IMG/VR virus record: IMGVR_UViG_3300017917_003016
Coordinates: 32,001-96,000 of that record
Origin: a virus
Taxonomy: Duplodnaviria; Caudoviricetes
Reading direction: 5' to 3' (one strand)
Length of the DNA stretch: 64,000 nt
Shown: one piece after another, positions 1 through 64,000 of the stretch
How positions within the stretch are numbered: the first letter of the stretch is position 1
How the letters are laid out: every line of letters starts with the position of its first letter
Position numbers and translations under genes: made by a program
The notes under the pieces: model-generated
Databases searched by the model: none
Told to the model about the DNA's origin: nothing
The model's input: the letters and a program-made list of their open reading frames with translations, nothing else

Positions 1-1
1 T

Positions 2-412
2 TTCATAGCCCATTATGAATCAGAACTTGATCAAGCCAAACGAGAAGTTGGCACATATGGCAACATTGAGAAGAATCTAGCAAACCTTCCGGGCATTACC
101 GAACATCGATTTAATCAACTGCAGGAAATTGAAGCAGTGCTGAATTATCTTAATATTCAACTGCGAAAGATTCGTAAGAAGCATTTTCAAAAATACCTTG
201 AGGCCTACCAACGAGCACTAACGTCGAGAGACGCTGAAAAATATGTTGACGGAGAAGATGAAGTCATTGATTTTGAAACTATTATCAATGAGGTTGCACT
301 TCTACGTAACAAATGGTTAGGTATCATGAAGGGATTAGAAAGCAAGAATTTTATGCTAGGGCATATCACACGTCTACGCACGGCTGGTATGGAGGATGCC
401 AGTATTGGTTGA
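2..412 (+). CDS. uvsY: UvsY-like recombination mediator (5' truncated)
   Basis: Frame is open from base 2. RALTSRDAEKYVDGE...NKWLGIMKGL...LRTAGMEDAS resembles T4-like UvsY. Confidence 0.72.
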   Translation, partial: FIAHYESELDQAKREVGTYGNIEKNLANLPGITEHRFNQLQEIEAVLNYLNIQLRKIRKKHFQKYLEAYQRALTSRDAEKYVDGEDEVIDFETIINEVALLRNKWLGIMKGLESKNFMLGHITRLRTAGMEDASIG

Positions 413-1316
413 GAGGCATAGTTTGTCTATTTTAAGCCTGTTGCAACAGTATGAGGTCTTTTTAGAAAGTCTCAAACATATCGCTGATATGGGTTGCGGC
501 AGCGGTGCCGATATAGATTGGTGGGCTACCTTAGAAAACAGCGAGAATCCCCCAGAACCTTATAATTTCAATTGCTTTGCTGTAGACCGCAGTTCGTCAA
601 AATTAGCACAGGTCCCAAATCGCAAAAATATACATAAAATAAACAATTCCTATGATGCAGAATTTTTATTTCCTGTTCCTATAGATTTTATTTGGGCACA
701 CGACTCTCTGCAGTACAGCACCGATCCGTTGCATACCCTGCGCAGATGGAATAGTTATATGAATACCAATGGTATGTTAGTTGTAACGGTTCCGCAGCAC
801 ACAGGAATTGAGTATGGCCGTCAATACAGCAGAGCATACAATGGTTGTATATATCATTATACTCCACTGATGTTAATCTATATGCTAGCAGTAAACGGAT
901 TTGATTGTAGGGATGCGTATCTGCTAAAACGCTGGCAAGACCCTTGGATTCAAATGGCAGTGTACAAATCAGACGTTCCGGCAATGGATCCAGCAACAAC
1001 TACATGGTTTGACCTAGCAGATAAAAATTTACTACATCCTAGTATTGTCAATAGTTTAAATTCCAATGGATTTATCAAGCAAGAAGAAATTTTAATGCCG
1101 TGGTTAGACAAAGAACTTTATTTTATAGACTACGTTAGTCAACGAATGGAAACTCCTCCGGCCACTGAAACCACTGGTGTTATAAATGACGATGTTACTC
1201 GATCTGACAGAATCAGTATTGAACAACCTAAAGAAGCAGTGCGAGCAACTGAAATATTAAAGCCGCGGCCATTGTTAAATAAACCACCAACACGTAAGAG
1301 TTATAAAAATGCCTGA
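396..1316 (+). CDS. Class I SAM-dependent methyltransferase-like protein
   Basis: IADMGCGSGAD motif I and DFIWAHDSLQY motif. Confidence 0.65.
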   Translation: MPVLVERHSLSILSLLQQYEVFLESLKHIADMGCGSGADIDWWATLENSENPPEPYNFNCFAVDRSSSKLAQVPNRKNIHKINNSYDAEFLFPVPIDFIWAHDSLQYSTDPLHTLRRWNSYMNTNGMLVVTVPQHTGIEYGRQYSRAYNGCIYHYTPLMLIYMLAVNGFDCRDAYLLKRWQDPWIQMAVYKSDVPAMDPATTTWFDLADKNLLHPSIVNSLNSNGFIKQEEILMPWLDKELYFIDYVSQRMETPPATETTGVINDDVTRSDRISIEQPKEAVRATEILKPRPLLNKPPTRKSYKNA

Positions 1317-1746
1317 GAAAATTGTTCTAGTAACCGGCGGTTTTGATCCTATTCATTTAGGGCATATTGAATATTTTACCGAGGCTAAACGTTTAGGGGA
1401 TAAACTAGTAGTAGGAGTCAATTCTGATTCTTGGCTAACACGCAAAAAAGGCAAGGCATTCATGCTTAGATATGATCGCATGCGCATAATTTCTAATTTG
1501 CGCATGGTTGACTATGTCTTAGAATTCAACGACGACGACGATACGGCTAATCATGCTATAAAACTAACCAAACAGACTTGGCCTACAGCAGAAATTATCT
1601 TTGCCAATGGGGGCGACAGAAACAAAGGTAATATTCCGGAAATGTCTATAGAAGGCGTTGAATTTGTATTTGGTGTTGGCGGGACTATCAAAAGATCCAG
1701 CAGCAGTAAGTTGTTAGATGAATGGTGCAGGAATTTCGATAAATAG
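1309..1746 (+). CDS. Cytidylyltransferase-family (HIGH) nucleotidyltransferase
   Basis: VTGGFDPIHLGH, LVVGVNSD and FANGGDR motifs. Confidence 0.82.
   Translation: MPEKIVLVTGGFDPIHLGHIEYFTEAKRLGDKLVVGVNSDSWLTRKKGKAFMLRYDRMRIISNLRMVDYVLEFNDDDDTANHAIKLTKQTWPTAEIIFANGGDRNKGNIPEMSIEGVEFVFGVGGTIKRSSSSKLLDEWCRNFDK
1739..1745 (+). promoter_or_regulatory. T4-like late promoter
   Basis: ATAAATA 8 nt before the ATG at 1753. Confidence 0.6.
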
Positions 1747-1752
1747 AGTATC

Positions 1753-3282
1753 ATGCGCGATCTAATAGAAATAGTTACTGAAAGTGTAGGGCTAGCCAAC
1801 AGAATTCCTGGCCAAAAATTTGTCAATCCTGAAACCAAAAAAACTATTACGTTCCAAAGTTTGATATTTTACCCAGAGTCTGGCAGATTTGAATCACCGG
1901 ACAAATTAAACGATGCTATTAATAGTTTATATCATGCTAGTGACATTCAGTGGTCTAATAAACCAACCAGTTTAACTGGTGGTTTTGGTATAGCACAATT
2001 TGGAGATGACGAAACAGGTGAGTACATTTATATCGGAAGATTTTTTAAGGAAATCAGCCCCAATCCTGTAGAAAACAATTTTCCAAACTCTGCTGTTCCT
2101 GGATTTAGATTTCAGGGTAAGTCAGCAGAAAAAGAGCGCACAGGTTATAAGCCCAGCGAAATTTTAACACAATTTGAAAACAATACTCCGCAGTCGATTC
2201 TACAGCAGGTTGTAGAAAAATTTGGCGCAGACAGTGCCATTGCACAGGCTACAAAGATATTTGTAGAATCAGATAGTCTGCCAGTGGTTATGCCTAAAGG
2301 TGATATCAATTTTGCCAGTTTTAGAGACTATTTTTGCGAATTGCTGCAACCGATTGCTTTGATCAAGGGAATGAATGTTGCAGGGAATGCCAAAGAAGCA
2401 GAACAGATATTTTTTGGCGATGCAGGCTTTGACACTAGTACGGTAAGTTTCAACACCGGAGCCATTGGTGGTTTGTCAGACAGTGTGTTAACAAATTCTG
2501 AAGGGCGTGAAATAAAACTCAGTAGTAAAGGCGCTAAGGGTGCTAAAGCCAGTGCAGTTAATTTATTAAACAGTGTTAAGGAACTAGAAGAAACTCCACG
2601 TGGAAAAGATCTAATAGAAAAGTATCAAAACGTCATTGGGATCTTAAACATAATCAAAGACCAAGGGCACTTTATGGCTCCTTTACAACTGGCTGCAATG
2701 TATGGAATTATTTCTAACGAAGACATTCCCTATGTTGAAACACTTAAGAAATATGGACCAAACGATAAAATCATAGGTTCAGGAGTTCTAACACCGACAC
2801 TGGAAAAATTGTATACTGAAAGAAAATCATCTAGCCCAGAACGAATCGTACCTAGAGAACATCTTACAGCAGCCATTGCCTATAAAGTGGCTGAGTATGT
2901 AAATGAGAATACAAACTTTGGTGAGGCTGCTTCTGAAATACTCAATAACGGTGCTTTGGTCCAGATGTACACAGATGCAGCAGAAAAGGGTGACACTATC
3001 ATTATTAAAGGTTTTAGAACAGTCTATCCTAGCACAGCAGTTACTGGTGTTGAACTAGATGCTAGCAAAACCTATTTTAGCACTGGTGGTAAAGGCAACT
3101 TTGTTTTTAATATTTTGTACAACGGCGCAACCAGCAAAGACATACAAGACCAAGAGGTACAGCAACAGGCCTCTGCTGCAAAACAAGATGAAATTGAGAA
3201 AAAAATTCAAGATATTGCACAAAGAAAACCAGTACTGAAACCTCGTGCTAAACGCGAAGACGAGCCAAGACAACTGCGATAA
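1753..3282 (+). CDS. Hypothetical protein (509 aa), possibly virion-internal
   Basis: Long ORF behind a late promoter; N-terminus MRDLIEIVTES. Confidence 0.5.
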   Translation: MRDLIEIVTESVGLANRIPGQKFVNPETKKTITFQSLIFYPESGRFESPDKLNDAINSLYHASDIQWSNKPTSLTGGFGIAQFGDDETGEYIYIGRFFKEISPNPVENNFPNSAVPGFRFQGKSAEKERTGYKPSEILTQFENNTPQSILQQVVEKFGADSAIAQATKIFVESDSLPVVMPKGDINFASFRDYFCELLQPIALIKGMNVAGNAKEAEQIFFGDAGFDTSTVSFNTGAIGGLSDSVLTNSEGREIKLSSKGAKGAKASAVNLLNSVKELEETPRGKDLIEKYQNVIGILNIIKDQGHFMAPLQLAAMYGIISNEDIPYVETLKKYGPNDKIIGSGVLTPTLEKLYTERKSSSPERIVPREHLTAAIAYKVAEYVNENTNFGEAASEILNNGALVQMYTDAAEKGDTIIIKGFRTVYPSTAVTGVELDASKTYFSTGGKGNFVFNILYNGATSKDIQDQEVQQQASAAKQDEIEKKIQDIAQRKPVLKPRAKREDEPRQLR

Positions 3283-3285
3283 TAG

Positions 3286-3315
3286 TTGACAAATCTATTT
3301 TAACCCCTATATTAT
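3286..3315 (+). promoter_or_regulatory. Sigma70-like promoter
   Basis: TTGACA-N18-TATTAT upstream of the AAGGAG RBS of 3338. Confidence 0.6.
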
Positions 3316-3337
3316 ATTAATCTCAAGGAGAATCCAT

Positions 3338-3586
3338 ATGACCATTCGAACATTGCGAACGTCGATTGAAAAAGTAGATCTTGATGCATGCATTAAAGAG
3401 TTTGGGGGTAGTAGATATAATTTAATTTTAGCATCCACAGTGCGCGCCAGAGAAATTGCATACCAAAGATTATTGGCTGCAAAAGGAGGCGGTAACATTG
3501 CTTACGAAAGCAAACCTGCAGTAGAAGCACTGTGTGAAATAGCCGCAGGCAAGATAGATAAAAGTTACTTAAAAAAGGTTAAATAG
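3338..3586 (+). CDS. rpoZ: RNA polymerase omega subunit-like protein
   Basis: SRYNLILASTVRAREI...SKPAVEALCEIAAGKI matches the RpoZ pattern (RF.LV..A..RARQL...KP...AL.EIA.G). Confidence 0.75.
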   Translation: MTIRTLRTSIEKVDLDACIKEFGGSRYNLILASTVRAREIAYQRLLAAKGGGNIAYESKPAVEALCEIAAGKIDKSYLKKVK

Positions 3587-3594
3587 GAGATAGT

Positions 3595-3771
3595 ATGGCA
3601 ACCGTTCACAATAAATTACCTAAAACTGTCAAAAGATTAATGGCTTTGATGCCCGATCAAAGCCGCGTTTCGGTGTTCAAACACATGATGATTGATGCAG
3701 AAAAAAGTTTTCAGGCTGCTCGAAATCGCAGAGCAACTGACATAGATTTAAACAAGACCGGAAACGATTAG
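3595..3771 (+). CDS. Small hypothetical protein (58 aa)
   Basis: Manually read ORF MATVHNKLPK...KTGND with an AGGAGA RBS. Confidence 0.65.
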   Translation: MATVHNKLPKTVKRLMALMPDQSRVSVFKHMMIDAEKSFQAARNRRATDIDLNKTGND

Positions 3772-3800
3772 CAATCTATTATCGACGTTGAGATGCGTCG

Positions 3801-3807
3801 ATAAATA
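3801..3807 (+). promoter_or_regulatory. T4-like late promoter
   Basis: ATAAATA 8 nt before the ATG at 3815. Confidence 0.6.
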
Positions 3808-3814
3808 GTTTTCT

Positions 3815-4852
3815 ATGTCTAAACATCTTAAATTTTTGCTAGTTTATGGCGCTATATTATTTGGCGCCATAAATTATACTAGCATGGAAATTCATCAAAT
3901 ATTTGCCTTGTTGGCAGCACCCGCCTTATGGGCAGTGTTTGAACTAGCAAAAATTACCAATGACGTTAAGGTAAAAATAGCCCAGGCTATAGCCTACAGT
4001 GTAGCCGCCGGCACACTAATTTGGTTTTGGGATCTAAAACTATTTTTAGTAGCCTTGTTTTTAGGTTGGATATTGTTTGGTCTGGGAGTTAGTATTTGCC
4101 TACATAAATGGGCTAGCCATAAAACATTTGTACCTAAAAATAGATTTTACAAATGGTTAATTTTATGGTTTGGAACCATTTGTACACTGGGAAGTACTGT
4201 AAGTTGGGCTGCCGGTCATCGCAAGCATCATCAATATACAGATAAAGAGGGTGATCCTCATAGACCGGCTGGAAATTTCTGGCACAAGGTCAAAGTATAC
4301 TTTTATTATTTTCCCACTTATCACATTAGTCCGATGATCATCAAAGATCTAACGTCAGATGTAGATCATAAGTGGTTTCATAAAAACTATTACATCATAA
4401 TCTACAGTTATGCACTATCTTTGTTAATGATAGGTCCAGAATATTTAGGTTATTTCTATGCATTACCAGTTTTATATGTTTTTACTGGAATTAGTTGGGT
4501 AACTGTCATTGCTCATATTCCCAGCACCGGACGTTTTGGTTATCGAAGTGATACCTATCGAATTTATAACAGCGATGATTATACCTATAATAGCCATGTG
4601 TGGCAATTTCTATTAATGGGGGAAGGATATCATAACACACACCATGCTTGTCCTTGGTTATGGAACAATGCTGTATTGCCAGGGGAATTTGATATTAGTG
4701 CTAAGATTATCAAATTGATTGGCAATCCTTATGATAAACCTCCTAGTCCCTTTGTTGATGTTCGCCGCGGAAAAAAATTGTGGGAAGAAATTGCCATGGT
4801 TAAAGCAAAGAATACAATTGATGACCGTCCGGAAAAACTGCGCGATACTTAA
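3815..4852 (+). CDS. Membrane fatty-acid (delta-9-type) desaturase
   Basis: Three His boxes (HKWASH, HRKHH, GYHNTHH), hydrophobic segments and a GEFD motif near the C-terminus. Confidence 0.9.
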   Translation: MSKHLKFLLVYGAILFGAINYTSMEIHQIFALLAAPALWAVFELAKITNDVKVKIAQAIAYSVAAGTLIWFWDLKLFLVALFLGWILFGLGVSICLHKWASHKTFVPKNRFYKWLILWFGTICTLGSTVSWAAGHRKHHQYTDKEGDPHRPAGNFWHKVKVYFYYFPTYHISPMIIKDLTSDVDHKWFHKNYYIIIYSYALSLLMIGPEYLGYFYALPVLYVFTGISWVTVIAHIPSTGRFGYRSDTYRIYNSDDYTYNSHVWQFLLMGEGYHNTHHACPWLWNNAVLPGEFDISAKIIKLIGNPYDKPPSPFVDVRRGKKLWEEIAMVKAKNTIDDRPEKLRDT

Positions 4853-5554
4853 ATGCAAATAAAACCTATTGCTCTCATTGGTTATAGATCTGGCTTAGAT
4901 TTGTTTATTGAAACAGCAGATGAACTTGGAATAGAAATAGCAGGAATATATGACAAATATTTTTATGGGAATACTAGTCATCTAGATAGCATTCCAGTCA
5001 TCGGTAACGAGGAAAATATTTCTGATCAAGAAAAAAATCTTTACAATTTTATTCTTTCTAGCGGTAATGCCGGCCATTACAATCCAAAAAATCCAGAACA
5101 CAGTGGAGATAATCTAAGACGCACTAGAATAAAACTCATGCGCGAGCAAAAGTTACCATTGACAAATTTGATAAGTAAACACGCATATATTAGCCCAAAA
5201 ACAAAACTAGGTAGCAGTATAGTAATTGCTCGCGACTGTTATGTTCGAGCCAAAACAACAATTAACGATTTTTGTTATCTAGATAGTGGATCAGCAGTGG
5301 CACACGATGTTATTTTAGGAGAAAATGTTATATTGGCTCCCTACAGTTTTGTGGGCGGGCACGTATGCATAGGTAATAATGTAATGATAGGCGCCGGCAG
5401 CATGGCTATAAACGGGTATCATGATAAATCTTTAGAAATTGGCAATGATGTCAAAATTATGGCTGGGAGCATGATTATGAGAGATGTGCCCAACGGAAAA
5501 TTTGTACATAATAGTGGTAGAATGATTCAACGATTAGATTACAAAAAGGATTAG
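4853..5554 (+). CDS. NeuD/PglD-family hexapeptide-repeat acetyltransferase
   Basis: N-terminal Rossmann-like region, LTNLISKHAYIS, and hexapeptide repeats (AHDVILGENVILAP...IGNNVMIGAG). Confidence 0.8.
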   Translation: MQIKPIALIGYRSGLDLFIETADELGIEIAGIYDKYFYGNTSHLDSIPVIGNEENISDQEKNLYNFILSSGNAGHYNPKNPEHSGDNLRRTRIKLMREQKLPLTNLISKHAYISPKTKLGSSIVIARDCYVRAKTTINDFCYLDSGSAVAHDVILGENVILAPYSFVGGHVCIGNNVMIGAGSMAINGYHDKSLEIGNDVKIMAGSMIMRDVPNGKFVHNSGRMIQRLDYKKD

Positions 5555-5560
5555 TTAATA

Positions 5561-6847
5561 ATGGACTATAAAATAGCAGATATAAATTTAGCCCCATGGG
5601 GACATCGAGAAATAGCCATTGCGGAAACAGAAATGCCGGGGCTAATGAGCGTCCTAGAAGAATATCGCGCCCAGCAACCTCTTAAGGGCGCACGTATAGC
5701 AGGCAGTCTGCACATGACCATACAGACCGCAGTATTGGTCAAGGTTCTAGTTGCATTGGGCGCAGAAGTTCGTTGGTCAAGTTGTAACATTTTTAGTACA
5801 CAAGACCATGCAGCAGCAGCCCTGGCAGATCTAGGTATACCTGTGTTTGCTTGGAAAGGTGAAACAGAAGAAGAATATTGGTGGTGTATAGAACAGACTA
5901 TACAAGGCCCCAACGGTTGGAAGCCCAACATGCTGCTAGATGATGGGCATGATCTTACTTGGTGGGTACATCAGAATCGTCCTGATTTATTAGACAATAT
6001 CATAGGAGTTACAGAAGAAACTACTACAGGTATACATAAGATACGTGAAGCACAGGCCCGCGGCGAGTTCCGCCTGCGTGCTATCAATGTCAACGATTCA
6101 GTAACAAAATCAAAGTTTGACAACCTTTATGGTTGCAGAGAAAGTCTAGTGGACGGCATCAAACGTGCAACAGATGTTATGATTGCTGGTAAGATTGCAG
6201 TGGTTGCAGGATTTGGTGATGTAGGCAAGGGCAGTGCTGCTGCGTTGCGAGCATTGAGTGCCCAGGTCTGGGTAACTGAAATAGATCCTATCTGCGCACT
6301 ACAAGCAGCCATGGAAGGATATCGTGTGGTCACCATGGATTGGGCTGCTGACAAAGCAGACATATTCGTTACTGCCACAGGCAACATCGATGTGATTACA
6401 CACGACCACATGGCAAAGATGAAGCATAACGCCATAGTGTGCAATATAGGCCACTTTGACAGTGAAATTGATATTACTAGCCTAGAAAAGTATGAGTGGG
6501 AAGAAATTAAACCACAGGTTGATCACGTGATATTCCCAGACGGTCGTCGTATTATTGTGCTAGCCAAAGGACGCCTGGTAAATCTAGGCTGTGCAACAGG
6601 GCACCCTAGTTACGTTATGAGTAACAGTTTCACTAATCAGGTCATAGCACAGATAGAACTGTATACCAACTATAAAAATTATGAGGTTGGTGAACTATAT
6701 CTGCTGCCCAAAAATTTAGACGAACTAGTGGCTAAATTACATCTAAAGAAAATTGGTGCAGAGTTAACTAATTTAACCTATGAACAGGCAGAATACATAG
6801 GAGTTGAGGTACATGGCCCATACAAGCCAGACACCTATCGTTATTAG
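5561..6847 (+). CDS. ahcY: S-adenosyl-L-homocysteine hydrolase
   Basis: [53 protein letters not shown] and [13 protein letters not shown] are all intact. Confidence 0.97.
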
Positions 6848-6872
6848 GAAATTTTACCAAATAAGTGAAAAA

Positions 6873-6889
6873 ATGTTGCAGAGCAGCAT
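6873..6889. promoter_or_regulatory. TGC-N3-GCA palindrome, PhaR-box-like
   Basis: ATGTTGC-AGA-GCAGCAT imperfect palindrome upstream of the phasin-like gene. Confidence 0.4.
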
Positions 6890-6905
6890 AATTTTTCATA
6901 TAATG

Positions 6906-6913
6906 TATAAATA
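6906..6913 (+). promoter_or_regulatory. T4 late promoter (perfect consensus)
   Basis: TATAAATA. Confidence 0.7.
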
Positions 6914-6985
6914 GATGTAGCAGTAAGGGGATGCTGCGGGTGCAGGTCTCACAAGTAAACTCGCTTATTTAAAAGGAGAACGCAA

Positions 6986-7177
6986 ATGTTTACAGTTGAT
7001 TATGCAGTTGAGCAAGGTGTTAAGAACGCCAAGACCGTTAGTGCTTTGATTACAAACAAGGAACTTCGTACTGAAGTTGACCGTTTCATTGATGCACAGG
7101 CCGAATATACTAAGACTCTAGTAGAATCAGTGACTAAGATCGGCAAGGCATTTTACGGTTCTGTAGCGACCAAGTAA
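6986..7177 (+). CDS. Small helical protein, phasin-like
   Basis: 63 aa with a strong AAGGAG RBS; amphipathic FIDAQAEYTKTLVES segment. Confidence 0.4.
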   Translation: MFTVDYAVEQGVKNAKTVSALITNKELRTEVDRFIDAQAEYTKTLVESVTKIGKAFYGSVATK

Positions 7178-7197
7178 TTGTATACTTGATCAATACC

Positions 7198-7225
7198 AAG
7201 CCCGCTATATGCGGGCTTTTATTTT
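7198..7225 (+). terminator. Rho-independent terminator
   Basis: AAGCCCGC-TATAT-GCGGGCTT followed by TTATTTT. Confidence 0.8.
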
Positions 7226-7232
7226 GATGTTT

Positions 7233-7250
7233 TTGTAATAATAGTGTAAT
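7233..7250 (+). promoter_or_regulatory. Pho-box-like direct repeat
   Basis: TTGTAAT-AATA-GTGTAAT with an 11-bp period; compare the PhoB consensus CTGTCAT-AWAW-CTGTMAY. Confidence 0.55.
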
Positions 7251-7301
7251 TGATTTTCAAGTAAATATAAAGTAAGTTATAAGATTATTGAAAGGGTGTC
7301 G

Positions 7302-7403
7302 ATGATTGAAATTTTCTTAGGAATTCTAGGAGAAGCATTGCAAGAAATAGGGGTATATCTTATGGTTCTTGTTGCTGCATCAATATGGAACATTTCAAAT
7401 TAA
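7302..7403 (+). CDS. Small membrane peptide (33 aa)
   Basis: Manually read MIEIFLGILGEALQEIGVYLMVLVAASIWNISN. Confidence 0.5.
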   Translation: MIEIFLGILGEALQEIGVYLMVLVAASIWNISN

Positions 7404-7427
7404 AAAACAAATTTGTATTTGATTACC

Positions 7428-7457
7428 CAAGGGGTACTGCTTCGGTAGTACCCCTTG
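7428..7457 (+). other. Stable cUUCGg hairpin
   Basis: CAAGGGGTACTGC-TTCG-GTAGTACCCCTTG: 13-bp stem with one G-U pair and no U tract. Confidence 0.75.
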
Positions 7458-7476
7458 TCACATTGTGAGATAAAAA

Positions 7477-8304
7477 ATGGAGCAGAACAAAACATATAAA
7501 ACAATCTGTATATCAGATGTTCACTTGGGCAGCAAAGATTCACAGGCTTCGTTGCTGAATAATTTTCTCAAGAACAACAGTTGCAGCCATCTCTTTTTAG
7601 TAGGGGACATAATCGACGGTTGGAAAATACAACAAAACAAGTGGCGCTGGAAACAGAGCCACTCAAATGTAGTGCGCCGCGTTTTGGGAATGGCTAAACA
7701 CGGTACTAAAGTTACTTACATTACAGGCAACCATGACGAATTTTTAAGACCTTTTGTTACCAATGCATTTTTAATGGGTAATATTACAGTGGTTAATCAG
7801 GCAGAATATCGCGACACTGACGGCAATCTTTATCTGTTAACACATGGCGATATGTTTGATGGAATTACTCGAGCAGCCAAATGGTTAAATCTTCTCGGTG
7901 ACAAAGCCTATGATTTTGTATTGTGGATTAATACACATTTCAATTGGTGGAGGCATAGATTTGGTTTTGGCTATTGGAGCCTAAGTAAATTTCTCAAGCA
8001 CAGAGTAAAACGTGCGGTAAATTTCATTTTTGAATTTGAATCAGTACTAGTCAACTATTGTCGTAAAAGAGGATTTGATGGGGTTATCTGTGGGCACATA
8101 CACACTCCAGAAATAAAAACTATCGATGGGATAAACTACATGAACTGCGGCGATTGGGTAGAAAGTTGTTCTGCCTTGGTAGAACACTGGGATGGCCGTT
8201 GGGAAATAGTCTATTGGACAAAGGAGCAAGAAGATGTGGTTATTGCTTTTAACAGCAGTGCACGTGAACAATCCAAACGACATACCAGCAAAAATGTGGC
8301 TTGA
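7477..8304 (+). CDS. plcP: PlcP-like phospholipase C (LpxH-like metallophosphoesterase)
   Basis: ISDVHLG, VGDIIDGW, GNHDEFLR, HGDMFD, LGDKAYD, YWSLS, ICGHIH and NCGDWVESC motifs; adjacent GT4 gene. Confidence 0.85.
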   Translation: MEQNKTYKTICISDVHLGSKDSQASLLNNFLKNNSCSHLFLVGDIIDGWKIQQNKWRWKQSHSNVVRRVLGMAKHGTKVTYITGNHDEFLRPFVTNAFLMGNITVVNQAEYRDTDGNLYLLTHGDMFDGITRAAKWLNLLGDKAYDFVLWINTHFNWWRHRFGFGYWSLSKFLKHRVKRAVNFIFEFESVLVNYCRKRGFDGVICGHIHTPEIKTIDGINYMNCGDWVESCSALVEHWDGRWEIVYWTKEQEDVVIAFNSSAREQSKRHTSKNVA

Positions 8305-8407
8305 ATTTGAGTCACAAGAATCATGCGAACGTGCTCTTGGCACTATGACTTTTTGGGTTAAATTTCCAGCATTTAAGGTAACAGGAACATGCACAAAAAA
8401 ATCTTAA
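8234..8407 (+). CDS. Small hypothetical protein (57 aa)
   Basis: Manually read MWLLLLTAVHVNNPNDIPAK...GTCTKKS with an AAGGAG RBS; overlaps both neighbours. Confidence 0.55.
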   Translation: MWLLLLTAVHVNNPNDIPAKMWLEFESQESCERALGTMTFWVKFPAFKVTGTCTKKS

Positions 8408-9396
8408 TCATAACTGATAATCTAAGGGACCAAGTAAATGGCGTTGTCACCACGTTCAAAAATCTTGAGAGTCTGGCTGTTCGTTCTGGTTATAGTCTTG
8501 TTTATATTGATCCCGGGCAGTTCCCTCATATTAATTGCCCTGGTTATCCTGAAGTTAAGTTATCCTGGCCTTGGGGTATTGGAAAAAAGATTGCGGCGGT
8601 GGCTCCGGATCATATACATATCGCTACGGAAGGTCCATTAGGCCTTGCTGCCAGAATCTGGTGCGACCGTAATGGCAAGACCTATAACACCAGTTATCAT
8701 ACTAAATTTCCTGAGTTTTTAGAGCGTTTGTATAATTTTCCTCGTTCTTGGTCCTATTGGTATATGCGTTGGTTTCACAAACATTCGGGGAAGGTTCTTA
8801 CTACCACACAAACTATGGTAAGAGAACTTAAATCACATGGATTCAGTGACAATGTCGTAAGTTGGACACGCGGAGTAGATAAAAAAGTCTTTAGCGATAA
8901 ACTAAGAAGCCCAGAAGTAAATGGTCATCCCATATTGTTAAGTGTTGGTCGTGTTAGCCGAGAAAAAGGTCTTGATGATTTTTGTCAATTAGATGTCCCA
9001 AACGCAACCAAAGTAATTGTAGGTAATGGTCCTTATCGTGCAGAATTAGAGAAAAAATATCCTAATGTAATGTTTGCAGGGTCAAAGTTTGAGCATGAAC
9101 TAGCAGAATATTATGCCAATGCTGATGTATTTGTTTTTACTAGCCGTGTGGACACGTTTGGTATAGTAATGATCGAAAGTCTAAGTTGCGGTACTCCTGT
9201 TGCAGCCTATCCTGTGCCGGGCCCGATAGATATCGTTGAAAACGGTGTTAACGGATACCTGTCTGATGATCTAAATCAAGCCATTCAACAGTGTTTGACC
9301 ATAAGTAGAAAGCAGGTTTATAAATCTAGCCAAAAGTGGACTTGGGAAAATTGTTGGCAGATATTTCATGATAACCTTGTGCCTTCTAAATTTTAA
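8389..9396 (+). CDS. agt: GT4 glycosyltransferase, Agt-like glycolipid synthase
   Basis: QVNGVVTT, PGYPEVKL, HIATEGPLG, TSYHTKFPE, GRVSREKG and DTFGIVMIESLSCGTPV motifs. Confidence 0.8.
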   Translation: MHKKILIITDNLRDQVNGVVTTFKNLESLAVRSGYSLVYIDPGQFPHINCPGYPEVKLSWPWGIGKKIAAVAPDHIHIATEGPLGLAARIWCDRNGKTYNTSYHTKFPEFLERLYNFPRSWSYWYMRWFHKHSGKVLTTTQTMVRELKSHGFSDNVVSWTRGVDKKVFSDKLRSPEVNGHPILLSVGRVSREKGLDDFCQLDVPNATKVIVGNGPYRAELEKKYPNVMFAGSKFEHELAEYYANADVFVFTSRVDTFGIVMIESLSCGTPVAAYPVPGPIDIVENGVNGYLSDDLNQAIQQCLTISRKQVYKSSQKWTWENCWQIFHDNLVPSKF

Positions 9397-9453
9397 TGAT
9401 TTCCAGTAAAATTTTTGTTTGACCTTAGGCATAAGTAATTACATAGTAATAAG

Positions 9454-9480
9454 ACAAAACCCACTTGCGTGGGTTTTGTT
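9454..9480 (+). terminator. Rho-independent terminator
   Basis: ACAAAACCCAC-TTGC-GTGGGTTTTGT. Confidence 0.75.
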
Positions 9481-9493
9481 GCGATTAAGGATA

Positions 9494-9559
9494 GTAAATT
9501 TTTTTTATGTTTGTAATAGGAAAAAACAATTAGACTTAAACTCATTATAAGTTTAAACT
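9494..9559 (+). promoter_or_regulatory. OxyR-like site abutting a sigma70 promoter
   Basis: GTAA-N7-TTAT-N7-ATAG-N7-CAAT (9494-9530) directly before TAGACT-N17-TAAACT. Confidence 0.5.
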
Positions 9560-9580
9560 ATTAAAAGTGTAGGAGATTAT

Positions 9581-9646
9581 ATGTTTGAAATTGTAATCGC
9601 GCTCATAATGGTAGGACTGTTTTGGGCATCATTTGGAAATATTTAA
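9581..9646 (+). CDS. Very small hydrophobic peptide (21 aa)
   Basis: MFEIVIALIMVGLFWASFGNI with an AGGAGA RBS. Confidence 0.45.
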   Translation: MFEIVIALIMVGLFWASFGNI

Positions 9647-9657
9647 AGGAGAAATCA

Positions 9658-10092
9658 ATGAAACTAGTAGGAACAAAGACAGAGCAGCATCTTAAGGACG
9701 CATTTGCAGGTGAATCAAAGGCTAACCGCCGCTATCTATACTTTGCCAACATGGCTGACATTGTAGGCGCACCAGATGTCGCTAACATCTTTCGACATAC
9801 TGCTGAAGGTGAAACCGGCCACGCCCACGGGCATATGGAATACCTAATCAAGGGTGGTTCAGGCGACCCCGAAACTGGCCTTCCGGCCAATGATATCGTT
9901 CAAGCACTGGAAAGTGCTATTCACGGCGAAACACACGAGTACACTGACATGTATCCGAGCATGGCCCGTGATGCACGTGACGAAGGCTTTGACGAAATCG
10001 CTGATTGGTTTGAAACACTGGCCAAGGCAGAGCGCAGCCATGCTGGCAAATTCCAACGCACTCTTGACGCTTTTGTTAAAGAGAACGCATGA
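9658..10092 (+). CDS. rbr: Rubrerythrin (short form without rubredoxin domain)
   Basis: [36 protein letters not shown] and AERSHA di-iron ligands; start moved to the ATG after AAGGAG. Confidence 0.92.
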
Positions 10093-10679
10093 TGCTAACT
10101 CGCGACGACTTATGGAGTTTAGAAGAATATAGTCAGGTTCGCGAGGAATTCAAACCTGCTGCAGCAGCACATCGCAAACTGCGGCAGGTCAGTATTGGCG
10201 ACCATATGACTATTAGTTTTGAAGATCAGTTTACCGTCAAGTATCAGATTCAAGAAATGCTGTTGATAGAAAAAACTTTTACTGCAGAAGGTATTCAAGA
10301 TGAACTTGACGCATACAATCCTCTAATTCCTACAGGCACCAATCTTAAGGCTACACTGTATATTGAGTACAGTGATCCAACAGAGAGAGCACAGCGCCTC
10401 AAAGATCTTAAACGTGTTGAGGATCGAGTTTTTATAAAAGTCGGTAATTATCAAGCAGTCTATGCCATTGCGGACGAAGATATGGATCGAAGTAATCTGG
10501 ACAAGACTAGCGCAGTACATTTTCTAAGATTTGAACTTACTGAGCCAATGATTACAGCCTTAAGACACGGTGTCAACTTGGATGTTGGAGTGAATCATCC
10601 TGCTTATCCTGTGATTGCAACTGTATCTGATCAAACTCGTGATGCGTTAGTGCAGGATTTTGATAAAGAAATTGCTTGA
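10089..10679 (+). CDS. DUF3501 family protein
   Basis: [22 protein letters not shown] and [10 protein letters not shown] motifs; typical rubrerythrin neighbour. Confidence 0.85.
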
Positions 10680-10687
10680 TTTAAATT

Positions 10688-10715
10688 TGTAAAGCCTGCG
10701 CAGGCGGGCTTTACA
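10688..10715. terminator. Bidirectional terminator between convergent genes
   Basis: TGTAAAGCCTGC-GCAG-GCGGGCTTTACA. Confidence 0.75.
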
Positions 10716-10726
10716 TTTCTATAAGA

Positions 10727-11473
10727 TTAATTTGTATTAATACGCATTAATCCTAACATAGCGAAAAACCTAACATACCAATACCCTAGATCAAACTCAA
10801 ACCATTTCATGGCTAGATTTAGTCTGTTAGGATTTAAATGATGGTTTGCATGAAGTTCTTCGCCGGCTAGTAAAATGCCAATTGGGAACATATTTACTGC
10901 TTTTCCTGAATTGGGTAGTTTTACATATCTAAATCCCAACTTATGGGTGCCCCAATCTGCAGTTAAAATAACAATATCTGTTATAAAAAATCGATGGATA
11001 GCACCAATTATAAATCCAGATATACCAAACAGCAGAGTATATATTCCCCACAGGATAGTTAACCCTAACGTTGGGTGTTTTTGATAAAATTGTTCAATTT
11101 GGCTAGTGTCCGTTTTTATTTCGGGAGCATAAGTGGCTAAATCTTTAGGACCGATGAATCGAGGTTTGTTCGGGTCATTATGTTTGTAGTCGAGCAATTC
11201 CCTAAGGGATTGTAAATGAGGACTACACGGGTCTTCTTTTTGATCGCTAAATCTATGATGTTTTCGGTGCAAAGCACACAAATGTTGTTGCCAGTTTTGA
11301 TAGGCTAAGCCCATCACTACCCATAAAATAAACCTAAACACTATTGCTAAATTTTTATCAATAACATATTGCTTATGTATAATCGATCGGTGAACTAGTA
11401 GGCTAAATGTTGCCCATAGAAGATGATAACAAAGAAGAAAAAATAATATAGAGTTTATCACCATTGGATCCAA
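10727..11473 (-). CDS. Second membrane fatty-acid desaturase
   Basis: His boxes HRSIIH, HRKHH and ELHANHH, plus KWFEFDLG. Confidence 0.87.
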   Translation of the reverse strand: MDPMVINSILFFLLCYHLLWATFSLLVHRSIIHKQYVIDKNLAIVFRFILWVVMGLAYQNWQQHLCALHRKHHRFSDQKEDPCSPHLQSLRELLDYKHNDPNKPRFIGPKDLATYAPEIKTDTSQIEQFYQKHPTLGLTILWGIYTLLFGISGFIIGAIHRFFITDIVILTADWGTHKLGFRYVKLPNSGKAVNMFPIGILLAGEELHANHHLNPNRLNLAMKWFEFDLGYWYVRFFAMLGLMRINTN

Positions 11474-11481
11474 TTGAAAAA

Positions 11482-11488
11482 TATTTAT
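11482..11488 (-). promoter_or_regulatory. T4-like late promoter (minus strand)
   Basis: TATTTAT on + (ATAAATA on -) just upstream of the second desaturase. Confidence 0.55.
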
Positions 11489-11508
11489 TTTAAAGAAACA
11501 ATTGTTTG

Positions 11509-11537
11509 TTGACTATTGGAAAATTTTCTGTTAAACT
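11509..11537 (+). promoter_or_regulatory. Sigma70-like promoter
   Basis: TTGACT-N17-TAAACT. Confidence 0.6.
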
Positions 11538-11572
11538 AAAAAAGTTAACACTAACCTAAATAAGGAACAAAC

Positions 11573-11731
11573 ATGTTTGATTCGATTGAAATACGCAAAG
11601 TAGCCAATGGCTTTATTGTAATTCTTAATACAGAAGCCGATTCTCTAGAGTATGTTTTTGACACTAGCCGCAAGGCTATCAAGTTTATTCGTGAATACGT
11701 AGAAGCCAAACATATAAGAGAAACTGTATAA
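11573..11731 (+). CDS. Small hypothetical protein (52 aa)
   Basis: Manually read MFDSIEIRKVANGFIVILN... with an AAGGA RBS. Confidence 0.65.
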   Translation: MFDSIEIRKVANGFIVILNTEADSLEYVFDTSRKAIKFIREYVEAKHIRETV

Positions 11732-11754
11732 TTTTGCTGACATTTTTTAGCAAA

Positions 11755-11761
11755 ATAAATA
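11755..11761 (+). promoter_or_regulatory. T4-like late promoter
   Basis: ATAAATA upstream of the sugar operon. Confidence 0.5.
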
Positions 11762-11800
11762 GTTTTGTTGCTGTAAATTCAATAAAAACTGGAGAAATCG

Positions 11801-12826
11801 ATGTCAAAAACCGTCTTAGTGACTGGTGGTGCTGGATTCGTTGCACACCATGTCATTGAAAAAATCCTGCGTGAAACCGATTGGAATGTAGTAAGTTTAG
11901 ACCGATTGGACTTTTCCGGAAATCTTAATCGCTTGTGGGACATGGCTCAGGATTTGGATACCACCACTCGTAAGCGCATACGTGTAGTATTCCATGATTT
12001 GCGAGCGGATCTAAACCCGTTGGTACGCCGAGAAATTGGCAAGGTTGACTATGTACTGCATCTGGCTGCAGGTAGTCATGTGGATCGATCAATTGAATAT
12101 CCCATGGAATTTGTTTTAGACAATGTAGTTGGAACCTGTAATGTCCTAAACTATGCTCGTGACCTAGACGGTTTAGAACGATTCATTTATTTCTCAACTG
12201 ATGAAGTATTTGGTCCTGCGCCCGTCGGTGTGGACTACAAAGAGCGAGATCGTTACAACAGTTCTAATCCATATTCTGCCACTAAAGCCGGCGGCGAAGA
12301 ACTAGCCGTGGCTTTTGAAAATACCTATAAGTTGCCGATCTACATCACACATACTATGAATGTGTTTGGTCAAAGACAGCACCCGGAAAAATACATTCCC
12401 ATGTGTATTCGCAAGGTACACGATGGTGATACCATTACTATTCACTCAGACGCTACACGAACAATTCCAGGAAGTCGCCACTATATTCATGCTGCAGATG
12501 TGGCAGATGCTATGTTGTTCTTGTTGAATCTACGGGCAACTTTGGAAGAAGATCACGGCGGAGCCAAATGCCCTAAGTTTAATCTAGTAGGGGCTGAAGA
12601 AATCAATAATCTAGCATTAGCACAGTTAATTGCGGATGTGCAAGGAAAACCACTGCACTATGAAATGGTTGATTTTCACTCAAGCCGGCCTGGGCACGAT
12701 CTGCGCTATAGCCTTAGTGGAGAATACATGAAGAGCCTAGGATGGGTTCCTAGGGTTGCACTTAGCCAACGTATTGGTGAAGTAGTGAATTGGACTTTGG
12801 CCAATGAACGTTGGCTGCGAACTTAA
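11801..12826 (+). CDS. dTDP-glucose 4,6-dehydratase-like extended SDR
   Basis: VTGGAGF, HLAAGSHVDRSI, FSTDEVFG, PYSATK and RPGHDLRY motifs. Confidence 0.9.
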   Translation: MSKTVLVTGGAGFVAHHVIEKILRETDWNVVSLDRLDFSGNLNRLWDMAQDLDTTTRKRIRVVFHDLRADLNPLVRREIGKVDYVLHLAAGSHVDRSIEYPMEFVLDNVVGTCNVLNYARDLDGLERFIYFSTDEVFGPAPVGVDYKERDRYNSSNPYSATKAGGEELAVAFENTYKLPIYITHTMNVFGQRQHPEKYIPMCIRKVHDGDTITIHSDATRTIPGSRHYIHAADVADAMLFLLNLRATLEEDHGGAKCPKFNLVGAEEINNLALAQLIADVQGKPLHYEMVDFHSSRPGHDLRYSLSGEYMKSLGWVPRVALSQRIGEVVNWTLANERWLRT

Positions 12827-12835
12827 AGGACAGAC

Positions 12836-13576
12836 ATGAGCAAGAATATTGTATTTTTAACTTCTGCGGTTTATACTAATTATGGCATTTATAACCCGCA
12901 AGAACGTATTAAGCAAACACTAGAAACAGCACAGAGTGCCAGAAAGTACATTCCTGACTGCAAGATAATTCTTGTGGACAACAGTAAGGTTGACGTGCAA
13001 AATGACGATAGTGCAGAATTTAATGAACTCATCGATACTGTAGATTACTATATCGACAACAGCGACGATAGCGACATTCAGTATTTTCATAACAATGTTG
13101 CAAACTACGATATTGGCAAAAATGCTATGGAAGCCATGGGCCTGCTCAAAGCCCTGACGTTTATCTATAATGACAGCGATATGATGCAGGAAATCAATCA
13201 AGCGTCTCGCATTTTTAAACTCAGTGGCAGATATTCAGTAACTGACAAGTTTGATATTACCAAATTTGATAATCCTTCAACTCAAGACAAGTACGTGTTT
13301 AAAAAGGCTCAGCCAAGTTGGATTAATCCACAAGACACTGGAGTAAATACCTTGCTTCAGACTCGTCTTTGGAGTTTTACGCCAAGCCTGTACCTAGAAA
13401 CCATGCAGATGTATAGTCATATTATTGAAAATATGATTAATTTATTCAATGCAGGCAAGTATATTGACAATGAGCACAGCATGAGCAAGTTTATTCCTCG
13501 CAATAAACTGGTAGAATTAGAAACGGTAGGTCTAATGGGCAACATTGCTCCTAATGGCATGATGATCATCGATTAA
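12836..13576 (+). CDS. Hypothetical protein, glycosyltransferase-like
   Basis: Translationally coupled inside the sugar operon; ILVDNS and FKLSGRY motifs. Confidence 0.45.
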   Translation: MSKNIVFLTSAVYTNYGIYNPQERIKQTLETAQSARKYIPDCKIILVDNSKVDVQNDDSAEFNELIDTVDYYIDNSDDSDIQYFHNNVANYDIGKNAMEAMGLLKALTFIYNDSDMMQEINQASRIFKLSGRYSVTDKFDITKFDNPSTQDKYVFKKAQPSWINPQDTGVNTLLQTRLWSFTPSLYLETMQMYSHIIENMINLFNAGKYIDNEHSMSKFIPRNKLVELETVGLMGNIAPNGMMIID

Positions 13577-14499
13577 TGAAGAATGTACTGTTATTAGGGG
13601 CAAATGGATACATAGGGTCTCGTCTTAAGCAGATCTTAAATTTTGCCCACTGTGTAACTGCAATTGATATTGGTTGGTTTAGTCGTGTTGATGACTGCGT
13701 GGTTTCTGACTACAGACATCTGACTAACAGCGAACTTAAAAAGTTTGATGTAATTATCGTTTTGGCAGGTCACAGTTCAGTAAAAACCTGCGAAGGGCCC
13801 ATGCAAAGTCCATGGTTGAACAATGTGACCAATTTTACAGATCTCTTGGCAAAAACGGACGATCAACTGATAATTTACGCTAGTTCTGCCAGCGTGTACG
13901 GCAATAGTCTGCCGGGACAAAAGCATCGCGAAGAGGTGCAGCGGTTTGTCCCTGTTAATAACTATGATGTTACTAAGTATGTGTTAGATCTGCATGCAGA
14001 AGCGGCCTTGTTGCAGGGACGTAAAATCATAGGTCTTCGATTTGGTACGGTTAACGGTTGGTCATCGATTCTGAGAACCGATGTTATGATCAATGCCATG
14101 TATGAAACTGCAGTGCGCAGCGGTAGCATACAGGTGACCAATAGTCATATCAGTCGAGCCATTCTAGGTATCGAAGATCTTTGCCGAGCCATTGATACTT
14201 GTATCAAAAATCCTGTGCCGGGTATTTACAATCTTGCAAGTTTTAATTTAACAGTCAGTGAAATTGCCAACGCTGTGTCAGACAAGTTAGATGTTCGTTT
14301 GGTTGACAACGGTTTGCTGGGCAATGCCTATGATTTTAGTCTAGACACTCAACTGTTTGAAACTACTTATAATTTCAAATTCAAAGAAACACCCGATAGC
14401 ATACTTCAGAGTTTAGTTGAAAAATATTCAACAGCAAAAACTCAAAGACGTGACCAATATATCTACTATAACTGGACGGAAAAAAATGACATCGAATAA
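13576..14499 (+). CDS. NAD-dependent epimerase/dehydratase
   Basis: LLGANGYIG, YASSASVYG, YDVTK and LRFGTVNG motifs. Confidence 0.88.
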   Translation: MKNVLLLGANGYIGSRLKQILNFAHCVTAIDIGWFSRVDDCVVSDYRHLTNSELKKFDVIIVLAGHSSVKTCEGPMQSPWLNNVTNFTDLLAKTDDQLIIYASSASVYGNSLPGQKHREEVQRFVPVNNYDVTKYVLDLHAEAALLQGRKIIGLRFGTVNGWSSILRTDVMINAMYETAVRSGSIQVTNSHISRAILGIEDLCRAIDTCIKNPVPGIYNLASFNLTVSEIANAVSDKLDVRLVDNGLLGNAYDFSLDTQLFETTYNFKFKETPDSILQSLVEKYSTAKTQRRDQYIYYNWTEKNDIE

Positions 14500-15706
14500 C
14501 TGTAAAGAACTAACAGAATGCCTGTGCTGTGGTAGCCGCTCTCTAAAAGAAGTACTAGATTTAGGCGAGCAGCCAATGGCCAACAGTTTTATAACATCAC
14601 CTGACGAATCAGAATTGACCTTTCCTCTGCGCCTTAATCTCTGCTCGGGATGTACGCATCTGCAACTTAGCCACGCAGTAAATCCAGATCTATTGTTTAA
14701 AAATTATCTCTATGTCAGCGGTACTAGTCAAACTCTTCGCGACTATTTTGATTGGTTCGCTAATTTTACTTTGCAGTATTTTAAAAATCGTCCTAAAGCA
14801 GTTTTAGATATTGCCTGCAATGACGGTAGTCAATTGAATTCTTATAAGAGTCTTGGTCTCAGAACATTTGGTATTGATCCAGCAGAAAATCTACATAAGA
14901 TCAGTTCTGCCAACCATATGGTTGTCTGCGATTATTTCAGCGACAAACACATTGATGAATTCAAACAACACAAATTAGATATAATTACTGCGCAAAATGT
15001 TTTTGCACACAATAGTTATCCTTTAGATTTTCTTAAGATTTGCAAAGAAATAATGCATGACGAAAGTGTGTTGTTTATTCAAACTAGCCAAGCAGATATG
15101 GTAAAGAACAACGAGTTTGACACCATCTATCATGAGCATCTGAGTTTTTTCAACAGTATGAGTATGAATGCACTAGTAAGTCGCGCTGGCCTGCACTTGG
15201 TTGACATCGTCAAAACCCCTATACACGGCAACAGTTACGTATTTGTTATTCAAAAGAATCCAAGTAATACCGAATTGGTAGACCAGATGCTGCGTAATGA
15301 ACGTGAATTGGGATTACAAAATCTGCAGACCTATAGTGAATATGCAGAAAAGTGTATTAATGTAATTGAAGATCTTAAACAAACGATAATGCACTATCGA
15401 CTGCTGGACTACCATATAATTGGGTATGGTGCTGCTGCAAAAGGTATGACTTTGATTAACTTTGGTGATCTTCATTTAGATTATGTAATCGATGACAATC
15501 CTTTGAAACAAGGAAGATTTTGCCCAGGTAGTCACATACCTGTAGTATCAATTGATATCCTTGACAGCCTGTCTTCAGATGCAAAAGTAGCATTTATACC
15601 ACTAGCATGGAATTTCTTTAGTGAAATTCGAGACAAAATTAAAATCAAAAGAGACAAAACAGAAGATGTTTTTATACGGTATTTCCCTAAAATTAACATA
15701 GAATAA
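14486..15706 (+). CDS. NDP-sugar C-methyltransferase family protein
   Basis: CLCCGS...CSGCTHLQL zinc site, LDIACNDG, FDTIYHEHL, HGNS and GYGAAAKG motifs. Confidence 0.88.
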   Translation: MTSNNCKELTECLCCGSRSLKEVLDLGEQPMANSFITSPDESELTFPLRLNLCSGCTHLQLSHAVNPDLLFKNYLYVSGTSQTLRDYFDWFANFTLQYFKNRPKAVLDIACNDGSQLNSYKSLGLRTFGIDPAENLHKISSANHMVVCDYFSDKHIDEFKQHKLDIITAQNVFAHNSYPLDFLKICKEIMHDESVLFIQTSQADMVKNNEFDTIYHEHLSFFNSMSMNALVSRAGLHLVDIVKTPIHGNSYVFVIQKNPSNTELVDQMLRNERELGLQNLQTYSEYAEKCINVIEDLKQTIMHYRLLDYHIIGYGAAAKGMTLINFGDLHLDYVIDDNPLKQGRFCPGSHIPVVSIDILDSLSSDAKVAFIPLAWNFFSEIRDKIKIKRDKTEDVFIRYFPKINIE

Positions 15707-16485
15707 TGCGAACACTAATATCTCATTTTTACAATGAAGAATATCTACTACCGTGGTTCCTAAACCACCACAAGCAGATCTTTGATCATGGCATAATGAT
15801 CGACTATCATTCAACTGATCGATCAGTTGAAATAATCAAAGAAATTTGTCCCACGTGGGACATCGTAACTAGTCGTAATAATGATTTCCAGGCCGACATG
15901 ATCGATGTAGAAGTCAATGAAATTGAAAAACAAATCAGTGGTTGGAGAATTTGTTTAAATGTAACTGAGCAGTTGATTGGCGATTATTCTATCCTAGATG
16001 ATCAACCTAGACAATTATTGATACCTAGTGTATTTTTTGTTGATTGTGATAGAGATCGCCATGTTACACATGATTTACCACTTTACGACCAAAAAACACA
16101 TGGATTTATGTTTGGCGATAGTCCGCAAAACTTTTTAGAACGCCGTAGTCGAAGTCTGCACAACATTCCTGTGCACTATCCTGCTCAGAGTACTCCGCAG
16201 TGTATGGCTCCGGGTCGTCACTGGAATTCATACAATACAGACAAACTAGTGACATTTTACTACGGTTGGTGTCCATTTGACGATGGCGGCATAGCACGTA
16301 AACTACAAATACAGACTCAAATACCTTTGATTGACCGTCAACGTGGTTGGGGATTTCATCATATTACCAACAAGGAAACCCTAACCTGGAGATTGGAAAA
16401 TGAATTCGTACCCAGAGCCAGAAATATTGCCAAGGAAATAGAACCTTATGTTACCAAACATAAAAGTCTTACAAATTTATTATAA
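15706..16485 (+). CDS. GT-A fold glycosyltransferase-like protein
   Basis: FYNEEYLLPWFLNHH...MIDYHSTD motif. Confidence 0.65.
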   Translation: MRTLISHFYNEEYLLPWFLNHHKQIFDHGIMIDYHSTDRSVEIIKEICPTWDIVTSRNNDFQADMIDVEVNEIEKQISGWRICLNVTEQLIGDYSILDDQPRQLLIPSVFFVDCDRDRHVTHDLPLYDQKTHGFMFGDSPQNFLERRSRSLHNIPVHYPAQSTPQCMAPGRHWNSYNTDKLVTFYYGWCPFDDGGIARKLQIQTQIPLIDRQRGWGFHHITNKETLTWRLENEFVPRARNIAKEIEPYVTKHKSLTNLL

Positions 16486-17284
16486 ACCAGAACTTCGTCA
16501 GCATTGTGACCCGTTGTTTGAACCGTTGGATAATACTGCCAATCCTCGTCCAGATCTGAGAGAGTGGTATAATTGGGATCAGGAACACGAGCGTCTGGTA
16601 TCATCAAACCTAGATTATTGGGGTTTTGTTAGTTGGAAGTTCAAAGAAAAAACCAATCTTACAGGACAACAGGTCTTTGACTGGATACAACAAAACCCCG
16701 GTCATGATGTTTATCTGCTTAATCCTTGTATAATCAATGAGGCTTTATTTTTAAACAGTTGGGAACAAGGAGACCTCTGGCACCCCAACATCAGCGGTAT
16801 AGGTAATAAATTTTTAGAAAAATTAGGTTACAATGATATTGATGTGCGATCTATGGTCTTAGATCGAAACAAGACTGTGTTTGCTAACTATGTTATTGGT
16901 AATCGTAGGTTCTGGACTAAATTTATGGAGTTCAGTCGTAGACTCTTTACAGAAGCGGAAAAAGATAGTATATTTAAAAATGAAGTGTTTGGTGCAGGCG
17001 GCAGCAATTATGCACACGACAAGAGCCTGCCAAATTTTACATTTCTAATAGAACGACTAATTCCTACGTTCTTAGAACTAGAAGGATTCGATAGTATTGG
17101 ATACAGTTATGACAATCCCAATGCAGTTCATGAAAAATACAAGCCCCACTGGGCAGATTTGACTGCAATAAGTGATTTAAAATTGCTCATAAATCGTTAT
17201 GAAAGTGACGAATTATACAGTATTTGGAACTATTTTAGACAAAAAATGCTACAACAAAATCCGGGTATTTTAGGTCTGGAATAA
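16448..17284 (+). CDS. Hypothetical glycan-related protein
   Basis: YWGFVSWKF, NSWEQGDLWHP and FLIERL motifs; last gene of the sugar operon. Confidence 0.45.
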   Translation: MLPNIKVLQIYYKPELRQHCDPLFEPLDNTANPRPDLREWYNWDQEHERLVSSNLDYWGFVSWKFKEKTNLTGQQVFDWIQQNPGHDVYLLNPCIINEALFLNSWEQGDLWHPNISGIGNKFLEKLGYNDIDVRSMVLDRNKTVFANYVIGNRRFWTKFMEFSRRLFTEAEKDSIFKNEVFGAGGSNYAHDKSLPNFTFLIERLIPTFLELEGFDSIGYSYDNPNAVHEKYKPHWADLTAISDLKLLINRYESDELYSIWNYFRQKMLQQNPGILGLE

Positions 17285-17364
17285 TTATCTCTTTTTCTGC
17301 CGATAAAACTACGTATAAAAGTCATATCATCCTTGACTATATACTAAACGTTCGGAGGAAAAGC

Positions 17365-17577
17365 ATGGATAATAACCAAACCGAATCGAGATATTATTGT
17401 GCAGGGAGATATTGCGCAGTGAGGGAACAGTGTCACAGACACACTTCAAGTGTAAAGGTAAATGAAGCAGCATTTGATGACTATGATCTAGTCCATATGA
17501 GAGACGGGGTAATCAAACCTTGTCAATATTTTGTAGACCGCAATCTAGCCACAGGTCTACCGCCGAGAGAAATCTAA
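17365..17577 (+). CDS. Small Cys-containing hypothetical protein
   Basis: CAGRYC...C.R pattern with a GGAGG RBS. Confidence 0.6.
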   Translation: MDNNQTESRYYCAGRYCAVREQCHRHTSSVKVNEAAFDDYDLVHMRDGVIKPCQYFVDRNLATGLPPREI

Positions 17578-17608
17578 GCAAGACGTAAAACTAACAGGAG
17601 GGAAAACT

Positions 17609-18187
17609 ATGAGCGTATTTCAACGCCTCAAAACGATACTGACCTGGACAAATATGTCCTTAGTATTTGGAGTAAGCCTGCTGATGTTCAGCAGTAGTGC
17701 AGTACCACAGATGCAAACAAATTTTGTTTTCGATAGATTCCAGCAGTCTTATAAACAAAAATATGATGCCGCAAGACAGCGCCAATTGGTATGCCTGGCT
17801 CGTAACGTCTACTATGAAGCCGGCAACGAACCATTCAAAGGGCAACTGGCAGTGGCTCAGGTCACAGTCAATCGAGCACACAGCGGACAATTTCCTAGAG
17901 ACCTGTGCGATGTAATAAGTCAATCATCTCGCAGAGGTCAAACACGTGTTTGCCAGTTCAGTTGGTATTGCGACAAGACTAAGAATAAAAATTTAAGAAT
18001 CAGTGAATCTCATCCAAGTTATATTGCTGCTAAAAAGGTTTATCTTGAGGGCGAAAGGCTTCCAAAACTGGGACACAGTACCTATTACTTTCATAATCTT
18101 ACGGTAACGGTATCTCAAAGTTATCCCTATAAGATTATAGCAAAAATTGGCAATCATATTTTTTATAGGCGAGAAAAACAATCTTGA
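17609..18187 (+). CDS. SleB-like cell wall hydrolase (Hydrolase_2) with N-terminal hydrophobic segment
   Basis: CLARNVYYEAGNEPFKGQLAVAQVTVNR, CQFSW and IGNHIFY motifs. Confidence 0.9.
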   Translation: MSVFQRLKTILTWTNMSLVFGVSLLMFSSSAVPQMQTNFVFDRFQQSYKQKYDAARQRQLVCLARNVYYEAGNEPFKGQLAVAQVTVNRAHSGQFPRDLCDVISQSSRRGQTRVCQFSWYCDKTKNKNLRISESHPSYIAAKKVYLEGERLPKLGHSTYYFHNLTVTVSQSYPYKIIAKIGNHIFYRREKQS

Positions 18188-18627
18188 ACAAGGCTTTGGT
18201 TTTTCTAAGGGAACGCATACGCCAGGATGAAGTAATTGCTGAATTAAATCCTTGTCTGGTAGTAAAATCAAATAAACCTACTTTTCAACTGCGATTGGCC
18301 GAAGCGGGGTTAATCCTTGATGAAAAAATTGCTGAAGGTCTTAGATTAGATGTGATTTGTGTAGTAAATGAGAATAATTTAAGAATTTATGATCTTGAAA
18401 AATTTTCAAAAGATGATTACCTTGAAAGATTTTACTATACAACTGATCAACTACATTCTAGTTCCTTTTTCTGTAAGCCTGGTGCATTTAGTACGATCAG
18501 CAGTCTTTATAAGATAAATTTTGATAACTATAACTTCAAAAATACTGGCCACGATACCATAGAACTACTTACTGAACAAATTTTCTTTTTGGTTAATCGT
18601 TTGGGATTTGAGGTAAAAATTGGATAA
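18184..18627 (+). CDS. Hypothetical protein
   Basis: ORF track; coupled to its neighbours. Confidence 0.5.
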   Translation: MNKALVFLRERIRQDEVIAELNPCLVVKSNKPTFQLRLAEAGLILDEKIAEGLRLDVICVVNENNLRIYDLEKFSKDDYLERFYYTTDQLHSSSFFCKPGAFSTISSLYKINFDNYNFKNTGHDTIELLTEQIFFLVNRLGFEVKIG

Positions 18628-19438
18628 GATATCCAGAGCAGCAGTTTTAGTCGCTGGAGATTTTAGAACTTGGCCCAGAGCCAGCCAATATATCTTTGAC
18701 TATGTTGACGATATCTGTCAACAGGCTGATTATTATTTTGCCACGTGGAGTACTACTAGAGACTATTGGTATCCTCAGATGCATTCAGAAAAAACTCAAA
18801 GAAACGTAACTGATCATGATATCAAAACAAAATTTATTGAAAATAATAAAACACTGATAAATTTTGTTATTGTCACTGATAGACCGGCTGTATTCTATGG
18901 AACTAACTATCTTCAAAGTTATCTAGCCAATCGTGCCAACTTGCTCAAAAGACGTTATGAATTGGACAATGGTTTTGTTTATGACCAAGTATTAGAAATT
19001 CGTCCAGACCTTTATATCTACGATAGCAATAAAGAAAATATAACTAATCTAAAAGATTTTGAATTGCTAATGGATGTTACTCGCGACGTGCTAGTTCCGG
19101 GCTCTCAACTTTTTCCTGAAGCAATAGATTTTTATTATCGAACCAATAGCCTTACCAGTGACATAATGTGTAACAGATTTTTTTATCAAAAATCTTTGCA
19201 TGTTGAATTCTATCGAACACAGTATGATCATTGGCCCTTGCCTATACACAATCACACAATCCTAGCCGACTATGTTTTAGTTAGAAGATTGCATTCGATA
19301 GCCAATCAAGATAGTTTCCAACAAATAGTAATTAGACCCAATTTTCCCCCGGGAGATTTGCGAACTATTCCATATGAAGAATTATGGGAATTACAACGTC
19401 AATTTTTAGATTACACCAGAAGTTTACCAAGAGAATAA
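18620..19438 (+). CDS. Hypothetical protein, glycosyltransferase-like
   Basis: AVLVAGDFRT, YFATW and YDQVLEIRPD motifs. Confidence 0.45.
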   Translation: MDKISRAAVLVAGDFRTWPRASQYIFDYVDDICQQADYYFATWSTTRDYWYPQMHSEKTQRNVTDHDIKTKFIENNKTLINFVIVTDRPAVFYGTNYLQSYLANRANLLKRRYELDNGFVYDQVLEIRPDLYIYDSNKENITNLKDFELLMDVTRDVLVPGSQLFPEAIDFYYRTNSLTSDIMCNRFFYQKSLHVEFYRTQYDHWPLPIHNHTILADYVLVRRLHSIANQDSFQQIVIRPNFPPGDLRTIPYEELWELQRQFLDYTRSLPRE

Positions 19439-19444
19439 TTAGCC

Positions 19445-19475
19445 ATTGACCTAGGTCAATAAATACGCATATAAT
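19445..19475 (+). promoter_or_regulatory. Composite promoter: sigma70 plus late motif plus a perfect 16-bp palindrome
   Basis: ATTGACCTAGGTCAAT palindrome; TTGACC-N18-TATAAT; ATAAATA at 19459-19465. Confidence 0.65.
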
Positions 19476-19497
19476 GATATTCAACTAGAGGTCAAAT

Positions 19498-19971
19498 ATG
19501 TCCGTAGAATTTCTAACACTTGACAACTGTCATGTAGTGCACAAGCCCTGGGGGCAGGAAACTTGGCTACAAGGTGGCAGTTCCCTATACCCATTTGCAC
19601 TCAAAGAACTAATACTTCGTGAAGGTTTTGTGACTAGTCTGCAGGTTCATCAGTTTAAATCAGAAACCATACACCTGCATCAAGGTCACGGAGCATTAAT
19701 TTATCATCCAACTCCGTTTGACTGCGAAAAATATCTCCAAGGTGGATATTCTCCACAGGATATTCAACAGATCAAAAATGAATTGATAACACAACCACTG
19801 GGACCGGGTGCAGTATTTCACACACCCCCGGGCACTATACATCGTATGGTAGCCTATACAGACCTACACTATACTGAAGCCAGCACCACACAACTAGACG
19901 ATGTTATACGTCTGGAAGATTCACACAATCGAGGACATGGAAGGATAGACTCAGAACATGAGCAACGCTAA
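19498..19971 (+). CDS. Cupin-fold sugar-phosphate isomerase-like protein
   Basis: KPWGQE, SLQVHQFKSETI, PPGTIHRM and DDVIRLED motifs. Confidence 0.75.
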   Translation: MSVEFLTLDNCHVVHKPWGQETWLQGGSSLYPFALKELILREGFVTSLQVHQFKSETIHLHQGHGALIYHPTPFDCEKYLQGGYSPQDIQQIKNELITQPLGPGAVFHTPPGTIHRMVAYTDLHYTEASTTQLDDVIRLEDSHNRGHGRIDSEHEQR

Positions 19972-21550
19972 ACTCACTGTATTAATTCTAGCAGCAGGAT
20001 ATGGCCGCCGTATGGGGCCATTTAGTCGCATGATTCCCAAAGCACTTATACCATATAATAATAAACCTTTGATAAGTCATATCATTGAAAAATTTAATGT
20101 GCACACAAGATTTGTCATAGCCTGCGGACATTTAGGACACATGATCAAAGATTATGTAAATGCAGTTCACGGCGACAAAGACATAGTGTTTGTGGATGTG
20201 CCTAATTATGCAGAAGGTGACACTGGCCCCGCTACCAGTATACAGGCCTGTGCCAAGTACATACGAGGTGGATTCATGTGGTTGGCCTGTGACACTCTTT
20301 TTGATTTTGACTATCATAACAAACTGGATCATAATTGGATTGCCGTGCACCCGGTAGACTCAACGTTGGCACAAGACTACTGCTGGGTAGAGCGAGAGTC
20401 TGATCAGATCATAAATGTCTACAATAAGAAGCCCAGTCGTGATGCTGTGGACGCCTTTGTTGGTCTAATGTATGCTAAGGACGACGAATATCTTGACAAT
20501 CTCATTGCTCGCAAGGCCAAGGAAACCTATGAAGGGTTTAGTGGTCTAACCCTCAAAGCGCATACCATACGCACCTGGAAGGACTTTGGTACCTATGAAA
20601 AATGGGAAGATCTCAATTCAGAATTCACCGATGTTAGTTTCCCTAAACCAGATGAACTATTTTATACAGACAATGGCAAGGTAGTTAAATTTTGGACCAA
20701 TCCCAAACAAGCAGAAATGCGTGTGCGCCGAGCAGACTGTAATCCTGCTGCCATGCCTAGCAATGTTACCAGTGCAGGCAATTTTTTAGTACATGATTTT
20801 GCACAAGGAGACATTGTCTACAATCAGTACACTCCGGAAGTGTTTGCACGTATGCTTGAATGGTGTGAGAACACCCTGTGGAAGCCAGCACCAGAAACAG
20901 AAGAACAGCGGCGATTTGATATATGCCGCAAGTTCTACTACGAAAAGACCATGGAAAGAGTTGAAGCATTCCGTGTCAAGTATTCAGATTGGTCAGAGCC
21001 CTGCGCAGTCAACGGTCAGCAGGTTCTGACCATTAATCAGTATCTAGATCAAATTGATTTCCCATGGTTGTGTTCAACTAATTCGTGGAGTTTCATACAC
21101 GGCGATCTGCACTTTGACAATACCATATATGACAACGGACAGTTTGAAGGCAAAATGAAGATATATGATGCTGAATTAGTGGCTCCTTATAAATTCACTG
21201 CCATAGATTGGCGCACAGATTTTGGTGGTGAACTCTATGGTGATCTTTATTATGATCTAGCCAAGATGCTAGGAGGATTGCATCTCAGTTACAGAGACAT
21301 CAAACATGAGCAGTATGGATATCAAGAACGCGACGACAAGGTCCTGCTAGAGGTGCCCAGTGTACAGAATGTAGATGTCTACGAAAACATGCTGAAAGAA
21401 TGGGTTGAACACCGCGGACTAGAGTGGCGCAAGGTTAAGTTGCTGGTACCGATTATCTATCTTAACATGAGTCCCTTGCATGAATGGCCGTTTGACAAGT
21501 TCCTAGTGGCTCTAGCACAACTACACTTTTCTAAGGTGCTAAATGCTTAA
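19958..21550 (+). CDS. Bifunctional NTP transferase / phosphotransferase
   Basis: N-terminal ILAAGYGRRM...PKAL; C-terminal HGDLHFDN, IDWR and YDLAK kinase-fold motifs. Confidence 0.82.
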   Translation: MSNAKLTVLILAAGYGRRMGPFSRMIPKALIPYNNKPLISHIIEKFNVHTRFVIACGHLGHMIKDYVNAVHGDKDIVFVDVPNYAEGDTGPATSIQACAKYIRGGFMWLACDTLFDFDYHNKLDHNWIAVHPVDSTLAQDYCWVERESDQIINVYNKKPSRDAVDAFVGLMYAKDDEYLDNLIARKAKETYEGFSGLTLKAHTIRTWKDFGTYEKWEDLNSEFTDVSFPKPDELFYTDNGKVVKFWTNPKQAEMRVRRADCNPAAMPSNVTSAGNFLVHDFAQGDIVYNQYTPEVFARMLEWCENTLWKPAPETEEQRRFDICRKFYYEKTMERVEAFRVKYSDWSEPCAVNGQQVLTINQYLDQIDFPWLCSTNSWSFIHGDLHFDNTIYDNGQFEGKMKIYDAELVAPYKFTAIDWRTDFGGELYGDLYYDLAKMLGGLHLSYRDIKHEQYGYQERDDKVLLEVPSVQNVDVYENMLKEWVEHRGLEWRKVKLLVPIIYLNMSPLHEWPFDKFLVALAQLHFSKVLNA

Positions 21551-22013
21551 GAGATTTATTCTAGATGTAGATGGGGTACTGAACGATGGCATGCTCTACT
21601 GGGGCGTAGATGGCAAGCCGTTCAAGGCATTTGGCAACTACGACCACGATGGTCTTAAGATCTTACGCCAGCATTTAGACATTGAATTTATCAGTGCTGA
21701 CCAACAGGGTTGGGCCATAACAGAAAGCCGCATAGTCAAACATATGAAGTTTCCCTTGACCATGGTCAAAGAAGCGGATAGGTTGAATTGGGTATTGTCC
21801 AGAGGTGACACTGCGGAAACAGTGTTCATGGGCGACGGTCCTTATGATGCAAAAATATTTCCACATGTGGCTCTGAGCATAGCACCTGCACAGGCGTGGA
21901 ATACCGCATGCTCTGCTGCAACTTATGTAACACCCCGTAAAGGAGGCCGCGGCGCTGTAATGGACGCCTGCGTTTATATTATGAATAGGATGGGAATCGA
22001 ACATGAATTTTAG
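21543..22013 (+). CDS. KdsC-like HAD phosphatase
   Basis: ILDVDGVLNDG, FMGDGPYD and GGRGAVMD motifs. Confidence 0.85.
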   Translation: MLKRFILDVDGVLNDGMLYWGVDGKPFKAFGNYDHDGLKILRQHLDIEFISADQQGWAITESRIVKHMKFPLTMVKEADRLNWVLSRGDTAETVFMGDGPYDAKIFPHVALSIAPAQAWNTACSAATYVTPRKGGRGAVMDACVYIMNRMGIEHEF

Positions 22014-22986
22014 ACTGGGATTTGGGCCTATGAGCCCTGAAGTAATACGTGCAATCTGTACATACTCGCATGATACCAAACGGCCACTGATGATCATTGC
22101 CAGCCGCAATCAAGTTGATGCTGACAGTGGTTATGTCATGACCACACCAGAACTGCGACAACTATTAGACACACTGCCAACTGACCATGTGTGGATGTGT
22201 CGCGATCACTGCGGTCCTTATTTCCTAGACAGCGAGAAGAATCTCAGTCTGCGCAAGGCCATAGAAGCAACTAAGAAAACCATAGCCTATGACATAGAAC
22301 AAGGGTTTGACCTCATACACATAGACACCAGTAGAGTTGATGATACCTATGGTGTTGCTGAAGAACTGTTTAATTTTTGCCTAAGCCTTAAGACCGACAT
22401 ACGTTTTGAGTTTGGTACCGAAGAAAACGTTGGTGTTGCTGCGGGTGCGGTCAAGTATCGTTCAGATGTGGCCTTTGCCAAGAACATTCCAAACATTGAA
22501 TTTGTAGTTGCACAGACAGGTAGTCTGTGTTTTGAAGACCGCCAGGCTGGAACCTTTGATACTGAAACAGTTCGTAGTCTAGTAAAAGAAGCAGAATTCA
22601 ACGGAGTCAAACTCAAAGAACACAATGCCGATTATCTTACACCTGACCAAGTACGTCTTCGCAAGGCCGCCGGTGTACATGCTATGAACATAGCACCGCA
22701 ATTGGGCGTGGTACAGACTAAACTACTTAAAGAACTTTGCTTGAGTCGAGTGGGGCAAGATCTTTGGGATCCCTTTGCTCAGAAAGTCCTAGCCAGCGGA
22801 CGTTGGAAGAAATGGACTAACAGTGATCAGGATGATCAAAAGGTCATAGTCGCAGGACATTACTGTTTTGGCACTGCAGAATATCGGGCAATATTAGATG
22901 GTCTGAGCCAACACGCCAATTGGGATGACGAAATTCAGCAGGCACTTTATCAGGTATTTGATACCTATACAGATAATCTAGCATGA
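22003..22986 (+). CDS. GatZ/KbaZ-like ketose-phosphate aldolase/epimerase
   Basis: LMIIASRNQVD, RDHCGP, LIHIDTS, GTEEN, KEHNADY and NIAPQLG motifs. Confidence 0.7.
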   Translation: MNFRLGFGPMSPEVIRAICTYSHDTKRPLMIIASRNQVDADSGYVMTTPELRQLLDTLPTDHVWMCRDHCGPYFLDSEKNLSLRKAIEATKKTIAYDIEQGFDLIHIDTSRVDDTYGVAEELFNFCLSLKTDIRFEFGTEENVGVAAGAVKYRSDVAFAKNIPNIEFVVAQTGSLCFEDRQAGTFDTETVRSLVKEAEFNGVKLKEHNADYLTPDQVRLRKAAGVHAMNIAPQLGVVQTKLLKELCLSRVGQDLWDPFAQKVLASGRWKKWTNSDQDDQKVIVAGHYCFGTAEYRAILDGLSQHANWDDEIQQALYQVFDTYTDNLA

Positions 22987-24077
22987 TTGTATTATTCAAC
23001 GTTAAGATCACTGACGTGCGCATGGGTTATCCCTATCGCCGCGGCGAGTGGATGCCCGATCCAGAGAGATTTGATGTATTTCGTTACTGTTTAGCCAGTA
23101 CCGCAGAATTAGGGCCCCTGACCAGTCGTTTTGTATTTTGTATAACACTTGCACCTGAACTAGCACATAGGCAAAGTGAACTAGATGCTTATATGCGTGA
23201 TCTATTTCCTAGGGAAAAATTAGAAATTATTTGGCAACGCTGTGATTATGGGCGTGATTGGCGCAGGATTTGTGACCAATACCTCACCGATCCTAACGAA
23301 CTAGTTTGGCTAGCCTGCAACGATGATCATATCTTTTTAGACAGCGACCTAGACACAGTTAAGAGTGCAATCAAACATTTGAATCTAGATTCAGATCCCA
23401 ATGCGGTGTTTTACTACAGCCATTGGCCAGAACAAATGCGCATGGCCAATCATTATCATGCGGAATTAACCCAAGATGGTTTACTGGTAAAATATCCCTG
23501 GGAAACCTTTGATGGCATAATGATACTCAAAGCAGGTCGTTTGTCCGGGTATTTTGACCGTGACTATGGCAATGCTGCCATGTTCAAAGTTGATTATCTT
23601 GGTGCATATCATAATTATCAAGCACCTGGTCCTGTGTATGCTCCAACTAAAGAGATAGTTCGTCACTATGAGGGTTATAGTCATGTTAATCACGAAATGC
23701 CACAGCACCTAGCCAATGTAGTTCCTCCCCTGTTTATTCCTCCTGGATTTTTTGAAAATAACATGCAGGTTCGTGTAGGTTATCATGAACGAGATAACAA
23801 CTCTACAAACTTTAATCCTGCAGCAGAGTGGCTATACAATACCAATCCTGCAGGCACAGACTATCGTTGGCATGTCAAGGACATACCTCTGTTTTGGCAG
23901 AAGCACATAAGACAAATTGATCATGCTGATGATTATGATGATATTCTTATGAAACGGGCTAGGGATGCTGCTTTTCTTGCCGCAGCACGTGTACCGATGA
24001 AGTGCTTTGGCATAGACTTTAACCACACATCTGTGCCCCCCAACAGTTGGTTTCAAAAACACCTGTTGTATCGCTAG
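22983..24077 (+). CDS. Hypothetical protein, possible glycosyltransferase
   Basis: WLACNDDHIF (DxD-like); last gene of the operon. Confidence 0.45.
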   Translation: MIVLFNVKITDVRMGYPYRRGEWMPDPERFDVFRYCLASTAELGPLTSRFVFCITLAPELAHRQSELDAYMRDLFPREKLEIIWQRCDYGRDWRRICDQYLTDPNELVWLACNDDHIFLDSDLDTVKSAIKHLNLDSDPNAVFYYSHWPEQMRMANHYHAELTQDGLLVKYPWETFDGIMILKAGRLSGYFDRDYGNAAMFKVDYLGAYHNYQAPGPVYAPTKEIVRHYEGYSHVNHEMPQHLANVVPPLFIPPGFFENNMQVRVGYHERDNNSTNFNPAAEWLYNTNPAGTDYRWHVKDIPLFWQKHIRQIDHADDYDDILMKRARDAAFLAAARVPMKCFGIDFNHTSVPPNSWFQKHLLYR

Positions 24078-24145
24078 ATTTTGGTTGACCTTTTGGTCCT
24101 GTGAACATATAATAGCAGCATAACGTAACAACACAGGAGCATACA
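24077..24145 (+). promoter_or_regulatory. Early promoter-RBS cassette R1
   Basis: GATTTTGG-TTGACC-N17-TATAAT-AGCAGCATAACGTAACAACACAGGAGCA. Confidence 0.88.
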
Positions 24146-24535
24146 ATGGCATACTTTAGTCAAGAACGCAAGGCTCAAATCGCCCCCAAGGTCAAGAGTA
24201 TCCTGAAGAAGTACGGCCTTAAGGGTAGCCTTAGTGTGCGCAATCACAGCACTGTGGTCTTGACCATCAACAGCGGCAAGATTGACTTTATCGGTAACAA
24301 CCAAGAGACCATGGGTCGCACCTGGGCCCAGCGCCGCACCAATCTTGATGTCAACATTTATCACTATCGTAATCACTTTGACGGTGTTGCACGTGACGCA
24401 CTCGCTGAACTGATTACTGCTCTCAACGACGGCAACTGGGACAACAGCGACATCCAGACCGACTACTTTGACAAGGGTTGGTACGTTAACGTCAATGTTG
24501 GTCGTTGGAACAAGGGTTATATTGTCACTGCCTAA
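24146..24535 (+). CDS. Early protein with an LPD29-like C-terminal motif
   Basis: DNSDIQTDYFDKGWY motif. Confidence 0.5.
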   Translation: MAYFSQERKAQIAPKVKSILKKYGLKGSLSVRNHSTVVLTINSGKIDFIGNNQETMGRTWAQRRTNLDVNIYHYRNHFDGVARDALAELITALNDGNWDNSDIQTDYFDKGWYVNVNVGRWNKGYIVTA

Positions 24536-24545
24536 GGAGGCTAAG

Positions 24546-24692
24546 ATGTTTGATCTTATCGATGACACGGCTGCACTCCACGCTCAATGGGAACTTGAGT
24601 ATCAAGAATGGCTAGGTAGCGAAGCCTGGGTTGAAGTTGTTAACCAGTGGCTTTGTGAATTGGCTAACGAAATGCTCAATGAGGAGGCCTAA
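24546..24692 (+). CDS. Small acidic hypothetical protein
   Basis: AAGGAGG RBS; MFDLIDDT... Confidence 0.65.
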   Translation: MFDLIDDTAALHAQWELEYQEWLGSEAWVEVVNQWLCELANEMLNEEA

Positions 24693-24859
24693 TGGAAAGC
24701 GTTCAAATGAATGAAATTCTGCAGCGCATGGCTCGTGAACGTAATTGTACGGTTTATCAGGTCATTCAAGAGTATTTGAAATACCAATTAAACGGGCAAG
24801 TCAAACACTTTTGGCCTGACCAAAACGAGGCCTGTAGGTCCTATTTGGAGAACAACTGA
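24692..24859 (+). CDS. Small hypothetical protein (55 aa)
   Basis: Manually read MESVQMNEIL...YLENN with a GAGGAGG RBS. Confidence 0.6.
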   Translation: MESVQMNEILQRMARERNCTVYQVIQEYLKYQLNGQVKHFWPDQNEACRSYLENN

Positions 24860-24927
24860 TGAGTCTTATTGGACTTATTGTAATGCTGCTGGTACTTGGT
24901 ATTCTTATTGGAAGGTACATTAGGTGA
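24859..24927 (+). CDS. Small membrane peptide (22 aa)
   Basis: MSLIGLIVMLLVLGILIGRYIR, coupled by a TGATG overlap. Confidence 0.45.
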   Translation: MSLIGLIVMLLVLGILIGRYIR

Positions 24928-25151
24928 CTGCAGAATCTGAGCGTTTTTGTCAACTAATTGATGAATTGAGGCGGGCCTATGTTGCCTCAGATTCTGCAGA
25001 AAGTTCATATGCAAGGCTAGTTGGTGCTCTGGGTGCTATGATACCTTGGTATGTAGACGCTGAAAATCTAGCCAAACTCAACAATGCTCTAGAACAAGCA
25101 GTTAAAAACGAAACTATGAAAATTCTTGGTAAGGAAAATATCCATGCTTGA
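24924..25151 (+). CDS. Hypothetical protein
   Basis: ORF track; GTGA overlap with the previous gene. Confidence 0.55.
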   Translation: MTAESERFCQLIDELRRAYVASDSAESSYARLVGALGAMIPWYVDAENLAKLNNALEQAVKNETMKILGKENIHA

Positions 25152-25533
25152 TCAAGAAAACGAGAAGTTCAACGAAGTTGTGTTTGATGGCATCCGTTTT
25201 CTAGAGAGCCTGACTCGTTATTACGGTGCTGAGCGTGGCATGGAAGTCTGGGAACAGTTGGGTGAAGTTGTAGGCAAGGACGTGCAGGGCCAGGTGTTCT
25301 TTGCCATGCTCACGGGCGATACCAGTAACCGTGTGAGAATCAGCCGCGGCACCTGTAAAGAAGCAGTGACCGCTATCAAGGCCATTCGTCAGGCCACTGG
25401 CATGAGTCTCAAAGAAGCCAAGGATGCCTGGGATCTCACTGCAGTCAAGACCGTGACTCTTGACAATGTTCAGCGCGATGCCAAACAGGAGTTTCTTCGC
25501 GATCTTCGCAGTATTGGTGTGAGGGTTCACTAA
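25144..25533 (+). CDS. Protein with a ribosomal L7/L12 C-terminal-like domain
   Basis: AVTAIKAIRQATGMSLKEAKDAWD resembles bL12 [24 protein letters not shown]. Confidence 0.65.
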   Translation: MLDQENEKFNEVVFDGIRFLESLTRYYGAERGMEVWEQLGEVVGKDVQGQVFFAMLTGDTSNRVRISRGTCKEAVTAIKAIRQATGMSLKEAKDAWDLTAVKTVTLDNVQRDAKQEFLRDLRSIGVRVH

Positions 25534-25534
25534 C

Positions 25535-25999
25535 ATGGCAGAAATTTTTTACCGTAAGGTCGGCCGCCGCTATGTCCCAGTCAGTGAATATGACAACTCT
25601 GTCATGGACAGTTTTCCCTACGGATCTCATCTTGTGGTGGTAAAGCGAGGATCAACTAGCCGCCGCCACAACATTGATCCTGCACACGCACCTATGATCG
25701 CTGCTGGTCTTATTGCTGAAGATGCAGTGAGAGAAGCATTGGTCAAAGCCGGCGAAATTCGCCTGCAACGCCGTGACCGTGAACGTCAACTTACACCCGG
25801 ACAAAAGCAGGCCTGGGATAATCTAGTCAAAGAATTTGGTGACAGTGCCAAACAACTGGAATGGCCCAGCACTGCAGAAGTTGCTGAAGAAGGAGTTAAA
25901 GCCATGCAGCGAGAAGCAGATCAACTGCTGCAGAACCCCTCAGTACGTGCAGCCTATGATCATTTTTTGACAGTCTGCGAACTGTGCCGCGAGCATTAA
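25535..25999 (+). CDS. Hypothetical phage protein
   Basis: ORF track; IFYRKVGRRYVPVSEYD N-terminus. Confidence 0.6.
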   Translation: MAEIFYRKVGRRYVPVSEYDNSVMDSFPYGSHLVVVKRGSTSRRHNIDPAHAPMIAAGLIAEDAVREALVKAGEIRLQRRDRERQLTPGQKQAWDNLVKEFGDSAKQLEWPSTAEVAEEGVKAMQREADQLLQNPSVRAAYDHFLTVCELCREH

Positions 26000-26001
26000 A
26001 A

Positions 26002-26068
26002 TTGGTTGACCTTGCCTGCAGATCACTGTATAATGCTTGCATACGCTAACAAAGCAGGAGTAGACAAC
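26002..26068 (+). promoter_or_regulatory. Early promoter-RBS cassette R2
   Basis: TTGG-TTGACC-N17-TATAAT...CAGGAGTAGACAAC. Confidence 0.82.
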
Positions 26069-26416
26069 ATGGCTTACATCGTTTTCCATTTTGAAACTCG
26101 CCAAATCATCAAGCATTATGCTTCGCGCAAGGGTGCACTGGTTGGTCTCCGTGCTGCTAATCGCAATGCTGGCTATCCGCAGCGTTGGACTCTGTGCAAC
26201 TACGATGTTGATCACGGTGCTCTGCGTGAGTGGTGCGAGACTGCCGATGGCTCCAACGGCTATGCTCCTTATGCTGCTATCGAATCCAACCTGTTTGATC
26301 AACACTATCGTCGCAACATCACGGTGACCAATCTTATGACGGGCAAGCCTGTGGAAATTGACAGCAACACCCCGTGGAGTTGCCGCCCGGACAGCGAAGC
26401 CTACTGGAGTAACTAA
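26069..26416 (+). CDS. Hypothetical early protein
   Basis: Start reassigned to the ATG after the RBS; C-terminal VTNLMTGKPVEIDSNTPWSCRPDSEAYW. Confidence 0.65.
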   Translation: MAYIVFHFETRQIIKHYASRKGALVGLRAANRNAGYPQRWTLCNYDVDHGALREWCETADGSNGYAPYAAIESNLFDQHYRRNITVTNLMTGKPVEIDSNTPWSCRPDSEAYWSN

Positions 26417-26431
26417 TTTAATGAGCCAAAC

Positions 26432-26707
26432 ATGATTAACATTCAATTTAACATTCACAATCCACTAGTTCATCGATTTGTGCCCGTTAAGATATGGCAA
26501 GGTCCAACTCCTATTGAACACAAATTTTGGGAGTTGGAAATCTACAAGAGTTCGGATATTGTTGATGCGTTCTTTCGTTTCGACTGTTGTCAAAGCCATG
26601 CTGGGCTGCATCTAGGTCTAGCACTGCTGGGATACAACATTGAATTTCAAATCTATGACCATCGTCATTGGGACTATGAAGAAGAAGATTGGTATTATAA
26701 TGAATAA
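26432..26707 (+). CDS. Hypothetical protein
   Basis: ORF track. Confidence 0.55.
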   Translation: MINIQFNIHNPLVHRFVPVKIWQGPTPIEHKFWELEIYKSSDIVDAFFRFDCCQSHAGLHLGLALLGYNIEFQIYDHRHWDYEEEDWYYNE

Positions 26708-26852
26708 GGAACTGATTATGAAAACTATTGCACTGGTAATTGCTGTACTGTCGCTGATTTCTTTGGCATTTAACTACTCTGATCCTGCAGCAGCCGCAGG
26801 TTGGGCTGTGGCCTTTGCTGGTTGGATCTTCCACGCACTGGCCAAAGAATAA
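26700..26852 (+). CDS. Small membrane protein
   Basis: Two hydrophobic segments. Confidence 0.55.
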   Translation: MNKELIMKTIALVIAVLSLISLAFNYSDPAAAAGWAVAFAGWIFHALAKE

Positions 26853-26899
26853 AATGAAATTTATGCTGCAACTGGGACTCTGCGGAATCTAAAGACCGT

Positions 26900-27118
26900 A
26901 TGAATCAAAAAATTCGTGAGTTTATTCAAAGGTCTTATCCTCAAGTTGACCTTGACCAAGAAATTGCCAATCGCGATGAATTGCCTAAAGAAGTTGAGCA
27001 TTTGGTTACCCTAGTGGTGGAAGAATGTCTTAAGGTTAGTGGCCGCACCCCCACAGTGTGGCCTTTTGCCTTTATAGATTTTAACAAGGTAATCAGACGA
27101 CATTTTGGCCTAGATTAG
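26900..27118 (+). CDS. Hypothetical protein
   Basis: ORF track; LVVEECL...IRRHFGLD. Confidence 0.55.
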   Translation: MNQKIREFIQRSYPQVDLDQEIANRDELPKEVEHLVTLVVEECLKVSGRTPTVWPFAFIDFNKVIRRHFGLD

Positions 27119-27185
27119 ATTTTGGTTGACCTTTTGTTCCTGTGATCTTATAATAGTGGCATAACGTAAAACACAGGAGCAAGGC
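27118..27185 (+). promoter_or_regulatory. Early promoter-RBS cassette R3
   Basis: Near copy of R1: TTGACC-N17-TATAAT...CATAACGTAAAACACAGGAGCA. Confidence 0.88.
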
Positions 27186-27446
27186 ATGAACAGTCAAGCC
27201 ATTCAAACTGCTATCTATACTTGGGCAACCAACGGTAGTTTTTCTGCACCTTACGGTGTGCTCACTGGCCAACACGCCAGTCGCAATGGTCGCAACTATC
27301 ATTCAGTGACCTTTGGTCGTGCCCGCAGTCTGGACTGCGAAGTGCAGATCTACAACAGGAATTTTATTGTAGTACGTACTAACCGTCATGGTAGCCAGGT
27401 ATTTCGTAACTACCAAGACTGTCAAAACTTCCTGGATACTCTGTAA
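27186..27446 (+). CDS. Hypothetical early protein
   Basis: ORF directly behind R3. Confidence 0.65.
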   Translation: MNSQAIQTAIYTWATNGSFSAPYGVLTGQHASRNGRNYHSVTFGRARSLDCEVQIYNRNFIVVRTNRHGSQVFRNYQDCQNFLDTL

Positions 27447-27458
27447 TTCTTCCAACAG

Positions 27459-27465
27459 ATAAATA
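27459..27465 (+). promoter_or_regulatory. T4-like late promoter inside the early region
   Basis: ATAAATA 18 nt before the ATG at 27483. Confidence 0.55.
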
Positions 27466-27482
27466 TCTAACAAGGACCTGCA

Positions 27483-27665
27483 ATGAAAATCACTGAAGTT
27501 AGCAAGACCAATCGCCAAGCACTGCGCGAAAGCCTTGAACAGTCCAACGATACTGGTTTCAGTGTTGACGACCTTATGACTATCTACGATCTGCACAAGA
27601 ACGGTGATTGGGACTGTGTAGACGCCGATGATGAAATTGCACGTCTTGATGCTATGATTGACTAA
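27483..27665 (+). CDS. Small acidic protein, candidate antitoxin
   Basis: 60 aa, very acidic C-terminal half, directly upstream of the RelE/YafQ-like gene. Confidence 0.45.
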   Translation: MKITEVSKTNRQALRESLEQSNDTGFSVDDLMTIYDLHKNGDWDCVDADDEIARLDAMID

Positions 27666-27670
27666 TCAGT

Positions 27671-28072
27671 ATGCCTGCGCCGCGCGATAATAAACCACAA
27701 ATACAAAGAAAATTTTGGCGCAGTACAGAGTACCGAGATCAGGTCAACCCAGAAAATCCAAATCGAGTCCGCGGTTCAGTCAAAGATTCTCTTAAGAGAT
27801 TTTTGAGCAGCAAAAGAACTAATCCGCAACAGTCCTACGGCAACAAAGACTATCCGTTTACATCAGCAGGGCAATTTGCCCATGAAGTTCCGGGACTGAT
27901 GCATGCTCATTTAAGTCAAGATCTTTCCATAGTCTATAAAGTTCAAGGTAACGAAATATATCTTTTTGGGATATTTTCACATGCTGACCTTGGTACCGGA
28001 AATCCTCCAAATATTCGTAAACAAACTAGTATGGCACGAAGATTTGCCAACATGACCTTTACTGAAGAATGA
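27671..28072 (+). CDS. YafQ/RelE-like mRNA interferase
   Basis: HAHLSQDLSIVYKVQGNEIYLFGIFSHADL resembles the YafQ CH..D.LLIY...L.R.GSHS.L pattern. Confidence 0.55.
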   Translation: MPAPRDNKPQIQRKFWRSTEYRDQVNPENPNRVRGSVKDSLKRFLSSKRTNPQQSYGNKDYPFTSAGQFAHEVPGLMHAHLSQDLSIVYKVQGNEIYLFGIFSHADLGTGNPPNIRKQTSMARRFANMTFTEE

Positions 28073-28076
28073 CTCT

Positions 28077-28141
28077 TTGGTTGACAACCCTGCTCTAGAC
28101 CTGTATAATAGCGGTACAGTGAACAACAAGGAGCAACAACA
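28077..28141 (+). promoter_or_regulatory. Early promoter-RBS cassette R4
   Basis: TTGG-TTGACA-N17-TATAAT...AACAACAAGGAGCA. Confidence 0.82.
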
Positions 28142-28297
28142 ATGACCCACAATGAAATCATGGACGAATGGGCACGTCGACTCAATTACGTTGCACAACT
28201 GTTCCGTGAAGGTGAGATTGATCTGTGTGAGTTTGACGAACGCAACGCTGCGGTGCAAGGTTGGTTTGACACTGAGTATGCCAAGGTAGTTGGTTAA
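28142..28297 (+). CDS. Small early protein (51 aa)
   Basis: Manually read MTHNEIMDEW...AKVVG. Confidence 0.65.
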   Translation: MTHNEIMDEWARRLNYVAQLFREGEIDLCEFDERNAAVQGWFDTEYAKVVG

Positions 28298-28316
28298 TTT
28301 TAACAAGGAGCGCACA

Positions 28317-28406
28317 ATGTATATTCCCCAACCTGTGATTATTTTTGTTGTGTCCCTTCTCATCGGCTACGGCGCTGCTGACATTTTTGCAAAATTCTTC
28401 AATTAA
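28317..28406 (+). CDS. Small membrane peptide (29 aa)
   Basis: MYIPQPVIIFVVSLLIGYGAADIFAKFFN with an AAGGAG RBS. Confidence 0.55.
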   Translation: MYIPQPVIIFVVSLLIGYGAADIFAKFFN

Positions 28407-28431
28407 TCACTTGCTCAATCAGGAGATAACT

Positions 28432-28701
28432 ATGACTGCACAAGAAATCGTTCGCGAGATCGTCACTGGCAACTTCACTGCTGATGAAGTTCGCAGTTTC
28501 TACGACGCCTATAAGTTTGCTGCCAATCAACTGTCGCGCAAGGCAACCTTTACTCTGCGCCGAGGCGACAAGGTCAAGTTCAAGGACCGCTATGGTTTGG
28601 AAGTGATCGGTACTGTGCAGGACATCAAGATCAAGAACGTAGTGGTTAAGACTACGTTGTATACCTACCGTGTGCCGGCTAGCATGGTGACTGCGGCTTA
28701 A
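28432..28701 (+). CDS. Hypothetical protein with an SH3-like C-terminus
   Basis: AGGAGA RBS; GDKVKF...GTVQDIKIKNVVV...YRVPASMV. Confidence 0.65.
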   Translation: MTAQEIVREIVTGNFTADEVRSFYDAYKFAANQLSRKATFTLRRGDKVKFKDRYGLEVIGTVQDIKIKNVVVKTTLYTYRVPASMVTAA

Positions 28702-28703
28702 TT

Positions 28704-28907
28704 ATGATTATTACCGAAGAACGTCAAATGGTTCTGCAGGCAGTGCTTGACGGGCAACTGAGTGCAGATTATGTCACCGACGAAGAACTTATCTTTCTGC
28801 ATCACAGTCTAGCAGATTCTACTATTGAAGAAGCCATGTATGCAGCAGAGTCTCGCAATGATGTGACGGTGTTTGGTCTTGACTGGGAATATGCGCAGCC
28901 CAATTGA
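28704..28907 (+). CDS. Hypothetical protein
   Basis: ORF track. Confidence 0.55.
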   Translation: MIITEERQMVLQAVLDGQLSADYVTDEELIFLHHSLADSTIEEAMYAAESRNDVTVFGLDWEYAQPN

Positions 28908-29106
28908 CACCAAAAGATATCCTTATCAGGTTGTGGTTGTTGAGCCTATACCAGTCATGGCACACATTTGGTTAAAAAATAATCAAATTGATCACAAGGA
29001 CTCCTTTACTGAGGGTGCTGCTGTGGGACAGTTAGATCCTCTGGTGCGTTGTATCTATTTTGCCGATGCTCGTGATGCTGCTTGGTTTGCTTTGAAGTGG
29101 TCATAA
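28891..29106 (+). CDS. Hypothetical protein
   Basis: C-terminal YFADARDAAWFALKW. Confidence 0.55.
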   Translation: MRSPIDTKRYPYQVVVVEPIPVMAHIWLKNNQIDHKDSFTEGAAVGQLDPLVRCIYFADARDAAWFALKWS

Positions 29107-29126
29107 AATTTGAAATTAGGTAAATT

Positions 29127-29318
29127 ATGATAGAAAAAACTAGATTAGATGGATTACTGTTCGCCATGTTAGGCGACAGTCAGTTGGTAGAACGTTGGTG
29201 GTATAGTCCTAACAAGGCCTTTGACTCAGAAAGGCCGATTGATGTTTTTGTACTAGAGCCCGATCGAGTCAGAGACTATGTCATGCGTATGGCCAATCTC
29301 AACAGTGACTACGACTGA
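29127..29318 (+). CDS. Xre/MbcA/ParS antitoxin C-terminal-like domain (DUF2384-like), standalone
   Basis: VERWWYSPNKAFDSERPIDV resembles A..WL..PN.AL.G..P.DL. Confidence 0.55.
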   Translation: MIEKTRLDGLLFAMLGDSQLVERWWYSPNKAFDSERPIDVFVLEPDRVRDYVMRMANLNSDYD

Positions 29319-29384
29319 TTTTGGTTGACATTTTGGTCCGTTGATCGTACAATAGCATCATACTAACAACAACGGAGCAAGACT
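29317..29384 (+). promoter_or_regulatory. Early promoter-RBS cassette R5
   Basis: GATTTTGG-TTGACA-N17-TACAAT...AACAACAACGGAGCA. Confidence 0.85.
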
Positions 29385-30014
29385 ATGGCCTACTACCGCA
29401 AGCACCAAGTGGAAGAACCCCGTTTTACGGTCAAGGAGATTGTGGCCGCAGCCATTATTCAAGATGAACAACATCCCACAAAGGACGGTGTTCCGCTGAC
29501 TACTCGTGACATCCTTGAAAGCACTCCTGTGCTGCCCGTGGCTCGTGCTGAGCAAATGATTGAAGAAGTACAGCAGAATTTTACTCTCAGCATGCTGCGC
29601 GGTCGAGAGTTCAGCAACTTCAATCGCAAGTTGGCAGAAATCATCAGCGAGCCTGAAGCCAAAACCAACAGCAATTTTGGTATCCTTGCTTATGTTCCCA
29701 GTGTTCACCGTGACCTGGTCAAGACCAACACTATTACTGAACAAACCTGTGACAGCCGCTATCAAGGACGCACAGGCGAAACTTTGAATTTTACGGCTCG
29801 CGTGTTGAACTGCCGTTACATTGCCAGTTATGGTTTCTATACCGCACTGTTGCTTGACGACACCGGTAACGTCTACAGTTTCAGTCCTAAGGCTTCGCTA
29901 GATGAAGGTGCGACTGTGACCATCCGTGGCAAGGTCAAGGCACACAAGCAGGACAAGTACAACAACAACGTTGAGACTACCTATCTCAACTATGTCAAGA
30001 TTCAAAAAAATTAA
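29385..30014 (+). CDS. Early protein with a probable C-terminal OB fold
   Basis: beta-strand-rich C-terminus ending IRGKVKAHKQD...TTYLNYVKI. Confidence 0.5.
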   Translation: MAYYRKHQVEEPRFTVKEIVAAAIIQDEQHPTKDGVPLTTRDILESTPVLPVARAEQMIEEVQQNFTLSMLRGREFSNFNRKLAEIISEPEAKTNSNFGILAYVPSVHRDLVKTNTITEQTCDSRYQGRTGETLNFTARVLNCRYIASYGFYTALLLDDTGNVYSFSPKASLDEGATVTIRGKVKAHKQDKYNNNVETTYLNYVKIQKN

Positions 30015-30018
30015 ACAA

Positions 30019-30088
30019 GATTTGGTTGACAGGCTTACCAAAATATCATATAATAGCATCATAACGTAACAACACAGGAGCAGCACAA
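30019..30088 (+). promoter_or_regulatory. Early promoter-RBS cassette R6
   Basis: TTGACA-N17-TATAAT-AGCATCATAACGTAACAACACAGGAGCA; 3' part nearly identical to R1. Confidence 0.87.
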
Positions 30089-30490
30089 ATGGCCAAGATC
30101 TACACCTTCGACGAGAACATTGTTAGCGATCTGTACAAGGATGCCTATGGTCACCGCCCGGGCCAATCGTTCTGGGAAATGTGGAAGACTGTCACCGACC
30201 GTGACCGCCAAGAAATTTGGGACAACCTGCTTGAGGCTCTGGACCGTGCCGTTGAGCAAGAACGTGCTGCCCGGACTCGTGCCGAGCATGACTTCCAGTT
30301 CACTATTGCTAGCCTGATGCATGCAGGTGCCAAGGACTTTGAAATGGCCGTTCGTTGGCTACATGACGCAAACGACACCCAAGGTGACGATGAGTACCTG
30401 GAGTACAAGTTGGGAATTGGCTACGGCTATATCCGCGAGGCTCGTGAGTCCATGCAGGTTGCCAATGAACTGCTGGCACAAACCGCATAA
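30089..30490 (+). CDS. Hypothetical early protein
   Basis: SDLYKDAYGHRP motif. Confidence 0.65.
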   Translation: MAKIYTFDENIVSDLYKDAYGHRPGQSFWEMWKTVTDRDRQEIWDNLLEALDRAVEQERAARTRAEHDFQFTIASLMHAGAKDFEMAVRWLHDANDTQGDDEYLEYKLGIGYGYIREARESMQVANELLAQTA

Positions 30491-30570
30491 GTGGTTGACA
30501 ACTAGATCCAAAGATCATATAATACTGAAACTGTAGTACAAAACACAATAACTTTTCAGGAGCATAGACA
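30491..30570 (+). promoter_or_regulatory. Early promoter R7
   Basis: GTGG-TTGACA-N17-TATAAT...CAGGAGCATAGACA. Confidence 0.82.
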
Positions 30571-31398
30571 ATGAAGACTACCACTCGTACTCGCGTTCGT
30601 ATTGCCAAGGCCCCGGTCAAGACTGAAGCCCAGCGCATGCAGGAGATTGCTGAACGTTTTGAAATCCTGGATGAAATGGCCAAGGCCACTACCAACGGTG
30701 ATATCCGTGCTATGATTGTTTCGGGCCCTCCGGGTGTGGGCAAGAGTTTTGGCATCGAGCGTGTTATTGACAAGGCTGTGTTGTTTGACCAAGTGGCCGG
30801 CAAGCGTCTGCGCTGCGAAGTGGTCAAGGGTGCTGCCAGTGCCATTGGCCTGTATACCACTCTGTACAAGTACAGTGATCCTAACTGTGTTGTGGTGTTC
30901 GATGACTGTGATAGCATCCTGTTGGACGATGTCTGTCTTAACCTGCTTAAGGGTGCACTGGACTCGGGCAAGAAGCGCCGCATTTCGTGGCTCAGCGACA
31001 GCAACATTCTGCGCCGCGAAGGTGTGCCTAATCAGTTCGACTTCAAGGGTGCTGTGATCTTTATCACCAACCTTAAGTTTGATGACATGAAGAGCAAGAA
31101 GTTGGCTGACCACCTTGAGGCTCTGCAAAGCCGTTGCCACTACATTGACCTGGCTCTGGACACTACTGAAGACAAGATTCTGCGTATCAAGCAGATTGCT
31201 GCTACTGGTGAACTGTTCCAAGATTATGAGTTTGATCAGTGCGTTCAGGACGAAATCATCGAGTTTATGACTACTAACAGCAGTCATCTTCGTGAAATCA
31301 GTCTGCGTATGGCCATCAAGATTGCTGACCTGCGCAAGAGTTTCCCTGTCAAGTGGCAGGCCCTGGCTCGTACTACCTGTATGAAGGCCGCGGCGTAA
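30571..31398 (+). CDS. AAA+ ATPase
   Basis: Walker A GPPGVGKS; Walker B VVVFDDCD; NLLKGALD, IFITN and ALQSRC motifs. Confidence 0.88.
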   Translation: MKTTTRTRVRIAKAPVKTEAQRMQEIAERFEILDEMAKATTNGDIRAMIVSGPPGVGKSFGIERVIDKAVLFDQVAGKRLRCEVVKGAASAIGLYTTLYKYSDPNCVVVFDDCDSILLDDVCLNLLKGALDSGKKRRISWLSDSNILRREGVPNQFDFKGAVIFITNLKFDDMKSKKLADHLEALQSRCHYIDLALDTTEDKILRIKQIAATGELFQDYEFDQCVQDEIIEFMTTNSSHLREISLRMAIKIADLRKSFPVKWQALARTTCMKAAA

Positions 31399-31409
31399 TC
31401 AATTTTGTC

Positions 31410-31489
31410 TGAGGTAATAACTCCACGTGATAACTATTTTTTGCAGTACCTCGGCGCACTTTTTATTGTCTAGCTCCTAGTGCATCGAG
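31410..31489 (+). ncRNA. Candidate structured 3'UTR or small RNA with an anti-RBS loop
   Basis: Stem 31450-31460/31479-31489; the loop carries ATTGTCTAGCTCCT, complementary to early translation starts. Confidence 0.45.
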
Positions 31490-31493
31490 TTTT

Positions 31494-31522
31494 AAGCCCA
31501 GAGTTTTCTCTGGGCTTTTTTT
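31494..31522 (+). terminator. Rho-independent terminator
   Basis: AAGCCCAGAG-TTTT-CTCTGGGCTT followed by TTTTT. Confidence 0.88.
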
Positions 31523-31567
31523 ACCTTAACAGTTGCATTTGTTTTCAACAAACTATATACTAATAAG

Positions 31568-32707
31568 ATGACCAAATATTCATATGTTGAAGACTATCTA
31601 GAACTCCTAGCAGGCTACGAACCTAACAACCTGCTCAATCAGTTTACGTATTCTTTGCCAGGTAAGATAGTTAAACTGGCCCGTTATGACATCAGTGTGG
31701 TAGAAAACATGGCCAACAACACCATATGGGGTACTGCACTAACTGATCGTCAGGCGGAATTGGCAGTCAAGTTGATTTTGAAATATCGCAGACAATTTGC
31801 TGCCAAAGGTATAGATGTTAGTCCGGTTGAAACACCCACCTTTCGAATCCCAATTAGAAAAATTGATCGAACAAAGAGCATCATACTTGATCAAGATCTC
31901 GTAAAAATTAGATTTCCCTATGATCAAAAGTATATCGATGCCATGCAAAATTTGCAGAAGCAAAACAAAGGGCTAGTGACCTTTGATAGACACTCTAAGA
32001 CATGGCAGTCCAGAATAACCGAATATACTATTAACTATCTTGTGGCCTGGGGCGAGGCCAATGACTTTGCAATCTGCGACGGTGTTAGGTCACTGATGAA
32101 TATAATTGATGCCTGTGGACAAACTTCCTACGAAATAAAATTAGTCACTACAGACCAAGGTTTTGCCATTACCAATGCAGCCAAATCTTTAGTTGACTAC
32201 GTCGACAATCACATCGGTGGATTTGCACACGACAACGTGATAAAACTAGTTGATCATGCGGGGCTCTTGGGTTACACCGTAGACGACAGTATACTCGCGC
32301 AAGTGCCCGGCTTTCTGACTCAGATTGGCCCAAACCACTCAACACACCTATCGCCCACTAGCGAGAATTTTGAAAGAATTTTAGACTATGCCAAACTTAC
32401 CAATAGGTATCCTATTTGCATTTATGAACCGGGTGCTATCGGAGTTAACAGCACCATAGATCTAAGTCAATTTAGCGAACAAGACATTCTTCGTTTTGAC
32501 CACAACGGTAAAACTAAGACTAGAAATTACAACCTTAGTGACGTTAAAATTGTACATGCAAAAAAGATTCCATCGCACTGGAACTTTTCAGTTCCCTTGC
32601 TAGTGACCACAGTAGAAATGATGTATGGTGGTCGTAGAGTTGACTGGACTCGCCGTGCTGAAAGAATAATTTATTTTACAAATGCAATGCTCAGGGACAC
32701 TGCCTAA
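31568..32707 (+). CDS. Hypothetical protein coupled to the helicase
   Basis: ORF track; ALTDRQAELAVKLILKYRRQ; upstream TTGCAT-N17-TATACT. Confidence 0.65.
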   Translation: MTKYSYVEDYLELLAGYEPNNLLNQFTYSLPGKIVKLARYDISVVENMANNTIWGTALTDRQAELAVKLILKYRRQFAAKGIDVSPVETPTFRIPIRKIDRTKSIILDQDLVKIRFPYDQKYIDAMQNLQKQNKGLVTFDRHSKTWQSRITEYTINYLVAWGEANDFAICDGVRSLMNIIDACGQTSYEIKLVTTDQGFAITNAAKSLVDYVDNHIGGFAHDNVIKLVDHAGLLGYTVDDSILAQVPGFLTQIGPNHSTHLSPTSENFERILDYAKLTNRYPICIYEPGAIGVNSTIDLSQFSEQDILRFDHNGKTKTRNYNLSDVKIVHAKKIPSHWNFSVPLLVTTVEMMYGGRRVDWTRRAERIIYFTNAMLRDTA

Positions 32708-34164
32708 TGGCCACAGCAAGACTGATAATCAAAGACGAAGTTAATGTAAAGATCGAAGGCCTAGATCTAACCGAACGCAAGGAACTCAGCAACAAATTCA
32801 AGTATGAAATCCCCGGTGCTCGTTATTTGCCTGCAGTGCGTCTGGGACGATGGGATGGAAAGGTAGCATTTTTTCAACTGGGCGGCAGCACGTACATTAA
32901 TCTTTTACCAGAAATCATACCTTATCTAGAATCACGTGGTTATGACATAGACGTAGAAGATCTAAGAAATTATCAAACACAGTTTGCATTCAAAGAAATC
33001 AAGGAAACAAGTTATGAGAACACCACGTGGCCTGAGAAACATCCCATGGCTGGTCAGCCTATTAGGTTGCGAGATTATCAAGTTGAGATTATCAATCGTT
33101 TCTTAGAAAACCCGCAGTGCCTGCAAGAGGTAGCCACTGGTGCAGGCAAGACTTTGATCACTGCGGCTCTGAGTCACAGTTGCGAGCCACACGGTCGCAC
33201 TATTGTAATTGTGCCCAATAAGAGCCTGGTCACCCAGACCGAAGTAGACTATCGTAATCTAGGCCTGGACGTTGGTGTGTACTTTGGTGATCGTAAAGAG
33301 TATGACCACACGCACACTATCTGCACATGGCAAAGCCTTAATATCTTACTCAAAGGCTCACGCAGTCATGAAGTAGACATCACTATACAGGAGTTTATAC
33401 AAGACGTAGTCTGCGTTATAGTAGATGAAGTGCACATGGCCAAAGCAGATGCACTAAAGACCTTGTTAACAGGTGTAATGAGCCATATACCCATACGGTG
33501 GGGTCTTACTGGAACCATACCTAAAGAAAACTACGAACAGGTCAGCCTGTTGTGTTCACTAGGTCCAGTGGTTGGTAAACTCAGCGCCAGCGAACTTCAG
33601 GAGCAAGGGGTTTTGGCCAGTTGCCATGTAAATATACTACAGTTGGCAGACTTTGTAGAGTACAAGGATTATCAAAGCGAACTTCGCTATCTGTTGGAAA
33701 CAGAAGGCCGCCTAGACTATATCGCTCAATTGGTTGAGAACATAAGATCTACAGGAAATACTCTGTTGTTGGTGGATCGTATTGCACCAGGCAAGGCTTT
33801 GGTAGAAAGGATACGCGATGCGGTATTTGTTTCGGGCGGCACAAAAGCGGATGACAGAAAAGACCACTATGACGATGTGGCAACCAGTGACGACAAAGTT
33901 ATTGTTGCTACCTATGGTGTTGCTGCTGTGGGCATTAATATTCCCCGTATTTTTAATCTTGTTTTGGTTGAGCCTGGTAAGAGTTTTGTTCGCGTCATCC
34001 AATCAATTGGGCGTGGTATTCGCAAGGCGGAAGACAAAGACTTTGTTCAAATCTGGGACGTAACCAGTACCTGTAAGTTTGCCAAACGGCATCTAACCAA
34101 ACGCAAGCAATTTTATAAGGATGCCAACTATCCTTTCGCTGTTGAAAAAGTTGACTGGCAATAG
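32707..34164 (+). CDS. uvsW: Superfamily 2 helicase, UvsW-like
   Basis: LRDYQ, ATGAGKT, DEVH, GLTGT and QSIGRGIR motifs. Confidence 0.8.
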   Translation: MATARLIIKDEVNVKIEGLDLTERKELSNKFKYEIPGARYLPAVRLGRWDGKVAFFQLGGSTYINLLPEIIPYLESRGYDIDVEDLRNYQTQFAFKEIKETSYENTTWPEKHPMAGQPIRLRDYQVEIINRFLENPQCLQEVATGAGKTLITAALSHSCEPHGRTIVIVPNKSLVTQTEVDYRNLGLDVGVYFGDRKEYDHTHTICTWQSLNILLKGSRSHEVDITIQEFIQDVVCVIVDEVHMAKADALKTLLTGVMSHIPIRWGLTGTIPKENYEQVSLLCSLGPVVGKLSASELQEQGVLASCHVNILQLADFVEYKDYQSELRYLLETEGRLDYIAQLVENIRSTGNTLLLVDRIAPGKALVERIRDAVFVSGGTKADDRKDHYDDVATSDDKVIVATYGVAAVGINIPRIFNLVLVEPGKSFVRVIQSIGRGIRKAEDKDFVQIWDVTSTCKFAKRHLTKRKQFYKDANYPFAVEKVDWQ

Positions 34165-34175
34165 GAAAGATTTTA

Positions 34176-34778
34176 GTGGGCAAAACATATCAACAGACTG
34201 AATATTATCTATCCAACGATGATGGTATATTTTTAGAGATTGGTTCAACAAGAGAAGAAAACTCGTCAGAGTATTTTGCTAAAGTAGCAAAAAAACACAA
34301 TTCTAAATTTATTTCTGTAGACATTGATGCTGATTGTTCTAATAGATTTACTAGTGATATTGACGTAGAATTCTATTCAATGAGCGGATCTGAATTTGCA
34401 GAAAAAATACTCCCAACGTTGGGAGTCAAAGTCAAATGTTTGTATTTAGACAATATGGATTGGATTTGGACTCCGTTGAATCTTCCCTTGTGGATGCAAG
34501 AGCAGATAGATTGGTATAGACAAAATTTTAATATAAAGTTAACTAATTTATCTAGCCAGGCTGAACATTTAAAACAAATGATATTCATATTGCCGCATAT
34601 GGCTGAAAAAAGTGTTATAGTGTGTGATGATACTTATAAGATTCCTGAACAAACATATACTGGTAAGTGTGGAGCAGTAATTCCATTGTTGATAGATCAT
34701 GGTTATCAAATAGTCTACGAGGATGAATATCAGGCAGGACTTATTCTTAGAAATTTTAAAGTTGACAATAACGAATGA
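34176..34778 (+). CDS. Methyltransferase-fold hypothetical protein
   Basis: FLEIGSTR, ISVDID, LYLDN and VIVCDDT motifs. Confidence 0.5.
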   Translation: MGKTYQQTEYYLSNDDGIFLEIGSTREENSSEYFAKVAKKHNSKFISVDIDADCSNRFTSDIDVEFYSMSGSEFAEKILPTLGVKVKCLYLDNMDWIWTPLNLPLWMQEQIDWYRQNFNIKLTNLSSQAEHLKQMIFILPHMAEKSVIVCDDTYKIPEQTYTGKCGAVIPLLIDHGYQIVYEDEYQAGLILRNFKVDNNE

Positions 34779-34892
34779 TCAATTGACCTTTTTAATTACC
34801 TAAACGCAAGGCATGCTAAAAAGAAGTCAACCATTCATGCTCTGTATACAAATACTGATGCAATATCATATAAATTACGTAGGAAATAATTA

Positions 34893-35393
34893 ATGTACAT
34901 ACTAACACTAGAAAATCGCGCATATGAAATGAATGAAATCCCAGACGAAGTTGAAGATCTTCGTTTTGCTATCTTAGACAATTCAGATCCTAAGAATCCA
35001 GACTATTTTTTTATTCCTCTGATATTTTTAGAAAGTTTTAATAGTCCGGCACTGGTCTTGAGCATAGGAGGCAACATAGTCAAAATGCCTGTAGACTGGC
35101 AGGTTCTAATTGGTGAACCTGAGTTTGGTGACTTAGAAGTAGTACCATTGACCAGCATCAATGATCGCGGGTTTTCAGCATTTACCTTTAACCCTTTAGA
35201 GAGTTTTAAGCCAGAGTTTCATCCAGTGGAAATTGTAGACATCTATCAAGATGTTAAATGGTATTTTCCTAAACTTAAACCTGGTCAGATGCTGGCAGTG
35301 CCTATTGCAGACGGGGACCAACCACTGTGTGCTTACTTTGTCAAAGACATAAGTAGACAAAGTGAAATCGTTGACTATGGGAAGATATGGTGA
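34893..35393 (+). CDS. Hypothetical protein
   Basis: ORF track. Confidence 0.7.
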   Translation: MYILTLENRAYEMNEIPDEVEDLRFAILDNSDPKNPDYFFIPLIFLESFNSPALVLSIGGNIVKMPVDWQVLIGEPEFGDLEVVPLTSINDRGFSAFTFNPLESFKPEFHPVEIVDIYQDVKWYFPKLKPGQMLAVPIADGDQPLCAYFVKDISRQSEIVDYGKIW

Positions 35394-35557
35394 TGACAGA
35401 TAATGAATGGTTGGCTAAGGTAAGAGTGGCCTATGCAGAGTACAGCAGGCAATATCCCAGTGCAGCCCCAGATGCAGAAATGTTTGTGCGTTGGCTGCAC
35501 CAACAGTATGGTATAATCTACAAGGAACGAGAACACAGTGGGCAGATTCAAACCTAA
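35393..35557 (+). CDS. Small hypothetical protein (54 aa)
   Basis: Manually read MTDNEWLAKV...QIQT; TGATG overlap. Confidence 0.55.
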   Translation: MTDNEWLAKVRVAYAEYSRQYPSAAPDAEMFVRWLHQQYGIIYKEREHSGQIQT

Positions 35558-35777
35558 TACCGTCTACATTTACGAACGTGTGGAAGATGTAATCTATGCT
35601 AGAGAACAGGGATCGGACGTCAGTACAAGGTTTCCAATTGGCAGAGACTTTGATGCCAATGTAAATATATCATTACGTGACTGGTATGACGTCTTGGACA
35701 AATCCAACACCAATACTACTTTACAAGACGCAGTTGCTAAATGTATAATGATATATAGATTATCCAAGGAAGAATAA
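35538..35777 (+). CDS. Hypothetical protein
   Basis: YIYERVEDVIYARE motif. Confidence 0.6.
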   Translation: MGRFKPNTVYIYERVEDVIYAREQGSDVSTRFPIGRDFDANVNISLRDWYDVLDKSNTNTTLQDAVAKCIMIYRLSKEE

Positions 35778-36007
35778 TGTTTAATCCTGCACAGTTTAAA
35801 CAAAAGAAAAAGCGCAAGGTCAATCCAGATATACCTCGTCCTAATCTGTTTAGTCACGAGAAAAAACTCAAAGACCAAACAGCAGCCATGGATCGACTGC
35901 TGCAGTTGGTAGACAGTCAGCAAAGTGAGATACGAGACCTTAAAAGAAAGTATGACAACATGCAGCAGAGCATAGATCAAATTCTCAGTCTGTTGAGGCG
36001 TAGATGA
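35777..36007 (+). CDS. Small coiled-coil protein
   Basis: Heptad-rich C-terminus. Confidence 0.55.
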   Translation: MFNPAQFKQKKKRKVNPDIPRPNLFSHEKKLKDQTAAMDRLLQLVDSQQSEIRDLKRKYDNMQQSIDQILSLLRRR

Positions 36008-36471
36008 GCAACACCGATCCGCTTTACATTGGCAATGAAATGGCCGCCTACGATCGCAAGGATCGAGGCTACTATGATAAGTTTTCAGATGAGCAACGCA
36101 AGAAGTTTTCAACTTATCTGATGCTGCGCTATGGCGCCAGCGTCAATGGGTCTGCAGACCTGCAGGCCTACTACCTAATGGCCGCCAATGAGCGAGTAAA
36201 CAAGTATTTCTTTGATCTTAACAAACATCCTAAGTTACAATGGTTGTGCTGCACTACAGTGAGCCCAGGAATGGGCAAACAATACCACTATTGGCAAGGC
36301 AGCAAAAAGAGTGAAACTGATAACAAGGCAATTAAATTTTTGAGTCAGGTATTTCCTCAACTCAAAGACGATGAAATTAAATTACTAGCGGAAATCAATG
36401 ATCGACGAGATCTTACAGACCTGGCAAGAAGGCTCGGCTGGGATGACAAGCGCATCAAATCTGAGTTATAA
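36004..36471 (+). CDS. Possible clamp-loader small subunit (gp62-like)
   Basis: Replication context; YLMLRY...NERVNKYFFDL.KHPKLQW. Confidence 0.4.
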   Translation: MSNTDPLYIGNEMAAYDRKDRGYYDKFSDEQRKKFSTYLMLRYGASVNGSADLQAYYLMAANERVNKYFFDLNKHPKLQWLCCTTVSPGMGKQYHYWQGSKKSETDNKAIKFLSQVFPQLKDDEIKLLAEINDRRDLTDLARRLGWDDKRIKSEL

Positions 36472-37141
36472 ATGCCGTTACTGCGGTAAAGAATTTCGCA
36501 AGGAATCAACACTTGCGGCGCATCTTTGCGAAAACAAGCGGCGGTGGCAGCAGGAAAAGGAAGTGGGCGTGCAGTTTGGTCTGCAGGCCTATCTACGTTT
36601 CTATGAAATGACACAGGGTTCAGCCAAGACCAAATCATATGCAGATTTTGTAGAAAGTCCCTACTACGCAGCCTTTGTGAAATTTGGTCGCCATATGGTT
36701 GCCATACGTGCGGTCAATCCTCGCATGTTTATCGACTGGGTAATTAACGAGAATAAGAAACTTGATCACTGGACGCACGAAAAGGTCTATACAGAATATC
36801 TACATCGCTATCTAAAAAAAGAAGCAGTACAGGATGCACTTGAACGTGCGCTAATAACCATGCAGGAGTATACAGATGAAGGAACAGGTATTGCAAGTTT
36901 TAAGGACTATTTTAGATTTGGTAACACTAATCGCGTGTGTTACCATATTGCTAACGGTAGAATTAGTCCTTGGGTTGTTTTCAATTGTGCGTCGGGGGTG
37001 GAATTTCTTGAAAGTCTCAATGATGAACAAGTTACGATTATTCTACCGTGGATAGATCCTGACTATTGGCAGCAAAAGTTTAGAGACTATGTGGCTGACA
37101 CAGAGTGGGTCAAGATGGTGTTAGGGGAAGCAGGACTATGA
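36443..37141 (+). CDS. C2H2-like zinc-finger protein
   Basis: CRYCGKEFRKESTLAAHLC at the N-terminus. Confidence 0.65.
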   Translation: MTSASNLSYKCRYCGKEFRKESTLAAHLCENKRRWQQEKEVGVQFGLQAYLRFYEMTQGSAKTKSYADFVESPYYAAFVKFGRHMVAIRAVNPRMFIDWVINENKKLDHWTHEKVYTEYLHRYLKKEAVQDALERALITMQEYTDEGTGIASFKDYFRFGNTNRVCYHIANGRISPWVVFNCASGVEFLESLNDEQVTIILPWIDPDYWQQKFRDYVADTEWVKMVLGEAGL

Positions 37142-37728
37142 AATTTTCTTCAGACATTGACATTGACTTTGCTGACAGAGATCAAGTATTGTCTCTGTTG
37201 GATGTAATCCCTGCAGGCATCATCCGCGATGAACAGTTGACTCGCCACAACACTGGTGTCTATGCCACAGACATACCGCAGGATCCATTTACGGGCACTG
37301 CTGCTTTGGATTATCGTGTGGCTGAACAAAGAGGATATGTCAAATTAGATTTTCTCAATGTGCATGTCTATCGACAGGTACGCGATGAGCAGCATTTAAT
37401 TGAACTCATGCGAGAACCTGATTGGACTAAGTTATATGATCCTGCAGTATGTCAGCAGTTGATTCACATCAACGGGCACTATGATACTCTGCTGAAAATG
37501 CCTGAGCCAGTGGATAGTATTCCTCGCTTGGCTATGTTTTTGGCTGTGATACGCCCTGCTAAACGTCATCTAATAGGTCGCACTTGGCGTGAAGTTGCTG
37601 ACTCCATATGGGATCGACCCGCTGATGACAGTTACTATTTTAAAAAATCACACTCGGTGAGTTATGCACAACTGGTAGTGGTGCACCTTAACTTACTTTG
37701 CGAACAAGAGTTATTGAACGGCGCTTAG
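37138..37728 (+). CDS. Miniature DnaE (Pol III alpha)-like protein
   Basis: SDIDIDF, HNTGVY, GYVKLDFL, LAVIRP and YYFKKSHSVSYA motifs. Confidence 0.72.
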   Translation: MKFSSDIDIDFADRDQVLSLLDVIPAGIIRDEQLTRHNTGVYATDIPQDPFTGTAALDYRVAEQRGYVKLDFLNVHVYRQVRDEQHLIELMREPDWTKLYDPAVCQQLIHINGHYDTLLKMPEPVDSIPRLAMFLAVIRPAKRHLIGRTWREVADSIWDRPADDSYYFKKSHSVSYAQLVVVHLNLLCEQELLNGA

Positions 37729-38062
37729 ACCGTTTGCTGGCAATTTCTTTGAGACTCACATAAGGTCCGTGGTGTATGGCCACATCCTTGCTGTTGAATG
37801 TCTTAAGACACACTCTAAACTCAATCCAATCCTGCTTTAAAAACACATTGATAGGCACTAGCCTATTGCTTTCCCACCACCATTGATCGGCTAATTCTAG
37901 ATATTTGGTCTTTTGATCCATGGTCCTCAGAGCAGCATAATCATAGATTGTGGTTATCAGTTCGTCTGAGTTTTGAATAATGCCTATGTAGTCGTTACCG
38001 CCGTAGGTAATGTAACTGATAAAAGGGTATTCATTAAGCAAACGCCTGATATGGTCTTCCAT
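37688..38062 (-). CDS. Hypothetical protein
   Basis: ORF track (start moved to MEDH); minus-strand TATAAATA at 38122-38129. Confidence 0.65.
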   Translation of the reverse strand: MEDHIRRLLNEYPFISYITYGGNDYIGIIQNSDELITTIYDYAALRTMDQKTKYLELADQWWWESNRLVPINVFLKQDWIEFRVCLKTFNSKDVAIHHGPYVSLKEIASKRSKRRSITLVRKVS

Positions 38063-38100
38063 AGGATTTCGATAAATACTTCTATTAGGATCCAACTAAA

Positions 38101-38601
38101 TTGACTACAGTAATTACAAGTTATTTATATGATCAAGTGATCAATGTACAACTATTAGACCAGGACCCTACTGTCACCACAAGGTATAGAACCGTGTACA
38201 ACAGACCTATCATAATTTATCAGGGCATAGACAATCCACTAAAAATTGTCATCAAAAATCAAGATCAAAAACCAGTAAATTTATATGGTTATGATGTACA
38301 ACTGGACATACAGGATCCCGTGATTCAAAACGCAGTGGTCAGCATTTCCTGTGACTGGGCTAATGCCAATGTAGGCATAGCCACTGTGACCATAGACAAA
38401 AATACAGTCAATGCACTTGATCAACGTATCTACAAGGCCACACTCAAAAGAATTGAACTCGTAACCAACCAAGAACGTCCCTTGTTTATGGATGACAACT
38501 TTACCGTACAGTTAGATCTAGATGTACAACCGGGATGGTACGAAAGCGCAGCACAAACGCCGCTGCCAGACTTTATCATTGACGGCGGAGAAATACAATA
38601 A
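38101..38601 (+). CDS. Baseplate/tail-associated protein (BppU-N-like)
   Basis: IYQGIDNPLKIVIKNQDQKPVNL; late motif ATAAATA at 38072-38078. Confidence 0.5.
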   Translation: MTTVITSYLYDQVINVQLLDQDPTVTTRYRTVYNRPIIIYQGIDNPLKIVIKNQDQKPVNLYGYDVQLDIQDPVIQNAVVSISCDWANANVGIATVTIDKNTVNALDQRIYKATLKRIELVTNQERPLFMDDNFTVQLDLDVQPGWYESAAQTPLPDFIIDGGEIQ

Positions 38602-41600
38602 TGACCGACCAAATCAGACAATTTATACTCAAGCGCGGCAACACTGCTGTTAGCCAAAACTACACAGGACCCATAGGTGAAATAACTTATGATACTGATC
38701 TCAAGACAGTGCGTGTACACGATGGGGTCACACCTGGTGGTAATATTATTGTTGGTGGTAATGTATTTTCGGTCCTGAGTTCAGAAATCTATGTCATACA
38801 ATCTAATGTAGCCAACCTACAGGCCAATGTTTCAGCACTGCAGGGCAATGCTGCGAATCAACAGACTGAGATCAATAATTTGTTTGCCAATGCTCTAGCA
38901 CAGCAGACTCAGATCAATACTTTGATCGACAACACTAATTTTGGTAATTTGTCGATCAACGATCAGACTATCTCTGGATTGATTTCAGACCGAGACATCA
39001 CACTAGCACCCACAGGCAATGCTTTGGTTACGGTGCCTGGTTTAAAAATCCCAGTGGGATCAGTGATTCAAGGTGTCAGTAATATTGTAGCAGTGATTAC
39101 TAACCTGACCTTAGACAGTGTAGTAGACACTTCAACAGGGCCCGGCGACAATCTCAACATAGGTGACTATGGATTGACTAATGGTATACCGCACCCATGG
39201 ACTGTGTATAAATTTACCACTACACCTAGTCCTATACTGCAGGTCAACGATGTGATCACAGGTGCAGGCATCCCCTTTAACAGCAACGTACAGTTTGTGG
39301 GTTCGGGTCTTTACAGTCAAGACGTCATAGTCAACACCAGTATCTATGGTAATGTATATCCCCCCAACGGTACCACAGTGTTTACCACACGTGCTGTGGT
39401 CAATGCTGGACTGGCCATTACCACACAGGCCAACACTGATATTACTCTTAATCCCGGTGTCAGTGGTAACATTGTACCAGCATCAAGTCTGATCCCCTTG
39501 GTACACAACGTCTATAACCTAGGCACTCCTACCAAACGCTTTAAAGAACTATGGTTGGGCGCAGGTACTATCTATGTGCTCGATGAAACTCTGGGCATTG
39601 ACTTGTCAATTGGCGCACGTGATGGTAACCTATACGTGGGCGGTGCAGCCGGGCTGACTGTGGGCAAGTTTACTCTAACAGGCAACACCATCGCACTAGA
39701 GAATCCCACAGAAGATTTCAGAATTGGTACAAATCTAGCCACTGGTAATTTGATCATCAATCGACCAGTAGTCATTAACAATCCTCTTTATCCCAGTTTT
39801 GAGTATCCAGCATTTTCAGTTGATCGCAACGGTCTGGTTGAAATTAATCCTCCAGGTAACTGGGATATCACTCGTGCAGCACTGAATATTGTTGGTACAT
39901 CAAGTGGTAATCAACTACCGCGTAATTTTGGCAACACCATGTTGAATATAGTTGGACAAGACAATAGTCCAACTCGTATATCTGCTGATGCACATGGCGT
40001 TACTGGAAGTCAAAATGCCTATGTGTCCATAGCAGCACGTGCTACTCGCGGCACTGTAGATGCACCATCACAGACCTTGGCCGGTGATACCATGCTGCGT
40101 TTGACCAATCAAGGTTGGACCTCCGGTGGAGCATTTGCATCCAGTATACTGCGTTTGAATTTTGAAGCCGCTGAAAACTTTACTCCGGTGGCCACTGGTA
40201 CACGCATGACTGTGCAGACCACCCCTGTGGGCAGCAATGTCATACAAACCACAGCCACGTTCTACTCTAACGGTCTACACCTATTTGGTAACACTGTAAC
40301 CACTGCTTACTATTTTGCTGATGGGTCGGCACAGTATACCGCAGCCAATATCCTAGCAATTAATGCTAGTGTCGCTGCAGTAAATGCCAATGTTGTACTA
40401 GCCAACACTACTATGAAGTCATATGTAGATGGGCAGATTCTGGCTGCTAACGCTGGAGTAACAGCAGCCAATCTAGCCATGAAAGGCTATGTAGATGGCA
40501 CTGCAGTGACTACCATTAATGGTGGCACCGGCATCGGTGTTAGTCGTGTTAACGGCACAGTGACTGTGAATGCCACAGGTGTTGCTAACGTGTTTGGCAC
40601 TGCCAATCAGGTCATTGTCACAGATGCTGGCAGTAAGAATCTAACTCTGAGTCTGCCACAGAGCATTGCTACTAATTCAAGTCCAACGTTTAGTAACCTA
40701 ACAGTGACTAACCTAACAGTCACAGGCAACTTGGCCTACACACAAACAGGTACGCTCACTGGCAAGAACATTTATCTTGCCAACAACTCAACCAACAGTA
40801 GCCAAATTGACGGCGGTGGTTTCTATCTGGGCAATATACAACAGGCCTACTATAGAAGTTTCTTGTACAACCTAAACAGCAATGCATGGGATACCAATGG
40901 CGCTGGGCTGATCACACAGAATTTAATAGCCACGGATGCAAACTTTAATGGAAACGTTTTTTCCAATGGTTCAGCACATTTCGGTGCGCTAGCGATGACC
41001 ATTAATTTCCCAAATGCTGCTATTCAAGTTGATGAAAATCTCAACAGTTATGCACAGGTAGTAACAATGAACCACAACAATGGTTCAGATGCCAGCACAG
41101 ACTACGTAGCAGTTAACGACATTGGAAATGATAGCAGTAACTATATTGACATGGGTATCAACTCAAGTACCTACACCGGCGCTGCATTAGGTTGGACTGT
41201 GTCAGGACCCAATGCTGGTTACTTGGTTGTCTATGGTAATGCACAGTTACCTCCAAACGGCAACTTGACCTTGGGCACCGCCACACCCAGCACACACATT
41301 GACTTCCATACCAGCGGCACCACTGCTGCCAACATACGTCTAACAATCAACGACAATGGATTGGTCATACCTGGTAACGTCAATGTCACAGGTAATATCC
41401 TGGCTAACAATGCTACAGTTAACAATCTTACAGTAACTACCCTTACAGCCACCACAGTCACCGGTAATATCAACTATGCTAACATCTACAACGCTCCTGT
41501 AAATCTAAGTCAGTTTAACAATGACACTAGTTTTGCCAACACTACCTATGTTACCAACAGCGTTAACACAGCCAATCTTGCGCTAAAAGGCTATGTAGAT

Positions 41601-43490
41601 CTGGCCAATACCATACAAAGCAATCAGATCAATACTCTGACTGCCAATGCGGCTACACAAAGCGATTTAATTATTGCAACTAATGCTAACATAACTCAGG
41701 CCAACCTAGGCATGCGAGGCTACGTTGATCAAGGCAATCTAGGCATGATAGGTTTTGTCAACGCTACCACAGTGTTTGCCAACGTTGGCATGCGGGGCTA
41801 CGTAGATCAACAGATTTTGATTACCACACAGACTGCAGCCAATGCCAACGTGGCCATGCGCGGTTATGTAGATTTTGCCAACACCATACAGGCCAATGCC
41901 ATTGCTGCTGCTAACATAGGCATGCAGGGATATGTTGATTTTGCCAACACTGTACAGGCCAATGCCATTGCTGCTGCTAACATAGGCATGCAGGGATATG
42001 TTGACTTTGCTAATTCTATACAGGCTGGTAGTATATCGGCCGGCAATGTGGGCATGCGAGGCTATGTAGATCAGCAGATTTTGATTACTACACAAACTGC
42101 AGCCAACGCTAACGTAGCAATGAAGGGCTACGTTGACAATGCTGTGACCACAGCCAACGTTGGTATGGTTGGATTCGTCCAAGCGTCAGTGTTTAATGCC
42201 AATGCTGGTGTCATCGGTTATGTAAATCTCAGCAACAGTTCAATGAAGAGTTATGTGGATCTCAGTAACTCTAGCATGAAGAGCTATGTTGATTTCACAG
42301 TTAATAACATAGCACAATACAGCAACGTACAGGTAGCCACATATCTACCAACTTATAATGGCACTATTGGCAGTCTAACCACTGCCAATACTAACATGAA
42401 AAACTATGTTGATGGGCAGATCACTGCGGCCAATGCAGGCGTAACTGCGGCCAACGTTGGTATGGTTGGCTATGTTCAATATACTGTGACACAGGCTAAT
42501 CTGGGTCTAAAGGGCTATATTGATCTGGCCAATACCATACAAAGTAATCAGATCAACACGTTGACGTCAAACGCCGCTACACAAAGCGATTTGATTATCG
42601 CAATCAATGCTAATGTGACCCAGGCCAATTTGGGTATGAAAGGCTACGTTGACAGCCAGGTAACAGCGGCTAACGTGGCTTGGGCTGCTAATGCATCGGC
42701 CCAACAAACACTAATTTATGATTTGCAGTCTAGCAAGATTGGCAACGTGCTGGGCACAGCCAACGAAATCACAGCCACACCTAGCGGAACTAATGTAACC
42801 TTAAGCCTGCCAGGCAATGTAATAATGCCAGGCAAACTAACATTGGCTGCAGGCAATGCCACAGTTACTCCTTTGGTATTCCAATTGGGAACACTAAACA
42901 CTGCAGTATCTGGTAGTTGGGAGTATGACGGACGAGTGTTCTACGCAACACCACAGGATGCCGAAAGGGGTGTAGCGAAAACAGCACAGATGTACATGGC
43001 CAATCTTACACAGACCATGACCAGCACCACTAGCCCCCAACCGCTGTTCCCACAATTGACGCGTGGTGTTTCATTAAACTCGCAAACACGCTATGCTTAT
43101 CGTATCCTGGGTGAAATTGACACAGGTAGCCATATTAGCAGTACCACAGTTAGTTATGGGCTAGCACTCAGCGGTGGTGCAACCATAGCCAAACACTGTT
43201 GGGTAGCCAACCCATGTACCGGCAGCGGCCCACAGCCGGCCTATCAAGTGGCCTATCAAGTGTTTGGCAGTTACGGCGGCAACACCATGACGCCCAGCAT
43301 CAGTAACGGCGCTAAATTTACTTTTATCATAGATGGTATCATTGACATGATCACATCAGGCAATGTTAACCCGCAACTTACATTCAGTGTGTCACCAGGT
43401 AGTGCCACAGCACTACAACAGGGTACATTTATGGAAATTTGGCCTGTGGGTAATATTACTGGTAATGTAAACATCGGCAATTGGGCTTAG
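38601..43490 (+). CDS. Large tail fibre / structural protein (1629 aa)
   Basis: N-terminal LKRGNT...GEITYDTDLKTVRVHDGVTPGG; YNLGTPTKRFKELWL; GYVD repeats. Confidence 0.75.
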   Translation: MTDQIRQFILKRGNTAVSQNYTGPIGEITYDTDLKTVRVHDGVTPGGNIIVGGNVFSVLSSEIYVIQSNVANLQANVSALQGNAANQQTEINNLFANALAQQTQINTLIDNTNFGNLSINDQTISGLISDRDITLAPTGNALVTVPGLKIPVGSVIQGVSNIVAVITNLTLDSVVDTSTGPGDNLNIGDYGLTNGIPHPWTVYKFTTTPSPILQVNDVITGAGIPFNSNVQFVGSGLYSQDVIVNTSIYGNVYPPNGTTVFTTRAVVNAGLAITTQANTDITLNPGVSGNIVPASSLIPLVHNVYNLGTPTKRFKELWLGAGTIYVLDETLGIDLSIGARDGNLYVGGAAGLTVGKFTLTGNTIALENPTEDFRIGTNLATGNLIINRPVVINNPLYPSFEYPAFSVDRNGLVEINPPGNWDITRAALNIVGTSSGNQLPRNFGNTMLNIVGQDNSPTRISADAHGVTGSQNAYVSIAARATRGTVDAPSQTLAGDTMLRLTNQGWTSGGAFASSILRLNFEAAENFTPVATGTRMTVQTTPVGSNVIQTTATFYSNGLHLFGNTVTTAYYFADGSAQYTAANILAINASVAAVNANVVLANTTMKSYVDGQILAANAGVTAANLAMKGYVDGTAVTTINGGTGIGVSRVNGTVTVNATGVANVFGTANQVIVTDAGSKNLTLSLPQSIATNSSPTFSNLTVTNLTVTGNLAYTQTGTLTGKNIYLANNSTNSSQIDGGGFYLGNIQQAYYRSFLYNLNSNAWDTNGAGLITQNLIATDANFNGNVFSNGSAHFGALAMTINFPNAAIQVDENLNSYAQVVTMNHNNGSDASTDYVAVNDIGNDSSNYIDMGINSSTYTGAALGWTVSGPNAGYLVVYGNAQLPPNGNLTLGTATPSTHIDFHTSGTTAANIRLTINDNGLVIPGNVNVTGNILANNATVNNLTVTTLTATTVTGNINYANIYNAPVNLSQFNNDTSFANTTYVTNSVNTANLALKGYVDLANTIQSNQINTLTANAATQSDLIIATNANITQANLGMRGYVDQGNLGMIGFVNATTVFANVGMRGYVDQQILITTQTAANANVAMRGYVDFANTIQANAIAAANIGMQGYVDFANTVQANAIAAANIGMQGYVDFANSIQAGSISAGNVGMRGYVDQQILITTQTAANANVAMKGYVDNAVTTANVGMVGFVQASVFNANAGVIGYVNLSNSSMKSYVDLSNSSMKSYVDFTVNNIAQYSNVQVATYLPTYNGTIGSLTTANTNMKNYVDGQITAANAGVTAANVGMVGYVQYTVTQANLGLKGYIDLANTIQSNQINTLTSNAATQSDLIIAINANVTQANLGMKGYVDSQVTAANVAWAANASAQQTLIYDLQSSKIGNVLGTANEITATPSGTNVTLSLPGNVIMPGKLTLAAGNATVTPLVFQLGTLNTAVSGSWEYDGRVFYATPQDAERGVAKTAQMYMANLTQTMTSTTSPQPLFPQLTRGVSLNSQTRYAYRILGEIDTGSHISSTTVSYGLALSGGATIAKHCWVANPCTGSGPQPAYQVAYQVFGSYGGNTMTPSISNGAKFTFIIDGIIDMITSGNVNPQLTFSVSPGSATALQQGTFMEIWPVGNITGNVNIGNWA
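41560..42670 (+). repeat. Coding repeat array AN(V/I/L)GM(K/R/Q)GYVD, core period 66 nt
   Basis: Near-identical 66-nt units beginning around 41871, 41937 and 42003; at least 15 degenerate units. Confidence 0.85.
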
Positions 43491-43507
43491 TATACCTAAT
43501 CTAACTA

Positions 43508-43536
43508 AAACAAACCCGCCCAGGCGGGTTTTGTTT
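43508..43536 (+). terminator. Rho-independent terminator
   Basis: AACCCGC-CCAG-GCGGGTT followed by TTGTTT; late motif ATAAATA follows at 43549-43555. Confidence 0.8.
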
Positions 43537-43580
43537 GACTAAAACCTGATAAATACTGAATATACAACAAGAGTGTTCCC

Positions 43581-46500
43581 ATGTCCGATCCAGTAAATTC
43601 AGTAGCAGGCAGAACAGGCAACGTAATCCTAACAGTTAACGACATAGTTGGATTTGACAATGCCAACTTTGCCAACACCGCTTATGTAGATCTACAGTTA
43701 AATGCCATTGTAGGCGGCGCACCGGGTGCGCTACAAACATTGGCCAATCTTGCCAATGCACTGAATGATGGCAGCAATATTGCCAGTGTAATTATCAATG
43801 ATATAACACTATTACAGGCCAATGATGCTGTACAGTCTGGTAATATTCGAACTCTACAGAACCAGGTCACTGCACTACAGTTGGGTAATGCTGCAGTTAC
43901 GGGTAGAGTAACTTCTCTAGAAACTGCCAACACTGTGCAGTATGCTGCAATTAGCAGTATTAGTACCACAATTACCAACATGCTCAACGGAACTGCACAG
44001 TTCCAAGATTTAGTAACTGTTGGTAACGGGATTTACAATCTGGGATCAGAAATTCATCAATGGAAGTATGGTTACTTCACTGACAAGATTTTCCTTGGTG
44101 GACATCAACTGACAGTTGACTATTATGGCAATCTGCGCATCGATGGACATTTAGTTGCTACGGGGAATGTAAATCTTGATTTATCAAACTACAGTGGTAA
44201 CATTGTTCCCAGCACCAATAGAAGATATACCATAGGCAACGTTAACTATCAATGGCATAGTTTGTTCGTTAGTAATACAGTTTACATAGGCGGTACATCC
44301 CTGACCATCTCCAATGGTAACCTATTGGTCAATGGCAATGTAATCACAGGCAGTGGCGGCACTGCTAATACAGGTAATATCGTATTCAATGGTACTTCTA
44401 TTGCTTTAGATGCAGGCAAAGTCGCAGCGGCTAGCACAGTATTAGAATTGAGCCCTAATGCAGAAGGCTGGGCATATTTACAACTACCTAATGACATTAG
44501 TGGTAACATATACAATACTCGCTTACACAATGATGCTGGTAATGTAGAAATTGGCACAGGCGATTCCAGTCATGGTGGTCCTGGATACACTTGGACATTT
44601 GGCAGAGATGGGCTTACACGATTCCCTAGCGGATTAAGATTCCCAGGACAATATTCTGATATTGTCACTGCCAACGTTGGTATTGATAATAAAGACATTG
44701 ATATCTATACTAACGAATGGATGGGCGGTGGTGTAGAAGTTTACCTAGAACACGACAGTCGTGTTTCTATACAGACTAACAACGGTGGTTATATTTGGGG
44801 ATTTGACAAGTACGGTAATCTAACCCTACCACATAACAGCAGAATAACAGAAGTGCCAAGCCCGGTGCCTGGAAATTATGCCCTATCTTTATCCGGCACA
44901 GGAGCAGTTAGTCCAGATCAACAGTTATTGATATATCCAACTAGTATCGATGCTAACCACTTGCACCTAACCACAGGTAATTTATACAACACCGAATTAT
45001 TCTTTGGTAATGATGATCTATTTGTTAAGTTGTCTAACATTGGTGATATAGTAGTCAACACCAACAATAACCAAGGTAATACTGCACAATGGACATTTGG
45101 TGCTGATGGCACATTAACAACTCCGGGCACAGTCAAAACCAACTTGATCAGTAGCAGAGCAGCCGGTCAACGAGTTACAATTGATCCAGACGGGACAAAT
45201 CTATCATACATTAGAGTTGACGGCTTTGATGATGGCGGCGAACGAATAGTTATTTCTAATCAATTTACTAATAGCCTGGGTATGTATTTCTATACAGAAA
45301 ATGGTACATTCAGAATGTATCAAAACATGCTTGGCTTCCCAGACAGTACTTGGCAAACTACAGCGTTCAGTAATGCTGCAATTGATACCTACTTAGTAGC
45401 AGAAACAGTCAAAAATATCCACGGTAACGTAACTATTTTTGGTAACTTATTTGTTAACGGTTCTACAACTACAATTAGCACTAATAATTATGTGATTAGT
45501 GACAATATTGTCAACTTTGCCAATGCTAACCCAGCAGACAGTTTAGATATTGGTTTTGTTGGGCATCGTACACCAAGCGGTCAACCTTTACAACACACTG
45601 GTTTGGTACGTGATGCCAGTGCCAACCAATGGAAATTGTTCAGTAACGTAACACAAAATCCAGGTGCCACTGTTGATTTCACTGATGCAGTCTACGATGA
45701 CCTGCAGGTTGGCAACATTACCAGTCCAACCATCACAGCGATTAACGCTAACATAGCGGCGGCCAACGCGGCTATTGCCTTTGCTAATACCATACAGTCA
45801 CAACAGATCGCTGCTGCCAACGTGGGCATGAAAGGCTATGTTGATAGTCAAACATTCTACAGTAACGCTCGGGTAGCAACTTATCTACAATATGGTAATA
45901 TCGCTAATATTTCAGCAGCGGGCAATGTCACAGCAACATATTTTATTGGTAACGGTGCGCTACTGACCGGTATTGCGGCTAGCAGTAGTTACAGTAACGT
46001 TCAAGTGGCCACATACTTGCCAACTTATTCAGGCAATCTATCAGCAGGTGGATATTTTGGCATGGCTGGCGCAGACGGAACTACGGTGGTAGATTTCCAA
46101 ACGGGTGCTGCAACCAATCAAATTATCACTCTAAGCAGCAACTACACATTCAGTATCAAAGCAGGTGCTGCAGCAAGCAATCGAGGATCTCTAGTACTAG
46201 AGTCTGGTCAAAACAGCCGCGTTAGAATCAATGGTAACGGTAGTAATGTTCTAATTACAGCAGGCAATGGCACACAATCTAGTACTTGGATATTTGCTAA
46301 TTCTGGTGTGTTGACATTCCCAGATGGCACTACACAAACCACAGCGGCTTCAGGTGGTGGAAGTAACTACAGCAACAGCAACGTGGCTAGTTATCTGGTG
46401 ACCTACACAGGCAATCTATCTGCAGGCAATGCTAACATTATCAGCAACCTAACTGTTGGTAGTTATCTAACAACATCAGGAACAGGCGGTAATATTTCAG

Positions 46501-49500
46501 GTGTAAACTACTACCTGGGTAATACCGCAATTATCACCAGTAACGTTTATGTATCATCGGGTAACGTAACAGCACAATACCTATTTGGTAATGGTAGCCA
46601 ACTGACAGGCATACCAAGTTCATATAGCAATGTTCAAGTGGCTACTTACCTAGCCACAGGATTATCTTCAAATATTGTTGTTGGCACAGGAGCATTTTTT
46701 GTAGGTAATGTGTCAGCAACCACTACCATGCAATACAGTAGTGGTCAAGGTGGCTTACTATTTACAAAACTTGTAGGCGGAACCGGCGCGGCAATCTATA
46801 GTCTAAATGTGACCCCAAGTGCACAAAACTATGCTTTGTCAACCAATGGAGCATCATTGAATTTAAATGCACCAACTGGTGGCGGCGTTTATACCAGCAT
46901 CAACAATACCTTAGTTACATCATTGACTGCTGGATACTTGAACGTAGCAGGCAATGTGTCAGCGGCAAACGTTTCAGCACAATATCTATTTGGTGACGGT
47001 AGCAATCTAACCAATATGTATAGCAACGTAAACGTTACCAATTACTTGCCGTCGCACACAGGCAACGTTGGTGTTAACTACTTGCTAGGTACGACACCAA
47101 ATGTAATATTAACAGCAGGCACATTCAACAGTACATTTGACACTCTGGGTAATGTGTCCATGCCCAATGTTTATGTTACTGGTAATGTCATTGCTGGATA
47201 TTTCATAGGCAATGGAAGTTTACTAACAGGATTGCCCAGCAGTTACAGCAACACCCAAACAGCCGCTTACCTGAATACCATGGGTTATAACCTGTATTCA
47301 AACGTAAACGTGGCCGCGTACATGCCCACATACTTGTCTAGTTACACAGGCAATATCACAGCACAGAACATTACCGTCAGCGGCAATATTAATCTAACTG
47401 GTAATATCCTGCAGATCAACAGCGCGGTATTCTATGGTAATGTTGGCACGGGCTTCTCGGCATTATACGCTGGTGCCCCTGGCTATACACAACTACCACA
47501 AGTAGTAGCGCAGTTTACAACCAACTATAATGGCTACGCACAACTTAACTCACAAAATTTAGGTGTTGGTAACCAAGCATCAACCGACTTTGTAGCCACT
47601 GCTAATAATGGTAATGACAGCGCATACTTCGTAGATTTGGGCATTGCAGGCAATGGATACGATCCTGCAGTGGGTGCTAATAACAACGCACTTGGTACAG
47701 TATTATCAGCCAACGATGCTTACTTGTACACCGCAGGTAATACCGCAGTTAATGTGGGTGGTAACTTGGTTATTGGTGTTCAAACACAGAATAAGAACAT
47801 TAAATTCTTTGCTGGCGGCGTTAATGCCAACAATGTGGTGTTGACCATAGCCAATACTGGTATCACTACAAGTAACGTCACAGCCGACTATTTGATTGCC
47901 AGTGGGCAGTTCTTAACATCATTACCGGGATATGCCTACAGCAATGTCAATGTCAAAGCCTATACTGAGTCTATGGGCTTCCAAAATTACGGTAATGTCA
48001 ACGTAGCAGCATTGATAACAACCAATGGACTTACCAACTACAGTAATGTTAACGTAGCAGCATATGCTCAAACTCAAGGTTATACTAACTATAGTAATGT
48101 TAATGCAGCAGCATTTACGTCGGGACTCACAAACTACAGTAACGTAAACACTGCAGCCTACTTAAACAGCCAAGGTTATAACCTATACAGCAATGTCAAC
48201 GTAATCGCTTATCTAGCAGGTAATATCACTGTGGGTAATGTCACTGCTACATATTTTACTGGTAACGGTGCATTCTTAACAGGGTTACCGGCGGGTTATA
48301 GTAATGTTCAGACTGCAGCATATTTAAACGCTACAGGTTACAACTTATATAGCAATGTCAACGTTGCGGCTTACCTAAGCACAGCAACTATTAATACCAC
48401 AGGTAATATCACGGCCGCTTACATCAGCGGTAATATTTCAGTAACTGGTAATGTAACAGGCACAAGTCCAAATGTAACGATACAAGCCGGCAGTTACTCG
48501 AGTGTATTTGATAATCAAGGTAATGTTACAGTTCCAAGATTATTTGCCAACGGTAATATTCAAAGCACAGGTTACGTATTTGGTAACGGCGCGTTCTTAA
48601 CTGGTGTAGTTACAGGTAGTAGTTACAGCAATGTCCAAGTGGCCACATACTTGCCAACTTACTCGGGCAATATTGCCAATGTCAGGCTTGGCGTAAGTGG
48701 TGTGTTAACATTCCCAGATGGCACAACACAAATCACAGCAGCCACAGGCGGCGGAAGTTCGTATAGCAATGTCAATGTAGCAGCCTATATATCAACCTAC
48801 ACAGGAAATTTATCAGCAGGTAATGCCAATATTATCAGCAATTTAACTGTTGGTAGTTACATATCAACATCGGGTACAGGCGGTAACATTTCAGGTGTTA
48901 ACTTCTACCTTGGTAACCTTGCTATCCTAACAGGCAATATCACAGCCAGTTCGTTCATCGGTAGCGGTATATACTTGTCAGCACTACCCGGATATGCTTA
49001 TAGCAATGTTAATGTTATTGCTTATCTAAATGCAACTGGCTACAACTTATACAGTAATGTAAACGTGGCCGCCTATCTAACAACCTACGGTGGTGCAATA
49101 CAGTCGAGTAACGTTCAAACAACCACAGCCAACATACAGGCACTCACAGCATCTACTAACAATGCCACTGGTGCACTGCGTGTCATGGGCGGTGCCGGCA
49201 TACGCGGTAACTTGAATGTAGGATCATTGGATATTCCAGGTGCTCTGCATACTATAGTGGGTAATGTTAGTGTTACTGGCGCTGGCACTGAATACTTTAA
49301 CATTGGTGGCAACGTCATGGCCATCCAAGGTTCGTTTGGTTCAATCAATGCCACTGGTGCAATCAATACCACAGGTAACGTTTTGGCTGCTAGCATTGTT
49401 GGTACATTAGCCACTGCTAGTCAGACAGGTATTACCGCAGTTGGTACATTGGCTACCTTAACTGTATCAGGTAATGCCACAGTTGGTAATTTAGTGGGTG

Positions 49501-51410
49501 TTGAGGCTAACACACGTATTATTGCTAACAATTATGTGTCAACGTTTGATATCTATGGAAATGTAACATTCCCTGGTAATGTTATTGCTACACGGTTTAT
49601 CGGTGACGGTAGTCTACTAACTGGTATCGCAGGCGGTGGAACTAACTATTCAAACGTAAACGTGGCTGCTTATTTAAATACACAAGGTTACAACTTATAC
49701 AGTAACGTAAACGTGGCTAGTTATCTAGGCACAGGTCAGATTACAGTTGCTAATCTAAAATTGGCACCAAGTGGCAATATCGTATTTGCTGATGGTACAA
49801 CACAGACCACAGCAGGTATTAATAATAATTATGGTAATGTAAACGTAGCAAGTTATCTGGGCGCAATGAACCCAGTTAAACTTGGGTCAGGTGCAGGTGC
49901 AACAAGCCAAGGTACAGATGCGGTGGCCATTGGCCGTGATGCCGGCAAACAACAGGGCACAGAAGCAGTGGCCATTGGTGTTATAGCAGGTCAGACCAAT
50001 CAAGGAAATTGGGGTGTAGCAATTGGCAGTAGTGCAGGTGCAAGTAATCAAGGCGCTCGTGCGGTGGCCATTGGTGTACAGGCTGCTGAAGTTACTCAAG
50101 GCGTGGGCGCAGTGGCCCTTGGTGCATATGCAGGTGACAACAATCAAGGACAATATGCCATTGCTGTTGGTTATCAAGCAGGTCCCCTTAATCAACCACA
50201 AAACAGTATTATATTAAACGCCAGCGGGTCAACATTAAATGTTTCTAATAGTGGTCTATATGTAAATCCAGTACGAAATGATTTGGCCAATGTTGCTAAT
50301 GTAATTTATTACAATGCAGCAACCAATGAACTAACCTATGCGCCAGCAAGCGCCATATATTCAAATGTACAGGTCGCTACATATCTGCCAACTTATAGTG
50401 GAAATATTTCTTCTGGTAATGTTACAACTATTGGTAATGTCACAGCCAGTTACTTGGTTGGTACACAAGTTGGTAATAGTGTTGGTACTACGGCAACCTA
50501 CACTGGTAACATATCGGCTGGTAATGTCTCAGTTACAGGCAACGTTACTGCCGGTTACTTAGTTGGCATTCATGTTGGTAACGCAGTTGGTACAACAGCC
50601 ACATATACCGGTAATGTTAATGCCGCATACTTCATCGGTAATATCGCTAGTAGCCCAAGTGGTAATCTAAACGTTGTTGGCAACTTGATATCTACAGGTT
50701 ATGGCTTCTTCCCAGGAGCATATAACGAAAGTGCTACAACATCTGGTGTGTTTATTGGTAACACTGGTAGTGGGACACCAACTCCACGTATTGGATTCTA
50801 CAATGGTAACGTTACACAGAACTGGCAGGTAGACAACTACTTTGGCCAATTCCGTTGGTTTACTCCTGGCATTACACAGATGACATTAGATCCTACTGGC
50901 AGTTTGTCAGTAACAAACGCTACGGTTACAACATTAACAGCAACCGGAAACGCAAACGTTGCTGGTACTGGTGGCATATCTATACCAAATCGACCAGCGT
51001 TCCGGGTAACTGGACAAGGTAGTTCACAGACTACAGGTGCTAACCTTACATCTAGCAACTGGACTGTTGATTATACCCAAGGAAACTCTGCGGCTTATCT
51101 AAACGGTACTAATGGTACATTTACAGCACCAGTGGCTGGCCTATACCAAACCAGCCTAACAGCCAGAACATCGACTAATACTAATGCTAGTATCATACAA
51201 GCAGTGATATATCAGATAAAAGGTGGAACTCAAACAGTGGCTCTGATGATTGAGTGGGGACCAAATACCTCATTTAATCACGCTAGTGGATCAACTACGG
51301 TTAAATTGGCTGCAGGCGACAAACTGTATGTAACCTGTACAGCCAATGGCGGCGGCTCAGGATTCAGTTTTGACGGTAATGATCATTGGGACGTAGTCTA
51401 TTTGGGATAA
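43581..51410 (+). CDS. Giant fibre/adhesin protein (2609 aa) with YadA-like repeats and a C-terminal C1q-like domain
   Basis: VNSVAGRTGNVIL N-terminus; YSNVNVAAYL repeats; AVAIG repeats; PAFRV...FTAPVAGLY...VKLAAGD. Confidence 0.75.
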   Translation: MSDPVNSVAGRTGNVILTVNDIVGFDNANFANTAYVDLQLNAIVGGAPGALQTLANLANALNDGSNIASVIINDITLLQANDAVQSGNIRTLQNQVTALQLGNAAVTGRVTSLETANTVQYAAISSISTTITNMLNGTAQFQDLVTVGNGIYNLGSEIHQWKYGYFTDKIFLGGHQLTVDYYGNLRIDGHLVATGNVNLDLSNYSGNIVPSTNRRYTIGNVNYQWHSLFVSNTVYIGGTSLTISNGNLLVNGNVITGSGGTANTGNIVFNGTSIALDAGKVAAASTVLELSPNAEGWAYLQLPNDISGNIYNTRLHNDAGNVEIGTGDSSHGGPGYTWTFGRDGLTRFPSGLRFPGQYSDIVTANVGIDNKDIDIYTNEWMGGGVEVYLEHDSRVSIQTNNGGYIWGFDKYGNLTLPHNSRITEVPSPVPGNYALSLSGTGAVSPDQQLLIYPTSIDANHLHLTTGNLYNTELFFGNDDLFVKLSNIGDIVVNTNNNQGNTAQWTFGADGTLTTPGTVKTNLISSRAAGQRVTIDPDGTNLSYIRVDGFDDGGERIVISNQFTNSLGMYFYTENGTFRMYQNMLGFPDSTWQTTAFSNAAIDTYLVAETVKNIHGNVTIFGNLFVNGSTTTISTNNYVISDNIVNFANANPADSLDIGFVGHRTPSGQPLQHTGLVRDASANQWKLFSNVTQNPGATVDFTDAVYDDLQVGNITSPTITAINANIAAANAAIAFANTIQSQQIAAANVGMKGYVDSQTFYSNARVATYLQYGNIANISAAGNVTATYFIGNGALLTGIAASSSYSNVQVATYLPTYSGNLSAGGYFGMAGADGTTVVDFQTGAATNQIITLSSNYTFSIKAGAAASNRGSLVLESGQNSRVRINGNGSNVLITAGNGTQSSTWIFANSGVLTFPDGTTQTTAASGGGSNYSNSNVASYLVTYTGNLSAGNANIISNLTVGSYLTTSGTGGNISGVNYYLGNTAIITSNVYVSSGNVTAQYLFGNGSQLTGIPSSYSNVQVATYLATGLSSNIVVGTGAFFVGNVSATTTMQYSSGQGGLLFTKLVGGTGAAIYSLNVTPSAQNYALSTNGASLNLNAPTGGGVYTSINNTLVTSLTAGYLNVAGNVSAANVSAQYLFGDGSNLTNMYSNVNVTNYLPSHTGNVGVNYLLGTTPNVILTAGTFNSTFDTLGNVSMPNVYVTGNVIAGYFIGNGSLLTGLPSSYSNTQTAAYLNTMGYNLYSNVNVAAYMPTYLSSYTGNITAQNITVSGNINLTGNILQINSAVFYGNVGTGFSALYAGAPGYTQLPQVVAQFTTNYNGYAQLNSQNLGVGNQASTDFVATANNGNDSAYFVDLGIAGNGYDPAVGANNNALGTVLSANDAYLYTAGNTAVNVGGNLVIGVQTQNKNIKFFAGGVNANNVVLTIANTGITTSNVTADYLIASGQFLTSLPGYAYSNVNVKAYTESMGFQNYGNVNVAALITTNGLTNYSNVNVAAYAQTQGYTNYSNVNAAAFTSGLTNYSNVNTAAYLNSQGYNLYSNVNVIAYLAGNITVGNVTATYFTGNGAFLTGLPAGYSNVQTAAYLNATGYNLYSNVNVAAYLSTATINTTGNITAAYISGNISVTGNVTGTSPNVTIQAGSYSSVFDNQGNVTVPRLFANGNIQSTGYVFGNGAFLTGVVTGSSYSNVQVATYLPTYSGNIANVRLGVSGVLTFPDGTTQITAATGGGSSYSNVNVAAYISTYTGNLSAGNANIISNLTVGSYISTSGTGGNISGVNFYLGNLAILTGNITASSFIGSGIYLSALPGYAYSNVNVIAYLNATGYNLYSNVNVAAYLTTYGGAIQSSNVQTTTANIQALTASTNNATGALRVMGGAGIRGNLNVGSLDIPGALHTIVGNVSVTGAGTEYFNIGGNVMAIQGSFGSINATGAINTTGNVLAASIVGTLATASQTGITAVGTLATLTVSGNATVGNLVGVEANTRIIANNYVSTFDIYGNVTFPGNVIATRFIGDGSLLTGIAGGGTNYSNVNVAAYLNTQGYNLYSNVNVASYLGTGQITVANLKLAPSGNIVFADGTTQTTAGINNNYGNVNVASYLGAMNPVKLGSGAGATSQGTDAVAIGRDAGKQQGTEAVAIGVIAGQTNQGNWGVAIGSSAGASNQGARAVAIGVQAAEVTQGVGAVALGAYAGDNNQGQYAIAVGYQAGPLNQPQNSIILNASGSTLNVSNSGLYVNPVRNDLANVANVIYYNAATNELTYAPASAIYSNVQVATYLPTYSGNISSGNVTTIGNVTASYLVGTQVGNSVGTTATYTGNISAGNVSVTGNVTAGYLVGIHVGNAVGTTATYTGNVNAAYFIGNIASSPSGNLNVVGNLISTGYGFFPGAYNESATTSGVFIGNTGSGTPTPRIGFYNGNVTQNWQVDNYFGQFRWFTPGITQMTLDPTGSLSVTNATVTTLTATGNANVAGTGGISIPNRPAFRVTGQGSSQTTGANLTSSNWTVDYTQGNSAAYLNGTNGTFTAPVAGLYQTSLTARTSTNTNASIIQAVIYQIKGGTQTVALMIEWGPNTSFNHASGSTTVKLAAGDKLYVTCTANGGGSGFSFDGNDHWDVVYLG
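45860..50400 (+). repeat. Dispersed coding repeat YSNV(N/Q)V(A)(A/T)YL
   Basis: About 23 copies counted in the translation. Confidence 0.85.
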
Positions 51411-51419
51411 GGATAATCA

Positions 51420-52166
51420 ATGGCAATAATAGGATCAGGAATAACAATAGGATCAGGCATAACATTTAGCCCGCCCTATTCCATCACTTCAGCACAACTG
51501 ATCTATGATTTAGATGCGGCTAACTTTGTTTCAACCCCAGTAACTGGCAATCTTGACGCCACTGGTACTTATTCACTGACAGTGACCAATGCAGGGAGTA
51601 TTAGTTGGAAAAGTGCCAACGGTGGCTACTTTGAAAAGAACAATGCCACAGGTACAGACCATATCACTGGTGGACCTAACTACGCTACCAGCCAAAGTTA
51701 TACAGTATTCCTAGCATATCAAGTTGACAGTAGAAGCGGTGGCAGACTATTAAACACATCTAGTGAAGCGGTCAGCGACTGGCTAGCAGGCAGTTATTTT
51801 ACTGGTAGTTATTACAAGAATGTATTCTTTCCGGCTACCACTGTTAACTTGAGTAGTGATGTTTACACTACCAATAGTGGTTGGAACTTCCTTTGGGCAC
51901 TGTACAACACCACCACAGGTTGGGGTAACTTGTATATCGCGTCCAGCACAGTCAACAATGTCACAGGCCCAAGTGCAGTATACAAATCAGTACTTGTTGG
52001 ATCAGGCAGTGGCCACGGATTTAATCAATTGAGAATGTTCAGTCGTGCAGCAGGCAGTGAAGTTCAAACAGGCAATATTGGTTTTGTCAAAGTATGGAAT
52101 GGTATACTGTCCACAGCAGACATACAATATCTGTGGGGACAATATCACACGAGATTTGGAATATAA
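51420..52166 (+). CDS. ConA/LamG-like lectin-fold protein
   Basis: LIYDLDAAN...GNIGFVKVWNGILSTADIQYLW. Confidence 0.6.
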   Translation: MAIIGSGITIGSGITFSPPYSITSAQLIYDLDAANFVSTPVTGNLDATGTYSLTVTNAGSISWKSANGGYFEKNNATGTDHITGGPNYATSQSYTVFLAYQVDSRSGGRLLNTSSEAVSDWLAGSYFTGSYYKNVFFPATTVNLSSDVYTTNSGWNFLWALYNTTTGWGNLYIASSTVNNVTGPSAVYKSVLVGSGSGHGFNQLRMFSRAAGSEVQTGNIGFVKVWNGILSTADIQYLWGQYHTRFGI

Positions 52167-52168
52167 GC

Positions 52169-52864
52169 ATGCTGATCTCAGGTGTAACACTCACAGGCAC
52201 TTATATCACAGACGTTCCACCTATAGTTACCAGTGGATTAACTTTGAATATAGATGCAGGAAATTCTACTAGTTATCCAGGTAGTGGCACAACTTGGTTT
52301 GATCTTGCTGGCACCGCTGACAACATAACTTTAGTTGGCAGTCCTGCCTATACTGCAGGTACTCCTGCGTATTTTACATTCAATGGAGCAACTCAATACG
52401 GCACCGGCTCTGCGGCCAATTTGCTGGATACTACAGCATATACAAAATCTGTTTGGTTTCAGGCCAGCAGTTACGTCGACAATAATTTAGTCAGCAGCGA
52501 CACCGGTGGGCACTTTATGTACATGTCGGGCTCTAGCAAACTATACTGCGGCCATGCCAATTGGCCAGTGTACTCTGCCTATCCATCTACAGCAACAATT
52601 AATCTGAACACATGGTATAATGCTGCTTTGACATTTAGTACTACTAACGGTATGGTTCTGTACATCAATGGCAGTCAAGACAGCACCTACATAGCCAATA
52701 AAACTGCTCGCTCGGGTGACGGGTCAACAAACATTGCCTGCTTTGGTGCTGGCGGAAATTTATTAAATGGTCGCCTGTCACAGGTTCTGTTGTATAACAG
52801 AGAATTAACAGCCGCCGAAGTTCTGCAGAATTATCGTGCTCTAGCGTGGAGATACGGTCAATGA
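52169..52864 (+). CDS. LamG/ConA-like lectin-fold protein
   Basis: GLTLNIDAGNSTSYPGSGTTWFDL...LYINGS...YNRELTAAEVLQNY. Confidence 0.75.
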   Translation: MLISGVTLTGTYITDVPPIVTSGLTLNIDAGNSTSYPGSGTTWFDLAGTADNITLVGSPAYTAGTPAYFTFNGATQYGTGSAANLLDTTAYTKSVWFQASSYVDNNLVSSDTGGHFMYMSGSSKLYCGHANWPVYSAYPSTATINLNTWYNAALTFSTTNGMVLYINGSQDSTYIANKTARSGDGSTNIACFGAGGNLLNGRLSQVLLYNRELTAAEVLQNYRALAWRYGQ

Positions 52865-53907
52865 TAATCCAAGGTGCGACCATCAGCGGTACTAGTATCT
52901 ATGATAAATCGACAGGTTTATATGGATTTACTAGTTTTACATTTACCAATGCCAATGCCGTAAATCGCACAGGGCCAACACTGCCGGGCCTGCTGGCCAG
53001 TTACGATACTGGTACTAACAGTTGGCTTAACAACACTAACTATTTTAATGTGACCACACAGGGTATTCAAACTTGGACGGTGCCTAGAACGGGCACATAC
53101 CAAATTGAAGTAGTGGGTGCTGCGGGCGGTGAACCATTTAGTACTAATGTCAACACTGGCTTTGGCGCCAAAATGGTCGGCAATGTATCATTAACACAAG
53201 GAGACAAAATCAATATCGTAGTTGGTCAACGAGGCTACCCAATGTCTCCAAACGTTGCCGCTGGCGCGTATAATGCAGGTGGGGGAGGTGGTAGTTTTGT
53301 ATTCCGCAACATAACCGACCTAGTACCATTAATGGCCGCAGGTGGAGGCGGTGGCGGAACTCTAAGCGCGGGTACAAATCCCCGTGCTAATGCGGCTGTT
53401 TTCGCCAATGGTATACCCGGAACAGGCTACTCAGATTCGGCTGCTGCCGCTTTTTCTGGACTGGTCACAGGTGCTAACATAGGTCAAGGTGGTATAAACA
53501 TATCAACAACAACATACAAAGTTGGAGCCGGGGGTGGTTGGACCACCAACGGTCAGGGAGGTCACGCATTGTGTACCTATCCAGTATCGGGAGGCAATGG
53601 CGGCTCCAATGCCAACCCATTCCTAGGTGGTTATGGTAATAACACACAATCTGGCTCATTGGTTAATAACCAAGGTGGGGGTTTTGGTGGTGGTGGCGGC
53701 GGCACAGGGCGTTGCGGACAAAGTGGATCGGGTGGTGGTGGTGGCTACACCGGCGGTAGCATGGGTACGGATACCAATACCACTCCAGCCACTCAGAGGG
53801 CGCAAGGCGGTGGTAGTTATATAGATACAGTGAATGTTACCACAGTCAGTACCAGCATCTATCCATTTTTAGCCAATGGCTATGTTACGGTTACTCTAAT
53901 ATCATGA
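52861..53907 (+). CDS. Glycine-rich adhesin-like protein 1
   Basis: QGIQTWTVPRTGTYQIEVVGAAGG; polyglycine motifs. Confidence 0.7.
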   Translation: MIIQGATISGTSIYDKSTGLYGFTSFTFTNANAVNRTGPTLPGLLASYDTGTNSWLNNTNYFNVTTQGIQTWTVPRTGTYQIEVVGAAGGEPFSTNVNTGFGAKMVGNVSLTQGDKINIVVGQRGYPMSPNVAAGAYNAGGGGGSFVFRNITDLVPLMAAGGGGGGTLSAGTNPRANAAVFANGIPGTGYSDSAAAAFSGLVTGANIGQGGINISTTTYKVGAGGGWTTNGQGGHALCTYPVSGGNGGSNANPFLGGYGNNTQSGSLVNNQGGGFGGGGGGTGRCGQSGSGGGGGYTGGSMGTDTNTTPATQRAQGGGSYIDTVNVTTVSTSIYPFLANGYVTVTLIS

Positions 53908-54074
53908 TAATAGACGCTAAAGAACGATACAAAATTTGCCAAGAGTGCGAATATTTTGATAACACCACCAAAATATGCAAAGAATGCTGGTGTTTTATGC
54001 CTGCTAAAACCAAATTGCCTATGGCAACATGTCCCAAAGACAAATGGGAACCTGTTAATATTGTGAGATCATAA
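53904..54074 (+). CDS. Small Cys-rich protein (56 aa)
   Basis: Manually read ERYKICQECEYF...CKECWCFMPAK...CPKDKW. Confidence 0.7.
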   Translation: MIIDAKERYKICQECEYFDNTTKICKECWCFMPAKTKLPMATCPKDKWEPVNIVRS

Positions 54075-55087
54075 TGCAGATCATTGGCGGACGAATCAAC
54101 GGTGGTAGGATACAAGATCTCAGCGATCTATACGCATTCTCTACCTTCTTATTCACCAATGGTAATGCGCAAGGACGTACTGGTCCTACACTGGCGGGAT
54201 TACTAACTACCTATAGTAATGCAGGTAACTCTTGGATTACCAGCACTGCCTATCTAGATGTGCAAACACAAGGCATACAGCTATGGACAGTGCCACACAC
54301 TGGTACCTATCAAATCACTGCCGCTGGTGCTGGTGGTGGATATAATTTAAAACATAACCTCATGGGCGGTAACGGTGCTATCGTCACTAACCAAGTTAGC
54401 CTAAATCGTGGACAACAGTTGGCTATCGTAGTAGGACAGCGTGGCGGTAATTGTAATGTCGCTACTGCTTATTCAGGTGGTGCTGGTGGTGGTGGCTCGT
54501 TCGTCTATGACAATTCTACTATTACCTATTATACCGTAGCAGGTGGCGGTGGAGGCGCGGCATCAGCCACAGCGGCATTACTTACCACACAGGCCAATGC
54601 TCACGCTAACGCTTTTTCCGTCAACGGTGGAACTATCACTGGTTCTACTACATTCCGCGCCAATGGTGGTCAAGGTGGTCAAGGTGGTAACGTTGAGATG
54701 GCTACCAAATTGATCACAGGTGCTGCAGGTGCAGGTATACTAACCAGCGGGCAAGATGGACAAACCTATACTGGAACACAGCAATGGGGCGGAACCCGTG
54801 CTAATAATTGGGTAGGTGGTAATACCTATACGACTTTTGGTGCGCCTGGTGGCTTTGGCGGTGGTGGTGCCGCCTGTAACTCAGACAGCACTTATTATAA
54901 CAATTCTACTTATATTTGGCCAGGCGGTGGAGGTGGATATTCAGGTGGCGCCGCTGGATTCAACACTCGCGCAGGTGATGGTCAGTATGCAGGCGGCGGC
55001 GGCAGTTATACCACAGGCACTTTCATCAGTGGCGTCACTGGTGGCAATTTTGGCAATGGTTACGTGCAGATAACCAAGATAAACTAA
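54074..55087 (+). CDS. Glycine-rich adhesin-like protein 2 (paralogue of 52861)
   Basis: FTNGNAQGRTGPTL...QGIQLWTVPHTGTYQITAAGAGGG. Confidence 0.7.
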   Translation: MQIIGGRINGGRIQDLSDLYAFSTFLFTNGNAQGRTGPTLAGLLTTYSNAGNSWITSTAYLDVQTQGIQLWTVPHTGTYQITAAGAGGGYNLKHNLMGGNGAIVTNQVSLNRGQQLAIVVGQRGGNCNVATAYSGGAGGGGSFVYDNSTITYYTVAGGGGGAASATAALLTTQANAHANAFSVNGGTITGSTTFRANGGQGGQGGNVEMATKLITGAAGAGILTSGQDGQTYTGTQQWGGTRANNWVGGNTYTTFGAPGGFGGGGAACNSDSTYYNNSTYIWPGGGGGYSGGAAGFNTRAGDGQYAGGGGSYTTGTFISGVTGGNFGNGYVQITKIN

Positions 55088-55088
55088 T

Positions 55089-55337
55089 ATGAGAGCAGAC
55101 ATTTTTCTAAATCCTAACCCAGGTGACACTTACGATTATGATGGCAGCACTTTTGTCTATGATGGTGAACATTGGGTAGATGATGCGGACGGTGATACAT
55201 TTTGGGTTAGCGAAGCTACTCCGCCGCCTTGCGACATAACTTGGTCAGCGGTGTATTATTGGTATAAACCCAGCGAAAACGCTATAACCAAATACAATCC
55301 TGAAACCAACATTTGGGATTTAGTCATAAACTATTGA
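55089..55337 (+). CDS. Small tail-associated hypothetical protein
   Basis: PNPGDTY...FVYDGEHW. Confidence 0.5.
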   Translation: MRADIFLNPNPGDTYDYDGSTFVYDGEHWVDDADGDTFWVSEATPPPCDITWSAVYYWYKPSENAITKYNPETNIWDLVINY

Positions 55338-55362
55338 TCTATCCAAAAAATCAGTGCATAAT
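55334..55362 (+). promoter_or_regulatory. Sigma70-like promoter of the primase-helicase operon
   Basis: TTGATC-N17-CATAAT. Confidence 0.5.
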
Positions 55363-55369
55363 GTAGTAT

Positions 55370-56395
55370 ATGCTGAATATCATAAGCGACTTCATACGAT
55401 CAATCTTACCAGTTAAGAAAAAGACTACTCCAAGCGGTTGGACTAGTTTCAACGCACCCTGCTGTGTACACAATGGTGAAACTGCTGATACACGTGGACG
55501 CGGCGGACTAACTGCTAACACAGACGGTAGCGTCAGTTATCACTGCTTTAACTGCGGCTTCAAAGCCAGTTATCAACCCGGGCGACACCTAACCTTTAAG
55601 TTCCGCAAACTTCTTCGTTGGTTGGGTGCCGATGACACAGACGTCAAACGCCTGGTAATTGAGGCCATCAGAATCAAAGATCTGGTAGCACCCGAAACAG
55701 TCAAGGGAGAAATTGATGAGCCTGTGGTCTTTACTGCCAAATCCCTGCCAACAGGTTCAGTTAGTTTTGGAGAAATACGAACATTTCTTTCCCTAGCAGG
55801 CGAAAAATATGATGCTGATCAAAATGTTTTAAACAAACTCAACTACGTTGCACGTAGGCTAATAGACACACAAAAGTATGAATTTTACATTACAGACGCA
55901 GTAGAACACAGTCTACATCAGCGGGTGATCATACCATTTACCTGGCAGAACAAAGTCATAGGGTGGACTGCACGTGCTGTCACAGACGGAGTTAAACCCA
56001 AATACTACACCGATTGCGATCCTGGATATGTGTTTAACATTGACAGACAAGCAGCAGATTGGAAGTTTGTTATAGTATGTGAAGGACCGTTTGATGCTAT
56101 GAGTATCGATGGTGTAGCAGTTTTGGGCAGCGAATGCTCAGAACAACAAGCAGAAATAATTGAAAGTCTTGGACGAGAAGTAATTGTAGTGCCTGATAAA
56201 GATCGTGCTGGAGGAAAACTCATTAAAAATGCTATTGACTATGGGTGGAGTGTGAGTTTTCCTGTTTGGCAAGAAATTTGTAAAGACATTAACGAAGCCG
56301 TGATTAGGTACGGTAAGTTATTTGTAATGAAAAGTATATTGTCTGCTAAAGAGTCTAATAAATTAAAAATAGAATTAATGAGAAAAAAACTATGA
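55370..56395 (+). CDS. DNA primase
   Basis: Zinc finger APCCVH...YHCFNCG; TOPRIM motifs CEGPFDAMS and PDKDRAG; KDINEA. Confidence 0.88.
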   Translation: MLNIISDFIRSILPVKKKTTPSGWTSFNAPCCVHNGETADTRGRGGLTANTDGSVSYHCFNCGFKASYQPGRHLTFKFRKLLRWLGADDTDVKRLVIEAIRIKDLVAPETVKGEIDEPVVFTAKSLPTGSVSFGEIRTFLSLAGEKYDADQNVLNKLNYVARRLIDTQKYEFYITDAVEHSLHQRVIIPFTWQNKVIGWTARAVTDGVKPKYYTDCDPGYVFNIDRQAADWKFVIVCEGPFDAMSIDGVAVLGSECSEQQAEIIESLGREVIVVPDKDRAGGKLIKNAIDYGWSVSFPVWQEICKDINEAVIRYGKLFVMKSILSAKESNKLKIELMRKKL

Positions 56396-57507
56396 AGTTA
56401 GACAAAATAGATATAGAAGATTTAATTACTGATCACAAAATTATTTCAAGGATAACAGTTGAAATATTGCAAATAATCAGTAACGCGCCTGCAGATGACA
56501 ATAAAGAAAAATACATACATAATTATTTAGATAAAACTATTTTTAAAAAAGATCTACTGGACAGTTTTCAAAGACCTGTGATTGTGATATACGATGAAGT
56601 CTTAACCGTTGAAATTCTATTGGCTATACATTTGTGGTTTATCAAACAATCTTGTAATATAGATAATATTTTTTTAGTAACTACGCACACGTTGGGTGCT
56701 AGCGAGTGGTATAAAAAATATCTAAATTTATTTGGTCTTAGAGGTTTTAGGTTAGTTGAAGCACCTTTAATGTCTCGTAGGTATGTCGATCGATTTATTG
56801 ACATTCCTAAAAAAGATATTTTTTCTAACAAAAAAATAAAACATTATTTTAGTTATTATGGAGGAAGTTATCCATCTCTAGAGAAAGACTTTTTAGTAAC
56901 AGTCATGTTACAATTACCCAACGGATGTGTAGAGTATATGTCAGGCTTCTCAAACGATGAAGAAAAACTAGATAATTATTTAGAAGAATTAACTGGATTT
57001 TGTGACAGAAAAACCGTTGACAATCTAATGAATATTAGGCGGTCGTTTGTCTTTACTAAAAACAAAACACAAACGTTAAATGAAACTTTTAATCTTTTAG
57101 GACATCAGTACCAAATTGATCAACAATGTGCCTTTCAAATTATAAGAGAAACCAATAATTCAACTCCGTTTTCCTGTATTACTGAAAAAACTCTCAGAAG
57201 TTTTATTCATGGGCAATTGCCTATTCCTTTGAGCGGTAAAAATTCAGTTAACAATATTAAAAAATTAGGATTCTTATTGGACAGTAATATTATTGACTAT
57301 AATTATCAATACTTAGATACTTTTTATGAAAGAATACAGGCAGTTGTTACTGAAGTTTGTAGAATACAAAAGAATTTTTCTCTTGAAGATTTGACCAACT
57401 ATATTAATGACAATCTAGATTTAATAGAGTATAATTATAAGTATGTTGCATCGGGTATGTTGTTTGACACTATCAAAACAAATTTTTTAAAACAAATTAA
57501 TGACTAA
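56392..57507 (+). CDS. AT-rich hypothetical protein, possible glycosyltransferase-like
   Basis: ITEKTLRSFIHGQLPIPL...LGF; lies between primase and helicase. Confidence 0.45.
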   Translation: MKLDKIDIEDLITDHKIISRITVEILQIISNAPADDNKEKYIHNYLDKTIFKKDLLDSFQRPVIVIYDEVLTVEILLAIHLWFIKQSCNIDNIFLVTTHTLGASEWYKKYLNLFGLRGFRLVEAPLMSRRYVDRFIDIPKKDIFSNKKIKHYFSYYGGSYPSLEKDFLVTVMLQLPNGCVEYMSGFSNDEEKLDNYLEELTGFCDRKTVDNLMNIRRSFVFTKNKTQTLNETFNLLGHQYQIDQQCAFQIIRETNNSTPFSCITEKTLRSFIHGQLPIPLSGKNSVNNIKKLGFLLDSNIIDYNYQYLDTFYERIQAVVTEVCRIQKNFSLEDLTNYINDNLDLIEYNYKYVASGMLFDTIKTNFLKQIND

Positions 57508-58897
57508 AGAATATTCTCTAGATTTGCAAAAACTGTTTTTGGAAATGATGCTGCAGGATGCGCAGAGTTATGTACGGGTGCAGAATATCTACAATCCAGA
57601 AAACTTTGAACGCAGTCTGCGCAGTGTGGCTAAATTCATAAGCGAGCACACAGATCGGCACAAAACTATGCCTACTCTAGAACAGGTCAAGGCAGTTACC
57701 AACGTTGACCTTCGGAAGGTGCCAGATCTTAATGAAGAACACTACAACTGGTTTTTGGGAGAGTTTGAAGGATTTACCAAACAAAAAGAACTTGAACGTG
57801 CAATTCTCAAAGCCGCAGACATGCTAGAAAAAGGCGAATACGACCCTGTAGAAAAACTCATCAAAGATGCTGTGCAAATCAGTTTGACCAAAGATCTAGG
57901 CACAGAATACTTTGAAGATCCTCGTACAAGATTGATGAAGATCAAATCAAATAACGGACAGGTCAGCACTGGGTGGCCTACACTAGACAAGCGACTGTTT
58001 GGTGGCATGAATCGTGGGGAACTCAACATTTTTGCAGGCGGTTCAGGCAGTGGCAAGAGTCTGTTCATGCAGAATATTTCAATCAATTGGGCTACACAGG
58101 GACTGAATGGAGTATATCTTAGTCTAGAACTGAGTGAGGAACTCTGCGCCATGCGTATGGATAGCATGGTGGCCAATGTCAGCACTAAAGAAGTATTTAG
58201 AGATCTTGACACAGTAGAAATGAAGGTCAAGATGACTGGGAAGAAGTCAGGTAGTTTGCGCATTAAGTATATGCCTGCACAGAGTAATGTTAATCAGATT
58301 CGTGCATATCTTAAAGAACTACAGATACAAACAGGTATCAAACTGGATTTTATCATGGTAGATTACTTAGATTTGGTAATGCCTGTGAGTGCCAAAGTGT
58401 CACCCAACGACCTGTTTGTCAAGGACAAGTATGTCAGTGAAGAACTGCGTAACCTAGCCAGAGAAACCAACATTCTAATGATCACTGCTAGTCAGTTGAA
58501 CAGATCTGCGGTAGAAGAAATTGAATTTGATCATAGTCACATTGCAGGCGGATTGAGTAAGATCAACACAGCAGATAATGTGTTTGGTATTTTCACAAGC
58601 CGTGCTATGCGTGAACGCGGTCGTTATCAAATACAACTTATGAAGACACGTTCAAGTTCGGGTGTAGGACAAAAGGTTGATCTTGAATATGACGTTGAAA
58701 CTCTGCGTATTACCGATCCAGGCGAAGAAGCACAAGAAAATGGATTCAAACAAGAGGGTGCTTCTAACATCTTAAATCAGATAAAAACAGGCAGTACCCT
58801 AAACAGAGAGCCGGGTCAAGACTCTCCTAAAATTAATGCAACAGTTGACAGCAGCAAACTTAAAAACATGCTAGCAGGTTTAAAAAGAGGCGAATAA
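57500..58897 (+). CDS. Replicative DNA helicase (DnaB/gp41 family)
   Basis: GGSGSGKS, LSLEL, MVDYLD, TASQLNR and MKTR motifs. Confidence 0.92.
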   Translation: MTKEYSLDLQKLFLEMMLQDAQSYVRVQNIYNPENFERSLRSVAKFISEHTDRHKTMPTLEQVKAVTNVDLRKVPDLNEEHYNWFLGEFEGFTKQKELERAILKAADMLEKGEYDPVEKLIKDAVQISLTKDLGTEYFEDPRTRLMKIKSNNGQVSTGWPTLDKRLFGGMNRGELNIFAGGSGSGKSLFMQNISINWATQGLNGVYLSLELSEELCAMRMDSMVANVSTKEVFRDLDTVEMKVKMTGKKSGSLRIKYMPAQSNVNQIRAYLKELQIQTGIKLDFIMVDYLDLVMPVSAKVSPNDLFVKDKYVSEELRNLARETNILMITASQLNRSAVEEIEFDHSHIAGGLSKINTADNVFGIFTSRAMRERGRYQIQLMKTRSSSGVGQKVDLEYDVETLRITDPGEEAQENGFKQEGASNILNQIKTGSTLNREPGQDSPKINATVDSSKLKNMLAGLKRGE

Positions 58898-58940
58898 ACT
58901 TTTCAAACCAGCATAAATAGTATAAATTGGAGTTGTCACT

Positions 58941-59189
58941 GTGCAAAAACGCACTCGTAGCATTCTTTCTGAACTTGATGAATTGTTGTTGCATAAAGAC
59001 AAGGATAATCTCCTTGAAAGTCGTGCAAACAACATTATCAATGGCGCCATTAACCTCATTCGTTACATTCATGAAACATATGAGCCAGAGAAAGCCGGAG
59101 AACTAGAGCGCCGCCTGCTGAATGCAATCAAAGGACAAGATCCTGCAAAATTTGCTCGCGGTATCAGGAAAATCAAAGATGAAGATTAA
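58941..59189 (+). CDS. Hypothetical late protein
   Basis: Late motif ATAAATA at 58913-58919. Confidence 0.65.
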   Translation: MQKRTRSILSELDELLLHKDKDNLLESRANNIINGAINLIRYIHETYEPEKAGELERRLLNAIKGQDPAKFARGIRKIKDED

Positions 59190-59751
59190 AGAAATAACGG
59201 AAAGTCAATTGAACGAAGGTGTTTTAGACTTCATTGGCCGAGTTGGTGCTGGACTAAGAGGTAGTATTGCGGGAGCCCAAGCAGCCATGCCTACTACGCC
59301 TACAAATGCATTCAGAACAGTGGGAAACATCGGAGGTGGATTGATTAAGGGCGCACAAACGGGTTACCAAACCGCTGCTGCACAACAACTGGGAAAACAG
59401 CAACTTACCCAACAGGTACAAAATGTTTTTAAAAGTTGGAATACCTATTATGGTCAAACTAAAGACCCTAATATTTTAAATTGGGCAACAAGATTTTTTA
59501 AAAAATCAATAGGTCGTAACAGTGAACTAAAAAGAACTTTGCCCAACATTACAAATTCGTTAGCAGTAAAGAATTGGATTACTCAAGTACTTCAAAAATA
59601 TCAACAAGGTGTTTTAAAAGATTTATCACCAACAGCACCAACAGCACAACAAATAGCACAACCAACAGCAGGGTCAACAGCACGGCCAACAGTACGACAA
59701 AGAATGCAACAGCAACGTACTGCCACGCAACAAAGAAGGCAAAGAGAATAA
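59179..59751 (+). CDS. Hypothetical Gln-rich protein, probably internal head
   Basis: N-terminus MKIKEITESQLNEG. Confidence 0.55.
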   Translation: MKIKEITESQLNEGVLDFIGRVGAGLRGSIAGAQAAMPTTPTNAFRTVGNIGGGLIKGAQTGYQTAAAQQLGKQQLTQQVQNVFKSWNTYYGQTKDPNILNWATRFFKKSIGRNSELKRTLPNITNSLAVKNWITQVLQKYQQGVLKDLSPTAPTAQQIAQPTAGSTARPTVRQRMQQQRTATQQRRQRE

Positions 59752-59755
59752 CAAT

Positions 59756-60997
59756 ATGAAACTGTTTGAAATTAAAGATCAAACTCCGCAATGGTTGCTG
59801 CTAGAATCTGCAGAAGGCAAAAACGTACATCTAGAACATCTCGAAGATGAAATTTTTAACAAGGGGTGGGCAGGAGCACAATCCGCTCTTAATTATCTTG
59901 ATAGCCTACGTAATATGTTGGCTGAAGGCACGGGCACCACTACAAAACTAACAGTGAAATGGGACGGTAGCCCTGCAATAATCTGCGGTATAGACCCCGA
60001 GGACAGCAAATTTTTTGTTGGAACTAAATCAGTTTTTGCTAAAACAGAACCTAAACTCTGCAAGTCTTCAAAAGATATTCAAGAATGGTACAGTGCAGAA
60101 AAGCCAGAGTTGGCCCAAAAATTAGAATTTGCCTTGAAGTATTTGTCTAAATTAGGTATAGGTAGAGTAATACAGGGAGACCTAATGTTTACTCCTGGAG
60201 ACCTTAACATAGTTGAGATCAATGGTGAAGATTGCTATGTCTTTACTCCAAATACCATAACCTATGCCGTTCCAGTTAACAGTGCACTAGGCAAAAGAAT
60301 ATCTCAGGCTAAAATTGGTATAATTTTTCACACAGGATATTCTGGAGACTCCATGTCGTCGATGACGGCGGAGTTTGGGGTAAATGTTGCAGGATTAAAT
60401 CAAATTAAAGATGTATGGTTTGATGATGCCACCTACAAAGATTACACAGGTATAGCCAGTCTAACCCCCAGCGAAAACGAAAAAATAAAAAAGGTATTGG
60501 CATCAGCGGCTGCAACCATGAACAAACTTGGCGAACAGAGATTTAACATAGTTCTTCAGGACAGAGAATTTGCTCGTGTTATTAAACCTTTTATCAACAA
60601 ACAGATCCGCAGCGGCGAACAGATTGGAGAACCCACAAGATTTCTTCAAGATTTTGTTAGACATTATGAACAAGAACAAATGAAAGATGTAGGAGACCCT
60701 ACATCACGCAAAGCACAGAACAGATTGGCTAAAATCAAAGAGCGTGAACAGTGGGTCGCTGATAATAGCAATAATCTACTGGGAGTTTTAGCAATATACA
60801 AACGTGTTGTTGAGTTAAAACTCATGCTTATTCGCAAACTGCAGCAGGTAGAAGGGATTGGGACATTCCAAAAAACTGAAGACGGCTATAAAGTAACTGC
60901 TCCTGAAGGTTTTGTGGCTATAGGTCACGATGGCGGCGCAGTTAAACTAGTGGACCGTTTGACATTCAGCAGGACGAATTTTCTCCGTCGAGCATAA
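59756..60997 (+). CDS. DUF6267-like protein with ligase-type nucleotidyltransferase motifs
   Basis: HLEHLED, TVKWDGSP, QGDLMF, EGFV and VKLVDR motifs. Confidence 0.65.
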   Translation: MKLFEIKDQTPQWLLLESAEGKNVHLEHLEDEIFNKGWAGAQSALNYLDSLRNMLAEGTGTTTKLTVKWDGSPAIICGIDPEDSKFFVGTKSVFAKTEPKLCKSSKDIQEWYSAEKPELAQKLEFALKYLSKLGIGRVIQGDLMFTPGDLNIVEINGEDCYVFTPNTITYAVPVNSALGKRISQAKIGIIFHTGYSGDSMSSMTAEFGVNVAGLNQIKDVWFDDATYKDYTGIASLTPSENEKIKKVLASAAATMNKLGEQRFNIVLQDREFARVIKPFINKQIRSGEQIGEPTRFLQDFVRHYEQEQMKDVGDPTSRKAQNRLAKIKEREQWVADNSNNLLGVLAIYKRVVELKLMLIRKLQQVEGIGTFQKTEDGYKVTAPEGFVAIGHDGGAVKLVDRLTFSRTNFLRRA

Positions 60998-61040
60998 ATA
61001 ATATTAAGCGCGAAAGCGTAAAAAATTTAGGAGAAATAAA

Positions 61041-61412
61041 ATGGCAACAATTTCACGTACAAACGGCGGCGCTCGCCCAGCAGACGGTTCAAGTTTTGGT
61101 AATGCACAGATTACCGGTCGTCAGTTAACACACTACACCATCACATCAGCAGGTCTGTTCTCGTATGGCAACGGTACAAACATGAACTACCTAGCCGCTG
61201 GTTCAGATTATGAAAAACTAGTTCTTGCTATTGAACAAGTTGGCTCAATCGAACTACTAGGTGCTCCTGTGTCAGGCAACACATTCCGCGTTGCTCTGTC
61301 AGGCGCTGCTCCCAGCCCATCAACCGGCGCAACAAGTCTGCAAGCATATTGCAACACCTATGTTAACGGTTCAGGCGTTTCAGGCGCAACTGTAGCAGCA
61401 TTCACATACTAA
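61041..61412 (+). CDS. Small probable virion structural protein
   Basis: Late motif 60994-61000, GAAA-loop hairpin 61008-61019, strong RBS and its own terminator. Confidence 0.55.
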   Translation: MATISRTNGGARPADGSSFGNAQITGRQLTHYTITSAGLFSYGNGTNMNYLAAGSDYEKLVLAIEQVGSIELLGAPVSGNTFRVALSGAAPSPSTGATSLQAYCNTYVNGSGVSGATVAAFTY

Positions 61413-61432
61413 TTTGTAACAGATTGTTTGTG

Positions 61433-61464
61433 ACAAAAAGGCACTTTTTAAGTGCCTTTTTTGT
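61433..61464 (+). terminator. Rho-independent terminator
   Basis: ACAAAAAGGCACTT-TTT-AAGTGCCTTTTTTGT. Confidence 0.82.
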
Positions 61465-61480
61465 TGGTTATAAATATTCA

Positions 61481-61894
61481 GTGAGCAATCAATATCTATA
61501 TCAAGGTTTTACATTAATCGATATTACCCCCACTGGCATTACTGACACTAGTGATGAGTTTAGGCGTAACCAACAGCGCAACTGGGAAACCGTGCAGCAG
61601 ATTATCAGCCTAAGAACACAGCCTACTATTCTAAGTACCAGTAACGTGCTTGATGAAATAAACAAATATCATTTTGGCATCAACTATACAGGAAAACATA
61701 GAATTTGGACATTTAAATTTTCTGTAGAGTACGCCGACATCTATCAGGAAGGCCTAGACCGCTTTGGCCTTGTCAAATACGACTTTAAAATTACTCCAAT
61801 AATTTTGGGATTGAACGAAACGGCAAAACCAGAGCGTGCATTATTTTATCCCAAAGGCCCGTGGAATAACATATACTTTAAAACCCTGACCTAA
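61481..61894 (+). CDS. Hypothetical late protein
   Basis: Perfect TATAAATA at 61469-61476; start moved to the GTG at 61481. Confidence 0.6.
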   Translation: MSNQYLYQGFTLIDITPTGITDTSDEFRRNQQRNWETVQQIISLRTQPTILSTSNVLDEINKYHFGINYTGKHRIWTFKFSVEYADIYQEGLDRFGLVKYDFKITPIILGLNETAKPERALFYPKGPWNNIYFKTLT

Positions 61895-61993
61895 TACATA
61901 AATATTAGTTGATGCTCAAAGCACATTATTAAGGCACAGATAGGCACGGGATCAAGGCACAGTAAACAGCATCGCTTGTAATATGGAGCGGTT

Positions 61994-62257
61994 ATGTCTA
62001 CACCTACGGACATCGAAAAGCAGAATTTGGAAGCCCACGTTGAAATCTGTGCTGTGAGGTACAGTAACTTGGAAACCAAACTGAATAATTTAGAACAGCG
62101 TATGGACAAGATGGAAGTTTATCTTGTGAATATCAAGGATAGTCTTGAGGGGCGTCTTGATGACCGCAGCAAGGCATCTATGCACTATGTCATTATGATT
62201 TTTGGTACCGTCCTAGCAGCACTACTAGGTTATATCGGACACGGTCTGTTCAAGTAA
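61994..62257 (+). CDS. Coiled-coil protein with a C-terminal TM helix (possibly lysis-related)
   Basis: LEAHVEICAVRYSNLETKL...; hydrophobic C-terminus. Confidence 0.55.
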   Translation: MSTPTDIEKQNLEAHVEICAVRYSNLETKLNNLEQRMDKMEVYLVNIKDSLEGRLDDRSKASMHYVIMIFGTVLAALLGYIGHGLFK

Positions 62258-62268
62258 TAAATACTTGT

Positions 62269-62478
62269 ATGAAGATTGTAGAACTAGTAAATAAAATTCA
62301 ACTGCCTATAACCAACGAAGAAAGTGATCTATTAGATCGATTTGTTGGTAATACCCCAGTACCTAAGAGTCATTTAACTGAGCGAGAGCAATTGCTGGCT
62401 AATCATCTAACTATCAAGGATGTACTGACACGTACTCAAAACGATGGTAAAATCTATTACTCAAAACGCATCAAATGA
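62269..62478 (+). CDS. Small late protein
   Basis: ATAAATA at 62257-62263; N-terminus MKIVELV. Confidence 0.6.
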   Translation: MKIVELVNKIQLPITNEESDLLDRFVGNTPVPKSHLTEREQLLANHLTIKDVLTRTQNDGKIYYSKRIK

Positions 62479-62938
62479 ATCATTTGATATAGAAAAAATA
62501 CGTCGATTTACGCAGCAAGAATTAGAACGTTTAAACAAACTATCTAGAGAACTGCCAATTTGTTATCAAATTGGGCTGGATGTTCTTGTTGGTATCTATC
62601 GGGTACACAAAATAGATGACAGGCGCTGGCAGGTCTTTGAAAAAGAAACTCAACTTTTTGAATTTTTCAATAGAAAAGATGCTATTTTTTATTGTATTGC
62701 CCTGCATAAAAAACAATATCAATTGGCCAAAGACATTAAAAACTGCGATAGTCAATTGAGCAAACTTGAATTTGATGCTGCACTCTATAGAATACGTTAT
62801 AAGAAAGCACAACAAAAATCTGATGTCTGGGGCCAGGAATTTTACAGTACTCGATATAACGAAACTATGGAACGAATTGCCCGTACTAAGAAAGAAATAA
62901 AGAAAAACTTAGAATTGGCTAAATATATAAAACTGTAA
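62444..62938 (+). CDS. Hypothetical protein
   Basis: ORF track. Confidence 0.55.
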   Translation: MVKSITQNASNESFDIEKIRRFTQQELERLNKLSRELPICYQIGLDVLVGIYRVHKIDDRRWQVFEKETQLFEFFNRKDAIFYCIALHKKQYQLAKDIKNCDSQLSKLEFDAALYRIRYKKAQQKSDVWGQEFYSTRYNETMERIARTKKEIKKNLELAKYIKL

Positions 62939-62951
62939 CTAGGAACCAATC

Positions 62952-63629
62952 ATGAAACTAGCAGAAATGGCTCGTACATCGCCTAAAAAAATTAATAAAC
63001 TAATGGAGAGTCGCTTTGGCTTTTCTATAAACTTTGATAAACTCACTGTAGAAAAGGCTGAACAACTTAGCGAAACTATCGCTGCTAACTTAAATCGTAT
63101 TCGCCATTCAGTGGGCTTACACACTGCAGAACGCAATCCTCGATACATGGAACTACTAACTGTGCAAGAAGGGCTAAACGTCTGGTTAAACCAGAATCGC
63201 CAACAACTAACCGAAGGCGAAGTTGGTAATGCAGAAGTTCTGCTAGCAGCCAAAGATATGGTAGATTCAATTCAAGACGTTATTGAAAAAGTTGGTAAGA
63301 TGCAAAATGAACAACTGCCACAACTACTAGACAGTATTCGTGATCAAATTGGTTCAGAACAGGCCAACGGTTTTAAGAACGCAGTAGGTAGCACCTTAGA
63401 GACCTTGATGCAACAACTGCAGTCGGCACGAGAAGGTGTTGATCAAGGTGTTGGAATACTCACCGGCGAGCAGTCACAGCCTATGGATCTAGGTGGCGAT
63501 ATGGATATTGGCATGCCCGCAGACATGAGTGCACCTCCTAGCGACTTTGATCAAGACGAAAGTGACGGATTCGCTGCCACTGACGCAGCAGTTGGTGGTG
63601 TAGAAGAACTTGGCCGCGAACGTAGATAA
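62952..63629 (+). CDS. Acidic head-associated / scaffold-like protein
   Basis: MKLAEM N-terminus; QLTEGEVGNAEVLLAAKDMVD; acidic tail. Confidence 0.5.
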   Translation: MKLAEMARTSPKKINKLMESRFGFSINFDKLTVEKAEQLSETIAANLNRIRHSVGLHTAERNPRYMELLTVQEGLNVWLNQNRQQLTEGEVGNAEVLLAAKDMVDSIQDVIEKVGKMQNEQLPQLLDSIRDQIGSEQANGFKNAVGSTLETLMQQLQSAREGVDQGVGILTGEQSQPMDLGGDMDIGMPADMSAPPSDFDQDESDGFAATDAAVGGVEELGRERR

Positions 63630-63631
63630 TT

Positions 63632-64000
63632 GTGAAAATTAATGAATTTATATCATCCCCGAGTAATCCAGAGTCTAACTTATTAACGGCTCTGCAACTC
63701 ATCCGGAACAGATATAAAGATCGTCAAACAATGCCTAGAATATCAACCAAGGCTTTGATAAATCTTGTTCTTAATACCGACAGAACATTTGATTATGATG
63801 CACTAGCATCAGCCGCTGAAAACAATCCCGCAGTAAAAAATCTTATTAAATCTTTTAACAAAGAATTTGTTAAACTTCGCCCAGCGGGCGAACTTGGCGC
63901 TGAAGAAGAAACTACAACTATCACACCCCAAGATGACGTCACTCAAGAACCAGTTGATACAGTCAGTGACATGGCTAAACGTGCTGCAAAAGAGCGCGGC
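63632..64000 (+). CDS. Hypothetical protein (3' truncated)
   Basis: Manually read from GTG: KINEFISS...; frame open to the window end. Confidence 0.65.
   Translation, partial: MKINEFISSPSNPESNLLTALQLIRNRYKDRQTMPRISTKALINLVLNTDRTFDYDALASAAENNPAVKNLIKSFNKEFVKLRPAGELGAEEETTTITPQDDVTQEPVDTVSDMAKRAAKERG

Follow-up and report, generated by a model that had tools for sequence, protein, structure and literature searches.

The segment at positions 7198-9479 of the window, the term used here for the whole 64-kb stretch of viral DNA that was analysed, carries an operon whose products, as inferred from the evidence below, most likely remove phosphate from the phospholipids of the host membrane and turn these into sugar lipids. 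It is considered probable, with good but incomplete confidence, that the operon is an auxiliary metabolic one, through which the phage remodels lipids under phosphate starvation, and that host PhoR/PhoB controls it. Gene content, family placement, synteny, and the conservation and specificity of the regulatory motif were observed directly, and the enzyme activities, PhoB binding and benefit to the phage were inferred. Such a reading had been put forward in a preliminary description of the same DNA and, taken as a whole, has the support that sequence alone can give; the purposes named there, phosphate mining and a change of surface receptors, are inferences that have not been demonstrated.

The window belongs to a 201.7-kb IMG/VR virus record with genes for a terminase large subunit, a phage helicase, and a primase, and the relatives of this phage are complete genomes of 329-367 kb, two of five with direct terminal repeats. 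The unit is carried by a jumbo phage. Comparison of 20 kb of the window with GenBank phages using megablast gave no match. The order of the elements (terminator, Pho box, 11 nt, TAAATA, a 209-nt leader, plcP, a gene for a 57-aa protein, a GT4 glycosyltransferase gene, and terminator; Table 1) is that of a single, cleanly bounded transcription unit, as inferred from the layout. The terminator claimed after the glycosyltransferase gene was located, and in the plus-strand reading of this hairpin the T run sits in the descending arm. Two fatty-acid desaturases are also encoded in the island surrounding the operon, a hint that the tailoring of the membrane is broader.

Table 1. Features of the lipid-remodelling unit and its flanks (window coordinates).
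Feature	Position	Strand	Details or basis
Intrinsic terminator ending the upstream 63-aa gene; bounds the unit on the left	7198-7218	+	8-bp stem with 6 GC pairs, then T-rich tail
Pho box, putative PhoB site in place of the -35 element	7233-7250	+	TTGTAAT (7233-7239), AATA spacer, GTGTAAT (7244-7250)
-10-like hexamer TAAATA	7262-7267	+	11 nt past the end of the box
33-codon hydrophobic leader ORF, gene status doubtful	7302-7403	+	Translation
13-bp hairpin with UUCG loop, no U tract	7428-7457	+	Folding; 20 nt ahead of plcP
plcP, 275 aa, LpxH-like binuclear metallophosphoesterase, predicted intracellular phospholipase C	7477-8304	+	Pfam, NCBIfam, motifs, tree, model
Virus-specific 57-aa gene	8234-8407	+	42 distinct homologues; no family assignment
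agt-like GT4 glycosyltransferase, 335 aa, predicted glycosyl-diacylglycerol synthesis	8389-9396	+	Pfam, plcP-linked synteny, model, fold neighbours
Operon-closing terminator-type GC hairpin	9454-9479	+	11-bp stem; scan called minus strand

The phosphoesterase ORF and the three motifs by which it had been recognised, LGDKAYD (residues 140-146), YWS (166-168), and GDWVESC (225-231), are present, and the motif columns are invariant or nearly so in an alignment of 52 family sequences. The protein was assigned to Pfam Metallophos (53 bits). The DxH, GD, GNHD, HGD, and GHIH motifs are invariant in the family alignment, and residues D14, H16, D44, N85, H86, H123, H207, and H209 are so in all 52 viral and cellular members. 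The core of the protein stops near residue 250; the tail (residues 250-275) is disordered and extends into the next gene. The structural model (pLDDT 83) retrieved LpxH as each of its top 25 PDB matches, at 16-20% identity. LpxH is the closest named family as well as the closest solved fold, sharing the calcineurin-like binuclear metallophosphoesterase domain and a helical lipid-binding cap after HGD; moreover, the homologues in Pelagibacter phage Mosig and in S-SRM01 are annotated as LpxH in their records, and surveys of auxiliary metabolic genes (AMGs) place viral lpxH under LPS biosynthesis (PMC10653327, PMC9611531). These points favour a phage LpxH (UDP-2,3-diacylglucosamine diphosphatase) that, with the glycosyltransferase, modifies lipid A or LPS synthesis. 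That assignment is nevertheless very improbable, as the protein falls far under the curated cut-offs, scoring 44.6 bits (43.1 bits in the genome search) against the 134-bit cut-off of the LpxH equivalog NF003743 and 31.9 bits against the 190-bit cut-off of TIGR01854, and phmmer found no LpxH structure at E <= 0.01.

Phylogeny and paralogy tell further against LpxH. The tree separated LpxH from a PlcP-type clade, made up of LpxH paralogues adjoining agt-like genes, with 100/100 support; all viral sequences fell in the latter, and 16 LpxH rows were divided from the window esterase by a branch of approximately 10 substitutions per site. Grouping with LpxH, which the preliminary description had named as part of a refuting outcome, was not seen. 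The viral proteins, including that of Mosig, formed a clade of their own (98/94 support). The trees comprised unnamed cellular homologues and E. coli K-12 LpxH, with no named characterised PlcP or Agt included. Members of the esterase family are also found together with true LpxH within single genomes: among 121 gammaproteobacterial genomes, 115 encode true LpxH and approximately 22 have a second paralogue at 37-56 bits, a range that includes the viral score, and the metagenome-assembled genome from which the closest cellular-labelled homologue comes encodes an LpxH of its own (290 bits). Homologues 42-53% identical to the window protein are encoded in 109 of 301 alphaproteobacterial genomes, and Alphaproteobacteria use LpxI rather than LpxH. 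Finally, the adjoining gene is agt-like and is not an lpx gene. PlcP rather than LpxH, as originally proposed, is thus borne out by curated cut-offs, same-genome paralogy, and the tree split, and the window esterase is best described as a PlcP-type LpxH paralogue whose phospholipase activity is inferred. Alignments with alphaproteobacterial homologues that have agt downstream gave E values of 1e-59 to 1e-88, no named characterised PlcP being compared; the published criterion for PlcP is a BLASTP E value below 1e-40 to the Phaeobacter MED193 protein (PMC4796936).

The GT4 glycosyltransferase expected downstream was confirmed by Pfam Glyco_transf_4 and Glycos_transf_1 matches, and its model (pLDDT 94) has GT-B secondary structure with both Rossmann-like domains. 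A homologue lies directly downstream on the same strand in 28 of 29 alphaproteobacterial plcP loci, and many of the gammaproteobacterial LpxH paralogues have one directly downstream as well; the window enzyme is 38-46% identical to the glycosyltransferases directly downstream of cellular plcP. When five cellular genomes were searched, the top genome-wide match was the plcP-adjacent glycosyltransferase in every one (257-326 bits), and unlinked GT4 proteins scored at most 67 bits, with the exception of a second copy in one genome (247 bits). The nearest Swiss-Prot folds are MgtA (TM 0.91), SQD2, PimC, and alpha-monoglucosyl-diacylglycerol synthases, all of which glycosylate diacylglycerol or glycolipids. 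Plant SQD2 and the actinobacterial MgtA/PimB-type enzymes, the best fold matches (TM by query 0.83-0.91), likewise use such acceptors, but at 21-25% identity and with other donors (GDP-mannose, UDP-sulfoquinovose) they are not orthologues of the window protein. The Agt-type assignment made earlier is supported by this synteny, by the top matches, and by the lipid-acceptor fold neighbours, and the enzyme is an orthologue of the plcP-linked bacterial glycosyltransferase. It is predicted to make glucosyl- and/or glucuronosyl-diacylglycerol, with donor and acceptor use inferred, and its specificity cannot be read from sequence. Orthology of the viral proteins to the characterised PlcP and Agt enzymes rests on synteny and class-level distribution.

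The module had been described as a pair of genes. Both enzymes are present, but a conserved gene between them, for a 57-aa protein, had been missed; it shares 71 nt with the end of plcP and 19 nt with the start of the glycosyltransferase gene. The 42 distinct homologues have a mean column identity of 69% and ten invariant columns, including two cysteines. Conservation is confined to viruses, with none at cellular loci, in Mosig, or in S-SRM01; no Pfam, NCBIfam, or PHROG match was obtained, and ESM Atlas neighbours were viral hypothetical proteins only.

Bacterial counterparts of the unit are known as the 'type 2' plcP-agt arrangement (PMC4796936); in these systems PhoB induces PlcP, which releases diacylglycerol, and the products of Agt are glucosyl- and glucuronosyl-diacylglycerol (PMC3972451, PMC4796936). 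The phage unit has the same families, order, and strand as the bacterial operon (Sinorhizobium PlcP; Agrobacterium and SAR11 HTCC7211 Agt), keeps all catalytic motifs, and is likewise preceded by a Pho-box-like repeat; phage and cellular PlcP are 42-55% identical. It differs in being phage-borne, in a PlcP that belongs to a viral clade, in the gene inserted between the enzymes, in a glycosyltransferase slot filled by either GT4 or GT2/GT21 among phage relatives, and in an mRNA that is apparently leaderless in most of these relatives.

The E. coli Pho box consensus is a CTGTCAT half-site repeated with a 4-bp spacer and an 11-bp period, located approximately 10 bp upstream of the -10 element, where it replaces the -35 element. 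The direct repeat claimed for the window was read from the sequence with its 11-bp period, and each half agrees with CTGTCAT at 5 of 7 positions. That a Pho box stands ahead of plcP is correct, although not immediately ahead, as it is 227 nt upstream of the start codon. The pattern TGTMAY-N5-TGTMAY occurs once in the window and nowhere else in the 201.7-kb record; the single window match is unremarkable taken alone, since 30 of 100 shuffles also gave at least one. Conservation of the motif among relatives is far beyond chance. Each complete relative has 1-2 sites, one of which precedes plcP in four of five genomes, and in a first set of viral relatives 33 of 80 have the motif upstream of plcP, as do 22 of 60 in an independent set, corresponding to 2.75 per kb upstream of plcP versus 0.013 per kb elsewhere and to 2.4 per kb versus 0.03, respectively. 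The exact motif is present in only 37-41% of relatives, the rest having one-mismatch variants or another upstream context. Upstream of viral pstS it was found at 58 of 80 loci (4.8 per kb versus 0.005 per kb), and one relative has just two sites, one ahead of plcP and the other ahead of a bona fide pstS (391.6 bits; cut-off 339 bits). A search with one pstS query found no such gene in the 201.7-kb record or in four of the five complete relatives. The 11-nt spacing from box to TAAATA recurs in 20 of 30 distinct plcP promoters and 31 of 40 distinct pstS promoters of relatives, and a second class has 21-22 nt. That viral pstS has the same motif ahead of it, equally spaced from an identical -10 element, thus supports the Pho-box reading, for which there are no PhoB-binding data.

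The direct repeats might instead be the operator of a phage regulator or mark a phage sigma-factor promoter class, with expression set by the infection programme and not by host phosphate. TAAATA is a poor sigma-70 -10 element and is closer to the T4-type late promoter core than to TATAAT, so that a phage sigma factor could be involved; the host, and hence its PhoB consensus, is unknown, and one study warns that computational prediction of Pho boxes in phages is a poor guide to PhoB binding, such predictions having failed in experiments (PMC10976474). Against this, the half-sites (TGT-A/C-A-Y versus CTGTCAT), the 4-bp A/T-rich spacer, the 11-bp period, and the position one turn upstream of the -10 element all fit a proteobacterial Pho box, and the genes behind the motif, plcP and pstS, are both classical Pho-regulon genes. 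The motif is not a promoter class because there are only 1-2 sites per 329-367 kb genome. The strict pattern was absent upstream of 50 cellular plcP homologues, and looser GTCAT/TGTCAT repeats were seen by inspection upstream of many of them. Control by something other than PhoB is accordingly judged quite unlikely. TAAATA was also considered as a general phage promoter class in its own right and rejected, as the hexamer is under-represented in the genome (156 observed versus 248 expected) and the repeat motif is unique. Regulation of phage genes through a Pho box has a precedent in cyanophage pstS and phoA under host PhoBR control (PMC10976474), and relatives of the window phage have pstS behind the same box as plcP; in the window, however, the cargo is lipid remodelling and not phosphate uptake, and the box is of the proteobacterial TGTCAT type, whereas the cyanophage box is of the cyanobacterial PyTTAAPyPy(T/A) type.

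The leader is not conserved, and neither it nor its 33-codon ORF had a counterpart in 140 related viral loci (tblastn, blastn); plcP mRNA of most relatives is apparently leaderless. An Rfam scan of the leader gave no family at the gathering score, sub-threshold Trp_leader matches corresponding only to the terminator hairpin. The 81-nt segment at 7400-7480, which contains the UUCG hairpin, folds at -26.6 kcal/mol (z = -4.51; a stability that no shuffle out of 200 reached). This hairpin, which was not among the calls of the terminator scan, could have a role in RNA stability or processing or as an attenuator, limiting read-through to plcP.

The proposed sequence of events is as follows. In a phosphate-starved host, phosphorylated PhoB would bind the repeats at 7233-7250 and recruit RNA polymerase, the repeats substituting for a -35 box at a distance of one helical turn from the downstream -10 element TAAATA. 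Judging from the layout, the transcript would run through the genome-specific leader, plcP, the 57-aa gene, and agt, ending at the 9454-9479 hairpin. By analogy with bacterial PlcP, the phage enzyme, cytoplasmic and membrane-associated, would cleave host glycerophospholipids to diacylglycerol and a phospho-alcohol, from which host phosphatases may free phosphate for phage nucleotide synthesis. The GT4 enzyme, if it acts as bacterial Agt does, would use a UDP-sugar to turn diacylglycerol into a phosphorus-free glycolipid, the bilayer staying intact until lysis. The 57-aa protein would act as an accessory found only in viruses, its role being unknown.

It is also conceivable, though unlikely, that the enzymes act as proposed but for a purpose other than phosphate economy, such as membrane or envelope remodelling against superinfection or at receptors, or preparation for lysis, or else that the glycosyltransferase modifies a non-lipid acceptor. 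Three reports describe lipid remodelling as altering predator-prey and phage interactions (PMC9457565, PMC9938194, PMC9804370); the neighbouring desaturases are in keeping with such a purpose, as is the fact that GT4 specificity is not legible in the sequence. On the other side, the gene with which plcP specifically shares its regulatory motif is pstS, the hallmark of phosphate uptake, phoH follows plcP in one relative, plcP of Mosig is divergent from pstS, and the glycosyltransferase is an orthologue of the plcP-linked one. Such purposes are compatible with phosphate mining, and both could hold.

The search of viral databases for the gene pair, suggested in the preliminary description, found that it recurs. 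A plcP of the window type is present in at least 589 IMG/VR contigs, where a GT4 or GT2 glycosyltransferase nearly always follows; the slot after viral plcP was occupied by a GT4 or GT2/GT21-type enzyme at 64 of 74 assessable loci in the first set and at 54 of 58 in the independent set. The same module is found in hundreds of other phage genomes, including complete ones of 329-367 kb, and its first gene has been given a lipid A label in surveys. Mosig, a cultured SAR11 phage, also carries plcP. No paper describing a phage plcP was found in the literature search, in agreement with the earlier statement that the module had not been characterised in a phage. A wider joint reading, which is not excluded by the evidence, appears to us evenly poised between right and wrong: plcP, the virus-only 57-aa protein, and an interchangeable GT4/GT2 under a host PhoB box would form a widespread, vertically inherited system of freshwater jumbo phages, present in part in the cultured SAR11 phage, that converts membrane phospholipid phosphorus to phage nucleotide phosphorus in phosphate-starved hosts as glycolipids replace the bilayer. 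The 57-aa protein, for which there are no binding data, would be a new viral PlcP regulator or subunit, the viral 'lpxH' AMGs of surveys would be mislabelled, and viruses would add directly to the glycolipid signal of phosphate-poor waters.

Known phage responses to phosphorus limitation involve uptake and housekeeping genes (pstS, phoA, phoH), and the membrane is among the largest phosphorus pools of the cell after nucleic acids. The module would mobilise the host's own membrane, swapping in sugar lipids, a route unlike those three. If this is true, lipid remodelling would become the assigned function of an AMG that recurs in viruses under the label 'LPS biosynthesis (lpxH)', and comparison of the viral plcP and pstS promoters would, if these are correctly read, define a phage-borne Pho box with unusual clarity. 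Mosig offers a laboratory system. Lipid remodelling is reported to alter how susceptible cells are to grazers and phages, and by triggering it a virus could therefore shift secondary infection and the flow of carbon and phosphorus in phosphate-poor lakes and oceans.

The 201,732-bp IMG/VR virus record, which was estimated by CheckV to be 56% complete and of which the window comprises bases 32001-96000, carries genes for the terminase large subunit (63 bits; cut-off 22 bits), phage-type helicases, a primase, and DnaB. Five complete relatives with the gene of interest are 329-367 kb in size (96-100% complete), and two of them have direct terminal repeats. Based on these phage genes and on the size of the relatives, the element was classified as a jumbo phage. 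Re-reading of the sequence confirmed the coordinates and protein motifs of the preliminary description. Its gene list was correct for the two enzymes, a metallophosphoesterase (plcP) and a GT4 glycosyltransferase (GT), and had left out the 57-aa gene; the long leader had also been missed. The leader, with its 33-codon ORF and UUCG hairpin, was found in the window genome alone among 140 relatives, and co-transcription through the hairpin is inferred. Short hydrophobic ORFs unrelated to the leader ORF are located at the same place in four homologous loci (L056, L030, L034, and L038).

Features of the operon (window positions) and of the alternative glycosyltransferase genes at fetched homologous loci (L-numbers)
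Feature	Position	Strand	Remark
Left terminator hairpin	7198-7218	+	hairpin at unit boundary
Direct repeat TTGTAAT-AATA-GTGTAAT	7233-7250	+	
TAAATA	7262-7267	+	11 nt past direct repeat
Leader, 209 nt	7268-7476	+	between TAAATA and plcP
33-codon hydrophobic ORF	7302-7403	+	in leader
UUCG hairpin, strong	7428-7457	+	81-nt segment around hairpin, z = -4.5
Metallophosphoesterase (plcP), 275 aa	7477-8304	+	
57-aa ORF	8234-8407	+	overlaps plcP and GT4
GT4 glycosyltransferase, 335 aa	8389-9396	+	
Right terminator hairpin	9454-9479	+	unit boundary
GT2/GT21-type genes in GT slot	L015:5901-6620, L013:5895-6602, L074:5904-6620, about 50 other viral loci		

Fatty-acid desaturase genes lie on both sides of the operon (window 3815-4852, +, and 10727-11473, -), and an S-adenosylhomocysteine hydrolase gene (5561-6847), rubrerythrin and DUF3501 (9622-10679), and genes for a methyltransferase, a cytidylyltransferase, a hexapeptide transferase, and an NAD epimerase/dehydratase are found nearby. 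These surroundings constitute a metabolic island that includes several genes for membrane lipids.

Viral plcP homologues have been labelled LpxH, the lipid A-pathway UDP-2,3-diacylglucosamine diphosphatase, and the top 25 PDB matches of the AlphaFold model of the esterase (pLDDT 83) were all LpxH, at 16-20% identity. The two NCBIfam LpxH equivalogs matched the esterase at 44.6 and 31.9 bits, below their cut-offs of 134 and 190; a phmmer search of the esterase against solved structures gave no match, and its family profile reached LpxH structures merely at E = 1e-11 to 1e-7. True LpxH was present in 115 of 121 sampled gammaproteobacterial genomes (134-333 bits), and about 22 of the 121 encode beside it a second paralogue that scores in the range of the viral protein (37-56 bits), is 34-54% identical to it, and in many cases precedes a gene homologous to the window GT. 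Alphaproteobacteria make lipid A via LpxI, not LpxH; an esterase homologue (E <= 1e-8) was detected in 109 of 301 alphaproteobacterial genomes, the full-length ones being 42-53% identical.

A maximum-likelihood tree was constructed from 104 sequences, which included 16 LpxH rows (E. coli K-12 LpxH among them) and no named characterised PlcP or Agt sequences. The LpxH rows were split from all other rows with support of 100/100 by a branch of about ten substitutions per site. The window esterase, for which a phylogeny had been proposed as a check in the preliminary description, fell outside them and grouped with 36 IMG/VR sequences and Pelagibacter phage Mosig to form a viral clade supported at 98/94. 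This clade also includes a 2,662-bp plcP-GT contig (L003) binned into a Competibacteraceae MAG; because the same MAG has its own LpxH elsewhere (290 bits), the contig is probably a mis-binned phage fragment, or a prophage. The metal-binding motifs DxH, GD, GNHD, HGD, and GHIH were invariant across viral and cellular members in the family alignment, and the LGDKAYD, YWS, and GDWVESC blocks contain invariant or near-invariant residues. An LpxH identity is made very unlikely by the sub-cut-off scores, the paralogy beside a coexisting true LpxH, and the 100/100 tree separation. On sequence grounds the esterase is PlcP-type, as had been proposed; its phospholipase activity is inferred. The freshwater cyanophage Synechococcus phage S-SRM01 (L168:4004-4708) encodes a PlcP-type clade member that is divergent (38% identity, long branch), has no adjoining GT, and is annotated as LpxH.

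A GT4 that is 34-44% identical to the window GT lies directly 3' of plcP on the same strand in 28 of 29 alphaproteobacterial homologues. The plcP-adjacent gene was the best window-GT match in all five whole cellular genomes compared (257-326 bits), one of which also contains another copy that scored 247 bits; the remaining GT4s scored no more than 67 bits. The window GT gave a confident model (pLDDT 94), whose nearest Swiss-Prot folds are lipid-acceptor enzymes of family GT4: Corynebacterium MgtA was closest (TM 0.91), and other near folds were mycobacterial MgtA and PimC, Arabidopsis SQD2, and the Streptococcus and Acholeplasma alpha-monoglucosyl-DAG synthases. The Agt-type assignment made earlier was upheld by the synteny, the best matches, and these fold neighbours, and the window GT is regarded, from sequence comparison, as an orthologue of the plcP-linked Agt-type enzyme, with its activity inferred. 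The order plcP then agt is the ‘type 2’ arrangement of Sebastian et al. (PMC4796936), and the phage operon has its putative GT4 orthologue in the same place and on the same strand. The SAR11 GT of this arrangement yields monoglucosyl- and glucuronosyl-diacylglycerol in E. coli (PMC4796936), and the donors of Agrobacterium Agt (Atu2297) are UDP-glucose and UDP-glucuronate (PMC3972451).

Close relatives of plcP were found on at least 589 IMG/VR contigs (560 in another search). The gene pair, for which a search of viral databases had been suggested, was recurrent: a glycosyltransferase directly follows plcP in 64 of 74 assessable loci of a first set and in 54 of 58 of an independent set. The slot is occupied by a GT4 in 36 and 27 loci, respectively, and by a GT2/GT21-type enzyme of about 238 aa in 28 and 27. 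The processive DAG glycosyltransferase Pgt belongs to GT21. The exchange is interpreted as non-orthologous replacement, which argues that selection acts on the function ‘glycolipid from diacylglycerol’. The 57-aa gene between the enzymes is a viral feature that distinguishes these operons from cellular plcP-agt loci: it is represented by 42 distinct sequences with a mean identity of 69% per column, has a hydrophobic N-terminus and two invariant Cys (consensus MWLLILIAVHxNNPxDxPGRIELxF...C...LKFxSFKVEGxC), is missing from every cellular locus, Mosig, and S-SRM01, and has only viral hypothetical proteins as ESM Atlas neighbours. A disordered PlcP tail (residues 250-275) occurs only in genomes with the 57-aa gene.

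The motif TGTMAY-N5-TGTMAY has one match in the window and one in the whole 201.7-kb record. It occurs in exact form within 150 nt upstream of plcP in 33 of the 80 closest viral plcP loci, at 2.75 per kb upstream of plcP versus 0.013 per kb elsewhere, and the flanking sequence and upstream gene vary widely among these loci; the independent set gave 22 of 60 (2.4 versus 0.03 per kb). The motif is present once or twice per genome in the five complete relatives, not above the reversed control; in four of them plcP has one of these sites as its promoter, and one relative has two sites, preceding plcP and pstS (PstS equivalog 391.6 bits, cut-off 339). Exact matches were also located upstream of 58 of 80 viral pstS genes (4.8 versus 0.005 per kb). 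The Pho box proposed earlier is supported by this specific recurrence, and the two genes concerned are the most typical Pho-regulon cargoes. In E. coli PhoB promoters, the box takes the place of the -35 element and consists of 7-bp repeats spaced by 4 bp of A/T. By analogy, the geometry of the viral box matches that of a proteobacterial PhoB promoter; PhoB binding is inferred. The box and the E. coli-type PstS of the relatives suggest that the host is probably proteobacterial.

The frequency of TAAATA was checked following the idea of TATAAATA-type late promoters. TAAATA lies 11 nt past the box in 20 of 30 distinct plcP promoters and 31 of 40 distinct pstS promoters, with a distance of 21-22 nt, one helical turn more, in a minority. 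TAAATA is poor as a sigma-70 -10 element. The plcP start codon is just 4-7 nt past TAAATA in most relatives (loci L005-L084), which implies a leaderless mRNA; viral pstS behind the same box has a leader with AAGGAG. The pstS and plcP homologues of Mosig are divergently transcribed from a 150-nt intergenic region (L001:5857-6006), where TTAAC repeats with an 11-bp period resemble the cyanobacterial-type Pho box, not the TGTCAT type. One viral relative has phoH directly 3' of plcP (L011:5830-6573), and phoH of the window genome (G000:C1:192237-192860, -, on the contig of its own record) is without the motif. Host PhoBR controls phage pstS in cyanophages, and predicted phage Pho boxes are not always PhoB-bound (PMC10976474).

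No paper joining plcP with auxiliary metabolic genes (AMGs) was found by full-text literature searches. As far as titles and abstracts indicate, phage-encoded plcP is not described in any plcP and phage paper among the matches listed, the best-ranked papers concerning host lipid remodelling and phage attachment, which agrees with the preliminary description of the module as uncharacterised in a phage. The plcP homologue of Mosig goes unmentioned in its genome announcement, and viral homologues have been deposited or reported as LpxH or LPS biosynthesis genes. Because of this labelling and the absence of phage plcP from that literature, the operon was rated as a new, phage-borne form both of a known bacterial system and of the phage AMGs already known to be under Pho control. 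Most likely it is a PhoB-activated operon for phospholipid-to-glycolipid conversion, its activities and any fitness effect being inferred. PhoB would activate the operon, PlcP would cleave host phospholipids to diacylglycerol and phospho-alcohols, and the GT would rebuild phosphorus-free glycolipids, so that phosphorus would be freed for phage DNA synthesis and the membrane kept intact.

Follow-up and report, generated by a model that had tools for sequence, protein, structure and literature searches.

Complementarity between promoter spacers and Shine-Dalgarno regions in the early region of an uncultured giant phage

An array of early promoter cassettes

The window analysed here is a stretch of 64,000 nucleotides of a tailed phage genome (IMG/VR record IMGVR_UViG_3300017917_003016, positions 32,001 to 96,000). 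It contains seven cassettes, R1 to R7, each consisting of a sigma-70-type promoter, a leader and a ribosome binding site (RBS), all of which are located on the + strand within positions 24085-30571. Their promoters follow the pattern TTGAC-N18-TAYAAT. A further promoter can be found upstream of the array at 19446, and the type common to it and to R1-R7 is TTGAC-N17/18-TATAAT. Each cassette heads a short module of ORFans, and its -35 box lies 4-11 nt past the stop codon of the upstream ORF. Among the first ORFs of the cassettes, only an AAA ATPase belongs to a Pfam family, and the module content differs from that of the nearest relatives. The array (24085-31517) is an early, hyperplastic region of an uncultured giant (jumbo) phage. 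A megablast search with the array returned no match to cultured phages, and the helicase is 50-56% identical to those of Sinorhizobium phage Phosso, Agrobacterium phage Atu_ph07 and Pseudomonas phage PA5oct.

The sole strong intrinsic terminator is found at the end of the seven-promoter array:

31494-31517, + strand: intrinsic terminator

There is no clear intergenic terminator ahead of 31494 in the array, and none of the seven cassettes contains a terminator-like hairpin. Approximately 60 nt upstream of R3, within an ORF, there is a weaker site that resembles a terminator. The loop of the hairpin that ends the operon is complementary to the RBSs of all seven cassettes, so anti-Shine-Dalgarno pairing may recur as a theme of this phage.

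Spacer pairing and predicted folding

The Shine-Dalgarno (SD) region of R1, R3 and R5 has a complement in the -35/-10 spacer of the same cassette, over 7, 13 and 12/13 bp, respectively. The features concerned are as follows:

24085-24113, + strand: R1 promoter (-35 box 24085-24090, -10 box 24108-24113), with the 5′ arm TCCTGTG at 24097-24103 in the spacer
24132-24148, + strand: R1 3′ arm region, in which CACAGGA (24132-24138) overlaps the SD GGAG (24136-24139)
27126-27154, + strand: R3 promoter, with the 5′ arm (27132-27144) occupying most of the spacer
27172-27188, + strand: R3 3′ arm region, in which the arm (27172-27184) covers the SD (27176-27179)
29325-29353, + strand: R5 promoter (-10 box TACAAT), with the 5′ arm at 29331-29343 and its core TCCGTTG at 29337-29343
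29370-29387, + strand: R5 3′ arm region, with the arm at 29370-29382, its core CAACGGA at 29370-29376, the SD at 29374-29377 and the ATG at 29385

The arms of all three cassettes had been located in an earlier note on this DNA, and every coordinate given there matches the sequence. The first ORF of R1 starts at ATG 24146 and encodes a protein of 129 aa (phrog_10415, function unknown). In R3, the helix consists of 13 contiguous pairs, three of which are G-U, and its 3′ arm extends to 2 nt before the ATG at 27186. The R5 helix reaches 12/13 pairs when the T-run is included. Relative to R1 and R3, the spacer of R5 has TG changed to GT and its leader has CA changed to AC. These two changes are exactly compensatory, so both pairs are kept and the core remains paired at 7/7 positions. 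The longer helices of R3 and R5 result from changes in the linker between the SD and the AUG. In all three cassettes, the 5′ arm begins 12-19 nt 3′ of the upstream ORF's stop codon, where it would be out of reach of the terminating ribosome. It lies entirely upstream of the expected transcription start site, which we infer to be about 7 nt after the -10 box, and the -10 box itself falls in the loop. The G-U pairs of the helix function in + strand RNA only.

Short read-through constructs, which run from 10 nt upstream of the -35 box to ATG+15, are predicted to fold into an SD-sequestering hairpin at -15 to -20 kcal/mol (duplex energy), whereas the native leaders of R1, R3 and R5 are open, at -1 to -5 kcal/mol. 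The helix is kept in both the minimum free energy and the centroid folds when the folded sequence is extended by 60 nt upstream and 35 nt into the coding region, and it is absent from the promoter-initiated RNA of the three cassettes. In R3, the predicted probability that the SD is unpaired is 0.40 in native RNA and 0.00 in read-through RNA; the corresponding values for R5 are 0.54 and 0.25. For R1 with coding context, the SD is predicted to be equally occluded in both transcripts (0.25 native vs 0.25 read-through). A search of Rfam returned no family.

The other four cassettes contain no above-chance helix that would bury the SD:

26006-26071, + strand: R2 cassette, ATG 26069, with CCTGC/GCAGG (5 bp, p about 0.065)
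28075-28144, + strand: R4 cassette, with TGCTC/GAGCA (not significant)
30026-30091, + strand: R6 cassette, with the leader CACAGGAGCA of R1, an unrelated spacer and no helix (p = 1.0)
30495-30573, + strand: R7 cassette, heading the AAA ATPase gene, with no spacer:SD helix

The predicted fold of R4 prefers a pairing of CTCTTT (28075-28080, 5′ of the -35 box) with AAGGAG, which is likewise not significant. The earlier note had listed shorter matches in R2 and R4 and none in R6 and R7. We agree on the latter two, and the matches in the former two are at the level of chance. We therefore rejected CCTGC/GCAGG in R2, and both TGCTC/GAGCA and CTCTTT/AAGGAG in R4, as helices that are no better than chance.

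Chance, ancestry and competing explanations

Most of the 126 homologous TTTTG-type cassettes in related phage contigs carry the RBS CACAGGAGCA behind the spacer ttttggtaaaatgactg, and this spacer contains no anti-SD. A swap test gave no signal; it is weakened by RBSs that paralogues have in common, for which reason spacer-shuffle and register tests were added. In the register-specific test, 87 of the 126 cassettes paired equally often with their own partner and with a swapped one, and 7/7 pairing was seen only in the three G000 cassettes. The orthologue of the R1 gene in the nearest relatives (76% nucleotide identity) has a different spacer and no SD helix, and none was found in about 30 further orthologous upstream regions. 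The nearest orthologue of the R5 gene has a weak and different 7-bp helix (p = 0.06), the other R5-gene orthologues have none, and most R3-gene orthologues are not preceded by a promoter. When viral contigs and metagenomes were scanned with a TCC anchor, only five additional distinct cassettes came up. Their helices are partial, at 5-6 bp; the cassettes are too few and were ascertained on three of the pairs. A 10-sequence alignment gave a covariation of 0.142 vs 0.094 when shuffled (3/500), a value that we discount because its rows were hand-picked after viewing. The covariation described in the earlier note, which counted its lack in relatives as a refutation, thus holds within this genome for R5 against R1 and R3, and does not extend to the homologous cassettes and orthologues. 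Neither conservation nor covariation of the helix is seen in these relatives, and the cassette family as a whole is therefore not characterized by the anti-SD.

We tentatively favour the reading that the helices of R1, R3 and R5 are a lineage-specific, probably selected silencer of read-through translation that acts on the first ORF in each of three modules. It is nearly as likely that they arose without selection, as a by-product of cassette duplication and of a composition rich in T/G in the spacers and in C/A in the leaders. Because the spacers of the family are T/G-rich and the leaders C/A-rich, partial complementarity is common, and the family consensus spacer TAAAATG already matches CACAGGA at 3/7 positions. 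A chance match of 7 bp could have been copied from R1 to R3, and R5 could be a chance recombinant of existing spacer and RBS variants; the read-through hairpin may still form, with nothing depending on it. This account fits the equality of own and swapped pairing across the family, the orthologues that lack the helix, and R6, which has the leader of R1 without any arm. Both arms of R5 are found separately in other phages as ordinary family variants, so recombination could have joined them. Exchange between promoter and ORF is suggested by a contig (L210) in which a homologue of the R6 ORF lies behind an R4-like promoter, although this is a single comparison. That the excess of low p-values among 395 cassettes is only mild also fits a by-product. 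Of the 395, 27 had p<0.05 (19.8 expected) and seven had p<0.01 (4 expected); with that number tested, about four helices at the 1% level are expected by chance, and low p-values are barely enriched. A scan of viral contigs for the generic promoter pattern gave mostly single promoters, which were of use solely as a background set.

Several results from the array itself argue against a by-product. When each spacer was shuffled 20,000 times, the pairing had p-values of 0.009 for R1, 0.0025 for R3 and 0.0135 for R5, such that three of the seven cassettes of one array are at p≤0.0135. Even if R1 and R3 are taken as one event, two independent events of ~1% among six cassettes have a probability of roughly 2e-3. 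None of the spacers of homologous foreign cassettes paired as well with the RBS of R3 (0/123) or of R5 (0/123) as the resident one did, and 0.8% of foreign family spacers paired as well with the RBS of R1 as its own. The exact complementarity of the two changed pairs in R5, and the lengthening of the helix into the SD-AUG linker independently in R3 and R5, are also difficult to attribute to a by-product.

An inverted repeat that acts in the DNA is improbable. Such a repeat might serve a dimeric phage regulator as an operator across the -10 box. Alternatively, it might be a quasi-palindrome in which template-switch mutation preserves the complementarity of the arms, or one that promotes cassette recombination. 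Quasi-palindromes in T4 reportedly undergo templated correction, as de Boer and Ripley are said to have described in 1984. The arms here do lie on either side of the -10 box and start site, and PeSL-type cassettes recombine between the -10 box and the SD (PMC2839356). However, the 28 bp between the arms would not suit a helix-turn-helix dimer, protein binding sites are conserved rather than covarying, a stem of 7 bp with a loop of 28 nt would make a poor DNA hairpin, and the three G-U pairs of R3 correspond to G-T mismatches in DNA (A-C on the other strand). We thus rejected a protein operator and a DNA cruciform as unlikely on account of the G-U pairs and the separation of the arms. Slightly less credible still is another role for the read-through hairpin in RNA, for instance in delimiting module-specific mRNAs by way of processing or stability: the stable predicted fold does lie exactly at module boundaries, and early polycistronic RNAs of T4 are extensively processed (PMC3014915), but the centre of the stem is the SD rather than any known nuclease motif, its length is insufficient for RNase III, it has no match in Rfam and it is not conserved.

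Proposed read-through silencing and known systems

If the helices are a selected silencer, the anti-SD arm would be encoded in the 17-nt -35/-10 spacer, the one part of R1, R3 and R5 5′ of the start site that is free to evolve. Transcripts arriving from a promoter further upstream would carry the 5′ arm and form the hairpin, with the -10 box and the start site in its loop. Since the stem would bury the SD and the SD-AUG linker, the first ORF of the module is proposed to be poorly translated from such RNA. RNA from the module's own promoter would begin inside the loop and would thus have an open, C/A-rich leader in place of the 5′ arm. The earlier note's proposal that read-through mRNA is silenced agrees with the anatomy of R1, R3 and R5, with their predicted folds and with the lack of a clear intergenic terminator in the array. 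Its wider claim, that every gene depends on its own promoter for translation, is not supported: with an above-chance helix in three of seven cassettes, silencing would be limited to the first ORF of three modules.

Such silencing could insulate modules from one another in a shuffling array. It is possible, though rather doubtful, that mobile early cassettes more widely carry fold-back insulation of this kind, in which an anti-SD arm in the spacer co-evolves with the RBS. An ORFan placed anywhere in a terminator-less array would then be translated from its own promoter only, and the strategy of IS10 would have been reinvented for the hyperplastic regions of phages. Sporadic parallels in giant-phage contigs, such as a 10-bp helix in contig L081, would be independent inventions. 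Should the pairing prove functional, it would show that a sigma-70 promoter can hold, in a spacer usually deemed neutral in sequence, a further code that selects the transcripts of a multi-promoter operon to be translated, and that the gene cassettes of a hyperplastic region can be insulated from their neighbours as insertion sequences are. In practice, synthetic operons with several promoters would gain an inexpensive design rule, and annotators a caution that a transcript may be present without being translated. If it is not functional, the array provides a worked example of how compositional bias and cassette duplication can mimic covariation.

The hiding of an RBS on read-through transcripts is already known from T4 and from insertion sequences. 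The precedents in T4 to which the earlier note had pointed are real, and RBS-sequestering hairpins are known for T4 e, soc, 49, I-TevI/II/III and segB and for mobE of phage Aeh1, with experimental precedent in e, soc, 49, I-TevI, segB and mobE (PMC3014915, PMC2988022). In these systems, the SD and/or the AUG is buried only in RNA that started upstream, and a promoter within or adjacent to the hairpin's 5′ strand gives rise to transcripts that lack this strand and are translated (PMC3014915, PMC2988022). Similarly, R1, R3 and R5 have the SD in a stable predicted helix on the upstream-initiated transcript, and their own promoters are placed such that, given the expected start site, the transcript would lack the 5′ strand. 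In T4, however, the logic is a temporal one, with a late or middle internal promoter, whereas all promoters here are of the early sigma-70 type; with seven promoters of one class, this temporal logic is missing. Furthermore, the hairpins of T4 are compact and conserved among close relatives, whereas here the loop spans about 28 nt, one arm lies within the -35/-10 spacer and the relatives lack the feature.

PeSL cassettes of the T4-like phages RB49 and phi1 consist of a repeated strong sigma-70-like early promoter with an SD and a start codon, and head ORFans of hyperplastic regions (PMC2839356, PMC4122927). Their stem-loop often lies between the -35 and -10 boxes or over the -10 box, and recombination takes place between the -10 box and the SD (PMC2839356, PMC4122927). 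The stem-loop is a compact GGGG...CCCC terminator or attenuator in which the SD is not involved (PMC2839356, PMC4122927). The seven repeated sigma-70-like cassettes described here likewise head ORFans in a hyperplastic region. Unlike PeSL cassettes, they have no compact G/C-rich local stem-loop, and their sole pairing is the long-range one between spacer and SD.

In IS10 (and IS50), a complement of the RBS lies upstream of the element's own start site, such that transcripts from outside are silenced and self-initiated ones are translated. This fold-back inhibition, reportedly described by Davis, Simons and Kleckner (1985, Cell 43:379), is said to protect the transposase gene of IS10 from external promoters. 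IS10 differs in being a single-copy transposon, whereas the phage has gene cassettes in a tandem array, and there is no transposase among the cassette ORFs. In their sequences, R1, R3 and R5 have the same anatomy as IS10, and fold-back inhibition is the closest match to the proposed logic of insulation.

Early promoter array and spacer:SD complementarity

Between positions 24085 and 30523, the plus strand carries seven consensus promoters (TTGAC-N18-TAYAAT) in repeated cassettes, R1 to R7, each continuing with a C/A-rich leader, a GGAG Shine-Dalgarno (SD) sequence and an ATG. The promoters lie 4–11 nt beyond the stop codon of the preceding ORF, and the first ORFs behind them are ORFans, except for an AAA ATPase (R7). 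The source contig, of which the window spans bases 32001–96000, measures 201,732 bp at a CheckV completeness of 56%, and therefore suggests an uncultured jumbo phage; related contigs range up to 320–370 kb. Its UvsW-like helicase shares 50–56% identity with homologues in Sinorhizobium phage Phosso, Agrobacterium phage Atu_ph07 and Pseudomonas phage PA5oct, and a nucleotide search of cultured phages returned no match to the array. In R1, R3 and R5, a stretch of the −35/−10 spacer (5′ arm) is complementary to the SD and the SD-AUG linker (3′ arm):

19446–24077: five-gene module upstream of R1 (nucleotidyltransferase, GatZ-like protein and others), own promoter at 19446
24097–24103 with 24132–24138, plus strand: R1 helix, TCCTGTG with CACAGGA
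27041–27063: terminator-like hairpin within ORF 26900–27118, 8 pairs (6 G-C), tail TTTTGCCTTT
27132–27144 with 27172–27184, plus strand: R3 helix, 13 contiguous bp, three of them G-U
29337–29343 with 29370–29376, plus strand: R5 helix, TCCGTTG with CAACGGA, 12 of 13 pairs when extended
31450–31485: hairpin in the 3′ UTR ahead of the terminator, loop …ATTGTCTAGCTCCTA…
31494–31517: sole strong intrinsic terminator, downstream of the last module

The R3 helix spans the SD and stops 2 nt short of the ATG. Relative to R1 and R3, R5 has GT for TG in the spacer and AC for CA in the leader, such that two adjacent pairs are altered in both arms and pairing is kept. The earlier note had proposed covarying anti-SD spacers in R1 to R5; its arm coordinates all agree with the sequence, and the complementarity is real in R1, R3 and R5 and was overstated in the other two.

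Because the sole strong terminator follows the last module, transcripts from any array promoter would be expected to cross later cassettes. The promoter at 19446 is of the same type; read-through into R1 probably originates from its module, which stops 7 nt short of the R1 −35 box. The hairpin at 27041–27063 precedes the R3 promoter by ~60 nt and, if active, would lessen read-through into R3. The loop of the hairpin at 31450–31485 is complementary to the R7 ribosome-binding site (RBS) and start region, and this hairpin is predicted to pair with the RBS of every one of the seven cassettes, at −14 to −20.6 kcal/mol.

The motif TTTTGGT occurs twice, 14 nt apart, just 5′ of the −35 box and again at the spacer start (24079–24097, 27120–27138, 29319–29337). 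Among the matches listed, over 120 phage contigs from metagenomes carry the arrangement 'ttttggTTGACn ttttgg'. The doubled motif may be a recognition feature additional to the sigma-70 hexamers.

Chance, orthologues and the cassette family

Each 17-nt spacer was shuffled 20,000 times with composition and promoter boxes held, giving p = 0.009 for R1, 0.0025 for R3 and 0.0135 for R5. By the same test, no above-chance helix was found in R2 (p ~0.065), R6 (p = 1.0) or R7 (p = 0.17), and neither candidate arm of R4 was significant. When 123 spacers from homologous foreign cassettes were substituted, native pairing was matched by 0/123 at the R3 RBS, 0/123 at the R5 RBS and 0.8% at the R1 RBS. R1 and R3 are near-copies and were scored as a single event, while R5 differs in both arms; two ~1% events among six effective cassettes amount to ~2e-3, by arithmetic from the shuffle p-values. 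An accidental spacer:SD association is therefore unlikely within this genome, allowing for some post-hoc selection.

The wider family was collected from loci at helicase and R1-ORF homologues, from promoter-pattern scans, and from scans of viral contigs and metagenomes that took the arm's TCC as anchor. Promoter/RBS duplex energy did not differ between own and swapped pairs (−7.17 vs −7.07, p = 0.29; 100 unique cassettes). Among 395 unique cassettes, spacer shuffling gave 27 with p < 0.05, where 19.8 would be expected, and 7 with p < 0.01, where 4 would be; the excess is at most faint, so about four R1-quality helices are expected by chance. The strongest of the 395 (−23.6 kcal/mol) is a perfect 10-bp helix in a giant phage (L081:2214, plus strand; IMGVR_UViG_3300029935_000001, 323 kb) between spacer arm GCTGCTCCAG, which adjoins the −10 box, and RBS CTGGAGCAGC; weaker ones occur at L018:4120, L113:229 and L085:9327. 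In the homologous family 'GGTTGAC-N-TTTTG...TATAAT' (126 distinct members), the consensus is spacer ttttggtaaaatgactg followed by a leader ending ...aacaCACAGGAGCAataaATG; thus CACAGGAGCA is simply the ordinary family RBS, normally behind a spacer without anti-SD. A register-specific test of 87 members found identical per-position pairing frequencies for own and swapped pairs, with 7/7 pairing reached by R1, R3 and R5 only. The R5 arms exist apart elsewhere, as cGTTGAt spacers (L251, L252, L039) and as the RBS aACGGAGCA in many contigs.

In the nearest relatives (76% nucleotide identity), the R1 gene is preceded by spacer ttttggtgcacaggtcg with no SD helix, and ~30 more upstream regions of its orthologues gave p-values spread over 0.04 to 1. 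In the nearest R5-gene orthologue (68% amino acid identity), the one match is different, A/U-rich and 7 bp long, and involves the SD-AUG linker (p = 0.06); no SD match was found upstream of more distant ones. R3-gene orthologues are mostly not the first gene of their module and lack a preceding promoter. Upstream of one (L372:1440–1500), a perfect 8-bp helix joins a promoter spacer (GTATTCTG) to the start of its own leader (CAGAATAC) and not to the SD. A 10-row alignment gave a covariation of 0.142 vs 0.094 when shuffled (3/500; slid controls ≤0.08), but its rows were hand-picked after inspection and it is not relied on. Judged by covariation in relatives, the yardstick set in the earlier note, the general claim fails, the helix being conserved in neither orthologues nor family; what survives is a lineage-specific feature.

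Cassette shuffling, also proposed previously, probably occurs: in one comparison with the nearest relatives (L210:7046–7422 vs window 28076–28151 and 30046–30404), an R6-ORF homologue lies behind an R4-like promoter cassette, which would place the crossover between promoter and ORF. These relatives lack modules R2, R3 and R5 as well as the ORFs of R4.

We give a little under an even chance to a selected, lineage-specific read-through silencer. It is nearly as likely that the complementarity arose without selection, through composition, duplication and recombination, and the hairpin may form even so. DNA-level or other RNA roles are jointly improbable.

Predicted folding and a candidate silencer

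The spacer:SD helix is the main predicted element of short read-through constructs, which represent RNA started upstream of the cassette; their folding energies are −15.2 kcal/mol (R1), −20.3 (R3) and −17.0 (R5), against −0.8 to −4.9 kcal/mol for native leaders. Adding 60 nt upstream and 35 nt of coding sequence to the model leaves the helix in place in both the MFE and the centroid fold. In partition-function calculations, the unpaired probability of the SD falls from native to read-through RNA in R3 (0.40 to 0.00) and R5 (0.54 to 0.25); it is 0.25 in both for R1, whose native RNA has a weak competing pairing further downstream.

R1, R3 and R5 have the anatomy of a read-through silencer: upstream of the expected start site lies the 5′ arm, the loop would hold the −10 box and start site, and the SD and linker form the 3′ arm. 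With the upstream ORF running up to the −35 box, only the spacer would offer unconstrained sequence for the 5′ arm, which begins 12–19 nt beyond the upstream stop codon and, judging from ribosome footprint sizes, probably outside the unwinding range of a terminating ribosome. Owing to its G-U pairs, the helix would be specific for plus-strand RNA. Stems this stable (−15 to −20 kcal/mol) covering the SD would be expected to suppress initiation strongly, an expectation established by work on RBS hairpins, reportedly that of de Smit and van Duin in 1990, and the effect would be confined to the first ORF of each module. The interpretation in the earlier note, that read-through mRNA would be silenced and each gene translated only from its own promoter, is physically sound and well precedented, but neither general nor conserved in relatives.

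Comparison with known systems

Fold-back inhibition is known from IS10, which appears to be the closest functional analogue. As all promoters belong to one class, T4-style temporal logic is not directly applicable; an IS10-type insulation logic would fit better, as would silencing of early ORFs when transcription into them starts at other array-internal promoters. Rfam held no matching family. The PeSL cassettes of RB49/phi1 share with ours the layout of repeated early promoter, SD and ORFan and also place a stem-loop between −35 and −10, but theirs is a local G/C-rich terminator in which the SD takes no part (PMC2839356). A terminator scan found no such stem-loop in the seven cassettes, and the crossover proposed for L210 resembles the modular shuffling of PeSL cassettes. 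In T4 e, soc, 49, I-TevI/II/III and segB and in Aeh1 mobE, late or middle promoters are embedded in a hairpin, exactly the principle proposed for R1, R3 and R5 (PMC3014915, PMC2988022). The principle is thus already known, and these helices would be a further instance of it.

Follow-up and report, generated by a model that had tools for sequence, protein, structure and literature searches.

What role does the structured RNA play that separates the AAA+ ATPase gene of this phage from the next promoter, and does its loop, complementary to the ATPase's own ribosome-binding site and start codon, act on that start? The window (the whole stretch of 64,000 nt analysed here) comprises bases 32,001 to 96,000 of a 201.7-kb IMG/VR virus record with a CheckV completeness of 56%. 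Contigs related to it reach 300-354 kb, which identifies the source as a jumbo phage, and the family that bears the module described below is one of jumbo phages, uncultured and with genomes of about 300-350 kb. Among cultured phages, the closest homologue of the ATPase (48% identity) is that of the Pseudomonas jumbo phage PA5oct. A sequence-only reading had drawn attention to the locus, and its coordinates and sequences were exact on re-check. The features of the locus are as follows.

30495..30523, + strand: consensus sigma70-type early promoter of the ATPase unit (TTGACA, 17 nt, TATAAT), predicted transcript start at about 30530
30553..30576, + strand: ATPase translation initiation region, with the Shine-Dalgarno (SD) sequence AGGAG at 30558-30562 and AUG at 30571-30573; predicted partner of the loop
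30571..31398, + strand: AAA+ ATPase gene (275 aa, PHROG 1250), first cistron of the unit
31450..31489, + strand: conserved hairpin, arms 31450-31460 and 31479-31489 around an 18-nt loop at 31461-31478 (UUUUAUUGUCUAGCUCCU); family core UAGCUCCU
31494..31524, + strand: intrinsic terminator at the 3′ end of the ATPase unit; stem 31494-31517 of 10 bp (6 G-C) with a 4-nt loop, then a T-run
31533..31570, + strand: promoter of the next gene (TTGCAT, 17 nt, TATACT; boxes at 31533-31561), with the same layout in all relatives that have the gene
31568..32707, + strand: predicted leaderless gene of 379 aa, with weak likeness to the N-terminal part of SNF2 helicases

A conserved hairpin at the end of the ATPase unit

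Seven sigma70 promoters close to consensus lie in the surrounding early region (24-31.5 kb of the window), and a short leader with a ribosome site of the type CAGGAGCA..ACAATG follows each of them. These seven cassettes (window 24085-30523) share GGTTGAC..N17..TATAAT, and their leaders end in CAGGAGCA. Their typical SD is GGAGC, not GGAGG; genome-wide, C follows in only 19 of 77 GGAG-type start regions. Of 46 distinct upstream regions in relatives, 36 have an equivalent promoter, by a strict pattern, 24-40 nt upstream of the ATPase AUG, and most of the regions failing that pattern have GTAGAC-N17-TATAAT, so that nearly all loci have an ATPase promoter of their own. Together with the order of hairpin and terminator, this indicates that the module marks the 3′ end of a unit that starts at the ATPase start region. 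In the window the anti-SD sequence lies in the 3′ UTR of the same predicted transcript as the matching SD (promoter 30495, start 30553-30576, loop 31461-31478, terminator 31494). The ATPases of the window (275 aa), L002 and L005 are without the N-terminal extension of about 87 aa that is common in relatives (compared over L003-L081); upstream of the window ATPase there is instead a separate 133-aa gene (30089-30490, PHROG 21968).

The anti-start sequence ATTGTCTAGCTCCT (31465-31478) falls inside the 18-nt loop. The hairpin stem has 11 positions, including one G-U and one C-A mismatch, and five perfect pairs (GCACT/AGTGC) close the loop. A 135-nt region folds with a z-score of -4.2 relative to shuffles, its minimum free energy (MFE) structure including both the hairpin and the terminator, and a covariance model matches the window at 31448-31523 with 23 bits (E = 0.006). 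A competing stem that had been proposed to overlap the 5′ arm (31409-31416/31447-31454) can be drawn, with 8 bp and one G-U, but was rejected as it is neither in the MFE structure nor conserved. The segment upstream of the hairpin in which that stem lies is missing in most relatives, where the hairpin begins 0-14 nt past a stop codon; in the other loci, additional small genes, amounting to 0.1-2.7 kb, separate the hairpin from the ATPase. A strong terminator between the two is usually absent, even with these intervening genes.

A search with the ATPase protein retrieved at least 253 relatives, of which 80, at about 73-77% identity, were examined, giving 81 loci with the window. The module was present within 3 kb downstream of the ATPase in 55 of these 81 loci. 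The 38 distinct hairpins all differ in the stem, with pairing kept; stem length is 5-14 bp, in most cases 7-10. At each of the seven stem positions nearest the loop, every one of the four Watson-Crick pair types is seen. The core of the loop, U[A/G]GCUCCU, shows little or no variation, with flanks that depend on the clade. When the relatives were aligned to the covariance model, which was built from a uniform clade, 8 of 8 hairpin pairs changed on both sides and 93% of cells were paired. The hairpin covariation score was 0.63, compared with 0.17 in shuffles and 0.03-0.09 for slid partners, in this alignment fitted to the model. The terminator helix had 99.6% of cells paired, with 7 of 7 pairs co-varying. 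A plain MAFFT/RNAalifold alignment of the relatives recovered the terminator only, because loop lengths differ. The structured RNA that had been read 3′ of the ATPase, before a strong terminator, is thus borne out as a conserved RNA hairpin, and the observation of an anti-ribosome-site hairpin at the end of the ATPase unit is confirmed.

The module occurs in one copy per genome in six genomes of 112-354 kb, and a multi-copy repeat was rejected for this reason. Coding on the minus strand was likewise rejected, given the free variation of the stems and the lack of a conserved ORF. The B-type loop of 19 nt, which belongs to the largest clade, has one exact match in each of 64 IMG/VR contigs, at least one of these matches being spurious: the 19-mer of G007 is just a normal start site, on the other strand. 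A scan of IMG/VR with the 14-mer A-type loop gave more than 120 matches, which were mostly chance and uninformative. Megablast of the region against 50,697 phage records returned no match, and the 7.8 kb examined around the PA5oct ATPase homologue contained no such hairpin. Rfam 15 assigned no family to the window, with only sub-threshold, terminator-driven matches (RF02278, 21.6 bits against 50; RF02837, 20.9 against 49.5), and four related loci had no match at the Rfam gathering thresholds.

Other small elements were observed in the neighbourhood of the module. A second conserved non-coding motif, ...GCCGUGUGCGUAAC(G)GGCAAUGUCAAUAAGUCCC(G)UUUCGAUAA, forms a short hairpin with a conserved 14-nt loop (CAAUGUCAAUAAGU) and has no Rfam match. 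It was found at L017:3357-3420, after the ATPase stop in L003, L012, L014, L018, L036, L038, L043 and L048, and just upstream of the hairpin in L046 and L013. Between ATPase and hairpin, at L026:1555-1650 and in L008, L033, L053, L063 and L070, there is an ORF of some 30 codons whose peptide (MVWFFAILLLLAGQPLLAFALAAIALMIKS type) would be very hydrophobic; it does not occur in the window. At L044:3765-3785 and in other members of the largest clade, the stop codon of the ATPase lies within a mini-hairpin of 5 bp, UCUGC-GUAA-GCAGA, which immediately precedes the anti-SD hairpin.

Predicted pairing of the loop with the ATPase start

In the window genome the loop pairs fully with 30553-30576, covering SD, spacer and AUG, at -23.5 kcal/mol (RNAduplex), the duplex of 18-19 bp having one bulged A and G-U pairs at its end. 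None of 200 loops shuffled with CUCCU kept reached this value at the ATPase start (mean -10.7), and any of the 469 candidate start regions of the genome reached it in 1% of shuffled loops. The description of the loop as an anti-SD/anti-start sequence, complementary to the ribosome-binding site and start of the ATPase, therefore stands. When the 125 nt past each stop codon were paired with the gene's own start, the ATPase ranked only 3rd of 218 genes, which places the single-genome signal in a tail of about 1%. It is conservation in relatives, not the single-genome signal, that makes the match of loop and start convincing. The first-ranked pair of this kind, that of gene 121,061, is a long duplex with gaps, and the GTG start involved is doubtful. 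Pairing of the loop with two further early-gene starts, also pointed out in the sequence-only reading, does exist, but it is weak and goes little beyond generic SD complementarity.

26056..26071, + strand: R2 early-gene start region (AGGAGTAGACAACATG); weak loop partner, -15.1, rank 12 of 469
29373..29387, + strand: R5 early-gene start region (CGGAGCAAGACTATG); weak loop partner, -15.6, rank 10 of 469

A fold-back of roughly 900 nt had been suggested for the finished ATPase mRNA, and this is what the thermodynamic fold of the whole predicted 995-nt mRNA (30530-31524) gives: the duplex of start and loop is in the MFE structure, with predicted pair probabilities of 0.9-1.0 (30558-30575 with 31462-31478). 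In full-length folds of 12 relatives, the probability of SD-loop pairing was 0.7 or more for five of them, 0.2-0.4 for three and close to 0 for the other four, all as thermodynamic folds that leave out translation and co-transcriptional folding.

Across relatives, each loop pairs better with its own ATPase start than with those of others. The mean for 22 distinct loops was -16.8 kcal/mol, compared with -13.9 +/- 0.5 when partners were permuted (p ~5e-5). Matches specific to a lineage are UUUUAGCUCCUA with UAGGAGCUAAA in L013, UCUAGCUCCUA with UAGGAGCUAGA in L046, GUUAGCUCCU with AGGAGCUAAC in the separate lineages L016 and L022, GGUUGGCUCC with GGAGCCAACC in L051, L057 and L073, and UUGUCUAGCUCCU with AGGAGC(N)UAGACAA in the window and L021. 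On the ATPase tree, the change of A to G in the loop before GCUCC (giving UGGCUCC) has at least three origins, namely L010 (whose ATPase start, a TTG, was identified by eye), L025 and the L051/L054/L073 group. Each of these comes with GGAGCC for GGAGCU, a U-to-C change, in the start region. GGAGC was present in the ATPase start of 21 of 22 hairpin-bearing lineages, compared with 2 of 8 that have the downstream gene but verifiably no hairpin (Fisher p = 0.0003). In L022 and L016, the loop positions of the covariance model also matched, independently and on the opposite strand, the start region of the ATPase. When loop-start pairs were counted from an anchor and without gaps, the excess was modest (1.5 contiguous pairs for own against 1.0 for cross combinations); bulges matter here. 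The covariation points to direct RNA-RNA pairing between loop and start.

The covariation between element and ribosome-binding site expected from the earlier reading is thus present, but it does not extend at full length to all lineages. In the largest clade, with the loop UUUUG[A/U]UAGCUCCUUUU, complementarity to the ATPase start is limited to AAAGGAGC(U), some 8-9 bp of generic anti-SD, and several of its lineages have an A-C mismatch, with GGAGCC opposite AGCUCC. The best local partner there is often the gene just upstream of the ATPase (AAGGAGC-G-UAACAAA, one bulge). The long start-specific duplex is therefore lineage-specific. Furthermore, the U two positions before GCUCC is invariant without an invariant A in the ATPase start, so the core may answer to another constraint. 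SD sequences, moreover, will be found by any CUCC-containing loop.

Other partners and other roles for the hairpin

The loop also has partners elsewhere, which favour an action mainly in trans. On this account a 3′-end-derived sRNA, a stable fragment of about 75 nt made up of hairpin and terminator and produced from strong early promoters, would repress GGAGC-type genes (the csgF/csgG/curlin-like module and early cassettes), with the ATPase just one target. We consider this unlikely as the main role. In its favour, the ATPase is outdone as a partner in the 201-kb genome by a csgF-like gene 55 kb away, whose start at genome position 118,895 ranks best (-27.6), with a perfect 14-mer followed by a G-U and four A-U pairs; only 0.5% of shuffled loops equal this pairing. 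Three start regions of the curli module (csgF, curlin-like and csgG) rank 1, 3 and 7 among the 469 loop partners, and AGGAGCU occurs only three times in the genome, in two start regions and as the antisense of the loop itself. In G005, a relative with the same loop, the csgF homologue keeps 13 of 14 complementary positions, the proteins being only 50% identical. The layout of loop seed, U-rich spacer and U-tailed terminator also resembles that of known 3′UTR-derived sRNAs.

Several results weigh against a mainly trans-acting RNA. A csgF homologue was found in one of five large relatives and is missing from the other four. In a matrix of genomes by loops, own-genome enrichment of start-region partners was seen only in G000/G005 and G004, with none in G001-G003 relative to other genomes. 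Whole-contig scans of the B-type genomes G006 and G008 showed no start-region enrichment over loops with shuffled flanks. The family of targets suggested earlier is thus plausible in this genome, where the top partners are all real starts, but finds no echo in these two genomes of the largest clade. In addition, neither a promoter nor a processing site could be demonstrated for an sRNA of its own, and the covariation observed is with the ATPase start region.

The curli/type VIII secretion module itself lies outside the window, at genome positions 118,895-121,057 (L082:1896-4058). Its genes are csgF (PF10614, 4.7e-11), csgG (PF03783, 3.4e-50) and a gene for a secreted protein with curlin-like repeats (a sub-threshold Curlin_rpt Pfam match).

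Position raises a different question. The element had been taken as a 3′ element of the ATPase, yet the features that accompany it most constantly are the terminator and the leaderless gene downstream, rather than the stop codon of the ATPase. In every hairpin locus the hairpin is followed, in this order, by the terminator, a sigma70 promoter and the leaderless homologue of 31568-32707; a UvsW-like helicase gene comes next after 31568-32707. The ATG of 31568-32707 stands 6 nt past the -10 box, and its mRNA is therefore predicted to be leaderless. Sigma70-type promoters whose -10 box stands 5-8 nt ahead of an ATG that opens an ORF of 80 aa or more, likewise predicted to give leaderless mRNAs, number 4 in G000, 7 in G005, 10 in G001, 21 in G002, 17 in G003 and 10 in G004.

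The hairpin could accordingly be a site for binding or processing rather than a pairing regulator: a target for an RNA-binding protein, an RNase III/E site, a 3′ stabiliser, or an aid to termination or antitermination where the early unit gives way to the leaderless replication genes, the anti-SD likeness being incidental to a U/C-rich recognition loop. The tightest positional link, which holds even where the ATPase is 2.7 kb off, speaks for such a site, as do a 9-nt core U[A/G]GCUCCU far more constant than the proposed targets and a complementarity to starts that, in the largest clade, is no better than that of shuffled loop flanks. We nevertheless regard it as doubtful, given the covariation of loop and start with at least three independent A-U to G-C double changes, and the loss of GGAGC from the start where the hairpin is missing. 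No candidate emerged for a protein that binds it. A DNA operator for the downstream promoter was rejected because the spacing between the loop and the -35 box of that promoter ranges from about 47 to 60 nt among loci, and because what the arms keep is complementarity, not sequence. Finally, it is very improbable that the long loop-ATPase duplex is a coincidence, or a functionless remnant of an inverted duplication of an early start cassette, for although the early cassettes are repeated and alike and the ATPase pair is only third within its genome, this is opposed by the 55 loci, the free covariation of the stem, the invariant core, the single copy, the fixed position, and the shuffle and permutation tests.

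A candidate translation switch and its known counterparts

The reading that we favour, with moderate confidence, is that the element is the 3′-terminal module of the ATPase early unit, an anti-ribosome-site hairpin with a terminator that acts as a 5′-3′ lock like those of icaR and hok, and maybe also in trans. From structure, conservation, single copy, position, complementarity and covariation we infer that the pairing occurs inside the cell and represses translation, so that the module is probably a built-in switch that shuts off early-gene translation. The two ends of one mRNA would be complementary, with SD, spacer and AUG at the 5′ end and an exposed loop at the 3′ end. During synthesis of the mRNA of about 1 kb the start site would be free and ribosomes could load. 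Once the hairpin has been transcribed, its loop would pair with a ribosome-free SD and start on the same or a sister molecule, and this pairing would block binding of the 30S subunit, as in icaR. The duplex might be a substrate for RNase III, or the result might be a closed, stable and silent mRNA. The outcome would be a limited burst of ATPase per transcript. A nuclease-resistant hairpin-terminator fragment could in addition act in trans on other GGAGC-type starts, such as those of the csgF-like, curlin-like and other early genes. Action in cis and action in trans are both compatible with the data, and computation cannot separate the two.

A broader version, which we think quite improbable, would make the hairpin RNA a temporal switch of translation. 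It would build up from the strong early promoters, mask the private GGAGC-type SDs of the early regulon and the curli-like module, and hand ribosomes to the many leaderless mRNAs of the family, which need no SD; in every relative, the first leaderless gene begins 44 nt past the terminator of the hairpin. Such a switch would be an RNA counterpart of RegA/RegB of phage T4, tied to translation in two classes, SD-led and leaderless.

If the favoured lock or a related anti-SD action were confirmed, these phages would time early protein output by a self-closing mRNA or an anti-SD RNA, which would replace a protein repressor, and the unusual GGAGC sites of the early genes would serve as a private address for the hairpin RNA. 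A compact natural part of about 40 nt could then limit translation per transcript. The constant partnership with the leaderless gene also raises a possible tie between anti-SD RNAs and leaderless translation.

To our knowledge, end-to-end pairing that hides the ribosome-binding site of a bacterial mRNA is limited to very few cases, icaR, hok and hbs. A literature search found no description of such a module in phages, nor of an end-to-end lock in a phage lytic programme. The element belongs to none of icaR, hok, hbs or c4/CI: it has no sequence or covariance-model relationship to them and no toxin gene, and its position and fold are different.

In the icaR mRNA of Staphylococcus aureus, an anti-SD sequence in the 3′ UTR pairs with the mRNA's own SD, blocks formation of the initiation complex and creates a substrate for RNase III (PMC3868564). 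The phage element is also a 3′UTR anti-SD that matches the SD of the same mRNA, a likeness by analogy only. However, icaR carries UCCCCUG in a long 3′ UTR, whereas in the phage GCUCCU sits in a short hairpin loop abutting the terminator, and the two have no sequence relationship. The phage case also differs in concerning an early operon, in a duplex that covers spacer and AUG (14-19 bp) in some lineages, and in that its pairing is predicted.

In the hok mRNA of plasmid R1 (hok/sok), a 3′-terminal element pairs with the 5′ end of the full-length mRNA (fbi/tac) and keeps the mRNA silent. The analogy with hok drawn in the sequence-only reading holds for the fold-back, as the 3′ end of the phage mRNA pairs with its 5′ end in the predicted full-length fold, with pair probabilities of about 1. 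It does not hold for the gene, since the phage unit encodes a 275-aa AAA+ ATPase and has neither a toxin gene nor an overlapping leader reading frame of the mok type.

The hbs mRNA of Bacillus subtilis has a 14-bp pairing between its 5′ and 3′ UTRs, by which an RNase Y site in the leader is shielded and the mRNA made more stable (PMC5737220). Long-range pairing between both UTRs of one mRNA, tied to translation initiation, is common to hbs and the phage element. However, the hbs pairing leaves the SD uncovered, whereas the predicted phage duplex covers it.

The c4 antisense RNA of phages P1 and P7 and the CI RNA of P4 come from the same strand and transcription unit as their targets, and their loops pair with a ribosome-binding site or elsewhere within that transcript. 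RNase P excises c4, which is located upstream of its target. In contrast, the phage element stands at the 3′ end by the terminator, its size and fold are different, and it has no match to the Rfam C4 family (RF01695). A further likeness is to the 3′UTR-derived Hfq-type sRNAs (CpxQ, DapZ and SroC), with which the C-rich loops of S. aureus RNAIII may be grouped in this respect. Such sRNAs use the terminator of the parent mRNA and have a conserved single-stranded seed before it, and their seeds target SD regions. In the phage element, too, the conserved single-stranded seed sits directly upstream of the terminator of the parent mRNA.
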